64,000 nucleotides of DNA from Haliotis rufescens (taxonomy: Eukaryota), in assembly GCF_023055435.1 (NCBI RefSeq), contig NW_025963813.1, positions 16,182,001 to 16,246,000 on the forward strand, given 5' to 3'. How positions within the stretch are numbered: position 1 is the first letter of the stretch; every line of letters starts with the position of its first letter. The position numbers and the translations under genes were made by a program. Under the pieces are notes generated by a model. The model searched no databases. It was not told the DNA's origin and saw only the letters and a list, made by a program, of their open reading frames with translations. This document shows positions 1 to 64,000 of the stretch, piece by piece.

Positions 1-70
1 CGCTTTTGGTTGTTTTCGATTTTCTAAATTTTGAGGCATTGGAATATGTCCAACTTTTCATGCCTATTTC

Positions 71-200
71 GGGGTAACGGGAGGCTCAGTCGTCTAGGCC
101 GCCGGAATGCACTGTGCAGAGTTGTGTCCCTTAGGCACGCCAGAATACTATGATCGTGGGTTTGAATCCCATATTCACCAAAGTGGTAAACGTCTGAGAC
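71..200 (+). mobile_element. Degenerate SINE family B fragment (also ~8133-8262, ~15718-15847)
   Basis: Similar to the head and body of the full copy at 58417-58695. Confidence 0.7.
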
Positions 201-247
201 CCTGGTTTCATAAGGCACACATGGAAAAGGTGATTTTCAAGGTGAAA

Positions 248-738
248 TGGCCACCATTCGAGTTCAAAACTGTCTGGCACCGTCGTCTCACAGAAGCAAC
301 CATGTCCTGAATTGTGGCCTGGGGAATGTTCACCCACTCTGTCTGCAGTGCCTGTGCCAACAGTCGGAGGTTATGCGGTTGTTGCTGACCCACCGCATCA
401 CATAAATGTTCCATTGGGATTAACACTGGAGACCTGGAGGGCCATGGCAGGACTTGGATGTTGTGATTCCTGTAAAACGTCAATCTTGTCGTGTGAGGTC
501 GTGCGTTGTCTTGGAAAATGACGTTCGCTTGTTGCATTGCGGAAAGGACGTGTTGCCGGAGAATCTTATCCGTGTAACGTTGTGTCATTAAATTCCCAAG
601 AACTCGTACCAAGTCAGTTCTACCAGTGCAGGAGATGTCTGCCTACATTATCACACTACCACCACCAAATCTGTCCCCTTCCTGGATACTTTTATGTGCA
701 TAACGTTCCCCGCGACGCCTGTAAACACGACGTCTGTA
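248..738 (-). mobile_element. Tc1/mariner transposase relic (shorter in copies 2 and 3: ~8334-8600, ~15919-16185)
   Basis: Minus-strand peptides RRVYRRRGERYA, DRFGGGSV, FQDNARPHT, LPWPSRSP, RRRCQTVLNSNGGH typical of Tc1-type DDE transposases; frameshifted. Confidence 0.85.
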
Positions 739-1567
739 GCGACCAGAAGTGGGATACGACCAGAACTGGGATAAACACCGTAGAGAATTATATCTGTCAC
801 ATGCTAAGTATGTGTTTAATTGACAAACATTTAATAAGAGTAAAATCATCTGCACTTCTTGTGTTTTTTATTTTTACTCCGTTCTGCAAAGAGCGCCAAT
901 GGCAGTGCTACTGACTCCATATCCGTCATTTGTAGCTAAATATAGCAGCGCATAAAAGTGATAATGCGGTACTAAAGGGGAATACAATTTCTTCTTTTTA
1001 TACAGATCGCTAATAAAAAAATGCAATTCCTATAAAAATGGTCGTGTTGCTTATTATCTGTAATTACTACCCATTGCCATGTTTAATTTCTAACCATGAT
1101 ATCACTCCCAAATGTATTATTTGAATGTCTATCATATCATAACCTTCGTGAGGTGGTGACATGTTTAATAATAGAGTAAAGTTTCTGTTAAATAGCTATC
1201 TTGGCCACTTCTGAACACAGTGTTTTCCTATGAAATAGCAAAAGCCAAATGAAAATAAAATTATTCTCTAATTTATATATTTTAAAGATGTTATGCCACT
1301 CATTGAGGGGATATAAGTGTAATAATACAAGTTCCTAGGATGTTTGTGTTATGCTATTTTTCAAGATTATTTTAATTATTCTTCTCATACACAGAAACAC
1401 AGGAGGCACATATCAAGGAGTATACAATCATGACATTGTACAATAGGCGATGATGGAGGATATGTACAGTAATATAATTATACTATTATTTTGAATATAA
1501 AGTGTCATTAAACATCAAACAGAGAATATGATACACAACAGAGTTAAAAGTGTATGCGCAATAAAAT

Positions 1568-1633
1568 GTGACGGGAATCGAACCATGGACCTTATGCTCG
1601 GAGGTGGGACACCTTGTCCACGTGACCAAAGAC
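1568..1633 (-). pseudogene. tRNA-like/SINE-head relic (repeated at ~9188-9253 and ~16777-16842)
   Basis: Minus strand has A-box-like TGGTCACGTGG and B-box GGTTCGATTCC at tRNA spacing; cloverleaf poor. Confidence 0.45.
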
Positions 1634-2153
1634 ATTAAGACTGGAACTACTGACATGAGAGATATCGGAAAATCGTCTATTGCAATGACCGCGGATAATA
1701 TTTTATTCCACTTGTTCACATGCGTTATGGGGTACATGGAAATTTAACAAAACGTCTTGATCAGTACTATTCAATTTTTTTACAGGTAAAATAAGATAAA
1801 TATTATTTGTTATAGTTGTAACTCTTCTGTCAGGACACTTCAACATGCATAGTTTTTTTGCTGTCCACAGGCCGTCATAACATTACATTCTCGAAGAAAT
1901 GTGAACGGGAGGTCAGTCACTGTGTCACGTGACGCTCATTGGACGTTTTCTGTGCCCTGCAGTGAAGAGAGACTCATCTCGGCGTTATCACAGCCGTACA
2001 AACAAATGATGGATGGACACACATACCTGTGGTCGATAAATTGCTATTGTTCCGTATTATTATTTGAAAGTTATGGCTATGTTTGCTGTCATTCCATAAC
2101 CAGAAGAATGAAAACAAAACATTTTATTTGTATGTGGACTGGGACAGGGCAGC

Positions 2154-2161
2154 TATATAAG
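2154..2161 (+). promoter_or_regulatory. TATA box of EGF gene copy 1 (also 9774-9781, 17363-17370)
   Basis: TATATAAG 66 nt upstream of the ATG in all three copies. Confidence 0.65.
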
Positions 2162-2219
2162 CCCCTGACTTTCTACCATAGCTGCACATTCACTCGACTG
2201 ACACTCGCTCTTGCACACC

Positions 2220-5200
2220 ATGTTCGCTTCACTACCCGCCCTTGCCATTGTCTTCGCAGTCTACCTGCCGTCGACAGAAGCTCAGAGTAAGTCTTGCACC
2301 TCATAGCATTCATATGGGTGTTTGTTTACATGGGTATATGAACATGATTTTGTTCCCAACTCAATCCTTAATAATTCTGTTATAATCTGTGAGTGAGTGA
2401 GTGATTTGGGTTTTACGCCGTTTTTAACATTATTCCAGCTGTGCCACGGCGTGTCAGCTTAATGTGGTAGGAAAGCCCGAAGTGATGCACGTCTTAGACG
2501 TTTACCACTTCGGTGAAATCCACGAGCACGGGTATGGTGCTGACAAACCTAGAAATATAATGGGGGCGAACCGGGATTCGAACCCACAATCATAGGTTTC
2601 TGGCGTGCCCAAGGGACGCATCTCTGCACAGCGAATTGCGGTACCTTAGGCGACAGGGCCACCCGTGCCCCCTATGATCTTTGAGGAGCCTAGTGCTGAC
2701 CCTGTGAAGATCCGGTGTAGAATAGGTCTTCTGCAACACATACTTGCCGTAAAATGCGACTTACGGGATCAGGTGGTCAGGCTCGCTGACTTGGTTGATG
2801 CATGTCATCGTATCCCAATTGCGTGGATCGATGCTCGTGATGTCAAACACTGGATTGTCTGGTCCAGACTCGATTATTTACAGACGATCGTCACATAGAT
2901 GGAATATTGCAGAGTGTGGCGTTAACAACAAACAAACAAAGTTACATATGTTTGAGGGCAAAAAACATTGCATATTTTCTTGTCTATTTTGATGTTAATT
3001 TTAAAAACTGGTAGCCTCACTTGATGGAATGATCGTACGACAGACGTCTTTGTGAAAGCTTTGTCGTCAAGAACCAAAGATGCAAACTGAGTTGAGATTG
3101 CCCCTCCTGTCGTTTTCAGCCCGGTGCGACACTGCTGGCTGCCTGAATGGCGTCTGCATCCTGCCTCCAGCTGTTGCTGTCCCCACGTGCAGCTGCATCC
3201 CCGGCTTCCAGTTGACCGCTGCCGACCCAAACGTCTGCTTCGGTAAGTCACAGACTTCACCTTCCATTTAAAAAACTGACCAACAAACCCAAACGTCTGC
3301 TTCGGTAAGTCACAGACTTCACCTTCCATTTAACAACTGACCAATAACCCAAACGTCTGCTTCAGTTAGTCACAGACTTCACCTTTCCATTTAACAACTG
3401 ACCAACAAACCCAAAACGTCTGCTTCAGTTAGTCACAGACATCACCTTCCATTTAACAACTGACCAATAACCCAAACGTCTGCTTCAGTTAGTCACAGAC
3501 TTCACCTTCCATTTAACAACTGACCAACAAACCCAAACGTCTGCTTCAGTTAGTCACAGACTTCACCTTTCCATTTAACAACTGACCAACAAACCCAAAC
3601 GTCTGCTTCGGTAAGTCACAGACATCACCTTCCATTTAACAACTGACCAACAAACCCAAACGTCTGCTTCAGTTAGTCACAGACTTCACCTTTCCATTTA
3701 ACAACTGACCAACAAACCCAAAACGTCTGCTTCAGTAAGTCACAGACTCCACCTTTCCATTAAACAACTGACCAAAATATAATACAAAGGAATTACAAGT
3801 GGTTTTCAGTTATGAATTTTGTATTGTCAGAAAGTTCCACACAGTGCTTCACACAACCCGTGGTACGTATATGTTTACATGTTGTATTTGCCGACTGGAC
3901 TTATGATCGGGTGGGTACAAGCTGGGACCTGGTTGTTTGTGTGTCATCTACAATAACGGCCTGGATCGTTGACTTAAACAAGAAAAAGTCGAGATATGGT
4001 GTCGAACAACATTACTTAATTCTGTCAACTCAGAATGAATATCACGATGCAGAATATGGATATAATATCGAGGGAAATCTGAAGTCTTCAAACATTTCTG
4101 GATAACAGTTTATATTGTTCCTGATGGCATTTGATCCTTCATGCAAGCACGAGACGTCTTGAAGCAATACAGAAGTATTGATCCTTGGATCTACCAACAT
4201 CGAAGCGCCAATCAAATATTGAAAGAAAGCTGTAGACAAAACATGATTATTTTTGTACTGTTGTATCTGTGGTTCAAGTAGAACTTGCATATTTTGTTGT
4301 TGCAGATATTGACGAGTGTTACGGCAACACGTACATCTGTGGGGTGAGTTTTGACCCCTACCTCCGCACCTCTGTCCCCAGCGGGAGGTGTGTCAACACC
4401 CCGGCCGGCTCCTATTACTGTATGTGCAACCCCAACGTGGCCCTGTCATCCTTCGACAACAAGACCTGTATATGTAAGTGTCATACGTCCAACACTAGAC
4501 TGTCTCTCAGTCCCTGGACCATATTATGCTTCCTTCCACCCAGCCCTTACTAACATCTAGTCTCTGAAATGAACATATCGTACAGAAAAAAAACAGTTGT
4601 TCAATTATCTTAATAAAAATATAATAAAAGGGAGCCCAGTGACTCTCTTCATTTTCAGATAATGCAGTTATCTAGACTTGCCAAACATTACAGACCTGCA
4701 TGGGCTGTATTTGATATATATTTGTATCAAGGTCTGTAAGTAAGACAGACTGTCTCAGTCCCTGAACCATATGATGTTTCCTTCCGCTCAGCCCCTATCG
4801 GAGATAGATATTTGGCTCCAAATGAGGCAAGTCTGGATTTTCTAAAGGTTCTGAAACTCCCGTCTCAATGGGGCTCCTTTTCATTTTAAATGGAGTTGTT
4901 TGTTTCCATCAAATTTATATATTTTCAGTGAGTGAGTAAGTGAGTAAGGTTTTACGCCGCTTTTAGCAATATTCCAGCAATATCACGGCGGGGGACACCA
5001 GAAATGGGCTTCACACATTGTACCCATGTCGGGAATCGAACCCGGGTCTTCGGCGTGACGAGCGAACGCTTTAACCACTAGGCTACCCGACCGCCCCTAT
5101 ATATTTTCAGAGTCTAGGCGTTCGTCTCGTTCAACACTTGCATCGCTTTTCGTTGATGTCACTGAAAACAACATTGATCACTACATATTTGGGGTTGGGT

Positions 5201-5508
5201 CGGGGCGAATGTCCATCCATTAAACACCAGATTCCAGGTGTCAGTTGGCGTGTGTGACAAACACAATGTCAAATACTGCCCGGAATACCAACAAACCAAA
5301 ACTCTATACCAAAAGGTCGACACAATATAAGCTTATAGCATAGGCACAACATGGTTTTTGATTTGCCCATTTGACCTTTTTTACAGCCATTCCCATTCAA
5401 CAGCAGCAGCAGCAACAGCAACAGCAGCAGCAGCAGCAACAACAGTCCTTCTACCAAAGCCTTCTCAATCTGTACCTTTTCGACCAGTTTGAACTATTTG
5501 ATTTTTAA
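2220..5508 (+). CDS. Secreted EGF + Ca-binding EGF + polyQ protein, copy 1 (159 aa); exons 2220-2286, 3120-3242, 4306-4473, 5387-5508
   Basis: Manual splicing with GT-AG, all phase-1 introns: MFASLPALAIVFAVYLPSTEAQ|TRCDTAGCLNGVCILPPAVAVPTCSCIPGFQLTAADPNVCF|DIDECYGNTYICGVSFDPYLRTSVPSGRCVNTPAGSYYCMCNPNVALSSFDNKTCI|SIPI(Q16)SFYQSLLNLYLFDQFELFDF*. Signal peptide, 6-Cys EGF, cbEGF consensus DIDEC...CxN...GSYxCxC, upstream TATA, downstream AATAAA (5586-5591). Confidence 0.88.
2389..2672 (-). mobile_element. tRNA-derived SINE family B in EGF intron 1 (5'-clipped copies ~10015-10271, ~17604-17860)
   Basis: Reverse complement of the element at 58417-58695; (ACTC)n tail, B box GTTCGAATCC. Confidence 0.85.
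2698..2940 (+). mobile_element. SINE-like family C (also ~5838-6075, 10297-10539, 13374-13612, 17886-18128, 20960-21200, 22303-22405)
   Basis: Dispersed ~240 bp repeat gaccc..gaagatccgg...ggaatattgc.gagtg.ggcgttaa ending in (CAAA)n; 3' end resembles the other two SINE families. Confidence 0.8.
3226..3775 (+). repeat. ~61-bp minisatellite (~9 units) spanning the exon 2/intron 2 junction (also 10824-11371, 18405-18952)
   Basis: Unit cccaaacgtctgcttc(g/a)gt(a/t)agtcacagacttcaccttccatttaacaactgaccaacaaa; the first unit contains the real donor. Confidence 0.95.
4929..5097 (-). mobile_element. Full-length tRNA-derived SINE family A with 13-bp TSD (also 12496-12660, 20083-20247)
   Basis: A box TAGCCTAGTGG, B box GGTTCGATTCC, (ACTC)n tail; TSD tatatattttcag at 4916-4928 and 5098-5110. 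Confidence 0.93.
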
Positions 5509-5754
5509 CAACAAAATATAAATTCATTCTCAAATGTATATATGTCAATATTTTCATGTAAACTGATATATTCATCTGTCTTTTGAATAAAATGTATGAT
5601 CAACTAAAAAGATATTGTGATTTGTTTTCATATTGTCTAATCATTGCTTTTGATTGTAACAACAAAGTTGTCCTATGTTGATAATTTATTCTGAATTCGA
5701 ATCTCATCAAAGCTAAAACGCACAGCCTAAATTCTCTTCAAGGCGTTTCAAGTC

Positions 5755-7345
5755 GAACTAAAGGCGTGTCATGCATGTCTAAAGCCGTGTCATGTCTAAC
5801 TAAAGGCGTGCCATGTCTAACTTAAGGCGTGTCGTTTCTTCAGGAACCCATGCTTGCCCCCAAAAAGCGACTGTGCTTGTCGTAAGAAGCGACTAACGGG
5901 ATCGGATGGTCAGGCTCGCTGACATGGTTGATGCCTGTCATCGTATCCCAATTGCGTGGATCCTTGCTCCTGATGTCAAACACTGGATTGTCTGGTCCAG
6001 ACTCGATTATTTACAGACCGCCGTCATAAAGCTGGACTATTGCTGAGTGCGGCATTAATCAACAAACAGACAAACACACATTTCCAAGGAAAGTCGTTTC
6101 ATGTCTAACTCAAGGCGTGTCATGTGCAACAAGAGGCGTGTCATGTGTAACAAAATGCGTGTCATGTCAAACAAAATGCGTGTCTTGTCTAACTAAAGGC
6201 GTGTCATGACTGAAGGCGTGTCTTGCCTGAGTAAATGTTGAACGAAAGGCATGTTATGTTTAACTAAATGCGTGACTGTCATGTCTAACGTAACACGTGT
6301 CATGTCTAACTAAAGGCGTGTCATGTCTAACTAAAGACGTGTCATATCTAACTAACTTCATGTGTCATGTTTGACTAAACACGTGTTATGTCCAACGGAA
6401 GGCGTGTCATGTCTAACTGAACACGAGTCATGTATAACAAAAGGCGTGTCAGGTCTAGCTAAAGGCGTGTCATGTGAAACCAAAGGCATGCCATATTTAA
6501 CTAAAGATGTGTCATGTCTAACTCAAGGCGTGTCATGTCTAACTAAAGACGTGTCATATCTAACTAACTTCGTGTCTCGTGTTTGACTAAAGGCATGAGT
6601 CATGTTTAACTAAAGCGTGTGTCATGTTTGACTTAAGGCATTTCGTGTAACTAAAGACGTGTCACGTTTAAATAAATGCGTGTCATGTCTAACCAAAGGC
6701 GTATCATGTCTAACTTAATGCGTGTCACGTTTAACTAAATGTGTGTCATGTCTAATTGAAGGCGTACCACGTTTAACTACAGGCGTGTCATGTCTAACTA
6801 AATGCGTGTCATGTCTGACTCAAAACGTGTCATGTCTTACTAAATGCGTGTCATGTTTGACTGAAGGCGTGTGTCATTTCTAACTAATGGCGTGTCATGT
6901 GTAACTAAAGGCGTGTCACGTTAAATACATGCGTATCATGTCTAACTAAAGACGTGTCATGTCTAACTAAATGCGTGTTATGTCTATCACTCAAGGCGTA
7001 TCATGTCTAACTAAAGGCGTGTCATGTGTAACTAAAGGCGTTTCACGTTAAATACATGCGTATCATGTCTAACTAAAGACGTGTCATGTCTATCACCCAA
7101 GGCGTATCATGTCTAACTCAAGGCGTATCATGTCTAACTAACGGCGTGTCATGTTTGACTGAAGGCGTGTGTCATGTTTAACTAAAGCGTGTGTCATTTT
7201 TAACTTAAGGTGTGTCATGTTAAATACATGCGTGTCATGTCTAACTAAAGACGTGTCATGTCTAACTAAATGCATGTCATGTCTAATTAAAGGCGTGTCA
7301 CGTCTAACTGATGACATGTCATGTGTAACTAAAGGCGTGTCATGT
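5755..7345 (+). repeat. ~21-bp satellite aaaggcgtgtcatgtctaact (also ~13290-14930, ~20875-22300)
   Basis: Degenerate tandem array downstream of each EGF gene, interrupted by a family C SINE. Confidence 0.95.
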
Positions 7346-7617
7346 CAGTTCTTCAGTTACTTATAAAGACGTAGAATAATATAATGAGATTTACGATGCT
7401 ATTCAGTTAGCTATAAGGACGTAGAATTATGTGAGACGTAAGATGATATTCGGTTGTCTATCAGTAGTAACGATTTACAGGTTACACTCAACTTGTCTAC
7501 AGATGAAGGAGGAAGAGAGAGGAAAGGTGGAAAGCTTGGTGAAGAGTGTGATGAAGAAGGACCGGGGAAAGCAGTCGTAAAATCAGTGATCGTCCGCCAC
7601 AGTCCCAGCTTCTGAGA

Positions 7618-7770
7618 TGAGGTGAATATTGTTTTACGTCGCTTTTAGCAATATTCCAGTAATATCACAGCGGGGGACACCAGAAATGACCATCACACAT
7701 TGTACCCATGCGAGGAATCGAACCCCCGTGACGAGCGAACGCTTTAACCACAAGACCACCCAAACGGCCA
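7618..7770 (-). mobile_element. Degenerate SINE family A (also ~15203-15355)
   Basis: Similar to 4929-5097 with substitutions and deletions. Confidence 0.8.
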
Positions 7771-9839
7771 GCGTGGTGAAGAGAGTTAACGTGTAACTGA
7801 AGGCGATGAAGAAGGACTGGAGGAAGCAGTCGTAAAATCAGTAAGCATCAGCCACAGTCCCATCTCCTGAAGGCGGGTTGAGGACAATCAGGGATACCCG
7901 AGACAAAAAATAAATCCTTAAAAAAACATTTTCACAGCCTCAGCTAGTCCACTAACCCGCGACTTTTTCTGTGATCTCCTACTTTTCCTACATCGTATGT
8001 ACATATACCTTGCAACAGGCCCCAACTTACTCCCTACTTTTCTCTCATGTCTTGTGTTCTGACGCTTTTGGTTGTTTTCGATTTTCTAAATTTTGAGGCA
8101 TTGGAATATGTCCAACTTTTCATGCCTATTTAGGGGTAACGGGAGGCTCAGTCGTCTAGGCCGCCGGAATGCACTGTGCAGAGTTGTGTCCCTTAGGCAC
8201 GCCAGAATACTATGATCGTGGGTTTGAATCCCATATTCACCAAAGTGGTAAACGTCTGAGACCCTGGTTTCATAAGGCACACATGGAAAAGGTGATTTTC
8301 AAGGTGAAGGTTCTCTGTTCTCAATATCTTGTATGGCCACCATTCGAGTTCAAAACTGTCTGGCACCGTCGTCTCACAGAAGCAACCATGTCCTGAATTG
8401 TGGCCTGGGGAATGTTCACCCACTCTGTCTGCAGTGCCTGTGCCAACAGTCGGAGGTTATGCGGTTGTTGCTGACCCACCGCATCACATAAATGTTCCAT
8501 TGGGATTAAAACTGGAGACCTGGAGGGCTATGGCAGGACTTGGATGTTGTGATTCCTGTAAAAGTCAATCTTGTCGTGTGAGGTCGTGCGTTGTCTTGGA
8601 AATTTCTTCTTTTTATACAGATCGCTAATAAACAAATGCAATTCCTATAAAAATGGTCGTGTTGCTTATTATCTGTAATTACTACCCATTGCCATGTTTA
8701 ATTTCTAACCATGATATCACTCCCAAATGTATTATTTGAATGTCTATCATATCATAACCTTCGTGAGGTGGTGACATGTTTAATAATAGAGTAAAGTTTC
8801 TGTTAAATAGCTATCTTGGCCACTTCTGAACACAGTGTTTTCCTATGAAATAGCAAAAGCCAAATGAAAATAAAATTATTCTCTAATTTATATATTTTAA
8901 AGATGTTATGCCACTCATTGAGGGGATATAAGTGTAATAATACAAGTTCCTAGGATGTTTGTGTTATGCTATTTTTCAAGATTATTTTAATTATTCTTCT
9001 CATACACAGAAACACAGGAGGCACATATCTAGGAGTATACAATCATGACATTGTACAATAGGCGATGATGGAGGATATGTACAGTAATATAATTATACTA
9101 TTATTTTGAATATTACCGAGTGTGTCATTAAACATCAAACAGAGAATATGATACACAACAGAGTTAAAAGTGTATGCGCAATAAAATGTGACGGGAATCG
9201 AACCATGGACCTTATGCTCGGAGGTGGGACACCTTGTCCACGTGACCAAAGACATTAAGACTGGAACTACTGACATGAGAGATATCGGAAAATCGTCTAT
9301 TGCAATGACCGCGGATAATATTTTATTCCACTTGTTCACATGCGTTATGGGGTACATGGAAATTTAACAAAACGTCTTGATCAGTACTATTCAATTTTTT
9401 TACAGGTAAAATAAGATAAATATTATTTGTTATAGTTGTAACTCTTCTGTCAGGACACTTCAACATGCATAGTTTTTTTGCTGTCCACAGGCCGTCATAA
9501 CATTACATTCTCGAAGAAATGTGAACGGGAGGTCAGTCACTGTGTCACGTGACGCTCATTGGACGTTTTCTGTGCCCTGCAGTGAAGAGAGACTCATCTC
9601 GGCGTTATCACAGCCGTACAAACAAATGATGGATGGACACACATACCTGTGGTCGATATATTGCTATTGTTCCGTATTATTATTTGAAAGTTATGGCTAT
9701 GTTTGCTGTCATTCCATAACCAGAAGAATGAAAACAAAACATTTTATTTGTATGTGGACTGGGACAGGGCAGCTATATAAGCCCCTGACTTTCTACCATA
9801 GCTGCACATTCACTCGACTGACACTCGCTCTTGCACACC

Positions 9840-12800
9840 ATGTTCGCTTCACTACCCGCCCTTGCCATTGTCTTCGCAGTCTACTTGCCGTCGACAGAAG
9901 CTCAGAGTAAGTCAACGTCTTGCACCTCATAGCATTCATATGGGTGTTTGTTTACATGGGTATATGAACATGATTTTGTTCCCAACTCAATCCTTAATAA
10001 TTCTGTTATAATCTGTGAGTGAGTGAGTGATTTGGGTTTTACGCCGTTTTTAACATTATTCCAGCTGTGCCACGGCGTGTCAGCTTAATGTGGTAGGAAA
10101 GCCCGAAGTGATGCACGTCTTAGACGTTTACCACTTCGGTGAAATCCACGAGCACGGGTATGGTGCTGACAAACCTAGAAATATAATGGGGGCGAACCGG
10201 GATTCGAACCCACAATCATAGGTTTCTGGCGTGCCCAAGGGACGCATCTCTGCACAGCGAATTGCGGTACCTATGCTCTTTGAGGAGTCTAGTGCTGACC
10301 CTGTGAAGATCCGGTGTAGAATAGGTCTTCTGCAACACATACTTGCCGTAAAATGCGACTTACGGGATCAGGTGGTCAGGCTCGCTGACTTGGTTGATGC
10401 ATGTCATCGTATCCCAATTGCGTGGATCGATGCTCGTGATGTCAATCACTGGATTGTCTGGTCCAGACTCGATTATTTACAGACGATCGTCACATAGATG
10501 GAATATTGCAGAGTGTGGCGTTAACAACAAACAAACAAAGTTACATATGTTTGAGGGCAAAAAACATTGCATATTTTCTTGTCTATTTTGATGTTAATTT
10601 AAAAACTGGTAGCCTCACTTGATGGAATGATCGTAAGACAGACGTCTTTGTGAAAGCTTTGTCGTCAAGAACCAAAGATGCAAACTGAGTTGAGATTGCC
10701 CCTCCTGTCGTTTTCAGCCCTGTGCGACACTGCTGGCTGCCTGAATGGCGTCTGCATCCTGCCTCCAGCTGTTGCTGCCCCCACGTGCAGCTGCATCCCC
10801 GGCTTCCAGTTGACCGCTGCCGACCCAAACGTCTGCTTCGGTAAGTCACAGACTTCACCTTCCATTTAACAACTGACCAATAACCCAAACGTCTGCTTCA
10901 GTTAGTCACAGACTTCACATTCCATTTAACAACTGACCAACAAACCCAAACGTCTGCTTCAGTTAGTCACAGACTTCACCTTTCCATTTAACAACTGACC
11001 AATAACCCAAACGTCTGCTTCAGTTAGTCACAGACTTCACATTCCATTTAACAACTGACCAACAAACCCAAACGTCTGCTTCAGTTAGTCACAGACTTCA
11101 CCTTTCCATTTAACAACTGACCAACAAACCCAAACGTCTGCTTCGGTAAGTCACAGACTTCACCTTCCATTTAACAACTGACCAACAAACCCAAACGTCT
11201 GCTTCGGTAAGTCACAGACTTCACCTTCCATTTAACAACTGACCAACAAACCCAAACGTCTGCTTCAGTAAGTCACAGACATCACCTTCCATTTAACAAC
11301 TGACCAACAAACCAAAACGTCTGCTTCAGTAAGTCACAGACTTCACCTTCCATTTAACAACTGACCAACAAATAATACAAAGGCATTACAATTGGTTTTC
11401 AGTTATGAATTTTTTATTGTTAGAAAGTTCCACACAGTGCTTCACACAACCCGTGGTACGTATATGTTTACATATTGTATTTGCCGACTGGACTTAGGAT
11501 CGGGTGGGTACAAGCTGGGACCTGGTTGATTGTGTGTCATCTACAATACCAGCCTGGATCGTTGACAAGAAAAAGTCCAGATACAGCTGACTATGGTGTC
11601 AAACAACAGTACTCAATTCTGTCAACTCGGAATGAATATCACAATGGAGAATATGGATATATAATATCGAGGGAAATCTGAAGTCTTCAAACATTTCTGG
11701 ATAACAGTTTATATTGTTCCTGATGGCATTTGATTAATATATCTTGATCCTTCGTGCAAGAATCTACCAACATCGAAGCGCCAATCAAATGTAGGAAGAA
11801 TACTGTTGACAAAAAAATGATCATTTTTGTACTGTTGTATCTTTGTTTCAAGTAGAACTTGCATATTCTGTTGTTGCAGATATTGACGAGTGTTACGGCA
11901 ACACGTACATCTGTGGGGTGAGTTTTGACCCCTACCTCCGCATCTCTGTCCCCAGCGGGAGGTGTGTCAACACCCCGGGCTCCTATTACTGTATGTGCAA
12001 CCCCAACGTGGCCCTGTCATCCTTCGACAACAAGACCTGTATATGTAAGTGTCATACGTCCAACACTAGATTGTCTCTCAGTCCCTGGACCATATTATGC
12101 TTCCTTCCACCCAGCCCTTACTAACATCTAGTCTCTGAAATGAACATATCGTACAGAAAAAAAACAGTTGTTCAATTATCTTAATAAAAATATAATAAAA
12201 GGGAGCCCAGTGACTCTCTTCATTTTCAGATACTGCAGAAATCTAGACTTGCCAAACATTATAGACTTGCATGGGCTGTATTTGATATATATCTGTATCA
12301 CGGTCTGTAAGACAGATTATCTCAGTCCCTGAACCATATGATGTTTCCTTCCGCTCAGCCCTTATCGGAGCTAGATATTTGGCTCCAAATGAGGCAAGTC
12401 TGTGTTTTCTAAAGGTTCTGAAACTCCCGTCTCAATGGGGCTCCTTTTCATTTTAAATGGAGTTGTTTGTTTCCATCAAATTTATATATTTTCAGTGAGT
12501 GAGTGAGTAAGGTTTTACGCCGCTTTTAGCAATATTCCAGCAATATCACGGCGGGGGACACCAGAAATGGGCTTCACACATTGTACCCATGTCGGGAATC
12601 GAACCCGGGTCTTCGGCGTGACAAGCGAACGCTTTAACCACTTGGCTACCCGACCGCCCCTATATATTTTCAGAGTCTAGGCGTTCATCGCTTTTCGTTG
12701 ATGTCATTGAAAACAACATTGATAACTACATATTTGGGGTTGGGTCGGGGCGAATGTCCATCCATTAAACACCAGATTCCAGGTGTCAGTTGGCGTGTGT

Positions 12801-13044
12801 GACAAACACAATGTCAAATACTGCCCGGAATACCAACAAACCAAAACTCTATACCAAAAGGTCGACACAATATAAGCTTATAGCATTGGCACAACATGGT
12901 TTTTGATTTGCCCATTTGACCTTTTTTACAGCCATTCCCATTCAACAGCAGCAGCAGCAACAACAGCAGCAGCAGCAACAGTCCTTCTATCAAAGCCTTT
13001 TCAATCTGTACCTTTTCGACCAGTTTGAACTATTTGATTTTTAA
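9840..13044 (+). CDS. Secreted EGF/cbEGF/polyQ protein, copy 2 (155 aa); exons 9840-9906, 10718-10840, 11880-12044, 12932-13044
   Basis: Same structure and intact splice sites; versus copy 1: R24L, V>A, T>I, loss of one Ala (NTPAGS>NTPGS), Q13, L>F in tail; AATAAA 13122-13127. Confidence 0.88.
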
Positions 13045-16000
13045 CAACAAAATATAAATTCATTCTCAAATGTATATATGTCAATATTTTCATGTAAACT
13101 GATATATTCATCTGTCTTTTGAATAAATGTATGATCAACTGAAAAGATATTGTGATTTGTTTTCATATTGTCTAATCATTGCTTTTGATTGTAACAACAA
13201 AGTGGTCCTATGTTGATAATTTATTCTGAATTCGAATCTCATCAAAGCTAAAACGCACAGCCTAAATTCTCTTCAAGGCGTTTCAAGTCGAACTAAAGGC
13301 GTGTCATGCATGTCTACTGCCGTGTCATGTCTAACTAAAGGCGTGCCATGTCTAACTTAAGGCGTGTCGTTTCTTCAGGAACCCATGCTTGCCCTAAAAA
13401 AGCGACTGTGCTTGTCGTAAGGGGCGACTAAAGGGGATCGGGTGGTCAGGCTCGCTGACATGGTTGATGCCTGTCATCGTATCCCAATTGCGTGGATCGT
13501 TGCTCCTGATGTCAAACACTGGATTGTCTGGTCCAGACTCGATTATTTACAGACCGCCGTCATAAAGCTGGACTATTGCTGAGTGCGGCATTAATCAACA
13601 AACAGACAAACACACATTTCTAAGGAAAGTCGTGTCATGTCTAACTCAAGGCGTGTCATGTGCAACAAGAGGCGTGTCATGTGTAACAAAATGCGTGTCA
13701 TGTCAAACAAAATGCGTGTCTTGTCTAACTAAAGGCGTGTCATGACTGAAGGCGTGTCTTGCCTGAGTAAATGTTGAACGAAAGGCATGTTATGTTTAAC
13801 TTAATGCGTGTCATGTCTAACGTAACACGTGTCATGTCTAACTAAAGGCGTGTCATGTCTAACTAAAGACGTGTCATATCTCACTAACTTCATGTGTCAT
13901 GTTTGACTAAACACGTGTTATGTCCAACGAAAGGCGTGTCATGTCTAACTGAACACGAGTCATGTATAACAAAAGGCGTGTCAGGTCTAGCTAAAGGCGT
14001 GTCATGTGAAACCAAAGGCATGCCATGTTTAACTAAAGATGTGTCATGTCTAACTCAAGGCGTGTCATGACTGAAGGCGTGTCATGACTGAAGGCGTGTC
14101 ATGACTGGCTAGATGCGTGTCATGTTGAACGAAAGGCATGTCATGTTTCACTAAATGCGTGTCATGTCTTACTCAACACGTGTCTTGTCTATCTAAAGAC
14201 GTGTCATGTCTAACTAAAGACGTGTCATATCTAACTAACTTCGTGTGTCGTGTTTGACTAAAGGCATGAGTCATGTTTAACTAAAGCGTGTGTCATGTTT
14301 GACTTAAGGCATTTCGTGTAACTAAAGACGTGTCACGTTTAAATAAATGCGTGTCATGTCTAACCAAAGGCGTATCATGTCTAACTTAATGCGTGTCACG
14401 TTTAACTAAATGTGTGTCATGTCTAATTGAAGGCGTACCACGTTTAACTACAGGCGTGTCATGTCTTACTAAATGCGTGTCATGTCTGACTCAAAACGTG
14501 TTATGTCTAACTAAATGCGTGTCATGTTTGACTGAAGGCGTGTGTCATTTCTAACTAAAGGCGTGTCATGTGTAACTAAAGGCGTGTCACGTTAAATACA
14601 TGCGTATCATGTCTAACTAAAGACGTGTCATGTCTAACTAAATGCGTGTTATGTCTATCACTCAAGGCGTATCATGTCTAACTCAAGGCGTATCATGTCT
14701 AATTAAAGGCATGTCACGTTTAACTAAAGGCGTGTCATGTTTGACTGAAGGCGTGTGTCATTTCTAACTAAAGGTGTGTCATTTCTAACTAAAGGCGTGT
14801 CAGGTTAAATACATGCGTGTCATGTCTAACTAAAGATGTGTCATGTCTAACTAAATGCATGTCATGTCTAATTAAAGGCGTGTCACGTCTAACTGATGAC
14901 ATGTCATGTGTAACTAAAGGCGTGTCATGTCAGTTCTTCAGTTACTTATAAAGACGTAGAATAATATAATGAGATTTACGATGCTATTCAGTTAGCTATA
15001 AGGACGTAGAATTATGTGAGACGTAAGATGATATTCGGTTGTCTATCAGTAGTAACGTTTTACAGGTTACACTCAACTTGTCTACAGATGAAGGAGGAAG
15101 AGAGAGGAAAGGTGGAAAGCTTGGTGAAGAGTGTGATGAAGAAGGACCGGGGAAAGCAGTCGTAAAATCAGTGATCGTCCGCCACAGTCCCAGCTTCTGA
15201 GATGAGGTGAATATTGTTTTACGTCGCTTTTAGCAATATTCCAGTAATATCACAGCGGGGGACACCAGAAATGACCATCACACATTGTACCCATGCGAGG
15301 AATCGAACCCCCGTGACGAGCGAACGCTTTAACCACAAGACCACCCAAACGGCCAGCGTGGTGAAGAGAGTTAACGTGTAACTGAAGGCGATGAAGAAGG
15401 ACTGGAGGAAGCAGTCGTAAAATCAGTAAGCATCAGCCACAGTCCCATCTCCTGAAGACGGGTTGAGGACAATCAGGGATACCCGAGACAAAAAATAAAT
15501 CCTTAAAAAAACATTTTCACAGCCTCAGCTAGTCCACTAACCCGCGACTTTTTCTGTGATCTCCTACTTTTCCTACATCGTATGTACATATACCTTGCAA
15601 CAGGCCCCAACTTACTCCCTACTTTTCTCTCATGTCTTGTGTTCTGACGCTTTTGGTTGTTTTCGATTTTCTAAATTTTGAGGCATTGGAATATGTCCAA
15701 CTTTTCATGCCTATTTCGGGGTAACGGGAGGCTCAGTCGTCTAGGCCGCCGGAATGCACTGTGCAGAGTTGTGTCCCTTAGGCACGCCAGAATACTATGA
15801 TCGTGGGTTTGAATCCCATATTCACCAAAGTGGTAAACGTCTGAGACCCTGGTTTCATAAGGCACACATGGAAAAGGTGATTTTCAAGGTGAAGGTTCTC
15901 TGTTCTCAATATCTTGTATGGCCACCATTCGAGTTCAAAACTGTCTGGCACCGTCGTCTCACAGAAGCAACCATGTCCTGAATTGTGGCCTGGGGAATGT

Positions 16001-17428
16001 TCACCCACTCTGTCTGCAGTGCCTGTGCCAACAGTCGGAGGTTATGCGGTTGTTGCTGACCCACCGCATCACATAAATGTTCCATTGGGATTAAAACTGG
16101 AGACCTGGAGGGCTATGGCAGGACTTGGATGTTGTGATTCCTGTAAAAGTCAATCTTGTCGTGTGAGGTCGTGCGTTGTCTTGGAAATTTCTTCTTTTTA
16201 TACAGATCGCTAATAAACAAATGCAATTCCTATAAAAATGGTCGTGTTGCTTATTATCTGTAATTACTACCCATTGCCATGTTTAATTTCTAACCATGAT
16301 ATCACTCCCAAATGTATTATTTGAATGTCTATCATATCATAACCTTCGTGAGGTGGTGACATGTTTAATAATAGAGTAAAGTTTCTGTTAAATAGCTATC
16401 TTGGCCACTTCTTAACACAGACAGTGTTTTCCTATGAAATAGCAAAAGCCAAATGAAAATAAAATTATTCTCTAATTTATATATTTTAAAGATGTTATGC
16501 CACTCATTGAGGGGATATAAGTGTAATAATACAAGTTCCTAGGATGTTTGTGTTATGCTATTTTTCAAGATTATTTTAATTATTCTTCTCATACACAGAA
16601 ACACAGGAGGCACATATCTAGGAGTATACAATCATGACATTGTACAATAGGCGATGATGGAGGATATGTACAGTAATATAATTATACTATTATTTTGAAT
16701 ATTACCGAGTGTGTCATTAAACATCAAACAGAGAATATGATACACAACAGAGTTAAAAGTGTATGCGCAATAAAATGTGACGGGAATCGAACCATGGACC
16801 TTATGCTCGGAGGTGGGACACCTTGTCCACGTGACCAAAGACATTAAGACTGGAACTACTGACATGAGAGATATCGGAAAATCGTCTATTGCAATGACCG
16901 CGGATAATATTTTATTCCACTTGTTCACATGCGTTATGGGGTACATGGAAATTTAACAAAACGTCTTGATCAGTACTATTCAATTTTTTTACAGGTAAAA
17001 TAAGATAAATATTCTTTGTTATAGTTGTAACTCTTCTGTCAGGGCACTTCAACATGCATAGTTTTTTTGCTGTCCACAGGCCGTCATAACATTACATTCT
17101 CGAAGAAATGTGAACGGGAGGTCAGTCACTGTGTCACGTGACGCTCATTGGACGTTTTCTGTGCCCTGCAGTGAAGAGAGACTCATCTCGGCGTTATCAC
17201 AGCCGTACAAACAAATGATGGATGGACACACATACCTGTGGTCGATAAATTGCTATTGTTCCGTATTATTATTTGAAAGTTATGGCTATGTTTGCTGTCA
17301 TTCCATAACCAGAAGAATGAAAACAAAACATTTTATTTGTATGTGGACTGGGACAGGGCAGCTATATAAGCCCCTGACTTTCTACCATAGCTGCACATTC
17401 ACTCGACTGACACTCGCTCTTGCACACC

Positions 17429-20400
17429 ATGTTCGCTTCACTACCCGCCCTTGCCATTGTCTTCGCAGTCTACTTGCCGTCGACAGAAGCTCAGAGTAAG
17501 TCAACGTCTTGCACCTCATAGCATTCATATGGGTGTTTGTTTACATGGGTATATGAACATGATTTTGTTCCCAACTCAATCCTTAATAATTCTGTTATAA
17601 TCTGTGAGTGAGTGAGTGATTTGGGTTTTACGCCGTTTTTAACATTATTCCAGCTGTGCCACGGCGTGTCAGCTTAATGTGGTAGGAAAGCCCGAAGTGA
17701 TGCACGTCTTAGACGTTTACCACTTCGGTGAAATCCACGAGCACGGGTATGGTGCTGACAAACCTAGAAATATAATGGGGGCGAACCGGGATTCGAACCC
17801 ACAATCATAGGTTTCTGGCGTGCCCAAGGGACGCATCTCTGCACAGCGAATTGCGGTACCTATGCTCTTTGAGGAGTCTAGTGCTGACCCTGTGAAGATC
17901 CGGTGTAGAATAGGTCTTCTGCAACACATACTTGCCGTAAAATGCGACTTACGGGATCAGGTGGTCAGGCTCGCTGACTTGGTTGATGCATGTCATCGTA
18001 TCCCAATTGCGTGGATCGATGCTCGTGATGTCAATCACTGGATTGTCTGGTCCAGACTCGATTATTTACAGACGATCGTCACATAGATGGAATATTGCAG
18101 AGTGTGGCGTTAACAACAAACAAACAAAGTTACATATGTTTGAGGGCAAAAAACATTGCATATTTTCTTGTCTATTTTGATGTTAATTTAAAAACTGGTA
18201 GCCTCACTTGATGGAATGACGTGTGTCTTTGTGAAAGCTTTGTCGTCAAGAACCAAAGATGCAAACTGAGTTGAGATTGCCCCTCCTGTCGTTTTCAGCC
18301 CTGTGCGACACTGCTGGCTGCCTGAATGGCGTCTGCATCCTGCCTCCAGCTGTTGCTGCCCCCACGTGCAGCTGCATCCCCGGCTTCCAGTTGACCGCTG
18401 CCGACCCAAACGTCTGCTTCGGTAAGTCACAGACTTCACCTTCCATTTAACAACTGACCAATAACCCAAACGTCTGCTTCAGTTAGTCACAGACTTCACA
18501 TTCCATTTAACAACTGACCAACAAACCCAAACGTCTGCTTCAGTTAGTCACAGACTTCACCTTTCCATTTAACAACTGACCAATAACCCAAACGTCTGCT
18601 TCAGTAAGTCACAGACTTCACATTCCATTTAACAACTGACCAACAAACCCAAACGTCTGCTTCAGTTAGTCACAGACTTCACCTTTCCATTTAACAACTG
18701 ACCAACAAACCCAAACGTCTGCTTCAGTAAGTCACAGACTTCACCTTCCATTTAACAACTGACCAACAAACCCAAACGTCTGCTTCGGTAAGTCACAGAC
18801 ATCACCTTCCATTTAACAACTGACCAACAAACCCAAACGTCTGCTTCAGTAAGTCACAGACATCACCTTCCATTTAACAACTGACCAACAAACCAAAACG
18901 TCTGCTTCAGTAAGTCACAGACTTCACCTTCCATTTAACAACTGACCAACAAATAATACAAAGGCATTACAATTGGTTTTCAGTTATGAATTTTTTATTG
19001 TTAGAAAGTTCCACACAGTGCTTCACACAACCCGTGGTACGTATATGTTTACATATTGTATTTGCCGACTGGACTTAGGATCGGGTGGGTACAAGCTGGG
19101 ACCTGGTTGATTGTGTGTCATCTACAATACCAGCCTGGATCGTTGACTTAAACAAGAAAAAGTCCAGATACAGCTGACTATGGTGTCAAACAACAGTACT
19201 CAATTCTGTCAACTCGGAATGAATATCACAATGGAGAATATGGATATATAATATCGAGGGAAATCTGAAGTCTTCAAACATTTCTGGATAACAGTTTATA
19301 TTGTTCCTGATGGCATTTGATTAATATATCTTGATCCTTCGTGCAAGAATCTACCAACATCGAAGCGCCAATCAAATGTAGGAAGAATACTGTTGACAAA
19401 AAAATGATCATTTTTGTACTGTTGTATCTTTGTTTCAAGTAGAACTTGCATATTCTGTTGTTGCAGATATTGACGAGTGTTACGGCAACACGTACATCTG
19501 TGGGGTGAGTTTTGACCCCTACTTCCGCATCTCTGTCCCCAGCGGGAGGTGTGTCAACACCCCGGGCTCCTATTACTGTATGTGCAACCCCAACGTGGCC
19601 CTGTCATCCTTCGACAACAAGACCTGTATATGTAAGTGTCATACGTCCAACACTAGATTGTCTCTCAGTCCCTGGACCATATTATGCTTCCTTCCACCCA
19701 GCCCTTACTAACATCTAGTCTCTGAAATGAACATATCGTACAGAAAAAAAACAGTTGTTCAATTATCTTAATAAAAATATAATAAAAGGGAGCCCAGTGA
19801 CTCTCTTCATTTTCAGATACTGCAGAAATCTAGACTTGCCAAACATTATAGACTTGCATGGGCTGTATTTGATATATATCTGTATCACGGTCTGTAAGAC
19901 AGATTATCTCAGTCCCTGAACCATATGATGTTTCCTTCCGCTCAGCCCTTATCGGAGCTAGATATTTGGCTCCAAATGAGGCAAGTCTGTGTTTTCTAAA
20001 GGTTCTGAAACTCCCGTCTCAATGGGGCTCCTTTTCATTTTAAATGGAGTTGTTTGTTTCCATCAAATTTATATATTTTCAGTGAGTGAGTGAGTAAGGT
20101 TTTACGCCGCTTTTAGCAATATTCCAGCAATATCACGGCGGGGGACACCAGAAATGGGCTTCACACATTGTACCCATGTCGGGAATCGAACCCGGGTCTT
20201 CGGCGTGACAAGCGAACGCTTTAACCACTTGGCTACCCGACCGCCCCTATATATTTTCAGAGTCTAGGCGTTCATCGCTTTTCGTTGATGTCATTGAAAA
20301 CAACATTGATAACTACATATTTGGGGTTGGGTCGGGGCGAATGTCCATCCATTAAACACCAGATTCCAGGTGTCAGTTGGCGTGTGTGACAAACACAATG

Positions 20401-20631
20401 TCAAATACTGCCCGGAATACCAACAAACCAAAACTCTATACCAAAAGGTCGACACAATATAAGCTTATAGCATTGGCACAACATGGTTTTTGATTTGCCC
20501 ATTTGACCTTTTTTACAGCCATTCCCATTCAACAGCAGCAGCAGCAACAACAGCAGCAGCAACAACAGTCCTTCTATCAAAGCCTTTTCAATCTGTACCT
20601 TTTCGACCAGTTTGAACTATTTGATTTTTAA
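17429..20631 (+). CDS. Secreted EGF/cbEGF/polyQ protein, copy 3 (155 aa); exons 17429-17495, 18299-18421, 19467-19631, 20519-20631
   Basis: Nearly identical to copy 2 (DPYLR>DPYFR; Q13 with different CAA/CAG order); AATAAA 20709-20714. Confidence 0.88.
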
Positions 20632-23029
20632 CAACAAAATATAAATTCATTCTCAAATGTATATATGTCAATATTTTCATGTAAACTGATATATTCATCT
20701 GTCTCTTGAATAAAATGTATGATCAACTGAAAAGATATTGTGATTTGTTTTCATATTGTCTAATCATTGCTTTTGATTGTAACAACAAAGTGGTCCTATG
20801 TTGATAATTTATTCTGAATTCGAATCTCATCAAAGCTAAAACGCACAGCCTAAATTCTCTTCAAGGCGTTTCAAGTCGAACTAAAGGCGTGTCATGCATG
20901 TCTAAAGCCGTGTCATGTCTAACTAAAGGCGTGCCATGTCTAACTTAAGGCGTGTCGTTTCTTCAGGAACCCATGCTTGCCCTAAAAAAGCGACTGTGCT
21001 TGTCGTAAGGGGCGACTAAAGGGGATCGGGTGGTCAGGCTCGCTGACATGGTTGATGCCTGTCATCGTATCCCAATTGCGTGGATCGTATCTCCTGATGT
21101 CAAACACTGGATTGTCTGGTCCAGACTCGATTATTTACAGACCGCTGTCATAAAGCTGGACTATTGCTGAGTGCGGCATTAATCAACAAACAGACAAACA
21201 CACATTTCTAAGGAAAGTCGTGTCATGTCTAACGTAACACGTGTCATGTCTAACTAAAGGCGTGTCATGTCTAACTAAAGGCGTGTCATGTCTAACTAAA
21301 GACGTGTCATATCTAACTAACTTCATGTGTCATGTTTGACTAAACACGTGTCATGTCCAACGAAAGGCGTGTCATGTCTAACTAAAGGCGTGTCATGTCT
21401 AACTAAAGGCGTGTCATGTCTAACTAAAGACGTGTCATATCTCACTAACTTTATGTGTCATGTTTGACTAAACACGTGTCATGTCCAACGAAAGGCGTGT
21501 CATGTCTAACTGAACACGAGTCATGTATAACAAAAGGCGTGTCAGGTCTAGCTAAAGGCGTGTCATGTGAAACCAAAGGCATGCCATGTTTAAATAAAGA
21601 TGTGTCATGTCTAACTCAAGGCGTGTCATGACTGAAGGCGTGTCATGACTGGTTAGATGCGTGTCATGTTGAACGAATGGCATGTCATGTTTACTAAATG
21701 CGTGTCATGTCTTACTCAACACGTGCCATGCCTATCTAAAGGCGTGTCATGTCTAACTAAAGACGTGTCATATCTAACTAATTCCGTGTGTCGTGTTTGA
21801 CTAAAGGCGTGAGTCATGTTTAACTAAAGCGTGTGTCATATTTGACTTAAGGCATTTCGTGTAACTAAAGACGTGTCACGTTTAAATAAATGCGTGTCAT
21901 GTCTAACCAAAGGCGTATCATGTCTAACTTAATGCGTGTCACGTTTAACTAAATGTGTGTCATGTCTAATTGAAGGCGTACCACGTTTAACTACAGGCGT
22001 GTCATGTCTAACTAAATGCGTGTCATGTCTGACTCAAAACGTGTCATGTCTAACTAAATGCGTGTCATGTTTGACTGAAGGCGTGTGTTATTTCTAACTA
22101 AAGGCGTGTCATGTGAAACTAAAGGCGTGTCACGTTAAATACATGCGTATCATGTCTAACTAAATGCGTGTTATGTCTATCACTCAAGGCGTATCATGTC
22201 TAACTCAAGGCGTATCATGTCTACTTAAAGGCGTGTCATGAATGTTTAAAGCCGTGTCATGTCTAAGTAAAGGCGTGCCATGTCTAACTTAAGGCGTGTC
22301 GTTTCTTCAGGAACCTATGCTTGCCCTAAAATAGCGACTGTGCTTGTCGTAAGGGGCGACTAAAGGGGGTCGGGTGGTCACGCTCGCTGACATGGTTGAT
22401 GCCTGTAATAAAATTGGTTTTATTATACTTTTTGTCATGACTGTTACAGCGACCTGCATCGCAAATAGTTCTCAGTGCATTCAAATATATATTTTAAAAT
22501 AAATAGTGACTGTTCGTTTGTGACAGTGTGTCATATATGAAAACACTAGTAACTAAAAAGACACTATAAAATCAATCTCTCACATTTTTCCATATTACCT
22601 AAAGTTAAACTCCGGAATCAGTTGATTATTACATTAATCTTTTAGCAATTTCATAGCTATGCGTTGTCCATGAACAATAGCTTTGAAGTGTAATACGGCT
22701 TCTTTATGTCATTCTGCTTCTTAAATGGAATGCTCTGCACCGACCGCTACCACCTACAGAACACTGCAGTGTCCTGTGTATGTTGCGTAGTTGTTAACCC
22801 ATACTTTAACGCCGCATTGCATTTGTAACTTAAGAATGTCTTTGAGGGAGTTTAATGTGAAGGTTTTGAGATTCGAGACGGCAAAATGAAAGCGACAAAA
22901 CCCTTTCCATATTAAAAAAAAAAAAAATTAAATAAAGCGACAAATCTCTTTCCATATCCAATAGAAGTCACAGCCTAATACAGAGGCGACTGTACGGTTC
23001 CGACTATATCATGAACACGTGTTTATGAA

Positions 23030-23675
23030 CCTTTCACAGGAACGAAAAACACGGGAACGTATCTCACATCATGCACATGCATCGGACATCATTTTTGTCA
23101 CTGATGCGTCAAATTTGGAAATGTCCTCCACATCTCTACCATACACCTTTTTGAAAGCTTTACTGAGACATTGAACGTTGATCAAACAGCTTCTGGGCAA
23201 GAGTCGTTTGACGCCCTGTGAAATCTTCGAAGAAAGAGCCACTCGATTGTATCTCAAAAGTTGTGAAATGTAAACACCAAAGGCTGGAGCTGCAGGAATA
23301 TTAATCGACATAAAGGAAAGTTGCCTGTTGGGAAGTTGAAGTCATCCTTCTTGACATACAGTCTTGAGGATAGTGTTTTGTCACTATGAATCTTTATGCA
23401 TAGATGTAATAATATGAATCAGATGAGGCGGTCTCACTGGTCTCCTTTATTTCTAGTTCAGGTGGGTAAATCAGTAGAAGGGAATAGGCTATTTGATTGT
23501 TATTGAACGATATCAGATCATCGATATACCTGAAGCTTAAGTTAAACTTCTAGGCAAAATTACCTTTTTTTCACTTTGCTAATCCGAGCAGAAATTCTGA
23601 TTTATATGCATAAAGAAACAAGTAGAATCAGCAAGAAGGGGAGCTCAGTTCGTGCCCATGGGAATGCCTACTTTT
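23030..23675 (-). mobile_element. Penelope-like element reverse transcriptase relic
   Basis: Minus-strand GIPMGTN*APLLAD and NIPAAPAFGVYISQLLRY match PLE RT/thumb motifs (GIPMGTNCAPLLAD, SNIPxxPAYGVYISQLIRY); stops and frameshifts. Confidence 0.85.
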
Positions 23676-23917
23676 GTCTAAATGTCTTAACCCCACATTT
23701 TACATAGATTTTATTTATGAGGATGTCCAGCCTTTCAAATACTGTAATTCTGGCAAGTTTTGCAAGAAGAAAGTTCTGCGAAAATTACGAGCGACACACA
23801 CTCGCAATAATTTCATGCCGCAATTATTGCTGCAGACCAACAAGGAACAAAAGACGTAAGGATACATACTTCGTTTATTCACTTTCTCATATTGTCAAAC
23901 AGGCCAGAACATTATTA

Positions 23918-24082
23918 GTGAGTGAGTGAGTATGGTTTAACGGCGCTTTTAGCAATATTCCAGCAATATCACGGCGGGGGACACCAGAAATGGGCTTTAC
24001 ACATTGTACCCATGTCGGGAATCGAACCCGGTCCTTCTGCGTGACGAGCGAATGCTTAACCACTAGGCTACCCGACCGCCCC
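23918..24082 (-). mobile_element. SINE family A
   Basis: Near-identical to 4929-5097; imperfect TSD agaacatt(a/g)tta. Confidence 0.92.
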
Positions 24083-24470
24083 AGAACATTGTTAAGTAAC
24101 AATCCATCACATCTGTTTCCTTGTTACGCATTGTCACTCAGTGTTCAAAATCTGAGCAGGAAAATTCTCTAACCTGCCACACCTAACTTTCTCCTAACAT
24201 AACACTGAAAAGTCCAGATATCTTCATAAAACTGCAGTTAGATATACACGTTACTGAAAACTTCCTTGTCAACTACAACAAAAAACACACTGACTGACAC
24301 TGAGCTAACTTTTCGCTGCTGCCTACTCATCAGATATAACAATGCAAAAGCAATTTTCATCTTTTGAAATCTCATTACCATCGTATCGCAAAACGTTCCA
24401 CACACAGTAGAGGATATTAAGTTAGGATAAGAATTTATGGATGAACTACTTCTTTATTACAAGTAAGAGC

Positions 24471-24506
24471 GACGTTTCGGTGTAGGTTCTAACACCGGTA
24501 TCAAGG
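24471..24506 (-). ncRNA. Degenerate minimal hammerhead-ribozyme-like motif in a Penelope pLTR end
   Basis: Minus strand ccttgatacc-GGTGT-tagaacct-ACACC-GAAAC-gtc followed by AATAAA; typical PLE terminus, core deviates from CUGANGA. Confidence 0.45.
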
Positions 24507-24521
24507 AAGTGAATTACAGAG

Positions 24522-25830
24522 TCTGACTGACTGACTGACTGACTGATATAGAAGCTTTCCGACTGTAGCGTATTTCGCACACGGGCCTGGCCGGACCATT
24601 TAGTGTATTCCGAAAAGGGTGAAAGTGGTGTGTGCAACCCAAGAGGGGCCTTATAGGGGTTGCTTATATTGAATTTTTGGATTTTTAAATTTGGAATAAA
24701 TGCCGAGGTGGGTGGAGGAGGGAACTAAGCGAGCCGGGTGAGGTGGGTGTTTGTATATTTATTGGATTTTGGATTGGTAGATTAATTGGTTTTTAGATGC
24801 GCTTAAGTAGGTCTGTTTAGGAATACGTCTAGGGCCTTGAAGGTTTCTAGTTTATTTTGAGGGTTTAGTATTTCATCTAGAGTAGGAACCTTATTTAGAT
24901 TGAGGGTGGTTTGTAGTTAGGTTCTGTGTGTTTGGTAGTTGGTGCAGTGGATGAGTGCGTGTTCTGTGGTTTCGGGTTGTTTGCAGCGGGGGCAGTTGCC
25001 TGTGGTGTGTCTTTTAAGTTTTTTAGGTGGTTATTTAGGTTCGTGTGTCCTGTTTGGAGTTTTGTAATTAATCTGTCAATTGTTTTAGAGGGGTGTAGCA
25101 TCTGAGGTTTGGCTAGTGGCTTTCTGAGCACTTTTTTGATTTGGCTATTTGAGTTTTGATATTCATTATGCCATTTTTGGTTATTTTTTTGTTTGTTTAC
25201 ACTTTTAATTTCTGACTTTGAGATGGGTAGATCTAGGCTTATTTTTGGTATTTTGAGAGATAATATAGCTGCTTTATCGGCGCTTTCGTTGCCGTAAATT
25301 CCTACGTGGGCGGGATCCACAAGAAGGTTATTTGTTTGCCTGCTTTTGTTAGGTCGTTGGAGCTTTTAAGTATTTGGTTTATTAATTTAGGTCGGTTTTT
25401 TTAATGTTTGTTTTGGAGGGCTTGTAGTCCACTAAGGGAGTCGGTGAGAATTAGGATTGTATTGTTGTTTTTAGATTGTTGGTTATGCAGGGCTGAGGCC
25501 ATGCGCATACGTTCGGCCGTGAATATAGATTGGTTCTTAGGGAGTCGGTAAGATTGTGTGGATATAACTGGTTGGACTCCGAAGCCTGTGTGGTTGGAGA
25601 TCGGGTCTGAAGATCCGTCAGTGTATATGTGACACCAATTTGGCCAATTGTGGTGTATGTATGCAAGTGTGGTGGTTTTAGCTATGTTTGGGTCGGTTTG
25701 TTTATTTATTTGGTTAGCTAGCGTTGTGTCTATTTTGGGTATTTTGAGTTTAGGGGTGAAGATATTTGATTTTTTGCAGTTTACAGATTGTGGTTGGCAA
25801 GTATATATACAAGTAGGAGGCAATGTTTAT
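24522..25830 (-). mobile_element. I-group LINE 3' fragment with RNase H domain
   Basis: IYTDGS...IFTAE...ILTDSLSGLQAL...PAHVGIYGNESADKAA; (TCAG)n tail at 24522-24546; frameshifted. Confidence 0.88.
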
Positions 25831-26036
25831 GCAGTAGAGTAGATACTGTTATACTGGAGTAGAGAGGGTGTTTTGTATACACACGGGTAGTGATGCCAAT
25901 CATCGGTGAAGTCAGTGACGTAAAGAAAGGATGAAGACAGTAATATAAACAACGGGATTATGGCTGATTTGGGTCTTTGATGAGTTGATGGTAGGCCGGG
26001 TTGTGTAATAGCCTTGGTCACGGTTGATTCTTGATT

Positions 26037-26300
26037 CTTGAAGAAAAAGCCCTGGAAACATCCCCAATAACTCCCGTCTGCTGGTTCCGCACAGTTGATG
26101 ACACCTTTGTCATCCTACACCCCAACAATGACCCCAGAACTCTATTGGACCACCTGAATTCCCAAAACTCACGAATGCTGTTCACCATGGAGTAAGAAAC
26201 CAATCGACAGCGCCCCTTGTTTCAACCCTAGCAAGACGAGCTCACAACGGCTGTTCCACGAAGCTAACTAACAACTGAACTAAGCCACCTCAAACAAGTA
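26037..26300 (+). mobile_element. Penelope (Poseidon-type) RT fragment
   Basis: LEEKALETSPITPVCWFRTVDDTFVI...LLDHLNSQNSRMLFTME*E, then RAH...ELSHLKQV. Confidence 0.8.
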
Positions 26301-26636
26301 ACATAATTTGATGTTTCGAATTTATAGTAAAGAATTTAATGTGGGTTATTTATTGGGAACGGAACATGAAGATATATAGAAAAGATCATACTCAGTATGG
26401 TCCCCCGAAATAACATAAACTAAACCATATTCCACATATATATCGCCATACGTTTTAGAGCTAACCGAAAGCATTACCGCAGTAAATGGGGTTTTACGAA
26501 ATTGTGGACTGTTTATCCCAGTTCTGGTCGTATCCCACTTCTGGGATCGAATTTCAAAACACAGTAGGTTAAATGACCAGAATCCCCAGGAGATGTACAC
26601 TCCGACGCGGGGCTCCAGGGATGAACGTATCACTCA

Positions 26637-29600
26637 TCAGTCACCCTTTCTTTTCTCATCGGTTCCACCTGAAATAACCATGGATTCTGTAGAGAATGCA
26701 GCATTTGTTTCATGTGATAATTAATATCAACACCGAAGGAACCCATACTGCACTTAACTAAAGGAAACCCTACTAAACTGAAGTAAACCCAACTGCACTG
26801 AAGAAATTCCCTTTGATCTAAAGGAAGTCCATACTAGACTGAAGTAAACCCTACTGCACTGACGGAAACCCAACTGCACTGAAGAAATCCTCTTTGAACT
26901 AAAGGAAATCCATACTAGACTGAAGTAAACCCTACCGCACTGAAGGAAACCCTACTGCACTGAAGAAATTCCCTTTGAACAAAAGGAAATCCACACTGGA
27001 CTGAAGTTAACCGTACTGCACTGCAAAAACCCTACTCCACTGAAGGCATCCATTTGAGCTGAAGGAAATCCATACTGGACTGAAGGAAACCCCTACATAA
27101 CTGACAGAAACACTAAATCACTGAAGGAAACACCTGCAGCACTGACGGAAACCCCTTCAGCACTGAAGGGAACCCCTACATCACTGAAGGAAACCCTACT
27201 GGATTAAAGGAAACCCCTACTGGATTGAAGGAAACTCCTGCAGCACTGACGGAAACCCCATACATCACTGAAGGAAACCCCTACTGGATTGAAGGAAGCC
27301 CCTGCAACACTGACGGAAACCCCTACATCACTGAAGGAAACCCCTACTGGACTGAATGAAACCCCTGCAACACTGACGGAAACCCCCACATCACTGAAGG
27401 AAACCCCTACTGGATTGAAGGAAACCCCTGCAGCACTGACGGAAACCCCTACATCACTGAAGGAAACCCCTACTGGACTGAAGGAAACCCCTGCAACACT
27501 GACGGAAACCCCCACATCACTGAAGGAAACCCCTAATGGATTGAAGGAAGCCCCTGCAACACTGACGGAAACCCCCACATCACTGAAGGAAACCCCTACT
27601 GGACTGAAGAAAGCCCCTGCACCACTGACGGAAACCCCTGCAGCACTGACGGAAACCCCCACATCACTGAAGGAAACCCCTACTGGATTGAAGGAAGCCC
27701 CTGCAACACTGACGGAAACCCCTTCAGCGTTGTAGGGAACCCCTACATCACTGAAGGAAACCCTACTGGATTAAAGGAAACCCCTGCAGCACTGACGGAA
27801 ACCCCCACATCACTGAAGGAAACCCCTACTAGATTGAAGGAAGCCCCTGCAACACTGACGGAACCCCTACATCATTGAAGGAAACCCCTACTGGATTGAA
27901 TGAAACCACTGCAGCACTGACGTAAACCCCTACATCACTGAAGGAAACCCCTACTGGATTGAACGAAGCCCCTGCAACACTGACGGAAACCCCTACATCA
28001 CTGAAGGAAACCCCTACTGGACTGAAGAAAGCCCCTGCAACACTGACGGAAACCCCTGCGGCACTGACAGAAACCCCTACATCACTGAAGGAAACCCCTA
28101 CTGGATTGAAGGAAGCCCTTGCAACACTGACGGAAACCCCTGCAGCACTGAAGGAAATCCCAAATGGACTGGAGGAAGCTCCAACGAGACTAAGGAAACC
28201 CCTTCTGTTCTTAAGGAAACTCTCAGTGCATTGAAGGAACCCCGACTTCTATTGAATGCCTCCTACTCTGAAGTATATCCCCTTCAGCTCTGAAGGAACG
28301 AATCCATTCTGCACTCACCGAAGAAACGACGGAAGACCATGCACAGTAGCCTCCAAACTCTAAAACAGCTCTCCATGATATTTCTTAGGTTTGCGTTTTC
28401 TACAAGAAGACAACATAAACACGAAGATTATCTACTGCACACACATCTTTGAAAAGTACTTGACTAAATGAGGAAATATATCCTGAAGTACTGCTTTTAA
28501 TGAGTCAAATCATACATTGTGTGGAATGAATATCTGGAACATCATAACGTCCAGCCCATGTGGATGCAAACCACAACTAAGATGTAAACAATATGGATAT
28601 TATCCACTTCCGAGATTTGACCAATATGGATATTATCCACTTCCGAGATTTGATCAATATGGATATTATCCATAACTAAGATATGATGAATATGGATATT
28701 ATCCACAACTGAGATTTGATCAATTTGGATATTATCCACAACTAAGTTATGATGAATATGGATATTATCCACACCTGCGATTTGATGAATAGTGATATTA
28801 TCCACTACTGAGATTTGATCAATATGGATATTATCCACAAAACTGAGATGTGATCAATATGGATGTTGTCCACAACTGAGATCAGATCAATATGGATATT
28901 ATCCACAAAACTGAGATGTGATCAATATGGATGTTGTCCCCAAAACTGAGATGTGATCAATATGGATGTTATCCACAACTGAGATCAGATCAATATGGAT
29001 ATTATCCACAAAACGGAGATGTGATCAATATGGATGTTATCCACAACTGAGATCAGATCAATATGGATATCATCCACAAAACTGAGATGTGATCAATATG
29101 GATGTTGTCCCCAAAACTGAGATGTGATCAATATGGATGTTATCCACAACTGAGATCAGATCAATATGGATATTTCCCACTACTGAGATCTGATCAATAT
29201 GGATGTTATCTACAACTGAGGTCAGATCAATATGGATATTATCTGTTGATGTTATCCGCTACTGATATATAATCAACATGGATGTTATTCACAACTAAGA
29301 TATTCAAGATTCAATTTGTTTATTGATTTTAAAGCCACATGAACCATATCACAGATGCACACAGATCCGCCACTTGGGCGGTGTTAAGGTCACCTCTTCG
29401 CTGACAATGAGTTCTCAGCCAGTTTACATATTGTTTCAATAGCCACAAACGTGCATTGTTATCACAGTCAATAATAACATATCCAAACTAAATTACATAC
29501 AACATGTTTCTCAACTCCAAGGACAGAGCAATCTTTGCATAAACATTCCTTATCATTCAAAGAACATACGCCCCAGTTAACAAAAAATATTTACCGCTGT

Positions 29601-32600
29601 CCCCCACTGACATCACTATCACATACTGGCGTACACTCACTATCACCACTTGCATCTACTGGCGGACACCCCCTGTCACCACTTGCATCTACTGGCGGAC
29701 ACCCCCTGTCACCACTTGCATCTACTGGCGGACACCTGCTGTCACCACTTGCATCTACTGGCGGACACCTGCTGTCACCACTTGCATCTACTGGCGGACA
29801 CCTGCCGTCACCACTTGCATCTACTGGCGGACACCTGCTGTTACCACTTGCATCTACTGCCGGACACCTGCCGTCACCACTTGCATCTACTGGCGGACAG
29901 CTGCCGTCACCACTTGCATCTACTGGCGGACACCTGCTGTCATCACTTGCACCTACTGGCGGAGACCAACTGTCATCACTAGTATCTACTGGGGGACACC
30001 CGCTGTCACCACTTGCATCTACTGGCAGACACCAACTGTTATCACTTGCGGACACCCACTGTCATCACTTGCATCTACTGGCAGACACCTGCTGTCATCA
30101 CTTGCATCTACTGAGGGATACCTGCTGTCATCACTTGCATCTACTGGCGGACACTCACTGTCATGACTTGCATCTACTGGCGGACACCCACTGTCACCAC
30201 TTGCATCTACTGGCGGACACCTGCTGTCATCACTTGTATCTACTGGCGGACACCCCCTGTCATCACTTGCATCTACTGGCGGACACCCCCTGTCATCACT
30301 TGCACCTACTGGCGGAGACCAACTGTCATCACTAGTATCTACTGGGGGACACCCGCTGTCACCACTTGCACCTACTGAGGGATACCTGCTGTCATCACTT
30401 GCATCTACTGGCGGACACTCACTGTCATGACTTGCATCTACTGGCGGACACCCACTGTCACCACTTGCATCTACTTGCGGACACCTGCTGTCATCACTTG
30501 CATCTACTGGCGGACACCCACTGTCATCACTTGCATCTACTGGCGGACACCTGCTGTCATCACTTGTATCTACTTGCGGACACCTGCTGTCACCACTTGT
30601 ATCAACTGGCCGACACCTGCTGTCACCACTTGCATTACTGGGGGACACCTGCTGTCATCACTTGCATCTACTGGCGGAAACCTGCTGTCACCACTTGCAT
30701 CTACTGGCGGACACCCACTGTCATCACTTTAACCTACTGGCGGACACCTGCTGTCACCACTTGTATCAACTGGCGGACACCCACTGTCATACTTGCACCT
30801 ACTGGCGGACACCTGCTGTCACCACTTGCATCTACTGGCGGTCACCTGCTGTCATGACTTGTATCTACTGGCCGACACCTGCTGTCACCACTTGCATTAC
30901 TGGGGGGACACCGGCTGTCACCACTTGCACCTACTGGCGGACACTCACTGTCATCACTTGCATCAACTGGCGGACAGCTGCTGTCATCACTTGCATCTAC
31001 TGGCGGACACCTACTGTCATCACTTGCATCTACTGGCGGACATCTGCTGTCACCACTTGCATCTACTGGCGGACACCTGCTGTCATCACTTGCATCTACT
31101 GGGGGATACCTGCTGTCATCACTTGCAACTACTGGCGGACACCTGCTGTCATCACTTGCACCTACTCGCGGACACTCACTGTCATGACTTGCATCTACTG
31201 GCGGAAACCCACTGTCATCACTTGCATCTACTGGCGGACACCCACTGACATCACTTGCACCTACTGGCGGACACCTGCTGTCACCACTTGCATCTACTGG
31301 CGGAAACCCACTGTCATCACTTGCATCTACTGGCGGAGACCAACTGTCATCACTAGTATCTACTGGGGGACACCCGCTGTCACCACTTGCATCTACTGGC
31401 AGACACCAACTGTTATCACTTGCGGACACCCACTGTCATCACTTGCATCTACTGGCAGACACCTGCTGTCATCACTTGCATCTACTGAGGGATACCTGCT
31501 GTCATCACTTGCATCTACTGGCGGACACTCACTGTCATGACTTGCATCTACAGGCGGACACCCACTGTCACCACTTGCATCTACTTGCGGACACCTGCTG
31601 TCATCACTTGCATCTACTGGCGGACACCCCCTGTTTTCACTTGCACCTACTGGCGGAGACAAACTGTCATCACTAGTATCTACTGGGGGACACCCGCTGT
31701 CACCACTTGCATCTACTGGCAGACACCAACTGTTATCACTTGCGGACACCCACTGTCATCACTTGCATCTACTGGCAGACACCTGCTGTCATCACTTGCA
31801 TCTACTGAGGGATACCTGCTGTCATCACTTGCATCTACTGGCGGACACTCACTGTCATGACTTGCATCTACTGGCGGACACCCACTGTCACCACTTGCAT
31901 CTACTTGCGGACACCTGCTGTCATCACTTGCATCTACTGGCGGACACCCACTGTCATCACTTGCATCTACTGGCGGACACCTGCTGTCATCACTAGTATC
32001 TATTTGCGGACACCTGCTGTCACCACTTGTATCTATTTGCGGACACCTGCTGTCACCACTTGTATGAACTGGCCGACACCCACTGTCACCACTTGCATCT
32101 ACTGGCGGAAACCTGCTGTCACCACTTGCATCTACTGGCGGACACCCACTGTCATCACTTTCACCTACTGGCGGACACCTGCTGTCACCACTTGTATCAA
32201 CTGGCGGACACCCACTGTCATCACTTGCACCTACTGGCGGACACCTGCTGTCACCACTTGGATCTACTGGCGGTCACCTGCTGTCATGACTTGTATCTAC
32301 TGGCCGACACCTGCTGTCACCACTTGCATCTACTGGCGGACACCTGCTGTCATCACTTGCATCTACTGGGGGATACCTGCTGTCATCACTTGCAACTACT
32401 GGCGGACACCTGCTGTCATCACTTGCACCTACTCGCGGACACTCACTGTCACCACTTGCATCTACTGGCGGAAACCCACTGTCATCACTTGCATCTACTG
32501 GCGGACACCCACTGTCACCACTTGCATCTACTGGCGGACACCTGCTGTCATCACTTGCATCTACTGGGGGATACCTGCTGTCACCACTTGCATCTACTGG

Positions 32601-35600
32601 CGGTCACCTGCTGTCATGACTTGTATCTACTGGCCGACACCTGCTGTCACCACTTGCATTACTGGGGGGACACCTGCTGTCACCACTTGCACCTACTGGC
32701 GGACACTCACTGTCATCACTTGCATCAACTGGCGGACAGCTGCTGTCATCACTTGCATCTACTGGCGGACACCTACTGTCATCACTTGCATCTACTGGCG
32801 GACATCTGCTGTCACCACTTGCATCTACTGGCGGACACCTGCTGTCATCACTTGCATCTACTGGGGGATACCTGCTGTCATCACATGCAACTACTGGCGG
32901 ACACCTGCTGTCATCACTTGCACCTACTCGCGGACACTCACTGTCATGACTTGCATCTACTGGCGGAAACCCACTGTCATCACTTGCATCTACTGGCGGA
33001 CACCCACTGACATCACTTGCACCTACTGGCGGACACCTGCTGTCACCACTTGCATCTACTGGCGGAAACCCACTGTCATCACTTGCATCTACTGGCGGAG
33101 ACCAACTGTCATCACTAGTATCTACTGGGGGACACCCGCTGTCACCACTTGCATCTACTGGCAGACACCAACTGTTATCACTTGCGGACACCCACTGTCA
33201 TCACTTGCATCTACTGGCAGACACCTGCTGTCATCACTTGCATCTACTGAGGGATACCTGCTGTCATCACTTGCATCTACTGGCGGACACTCACTGTCAT
33301 CACTTGCATCTACAGGCGGACACCCACTGTCACCACTTGCATCTACTTGCGGACACCTGCTGTCATCACTTGCATCTACTGGCGGACACCCCCTGTTTTC
33401 ACTTGCACCTACTGGCGGAGACCAACTGTCATCACTAGTATCTACTGGGTGACACCCGCTGTCACCACTTGCATCTAATGGCAGACACCAACTGTTATCA
33501 CTTGCGGACACCCACTGTCATCACTTGCATCTACTGGCAGACACCTGCTGTCATCACTTGCATCTACTGAGGGATACCTGCTGTCATCACTTGCATCTAC
33601 TGGCGGACACTCACTGTCATGACTTGCATCTACTGGCGGACACCCACTGTCACCACTTGCATCTACTTGCGGACACCTGCTGTCATCACTTGCATCTACT
33701 GGCGGACACCCACTGTCATCACTTGCATCTACTGGCGGACACCTGCTGTCATCACTAGTATCTATTTGCGGACACCTGCTGTCACCACTTGTATCTATTT
33801 GCGGACACCTGCTGTCACCACTTGTATGAACTGGCCGACACCCACTGTCACCACTTGCATCTACTGGCGGAAACCTGCTGTCACCACTTGCATCTACTGG
33901 CGGACACCCACTGTCATCACTTTCACCTACTGGCGGACACCTGCTGTCACCACTTGTATCAACTGGCGGACACCCACTGTCATCACTTGCACCTACTGGC
34001 GGACACCTGCTGTCACCACTTGGATCTACTGGCGGTCACCTGCTGTCATGACTTGTATCTACTGGCCGACACCTGCTGTCACCACTTGCATCTACTGGCG
34101 GACACCTGCTGTCATCACTTGCATCTACTGGGGGATACCTGCTGTCATCACTTGCAACTACTGGCGGACACCTGCTGTCATCACTTGCACCTACTCGCGG
34201 ACACTCACTGTCACCACTTGCATCTACTGGCGGAAACCCACTGTCATCACTTGCATCTACTGGCGGACACCCACTGTCACCACTTGCATCTACTGGCGGA
34301 CACCCACTGTCACCACTTGCATCTACTGGCGGGCACCAGCTGTCACCACTTGCATCTACTGGCGGACACCCGCTGTCATCACTTGCATCTACTGGCGGAC
34401 ACCCGCTGTCATCACTTGCATCTACTGGCGGACACCCGCTGTCACCACTTGCATCTACTGGCGGACACTCACTGTCACCACTTGCATCAACTGGCGGACA
34501 CCTGCTGTCATCACTTGCATCTACTGGCGGAAACCCACTGTCGTCACTTGCATCTACTGGCGGACACCCACTGTCACCACTTGCGCCTACTGGCGGACAC
34601 CTGCTGTCATCACTTGCATCTACTGGCGGACATCTGCTGTCACCACTTGCATCTACTGGCGGACACCTGCTGTCATCACTTGCATCTACTGGGGGATACC
34701 CCCTGTCATCACTTGCATCTACTGGCGAACACTCTGTCACCACTTGCATCTACTGGGGGATACCTGCTGTCATCACTTGCATCTACTGGCGGACACCCAC
34801 TGTCATCACTTTCACGTACTGGCGGACACCTGCTGTCACCACTTGTATCAACTGGCGGACACCCACTGTCATCACTTGCACCTACTGGCGGACATCTGCT
34901 GTCACCACTTGCATCTACTGGCGGACACCTGCTGTCATCACTTGCATCTACTGGGGGATACCTGCTGTCATCACTTGCAACTACTGGCGGACACCTGCTG
35001 TCATCACTTGCACCTACTCGCGGACACTCACTGTCATGACTTGCATCTACTGGCGGAAACCCACTGTCATCACTTGCATCTACTGGCGGACACCCACTGA
35101 CATCACTTGCACCTACTGGCGGACACCTGCTGTCACCACTTGCATCTACTGGCGGAAACCCACTGTCATCACTTGCATCTACTGGCGGAGACCAACTGTC
35201 ATCACTAGTATCTACTGGGGGACACCCGCTGTCACCACTTGCATCTACTGGCAGACACCAACTGTTATCACTTGCGGACACCCACTGTCATCACTTGCAT
35301 CTACTGGCAGACACCTGCTGTCATCACTTGCATCTACTGAGGGATACCTGCTGTCATCACTTGCATCTACTGGCGGACACTCACTGTCATGACTTGCATC
35401 TACAGGCGGACACCCACTGTCACCACTTGCATCTACTTGCGGACACCTGCTGTCATCACTTGCATCTACTGGCGGACACCCCCTGTTTTCACTTGCACCT
35501 ACTGGCGGAGACCAACTGTCATCACTAGTATCTACTGGGGGACACCCGCTGTCACCACTTGCATCTACTGGCAGACACCAACTGTTATCACTTGCGGACA

Positions 35601-38600
35601 CCCACTGTCATCACTTGCATCTACTGGCAGACACCTGCTGTCATCACTTGCATCTACTGAGGGATACCTGCTGTCATCACTTGCATCTACTGGCGGACAC
35701 TCACTGTCATGACTTGCATCTACTGGCGGACACCCACTGTCACCACTTGCATCTACTTGCGGACACCTGCTGTCATCACTTGCATCTACTGGCGGACACC
35801 CACTGTCATCACTTGCATCTACTGGCGGACACCTGCTGTCATCACTAGTATCTATTTGCGGACACCTGCTGTCACCACTTGTATCTATTTGCGGACACCT
35901 GCTGTCACCACTTGTATGAACTGGCCGACACCCACTGTCACCACTTGCATCTACTGGCGGAAACCTGCTGTCACCACTTGCATCTACTGGCGGACACCCA
36001 CTGTCATCACTTTCACCTACTGGCGGACACCTGCTGTCACCACTTGTATCAACTGGCGGACACTCACTGTCATCACTTGCACCTACTGGCGGACACCTGC
36101 TGTCACCACTTGGATCTACTGGCGGTCACCTGCTGTCATGACTTGTATCTACTGGCCGACACCTGCTGTCACCACTTGCATCTACTGGCGGACACCTGCT
36201 GTCATCACTTGCATCTACTGGGGGATACCTGCTGTCATCACTTGCAACTACTGGCGGACACCTGCTGTCATCACTTGCACCTACTCGCGGACACTCACTG
36301 TCACCACTTGCATCTACTGGCGGAAACCCACTGTCATCACTTGCATCTACTGGCGGACACCCACTGTCACCACTTGCATCTACTGGCGGACACCCACTGT
36401 CACCACTTGCATCTACTGGCGGGCACCAGCTGTCACCACTTGCATCTACTGGCGGACACCCGCTGTCATCACTTGCATCTACTGGCGGACACCCGCTGTC
36501 ATCACTTGCATCTACTGGCGGACACCCGCTGTCACCACTTGCATCTACTGGCGGACACTCACTGTCACCACTTGCATCAACTGGCGGACACCTGCTGTCA
36601 TCACTTGCATCTACTGGCGGAAACCCACTGTCGTCACTTGCATCTACTGGCGGACACCTACTGTCACCACTTGCGCCTACTGGCGGACACCTGCTGTCAT
36701 CACTTGCATCTACTGGCGGACATCTGCTGTCACCACTTGCATCTACTGGCGGACACCTGCTGTCATCACTTGCATCTACTGGGGGATACCCCCTGTCATC
36801 ACTTGCATCTACTGGCGAACACTCTGTCACCACTTGCATCTACTGGGGGATACCTGCTGTCATCACTTGCAACTACTGGCGGACACCCACTGTGACCACT
36901 TGCATCTACTGGCGGACACCTGCTGTCATCACTAGCATCTACTGGCGGACACCTGCTGTCACCACTTGCATCTACTGGCGGACATCCACTGTCACCACTT
37001 GCGCCTACTGGCGGACACCCACTGTCACCACTTGCATCTACTGGCGGACACCTGCTGTCATCACTTGCATCTACTGGGGGATACCTGCTGTCATCACTTG
37101 CAACTACTGGCGGATACCCACTGTCACCACTTGCATCAACTGGCGCACACCTGCTGTCACCACCTGCATCTACTCGCGGACACCCGCTGTCATCACTTGC
37201 ATCTACTGGCGGACACCTGCTGTTACCACTTGTATCTACTGGCGGACACTCACTGTCATCACTTGCATCTACTGGTGGACACCCACTGTCATGACTTGCT
37301 TACACTAACTGTGATCACTTGTGTGTACTGGCGGACACCCTCTGTCATCACTTATAGACACCAACTGTCATCACTTATAGACACCCACTGTCATCACTGG
37401 CGAACACCCACTGTCATCACTGGCGGACACCCACTGTATTCACTGGCGGACACCCACTGTCATCACTGGCGGACACCCACTGTATTCACTGGCGGACACC
37501 CACTGTCATCACTGGCGGACACCCACTGTATTCACTGGCGGACACCCACTGTCATCACTGGCGGACACCCACTGTCATCACTGGCGGACACCCACTGCGA
37601 TCACTGTACCGGCTTTTCCATCAGTCATACCTGTGACCTCAACAGATGTGGTTGTGGTTGCTCTTGGCATTGGTTTGGTTTTGTCTTCAAATAACGAAAT
37701 GTTATTTTATTATATTTTGAAAAGAGAAATTGTCATCAAATCAATGAAGTTAAGTGAAATGTTCCGATGTTACGACTGACTGCCTTACTCGTAAGCGAAG
37801 CTAGAAATAGTTTGTCCAACCTTCCAGACGCTCTTTCAAATCCTACCCCAACTCCCCATCCCACTCCATCCCCTCTCACACACTGTCACACATGCCTTTG
37901 ACAAGATCTATCATGGTCTAAACTCTTTTGAGCAGTTGTTGATTGGAAAATGTAATCTTACTTAATTAATTATCATGAAATGTAATTATTCAGATGCATG
38001 TATTGCTGACCTTCCCCTGGACGCTGTTGTCTTCTCCGGATGTCCACTCCGGTGGCCTCGACAGTGTTCGCCGACCCCCTTGTCATTCCCGTTGTCTTCA
38101 TGTTCCCTATTTGCTTCATCGTCTTCAATGCATCACCCACGTTATCTGCAGCAGAAACCCTCGTATACATTCCTCACTGAGTGAATGGGGACCAGGGTTC
38201 TCTCTGCAGTCGGTTATGACCCACAGCTACGTAACAGCTACATCACAGCTACATCACAGCTATATCCAAACTCAAGCACAGCTACATCGCAGCCATACCA
38301 CAGCTGTATATATCAGCCATATCACAGCTACATCACAGCTATTTCCCAGCTACATCACAGCTATATATATATATATATATCAGCTATATCACAGCTACAT
38401 AGCTACATCACAGCTCCAGCACGTTTATATCACAGCTACATCACAGCTCCATCACGTTTATATCACAGCTACATCACGTTTATATCACAGCTCCATCACG
38501 TTTATATCACAGCTACATATCAGCTACATCACGTTTATATCACAGCTACATCACAGCTACATCACGTTTATATCACAGCTACATCACAGCTCCATCACGT

Positions 38601-41600
38601 TTATATCACAGCTACATATCAGCTACATCACGTTTATATCACAGCTACATCACGTTTATATCACAGCTACATATCACCTACATTACATCTACATCAGGTT
38701 TATATCACAGCTTCATATCAACTACATCACATCTACATCACGTTTATATCACAGCTACATATCAGCTACATCACGTTTATATCACAGCTACATATCAGCT
38801 ACATCACGTTTATATCACAGCCATACCACAGCTACATCACGTTTATATCACAACTACATCACATTTATATCACAGCCATACCATAGCTACATCACAGCTA
38901 TACATATCAGCTACATCACAGCTACATCACACCCATCACGTTTATGTCACAGCTACATCACATTTATATCACAATTACATCACGTTTATATCACAGCTTT
39001 ATCAGATATATCACATATATCACGGCGACCTGCTCGATCTGGGGCAGGTTAATCAATAGTTGACAGATGACCTGTTCAACAAGATGCCCAAAGACTAGCA
39101 TGAGACTTCATGATGACACTCAGCTGTGAAGCAATCAGATTCTTTAACCTAATATGACATCAGTGTGGGCACAAGTCAAATCATGTTTGCGGCAATAGAC
39201 CGATCCAGTCTGTCAATCAAAAGTCAAAATCGTCAGTTTGAGCCAATCAGAAGGCCGGGCGCGCTTTGTGGATTTGTCAGACTTACTTCCGGGGTCAAAC
39301 CATACCCGCGAAGCGAAATGGCTACGGTTTGTGCTATTTTCACTCGCGATATTCATTACGTATCGCTTGGATAAGATGTATGCCTTTACCACAGGGTCGG
39401 GAGAAAAATGTTTGAGGCTGATCAAGATGTGCGGTTGGCCTCACACCATCAGTTAAATGTCGCCACCATCTTCCACGGGACCCACGTCTGCTCGAAGGTG
39501 AGAATTTGCACGAATTTTCGCACTTCTGCACATATGCATACTCAATACGGGTAAATGACAACACCTAGCAAGTTATGATTTTACGCATGTCATAAACAAG
39601 CATAATGCTTGTAACTAAAAAATCGTTTTTGAATTATGTATTTTGGCAACATCGGGCATTCAGTTAGCAGGTCATATTGTTGAAATGTGACACGCGAGAC
39701 GGCCGTGATACATTGTAAACAAATATGACAGTGATCTGATTACGGTTAGTGCAGAACAAAATCTACTATTATTTACATTGAAGTACAATCTAGTGGAAAT
39801 TGTATTCCTCTCTCTCTCAGATATGATTTATTTTGTTCCAGATTTTTAGACATGATCAAGTTTTAAAATCACAATAAGCCTATCCATCAATATTGCAAAT
39901 TACTGTAGCAGCAATAAATCTTTAGACATAGAAATATAATCATTGTCAATGGTTTTCGTTCCACAAAATCTTTCAATTTAATTCATATAAGTTCCCATTA
40001 AATCATGCTTTGACTATTTCAGCATTTCTATGAAGAGACAGGGCCCATGCAGTAATGAATTACCTGATGCTATTCTTGTGAAATGGAATCATACCTTCAA
40101 GGTTAGAAAGAAGAGGAACATTTCGTGAGAAGGAAGTGAATTACTGAAATATTTTGACGGATTGAAATACAAAAAATCCAATTTGATATAAGAAAATTAT
40201 TGGTTTAGAATTGTTTGCAACATAACTTATTCACTGGCAGTGGAAGCTTACTGATATACATTTTAGTGAATGAATATAACTGTTAAAAACGATTATAAGT
40301 GTCGAGTCATTTTAATTAATTTTCTGGAAATAATAGCAAGTTTTTTTATGAACTCAGAGTAACATGGTCAAGTAATGATATAAATTATAATCTAATCAAG
40401 TTATTTATAATTATTCCAACCAGTTATTTGATTGATGCCGTATAAAAGTAAGATTAATATGTTGTAATTGTACTAACAAACACTAAATGTTTGATGGTAC
40501 AACATCCACCTGGTATAAAACTTAGTTTGTTGCCTCTTTCTACAGGACATAATATTATTTTAAAAATCTTGTTAAATAATATGTTTTAAAAAAAGATAGT
40601 GTTGAAAGTGATTACCTGTATGATAACGCATGGTACTTATTTCAAGATACAAAGAATTTGTAAAAATAAAGGCAGTATCCTTTGTCACTCCTTGATCAGG
40701 CATTATCCAGAGTGCCTGATCAATTCTGATATAGAATAAATTATATAATTCTTAACACATTTCATATATAACTGTGACTGTTGAAATGTATTTTACCCAA
40801 AATGCAATTCTTAACCTTGATTTGAGGAGATTGTCAATATTTGATAATTGAGCAAGAGCTAGTGTTTATTAAGGATGTTGGTTATTTACATATTGTTCAA
40901 GTTTTCGTTATGATTAGGTTGAGAATGAGCTTCATATTTACTTCACAGTGATTCTGCTGGCTTCAGGACATTTTCAAGTGGGGTTTATATCTTTTGATAT
41001 CACTTTACCAACTTTTAGAAAAACTTTAGGACATTATGGATGACAATCAGTCAGTATCCTGGAAAAGGAACTGGTCTGAATCCCCGTTTGTGTGTATTTT
41101 TATATTCAAGGAAAAGTCATGTTCACACCAGTATTTGCGAGGCATACTTGGGATATTTGTTAAAATATCTAATGAACTCCAGGTGTCCAGCTACCTGATA
41201 TTTGCATTTAAATGTATGTTGTTTCATGCATAAGTAATACCTGTCACTTCACATGTGATTTCTAAAATGAAATATATAATATTTAGTGTTATGTCCTGTA
41301 GGCATGTGGTTTCTGGAGCAATAAAAGAATTATTTCTTCTCACTAAGTAACAGTCATGATGTCAACAGGTAATTTTGTTGATTAAAGCTTTGAACTATTC
41401 TGCACTATTCTTTTGTGTTTATTCATTAAAAAGACCCACTAAATCTATGCCTTTCAGGTTATATTGGTTTAACTAAGAGCACCAGACAAAAACGTGGGCA
41501 ATGTAACTGTTGACAATCTATTGCTAGATATCCACGTGAGTGGTAACTTGTGCTTGTGTTTACGGTTTCCAGTACTTTCCATGCACTTAAATTACGATGG

Positions 41601-54699: not shown

Positions 54700-55008
54700 T
54701 TACTGCAGAAAAAAATTCTGCCAGAAATTTCTATAGAAAAAAAAATTCTGCCAGAAATTTCTGTAGAAAAAAAAAATACTGCCAGAAATTTCTGCAGAAA
54801 AAAAAAAAATCGGCCAGAAATTTCTGCAGTAATGCATTTTCTGAGCCAATTTTTGAGCTTGTGAACATGTGAATACACTGGGACACACATTATTTGGATT
54901 CGACTCCTCGAGAGCTTTCCAATGATATAAAACATGTTTTTGTAGCTCGCTTCCTTCTGTGTGGTCAAGTTCGGACTCCTGGCCATTCCTAAGTTGTCCT
55001 GCCCTGCC
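54700..55008 (-). mobile_element. Kolobok-like non-autonomous element end (right, inverted)
   Basis: Reverse complement of 46446-46710 with small indels. Confidence 0.6.
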
Positions 55009-55009
55009 T

Positions 55010-56815
55010 TCATTGTTTCATTGCATAAAAAGGGTGATAAGAATAATGTTGATAACTATCGGGGAATATCTGTACTGAGTTGTTTTGGAAAATTATATAC
55101 CATGATTCTTAATGGCAGATTAACGTTTTGGTCAGATGCAATGGGAAACATTTGTGAAGAACAGGCAGGATTTAGAGCTGGATATTCCACAATGGACAAT
55201 GTTTTCATTTTACAGGCTTTAATTGCAAAATATCTCCCAAAAAGGGGAGGTAAATTATATGCATGTTTTGTTGATTTCGCTGAGGCATTTGATTCCGTTC
55301 AAAGAAAAAGATTCTGGCACTTATTTGGTAAACATGGGTGGGCATCAAAGACGGAAAAATAATAAAAAGCCATTTACGAATCAGTTAAAACTTGTGTACG
55401 AACCGATGGCAATAACCTTACAAGTATGTTTGATCCCATGATTGCCCTTTGGGGGTGCGTCAGGGTTGTGTATTAAGCCCAATCTTGTTCTCTTTCTTTA
55501 TAAATGAACTTTGTTCTTGAAATTAATTCAAAATCTAAAAATGTCATCCAGTTATATCCAGATCTAATAGAAATATTCCTTTTACTTTTGGCTGACGATG
55601 TTGTCCTTTTTTCTGATTTGGTAATTGGTCTTCAACGTCAAATCAATATTTTGGAAAATTATCGTGACAAGTGGTCACTGTCCATCAATCTAAATAAAAC
55701 TAAAGTTCTTGTTTTTAAAAGCGGTGGGAAATTATCAAAATTAGAGAAATGGATATACAAAGACGCACATATAGAGGTAGTTTCATCTTATACTTACCTT
55801 GGAATATTGTTTACTAGGACTTTGAGTTGGAATAAGTATCTAGAATCTACATCTGTTAAAGCTAAGAAAGTGTTGATGTCAATCCTACAAAGTTTGTTAA
55901 AATATGATAATCTACCTTGTATTTTATACTTTCAAATTTTTGATACAAAGACAATGCCAATTTTACTTTATGGATCAGAAATGTGGGGTTATAGAAAATA
56001 TGAGTGTATAGAAAAAGTTCATCTTTATGCGTGTAAACGTGTAATTGAGGTTCGATCCTCCACCCCAAATGGTATTGTACTTGGGTATCCATTGGTTATA
56101 TTTTCGCTAAAGCGCTGTGTAAATTATTGGTTAAAACTAACGCGATACCCAGTAAAAGCCTATAACATGCTGTTCTATCTGGATCAAAATGCCAGTCACT
56201 CACGCAATAAAAATAATTGGGCAGCAAATATCAAAATCACCCTTTTCAGTTTAGGCCTTGGATACGCATGGATGGATCAGAGTGTTGGAAATGTCAAGAT
56301 GTTTATGTCATTATTACTCCAAAGAGCTAAAGATTGTTTTCAGCAAATATGGATAGAAAAACTAAGAAATAGCAAATGTACATATACCTATTCTCTCTTC
56401 AAACAACAATTTATACTCGAAGAATATCTAATATCTGTTACAATAAAAAAATAGAGTATCGCTAGCGCATTTCAGAGCAGGATATCATGATTTAAAGATC
56501 TATAAAGGTATATTTAAAAGTCTAACAATATCTGTACATCTAGTAACCTTAATGTTGTAGAAAATGGGTATAATTTTATGCTTGTGTGTAAACTCTATCG
56601 TCAATTAAGAAACAAGTATATTCCAAAGAAGTTTATAACTTACCCAAATATAAATGTGTTTTGCATACTCATGTCAACCTTAAATATTACTTTATTACAC
56701 AATATTGCATTGTACATGTACATATATCATGCATTGTTAGTTAGAAGAAACACCCATACTTTGTAAATACGTTGAACTATGGGCCTACGGCCTTTCAGTT
56801 TGCAATGAATAAAAC
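55010..56815 (+). mobile_element. CR1/L2-group LINE RT fragment, frameshifted
   Basis: LHKKGDKNNVDNYRGIS, EEQAGFR, FVDFAEAFD, GVRQGCVLSP, LLADDV, ILLYGSEMWG; AATAAA near 56808. Confidence 0.92.
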
Positions 56816-56884
56816 AATTTGTAGCCAGGTGACGGCAACGACGTGAATGTTACATTTGTGATAAGAACAGAAGTACAGCTTTCG

Positions 56885-57500
56885 TGGTGCATGTGAAATA
56901 CAGGTGAACCAACGCAATATAGACAGGTGTAACAGATGGATGCATGTGTAATAAGGTGAACCAACGTAATATAGACAGGTGTAACAGATAGGTGCATGTG
57001 AAATACAGGTGAACCACCGCAATATAGACAGGTGTAACAGATGGATGCATGTGTAATAAGGTGAACCAACGTAATATAGACAGGTGTAACAGATAGGTGC
57101 ATGTGAAATACAGGTGAACCACCGCAATATAGACAGGTGTAACAGATGGATGCATGTGTAATAAGGTGAACCAACGTAATATAGACAGGTGTAACAGATG
57201 GGTGTATGTGAAATACAGGTGAACCAACGTAATATAGACAGCTGTGACAGATGGGTACATGTGTAATACAGGTGAACCAACGTAATATAGACAGGTGTAA
57301 CAGATGGGTGCACGTGTAATACAGGTGAACCAACGTAATATAGACAGGTGTAACAGATGGGTGCATGTGTAATACAGGTGAACCAACGCAATATAGACAG
57401 CTGTAACAGATGGGTGCACGTGTAATACAGGTGAACCAATGTAATATAGACAGGTGTAACAGATGGGTGCATGTGTAATGCAGGTGAACCAACGTAATAA
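56885..57500 (+). repeat. 53-bp minisatellite (~11 units)
   Basis: Unit ggtgaaccaacgtaatatagacaggtgtaacagatgggtgcacgtgtaataca. Confidence 0.95.
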
Positions 57501-58416
57501 AGAACCCAGTGAGGGGTAAGTAGCAAGTCACGTGGACTATCGTACGTTTATTCCAGCTTCAAGTTGAATCATGTATTCCAAGCCTTGTTTACAGTGCAAG
57601 ATCGATAATTTAAAAATAATGTGTCAATGAATTTTTAAGTGTTGGAAATACTTCCTGACAGCCGTCACACTTTAGGAGACAAAATGTTATCAACTGAACT
57701 ATGACTTATTTCGTGTCTACCTGCCATATGTACTGCAACAGTGGTCACGGAGCAGGCTAGTATCTGCCGTGTTATTGATCGTGCAACAAGTGGGGCTCAC
57801 ATTACACATGTACAGGACACCCAAGGTGTAGCAGTGATATGCACCAGGTCCACCCACGACAAGAGTGTCTTTCAGTCGCAACAAACGTATGTATTTGTCA
57901 GACTGGAAAACCGTTTCTGAAGGCGAATCTGACGAGACTGATAGAGCCACCCAAAGATTTTCGTTCGTTTGTTCATTACATAGGTATAATTCAAAATAGT
58001 GTCTTTTGTCTGTATTTGCACTGTATTTAATCGGGGATTGCGATGTCAAGTTAAAACCACAATAGGTCACATCGAGGTTAGGTTTCACTGTATGTATAGA
58101 CGTGATAGAATTAAATACTTTTAATCATTTACTTTGATACAAATACACACAGAGAACGCCAATAACTTTAAATCATACACTTATCATAAATAATTAATTT
58201 ACAACTTTAAAACTTCCACAGCAATCCGCTGACTCAAAGACCTGTACTATGGCCTTGGTATTGTATGAAATCCACGCAGCCCAAAAGAGTTATGTAAAAT
58301 GTCAGCTGTTGACTGAGTTGAATACAGGACAAACACATTTTATTTAATGTGTGTCCCGTGAATATCCCGGGCGTCTCACGACGAAAGCGCTCCTCTGTCG
58401 TGTTAATGTCCAGGAT

Positions 58417-58695
58417 GGTGCACGGGTGGCCCAGTTGTCTAAGGCGCCGCGATTCGCTGTGCAGTGTTGCGTCCCTTGGACACGCCAGAAACCCATGATT
58501 GTGAGTTCGAATCCCGGTTCGCCCCGATTATGTTTCTAGGTATGTCAGCACCATACCCGTGCTCGTGGGTTTCACCGAATTGGTAAACGTCTGAGACTTA
58601 CATCACTTGGGGCTTTCCTCTCACATTAAGCTGGCACGCCGCGATATAACTGGAATACTGTTGAAAGCGGCGTTAAACCCAACTCACTCACTCAC
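58417..58695 (+). mobile_element. Full-length tRNA-derived SINE family B with TSD
   Basis: A box TGGCCCAGTTGTCTAAGGCG, B box GTTCGAATCC, (ACTC)n tail; TSD taatgtccaggat at 58404-58416 and 58696-58708. Confidence 0.93.
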
Positions 58696-59673
58696 TAATG
58701 TCCAGGATGGCGACTACTAAATGTTCGATCTTGTAAATGCATGTTCAGGTTCTAAGATGCATCCCTGTGTGGGTACCCTATAGTCATGTTAAAATAAGAA
58801 CATACAACACTCATTTCCAAATCCGATCCTTTCATTTTAAGAGAATACCAACAAGCTTGCAAAGACGATAACTGAACAGTGAATGCACATTTAAATACTT
58901 CTGTTGGATGTATTAACAATGTCTGATTGTCATGTGGGTTCTGTAGTATTTTAACAACCTGTCGTCACATACAGAGGTAAGTGATTCATAAGTTAGTCCA
59001 TCTACCAAGGCTACAAGACACCCACCATTTATTATTTTCCTGTGGCTTGAGTTTCGGGGCAGGATATCTTTTTCAAAACTGCTTCAAAATACAAGACTGC
59101 TGTTTGCAGAAGTAGTAGCCGAACCATTCATATATTTTCACAACAATATTTTTTCAGGACATACAGTTTGTCTGCCGAACACGTTTAAGCTCACCTGACT
59201 GAAAATCTCATTTGCATGTTTTTGGATAATGATACCAAGTTTATCGCCTCGATAACACGAAACATAAAAAAAGTAACTAATGGCTATTACTTTGTTATTT
59301 GTGTACAGAATCCGATTTGGTGTTTGTTTAGTAGTGATGCAGACTGATTGTTTTAAAAAAATAAATTAAAAGTTAAAATAATATTTTTTTAAACAGAATT
59401 AAAAAACAAGGTACTTTTCTTCATTGATTCTACAGCTTCGGAATACCACTTAAAGGTTTTGTGAGAGGGTTTATGTGGTTTACCAGTGCACCTCTCCATT
59501 TTGTGAATTTGAAGACAGATTTGGTGACTAGTACTTCGAAAAGTACTGAAAAACCCTCTATATTTTCGAGGGAGAGTACTCAAAATTCTGAGACAAGACA
59601 TGGAGCTCACATTGCACATGGTATGTACAGGTCGCCTATCCTCATATGGAGGTCTGTACCACGTTTTTAGTAT

Positions 59674-59842
59674 TTCCCGGAAGTTTTATTCCAGTAAATG
59701 GTTTTTTATAAAATTGTGGACAGGTGTTCCCAATTCTAGTCGCTGGACAGGCTCCTCTTATCAGAACACATTTGTGTCTGCTTCAGTCGCAATAATCCCG
59801 ATTCTGTCAGGCTAGAAAACCGTCACTGAAGACGAATCTGAG
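59674..59842 (+). promoter_or_regulatory. Putative promoter and non-coding first exon of the caspase gene
   Basis: GAS consensus TTCCCGGAA 59674-59682, GAS-like TTCCAGTAA 59689-59697, TATAAAA 59707-59713, donor GAG|GTAACT after 59842; the coding exon begins with an acceptor 1 nt before its ATG. Confidence 0.5.
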
Positions 59843-60986
59843 GTAACTTATAGAGCCACTCTGACATATTCATTCGTTTATAACATAACTGTATTGTATA
59901 TTTCATATTATTTTCATATAATTTATATACCTATTTTACCTTGTACGCCCCATGGAATCTGTTTCGGCTGATACCCGTGACTGATCATTTTCTGGCGTTG
60001 ACGTTTTGAACAACTATAATAGGTAGAGTGTAATGTCAGTGGAGTTTCTTGTCTTTGTCATTGTGTTTAATCATTGTCTACTGGTCAGATTACCCGTGAA
60101 GATAGTCATAACTCTTCACGGACTATCCGATTCTGCTATTATTTCCCTGTATAAAAAGTTTCAACCTTGAAACCAACAAGCTGATATTAAATTATTTGTA
60201 TTCTCTCTCAGCTGTTTCCTCGGCAACAATGCAGTTTACCTGGTATCGCGGTGTAGCAGTGACGCTCTTTCGCTTTTGCGTTATTGTTTTGGCTCACGCT
60301 CGTATTCTCTCTTTTATTGTCAAAAATGCATATGTTTTTTAAAATTTACTCAAGGCAGAACAATGTGCTGGGATATGTTCAATAACTTGGAGTGACGAAT
60401 GACGGTCTATACAGTGTTCTGTGTGTGACACCGGACGCTTTAAGAATCATCCTGCAACAACTGAGAGGATAAAAGAAATCCTTTTTTATTAAAAAATGCC
60501 TGCAACATGTTTTAGGACAAACATCATTTTAAACGCGTTGACGGATGGTGCAGCTCACAACATTCTAATGTTCGCTCTTGATGTCTGATACGCTTTCGTG
60601 TTGCCGAACCTAAGACATCTAATGATTTCACAAGTACACGGACAAGTCTCTATTTTTTGTAACCTTTGTTCCCGTGATTGTTCATGTGAACGCTTGACTT
60701 CCCTTTGCATGTGTTTATGACAGGTGCCACCGTTGGGGCAAGATACGCTAACCTTTTCGCGAACTCTTGGTCTGAACACTTATTGATAGTCACTTATAAA
60801 CACATGCTTATGACACAGTCAGAATCCTACCATAGACTCTGCTATAAGCAGAAGTTTCTTATGATTATGGAAATACTGTTGTCCCATTTTCAAGTCTTGA
60901 TATTGGAACAATGATGAATACCTTTTTGTTGGTAATAAATTCTTTATTTGAAATTAAAGCTGACGTTGTATTTGTTATTTTTCAGA

Positions 60987-63801
60987 ATGAATTTAGAATT
61001 TTCGGACTGGAACCCTATTATAGGTGCCGTACTGATTGGTGCCTCATTTTTGTTCATCTGGTGGATGTGTCAACGTGAACCTAAACCACGAGGTAGGTTT
61101 CATTGTCGTATATGTGTAGATTTTGATACAGATAACTGATTACGGTCTGAACACTTTATATTGATACTAGTATGGGTGTGCGTACATTCAATCAGGAAAA
61201 CATTATGTAGAGTGAGTTATTGAGTGAGTGAGTTGGGTTTAACGCCGCTTTTAACATTATTCCAGTTATGTCAGCCTAATGTGGAAGGAAAGCCCGAAGT
61301 AAAGGAGATCTCAGACGTTTACCACTTCGGTAAAACCCACGAGCACGGGTATGGTGCTGACGCCGGTGTGTGCAGATAAAGATACAATTACTTGAACAGT
61401 CGCTTGAAAAACAAGAACACTAAGTCTTTTTGACTGTCGAGAAATGAGTATTGATGTGATAGAGATATATCTTTGTTTATACATAAGGAAAATAGCAAGT
61501 TTTAAAGGCACCAAGAGCATACTACGCATAAATCAACAACTTTGCATTATGATTATGTCACCGGCAGCACCATCTGGTCTAACTATGAGAGTGACAGCCC
61601 TTAAAGGCGGTAAAACAGAGGACGCTGTGGCGATCGGAATGGCTGGAGGTACGTATCGTTATTACAATCGTATATGCAGTTAAGTCACGTCAATCCGGAC
61701 CGTATCATTCACAGTGATATCTTCCGCAGAAACGATTTTGATTCTTTTTTTATGCTAAGACGTTCCTTACAGTAATCATCAAAATGGAGGTGTCCGAATT
61801 AATGGGTCCACAATATTAATACTTTTCCTTTATCAAGTGCTGAAGGCCCAATTCCATGGCCAGATGTATGAGAAGTGAATTGTTGTGAATAAAAGCCAAT
61901 ACCCAAGCAAGCATGAAATATATACAATCTACAAATAACACTACTGGGCGAAAGGGTGGGAAAACTGCTTTTAGTGGCATCAATTCTGTGGCGAGCTTCG
62001 CCATGTCGCTTCCGCTACTGCTAGCCCTCTAGTTTCGGCGGTCAAAGGGGGATTATTTATTAAATGAACTTTATACACTGTATTATCCCTTTATTATAAG
62101 TAACAGCAAGAGACATTGCTGAAAGAAAACGCAATCAACTTTGATACGACACGAACAAGAGGATATGCATGGTAATAATTAGCAGCAAATGTTAGTGCGG
62201 ATTTTGATTGCTGAACTGAACCATCTGGTCCACCGCCTGCAACTGTTGCTGAGAGTCAACGTCAGTATATCTTCCATATGTGTCACTAGTCCAGCATCCA
62301 ATTCACACATCCGCTCCGAAAGCACGTTTTTTTTGTGTACGTTTCCTCAAACAGCTAATTATTCATGAGAAGGAATTATTGGTCTTGCACACTGCTCAAC
62401 TGCACCCAGGGCTCTTGAACAGTAATACAAATTGATGGAAAGACATCTTTGATCAACGGATAACGGATACCAGCCGCTCGTGGGAAATATATCAAGACAG
62501 TACCTTTCTTAACTAACATATCTGAGCGTGTCATTCAGACGTCACACGACATGTAGACGACACCACAAATATATCACTGACACTGTCTACACCAGCAGCG
62601 TCGCATTGAAGACTGTCGTCTAAGCCTGGGGGACACCCGCATCAACCACCAAACCCAACATACATTGGAATAACATCAAGACCCCTCAGTATCTGCATCA
62701 CAGAAAAGATAGATTGCTATGGCTAGATTACAGAACGAGCGCGGCTGATCGTTCAACTTAAGGTGAACTTACATCTACCATACGTCTATTAAACTGTCCA
62801 TTATTTCGTCGTGCTTTGATATGGTCACACACAAAAACTAACAGAAATATTTATTTATTGTCAGACGGTGGTCTGGCTGATGGAGGTAATGTTGACGTGA
62901 AAGCCAACGAAAATGGAGAGAGCAAACGTGCGCTCGCTATCGGAAGAACAACCGAAAAGGGTTTACAAACTGTCTTGCAGAATCCAACCCCGGCAGAAGA
63001 AGGTATCACTTATACATATCAGTGCAAGCGGGGTGGTGACTGACTAGATACTTAAATAAATATGTTAAGTTGGATGTTTCACTCGTCGCACGATTCCGAA
63101 ATGTAAGATACAAGATTCGTTTTGATATTGTTTCCTTGACTATTTTAAAGCATCAATTGTGTCCATGTCCAAGGAGATAACATACGACAAACTCCATGCC
63201 TTCAAATATTTTGCAGGTCCAGGGCGCTACAAGATGGAAGCGATTCCGAGAGGTAAATGCATTTATGACAACGTAATGTTGCCCTGAATCAAAATACTTG
63301 TCCTTAAGCCTAAGTGCATTTTACTAACTTCACCTTACCATGATGTGAAGAAATCAACATTCAATTTACTTGCACTCAGTGAAGGTACTCCTCCAGATAT
63401 TGGGTAATACTTTCAGCCACAATATATATCACTTCACTGGCTGGCCCATGGGCGGTATTGGCTAGGATTTAATAAAGCGGGTTTTGTAACCAATTTCCAC
63501 CAAACACATTATTCTGTGGTAATCAGTGTAATTCACAACTCCAAGGTTCTAGGTTTTATCATAGTGTGTTAGTTATTTCAAACCTCATGTCAAGTTTTAG
63601 TATGGCGTTCCCTAAATGGAAGTAGCTTAAAAACACCTTTAACACAAATTATGATACATATGACCTTGTTAGAATGTATTTTGAGACAGTCATCTACTCG
63701 TATGTATGTATTTTGTTTATTCTCAGGACTGTGCCTCATTATCAACAACATACATTTTGAGGAGGGATTTTCCCCAAGGTACTCCGCTAAAGAAACGGCA
63801 G
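60987..63801 (+). CDS. Caspase-family (peptidase C14A) protein with N-terminal transmembrane segment, 5' part; exons 60987-61092, 61568-61648, 62865-63002, 63217-63252, 63727-63801; continues beyond the window
   Basis: Phase-1 GT-AG exons give MNLEFSDWNPIIGAVLIGASFLFIWWMCQREPKPR|APSGLTMRVTALKGGKTEDAVAIGMAG|DGGLADGGNVDVKANENGESKRALAIGRTTEKGLQTVLQNPTPAEE|GPGRYKMEAIPR|GLCLIINNIHFEEGFSPRYSAKETA. YxMxxxPRGLCLIINNxxF...R is the start of the caspase p20 subunit. Catalytic His/Cys lie outside the window. The exon 2 acceptor has a weak pyrimidine tract. Confidence 0.8.
61215..61362 (-). mobile_element. Truncated SINE family B in the caspase intron after exon 60987-61092
   Basis: 3' half of the 58417-58695 element, reversed. 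Confidence 0.8.
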
Positions 63802-64000
63802 GTACTTTTTTTCATGCCCAGTCTACTGAAATGTCCACCCTTTATCGATCTCTCCCTTAACTTTAATCCCATCTTCATCCCGAGTTTGGTGCGAGGTCTT
63901 GCTGTACCATACCATTTTTGTGTGTTTTTAACAAAATATGTATACGGCAGCTACCACTGCAAGCGGTGTAAGATGACATGGCACTAATTGTGACCACAGT

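What the first reader, a model, noticed from the sequence alone, without database searches (positions are those of the whole stretch)
60987..63801. Caspase with an N-terminal transmembrane anchor instead of CARD/DED
Seen: IIGAVLIGASFLFIWWMC followed by a basic stretch (QREPKPR) precedes ~75 aa of Gly-rich repeat linker and then a clear p20 start (YKMEAIPRGLCLIINN). There is no room for a six-helix death-fold domain. The positive-inside rule suggests a signal anchor with the caspase domain cytosolic. Established: canonical caspases are soluble, with CARD/DED or short prodomains. The S1-pocket Arg appears kept (SPR), but the usual R-x-G-[ST]-x-x-D reads RYSAKETA, so specificity may be altered or this may be a pseudo-caspase.
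Basis: partly seen in the sequence, partly recalled or inferred. Interest (0 to 1): 0.8.

Follow-up and report, generated by a model that had tools for sequence, protein, structure and literature searches.

The report
Membrane-anchored caspase of abalone
Red abalone expresses a cell-death-type protease (a caspase) that carries a membrane anchor at its front end instead of the usual recruitment domain; the design is unusual but not without precedent, and its function is untested.

Summary
Confirmed. The last 3 kb of the window hold the first five coding exons of an 8-exon gene. Three more exons lie 0.4-1.7 kb past the window end. The product is the 344-aa protein that NCBI names 'caspase-3-like [Haliotis rufescens]'.

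Contigs of four public runs (three studies) show all seven coding introns spliced as modelled. They join the hydrophobic first coding exon to the caspase exons. The only upstream exon seen is a 5' UTR exon 14.8 kb upstream, with an in-frame stop.

The protein has 9 N-terminal residues, a 19-20-residue hydrophobic helix bounded by invariant Trp, a basic flank, and a 76-residue Gly-rich disordered linker with two pseudo-repeats. A complete caspase-3/7-like domain follows. The His/Cys dyad is kept (THG, EACRTG). The S1 Gln is Glu here and Asp in H. rubra and H. asinina, where the first S1 Arg is Leu.

The architecture was found in three Haliotis species only. The gene is single-copy and fast-evolving. 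Membrane topology and activity are inferred, not shown.

Transmembrane caspases are already reported in amphioxus (TNFR-caspase), so this is a new variant.

The parts
45962..46199 (+). 5' UTR exon. The end is exact; the start is only a minimum, from the 238 loose letters of a contig.
   Evidence: Loose ends before L004:386 in X2 (193 letters) and X9 (238 letters) share one 30-letter consensus. That consensus occurs once in the window, at 46170-46199, and is followed by GTAAGT. Reading the frame back from the ATG gives an in-frame TAA at 46186-46188.
60986..61092 (+). First coding exon (ATG at 60987): 9 N-terminal residues, the hydrophobic helix and a basic flank. It ends in phase 1.
   Evidence: The joint L004 490>966 (GT..AG, cut +2) equals window 61092>61568 and is seen in 4 of 4 runs.
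61014..61070 (+). Codons for residues 10-28 (PIIGAVLIGASFLFIWWMC), the predicted membrane helix.
   Evidence: KD 19-mer mean 2.02. Simple sum on the Hessa scale is -1.4 (17-mer) to +0.7 (19-mer) kcal/mol. The AF2 helix spans residues 10-29 at pLDDT about 83. W8, W25 and W26 are invariant in three species.
61568..61648 (+). Exon 2: linker pseudo-repeat 1.
   Evidence: Joints at both ends in 4 of 4 runs. Repeat alignment.
62865..63002 (+). Exon 3: linker pseudo-repeat 2 and the rest of the linker.
   Evidence: Acceptor joint in 4 of 4 runs. The donor joint to exon 4 is seen in X9; X2 and X5 bridge it with a diverged exon 4.
63217..63252 (+). Exon 4 (36 bases): GPGRYKMEAIPR, the start of the large-subunit region.
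   Evidence: Joints 2400>2615 and 2650>3125 in X9. In X2 and X5 the same 36 bases differ at 4 letters (tables 5 and 5c).
63727..63801 (+). Exon 5: first beta strand of the caspase fold and the first S1 arginine (R138).
   Evidence: The alignment to human caspase-3 puts R138 opposite the Arg of its S1 pocket. Joint 3198>3826 is seen in 4 of 4 runs.
63802..64000 (+). Start of intron 5. The gene runs on beyond the window. Exon 6 is G000:C35:16246429-16246728 (THG, EACRTG). Exon 7 is 16247136-16247301 (SYRN). Exon 8 is 16247604-16247736 (ends LYF, TAA).
   Evidence: PF00656 matches at C35:16246434-16246721 with E 5.3e-18. Joints 4126>4534 and 4699>5002 are seen in 4 of 4 runs. Exon lengths 106+81+138+36+75+300+166+133 sum to 1035 bases, or 344 codons plus stop, which equals the length of P0152.

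Best explanation
This is a real, expressed, single-copy abalone gene for a caspase-fold cysteine protease. Its prodomain is not a death fold. It is instead an N-terminal single-pass signal anchor followed by a roughly 80-residue flexible linker. Shown: the gene model, its splicing, the domain content, the conserved His/Cys dyad, and the same architecture in three Haliotis species. Inferred: the helix inserts with its short acidic N-terminus outside or in the lumen. The basic flank, linker and caspase domain would then face the cytosol, so the enzyme is tethered to a membrane whose identity is unknown. The moderate hydrophobicity and basic C-flank fit the ER/plasma-membrane route or the mitochondrial outer membrane. 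Also inferred: like effector caspases, it would be switched on by cleavage in the inter-subunit linker, at the conserved D-x-D (D255, D257). It would then act on membrane-proximal substrates, or be released by a cut in the linker at the invariant G62-D63. Because the S1 Gln is Glu/Asp and the first S1 Arg is not conserved, its P1 preference is probably no longer the canonical strict Asp.
For: Splicing: 7 of 7 coding introns appear as GT..AG joints at the modelled bases. The exon 1>2 joint is seen in 4 of 4 runs from 3 studies. X9 record 20 lies on exons 1, 3 and 6. Identity: P0152, 'caspase-3-like [Haliotis rufescens]', has 344 aa and its longest contig of 41,214,950 bases equals the length of C35. 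Domains: Pfam finds only Peptidase_C14, residues 120-343, covering 1-233 of 233 model positions, E 5.9e-41. Fold: the best solved relatives are caspase-3 and caspase-7, E 6e-30, with Foldseek TM-score 0.84-0.90 normalised to the target. Catalytic sites: H195, C238, R138 and R279 align to the caspase-3 catalytic and S1 residues. Anchor: KD 2.0-2.35 and net +2 after the core in all three species; AF2 helix at residues 10-29. Conservation: the caspase domain is 65-76% identical and the TM region 17-35%, yet the TM stays hydrophobic with W8, W25 and W26 invariant. No alternative prodomain: 0 of 122 CARD matches and 0 of 16 DED matches lie at the locus.
Against: No membrane predictor, localisation experiment or activity assay was available, so topology and catalysis are inferences. 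The hydrophobicity is only moderate, with a summed Hessa value near 0 kcal/mol (scale values recalled). Glu/Asp at Cys-2 and Leu for the first S1 Arg in two species could mean loss of caspase activity rather than a new specificity. The runs are labelled 'RNA?' by guess only; that they hold RNA rests on the spliced joints. The exon 3>4 and 4>5 joints were seen exactly in 1 of 4 runs. X2 and X5 carry a diverged exon 4, and X1 only intron-retaining contigs.
Confidence: 0.6

Rival explanations
1. It is a membrane-anchored pseudo-protease or decoy. The protein is tethered as above but no longer cleaves substrates, at least not after Asp. It would act as a scaffold or inhibitor of other caspases, as cFLIP does for caspase-8.
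For: The S1 Gln is Glu/Asp in 3 of 3 Haliotis proteins, against Q in 44 of 53 aligned relatives. The first S1 Arg is Leu in 2 of 3. The pentapeptide has an extra residue before Gly. The clade sits on a very long stem branch of 2.23 changes per column. Eight of 10 listed exonic differences between run contigs and the reference change the residue. Non-canonical pentapeptides are common in mollusc caspase expansions: 40 CASc domains (78.4%) in Mytilus coruscus (PMC10967218, passages read).
Against: His195 and Cys238 are invariant although overall identity is only 57-63%. The L3 loop around R279 (Y274-N285) is almost invariant. The caspase domain is the best-conserved part of the protein. Acidic residues at Cys-2 also occur in Littorina caspases with otherwise canonical motifs.
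Confidence: 0.2
2. The hydrophobic segment is a cleaved signal peptide, so the caspase domain is luminal or secreted.
For: The segment is N-terminal and hydrophobic. No dedicated predictor could be run here.
Against: There is no positive charge before the core (net -1 to -2 over the residues shown, before counting the free amino terminus). The core is 17-20 residues, which is long for a signal peptide by general knowledge. Bulky Trp-Trp and charged residues sit where small -3/-1 residues would be expected. The flank after the core is net +2 in 3 of 3 species.
Confidence: 0.12
3. The first exon is an annotation or assembly artefact, and the true protein starts elsewhere, either at a death-fold exon or at a downstream Met.
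For: None was found. A downstream in-frame Met (M42) exists.
Against: Spliced contigs link the 5' UTR exon, the TM exon and the caspase exons. There is an in-frame stop upstream of ATG 60987. Independent gene models in H. rubra and H. asinina have the same N-terminus type. No CARD or DED lies nearby.
Confidence: 0.03

Closest known systems
Effector caspases-3/-7 (human, zebrafish; e.g. PDB 5iar, 4jr0, 5jft)
   Same: Full caspase fold. His and Cys dyad present. Both S1 arginines are present in the H. rufescens protein. There is no death-fold prodomain and the inter-subunit linker is Asp-rich.
   Different: A transmembrane helix and an 80-residue linker replace the short soluble prodomain. The motif is EACRTG, not QACxG. 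The IETD-type site is not kept, reading IEFL at that place. Identity is about 28-31%. The tree does not place the clade securely with any named subfamily.
Amphioxus transmembrane TNFR-caspase / LRR-caspase 'shortcut' proteins (Zhang et al. 2008, PMC2575513; here P0169 and P0212)
   Same: An integral-membrane protein with an intracellular caspase domain, validated by cDNA according to the paper (passages read). P0212 has a TM at residues 79-97 with KD 2.89, upstream of a caspase-like domain.
   Different: The amphioxus proteins have a receptor ectodomain and a coiled-coil stretch. The abalone protein has only about 9 residues outside the membrane, so it is an anchor, not a receptor. In the tree the amphioxus proteins form their own 100/100 clade away from the Haliotis clade, so the membrane segment was probably gained independently. 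The paper says its proteins keep QACXG. The paper's Additional files 6 and 7 were not seen.
Expanded mollusc caspases with non-canonical active-site motifs (Mytilus coruscus, PMC10967218; bivalve survey PMC7836458)
   Same: A lineage-specific, fast-diverging caspase with changed pentapeptide and S1 residues.
   Different: In both papers the word 'transmembrane' refers only to death receptors. No membrane-anchored caspase is described in the passages found. Their supplementary tables were not seen.
Metacaspases and paracaspases (recalled, not tested here)
   Same: An acidic residue two places before the catalytic Cys, which in those enzymes helps bind a basic P1 residue (recalled knowledge).
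   Different: The abalone protein is clearly of the caspase (C14A) type by sequence and fold, and keeps at least one S1 arginine.
Prokaryotic caspase homologues with N-terminal transmembrane segments (PMC3501461; search listing only)
   Same: A caspase-family domain behind a membrane segment.
   Different: These are bacterial metacaspase-type proteins. The paper was not read beyond the listing.

Membership tests
Caspase family (Pfam Peptidase_C14 / MEROPS C14A) | Full-length match to the caspase domain profile and the caspase fold | tested here: met
   PF00656 E 5.9e-41, 1-233 of 233 positions. AF2 pLDDT >90 over residues 112-344. Foldseek TMt 0.84-0.90 to caspase-3/-7.
Caspase family (Pfam Peptidase_C14 / MEROPS C14A) | Catalytic His-Cys dyad | tested here: met
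   H195 and C238 align to the caspase-3 dyad. Both are invariant in 3 of 3 Haliotis proteins. In the wider alignment H is present in 52 of 53 rows and C in 51 of 53.
Caspase family (Pfam Peptidase_C14 / MEROPS C14A) | QACxG pentapeptide | tested here: not met
   EACRT(G) in H. rufescens, DSCRR in H. rubra, DACRT in H. asinina. No literal QACxG on either strand of the 20 kb fetched from 1 kb before the window end.
Caspase family (Pfam Peptidase_C14 / MEROPS C14A) | S1 pocket triad Arg-Gln-Arg that binds the P1 Asp | tested here: not met
   R138 and R279 are present but the Gln is E236. In H. rubra and H. asinina the first Arg is Leu and the Gln is Asp.
Caspase family (Pfam Peptidase_C14 / MEROPS C14A) | Cleavage after Asp | not testable with these tools
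   This needs enzyme assays.
Effector (caspase-3/6/7) subfamily | Groups with caspase-3/6/7 in a phylogeny | tested here: inconclusive
   The best PDB matches are caspase-3/-7, but the nearest named database proteins are mostly caspase-8/10-like. In a 31-row tree the Haliotis clade (100/100) joins the side holding caspase-3b, caspase-6 and caspase-9, with only 56/94 support.
Initiator caspases with death-fold prodomain | CARD or DED before the protease domain | tested here: not met
   No CARD or DED hit in Pfam at E<=1. The linker is predicted disordered. 0 of 122 CARD and 0 of 16 DED genome matches lie at the locus.
Single-pass signal-anchor membrane proteins (N-out, C-in) | One hydrophobic helix of about 19 or more residues near the N-terminus | tested here: met
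   KD 19-mer mean 2.02, 2.35 and 1.77 in the three species. AF2 helix at residues 10-29.
Single-pass signal-anchor membrane proteins (N-out, C-in) | More positive flank on the cytosolic (C-terminal) side | tested here: met
   The N-flank is net -1 to -2 and the C-flank net +2 in 3 of 3 species.
Single-pass signal-anchor membrane proteins (N-out, C-in) | Not cleaved by signal peptidase; integrated in a membrane | not testable with these tools
   No SignalP or DeepTMHMM was available here. It needs those predictors or an experiment.
Receptor-caspase fusions (amphioxus TNFR-caspase type) | Extracellular ligand-binding domain, TM segment and intracellular caspase domain | tested here: not met
   Only 9 residues precede the helix, and no second Pfam domain is found. 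The amphioxus proteins form a separate clade.

The most novel reading that the evidence does not exclude
The gene is one half of a two-gene membrane switch. The caspase would be anchored beside a divergently transcribed neighbour (minus strand, exons at 44076-43994 and about 37686-37590). That neighbour also starts with a TM helix and a basic flank and carries one copy of a similar beta-strand motif. The neighbour's motif would pair with or template the caspase's two pseudo-repeats, clustering the anchored caspase for proximity activation. This is the logic of RHIM or fungal amyloid signalling, but on a membrane. The remodelled S1 pocket (acidic residue at Cys-2) would give the caspase a non-Asp cleavage preference.
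Probability: 0.06. Interest if true: 0.85.

Novelty: new variant of a known kind. Interest (0 to 1): 0.55.

Why it matters
Caspases are normally positioned by death-fold adaptors. A caspase fixed to a membrane by its own anchor would be controlled by location rather than by recruitment. With Glu/Asp in place of the S1 Gln it may also cut after something other than Asp. The gene is restricted to abalone in the databases searched and evolves fast, which is typical of immune or conflict genes. Abalone suffer bacterial and viral mass mortalities, so a lineage-specific death protease is a reasonable candidate for host-defence studies. It also adds a second, apparently independent case beside amphioxus of a caspase becoming an integral membrane protein.

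Tried and rejected
1. A literal search for QACxG in the 20 kb fetched from 1 kb before the window end found nothing. The profile search then located the real exon, with EACRTG.

2. An alternative CARD/DED first exon is rejected. No family match lies at the locus, and the spliced contigs show a non-coding 5' exon.

3. Pfam on the linker exons alone and on the two neighbour exons, at E<=10, gave 0 families for 4 of 4 peptides.

4. A search of the N-terminal 115 residues against the protein database returned only the protein itself. Under the tool's word rule a blank means nothing; it even missed P0151 and P0002.

5. The paralogous-neighbour idea got mixed results. tblastn of the linker against the window gave one minus-strand hit (37676-37587, E 0.006, 33% of 30 residues). 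The neighbour's TM exon has the same layout: an acceptor one base before the ATG and a phase-1 donor. However, an HMM of the six caspase repeats built without the neighbour did not find it at E<=10 among 2533 six-frame fragments. The hits are circular, because the neighbour was in that model. The DNA of the two TM exons aligns poorly. I do not count the neighbour as part of the feature.

6. Rfam on the intron-1 repeat gave no match.

7. The tree of 31 named rows was chosen by me from the 217 stored proteins, for having a name. No human caspase was among them. The subfamily placement was unresolved.

8. Literature: seven searches (and the in-paper finds) gave no natural metazoan caspase with a bare N-terminal anchor. 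The phrases 'transmembrane caspase', 'membrane-anchored caspase' and four others matched 6 papers, judged unrelated from their titles and abstracts. The one relevant precedent is amphioxus TNFR-caspase. 'Not in print' holds only for these searches of the open-access library.

9. dN/dS between species could not be done, because no DNA of the orthologues was available (see below).
Full report
Where it is. The window is G000:C35:16182001-16246000, plus strand, in a 1.33-Gb assembly. The protein search names the organism. The 344-aa protein P0152, 'caspase-3-like [Haliotis rufescens]', sits on a contig of 41,214,950 bases, the length of C35. The gene is therefore already in RefSeq as an automatic model. 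In the papers I searched I found nothing written about its N-terminus.

Gene model. I read base by base, after a first pass. The coding exons in window coordinates are 60986-61092 (ATG at 60987), 61568-61648, 62865-63002, 63217-63252 and 63727-63801. Three more lie beyond the window end at 64429-64728, 65136-65301 and 65604-65736, which is C35:16246429-16247736 (fetched). All introns are GT-AG. Six are in phase 1 and the last is in phase 2. The exon lengths sum to 1035 bases, which is 344 codons plus TAA and equals the length of P0152. The joined protein I used is the public model returned, and its sequence agrees exon by exon with the translations.

Transcript evidence. The look-up of sequencing runs listed 23 runs, of which 20 hold part of the 5.8-kb stretch. 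All are labelled 'RNA?' by guess. I laid Logan contigs of X1, X2, X5 and X9 (three studies) on L004, which is window 60601-66400.
- Five of the seven coding introns appear as GT..AG joints at exactly the modelled bases in 4 of 4 runs: exon 1>2, 2>3, 5>6, 6>7 and 7>8.
- Introns 3 and 4 appear exactly in X9 only.
- In X2 and X5 one contig bridges exon 3 to exon 5 with 32 other letters. With the shared end letters these form a 36-base exon 4 differing at 4 letters.
- X1 shows intron-retaining contigs there.
- X9 record 20 (934 letters) lies on exons 1, 3 and 6.
- Other joints: two inside the intron-1 repeat (X1), and one AT..TT joint at 4120>4544 with 28 foreign letters (X5). I take these for assembly noise.
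The spliced joints show that these runs hold RNA of this gene.

The 5' end. Before L004:386, one base ahead of the ATG and directly after an AG, X2 and X9 contigs run on for 193 and 238 letters that are not in L004. Their 30-letter consensus occurs once in the window, at 46170-46199. A GTAAGT donor follows it. Read in the frame of ATG 60987, this exon has a TAA at 46186-46188. The exon is therefore 5' UTR and the protein cannot start further upstream in this transcript. No CARD match (0 of 122 in the genome) and no DED match (0 of 16) lies at the locus. The nearest CARD hits on C35 are more than 3 Mb away, and no DED hit is on C35 at all.

The protein.
- Domains: Pfam finds one domain, Peptidase_C14, at residues 120-343, covering the whole profile with E 5.9e-41.
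- Structure: AlphaFold2 on a 53-row alignment gives mean pLDDT 80.9. It predicts a helix at 10-29 (pLDDT about 83) and a linker at 30-110 below 50, with only two short strands (54-59, 84-89) and one short helix. The caspase domain is above 90.
- Solved relatives: Foldseek and phmmer against solved structures both put caspase-3 and caspase-7 first (E 6e-30, TM-score to target 0.84-0.90).

Active site. In the HMMER alignment to human caspase-3:
- R138 (SPR) stands opposite the first S1 arginine.
- H195 (THG) stands opposite the catalytic His.
- E236-A-C238-R-T-G stands opposite Q-A-C-R-G, with one extra residue.
- Y278-R279 stands opposite W-R of the second S1 arginine.
The dyad and both arginines are thus kept in H. 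rufescens. The Gln that helps hold the P1 Asp is Glu. That role is stated in PMC10967218 (passage read). Among 53 aligned relatives this position is Q in 44, D in 5, E in 1, L in 2 and H in 1. The acidic cases are the three Haliotis proteins, two Littorina saxatilis caspases and one unnamed ENA protein.

The anchor. Residues 10-28 have a Kyte-Doolittle mean of 2.02. The best 19-mer elsewhere in the protein scores 0.66. A plain sum on the Hessa scale (values recalled, no position weighting) gives -1.4 kcal/mol for the best 17-mer and +0.7 for the best 19-mer. The median is 13.9 for the first 60 residues of 155 relatives. The residues before the core carry net -1 to -2 and the 15 after it net +2, in all three species. 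W8, W25 and W26 are invariant, although the segment is otherwise only 17-35% identical. From general knowledge of the positive-inside rule and of aromatic belts at membrane interfaces, I read this as a reverse signal anchor with the caspase domain in the cytosol. This is an inference, because no predictor or experiment was available. The hydrophobicity is moderate, so the mitochondrial outer membrane is as possible as the secretory-pathway membranes.

The linker. It has 76 residues, 14 of them Gly. Exon 2 and exon 3 each carry one copy of a unit of about 21-27 residues. The similarity is modest: shuffles reach the observed score in 14/500, 4/500 and 2/500 trials. G62-D63 at the junction of the two units is invariant, as are D255 and D257 in the inter-subunit linker. 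These are possible processing sites, which is an inference.

Distribution and evolution. A profile-free scan of 1.84 billion representatives with exon 6 gave 4452 proteins at E<=0.001. Only two are close: a 95% identical 89-residue Logan fragment, and P0002 of H. asinina at 69%. Word-based searches with P0002 and P0152 found the same three Haliotis proteins and nothing else above 36% identity.
- The three share the whole architecture at 57-63% identity.
- In a 31-row tree they form a 100/100 clade on a stem of 2.23 changes per column. H. rufescens lies outside H. rubra plus H. asinina (98/89). Their place among caspase subfamilies is unresolved.
- In the H. rufescens genome the TM and linker exons match only this locus, and the best paralogous caspase domain is 40% identical.
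- Of 10 differences listed in exons 6-8 between run contigs and the reference, 8 change the residue. Nine further differences were not shown by the tool.
The gene is thus single-copy, genus-restricted as far as these databases go, and fast-evolving. The caspase domain is its most conserved part (65-76%).

What is known. Two mollusc caspase surveys use 'transmembrane' only for death receptors. Phrase searches for membrane-anchored caspases gave 6 papers, judged unrelated from titles and abstracts. Zhang et al. [quoted passage not shown] My own search recovered such proteins. P0169 has TNFR_c6 plus caspase. P0212 has a TM at 79-97 and a caspase-like domain with Ser for the catalytic Cys. They form a separate 100/100 clade. 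The abalone protein differs in having no ectodomain. The supplements of these papers were not seen and may list further architectures.

Neighbour. Earlier notes of this scan (s1-811076, s1-811222) pointed to a minus-strand gene upstream. I found a minus-strand exon at 44076-43994 with the same layout as the caspase's first coding exon: an acceptor one base before the ATG, a hydrophobic stretch, basic residues and a phase-1 donor. I also found an exon near 37686-37590 whose peptide resembles repeat 1 (E 0.006). The resemblance did not survive an independent HMM or a DNA alignment, and I could not lay reads on it. I leave it as an open lead.

Verdict. The thing is a new variant of a known kind: a caspase with a bare N-terminal membrane anchor and a remodelled S1 pocket, expressed and conserved in abalone. 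Localisation, topology, activity and function are untested.

Noticed in passing
window 43994-44076 (-) and about 37590-37686 (-): A possible divergently transcribed neighbour. Its first coding exon mirrors the caspase's: an acceptor one base before the ATG, a TM-like stretch, basic residues and a phase-1 donor. A later exon weakly resembles linker repeat 1 (tblastn E 0.006). The resemblance is not recovered by an HMM built without it, and the DNA alignment is poor.
   Followed up: partly
window about 61183-61376 (intron 1); second copy L002 about 4426-4623: An abundant repeat. Word depth is about 4e4 to 4e5 in all four runs, with many loose ends at its borders. It has no Rfam family. It is probably a SINE-like element carried in many transcripts.
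   Followed up: partly
L004 3998-5124 (exons 6-8) and exon 4 (window 63217-63252): High amino-acid polymorphism. Eight of 10 listed exonic differences between run contigs and the reference are non-synonymous. Exon 4 in X2 and X5 differs at 4 of 36 letters.
   Followed up: partly
L004 2263-2585 and 2644-3198: Well-covered contigs that keep intron 4, or run from exon 3 into intron 3, in X1 and X2. These are intron-retaining transcripts or pre-mRNA (table 8).
   Followed up: no
window about 36900-37600: A tandem satellite of a unit of about 22 bases directly abuts the minus-strand motif exon. Long open frames across it are repeat artefacts.
   Followed up: no
L002 about 2900-2975: A (CA)n microsatellite about 170 bases after the stop codon, probably in the 3' UTR.
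   Followed up: no
proteins P0212, P0169 (Branchiostoma floridae) and P0085 (Gigantopelta aegis): Amphioxus P0212 combines an ectodomain fragment, a strong TM segment and a caspase-like domain whose catalytic Cys is Ser. P0169 combines TNFR_c6 with a caspase domain. The gastropod Gigantopelta aegis 'caspase-3-like' model also has a hydrophobic N-terminus (KD 1.98) just before a canonical caspase domain.
   Followed up: partly
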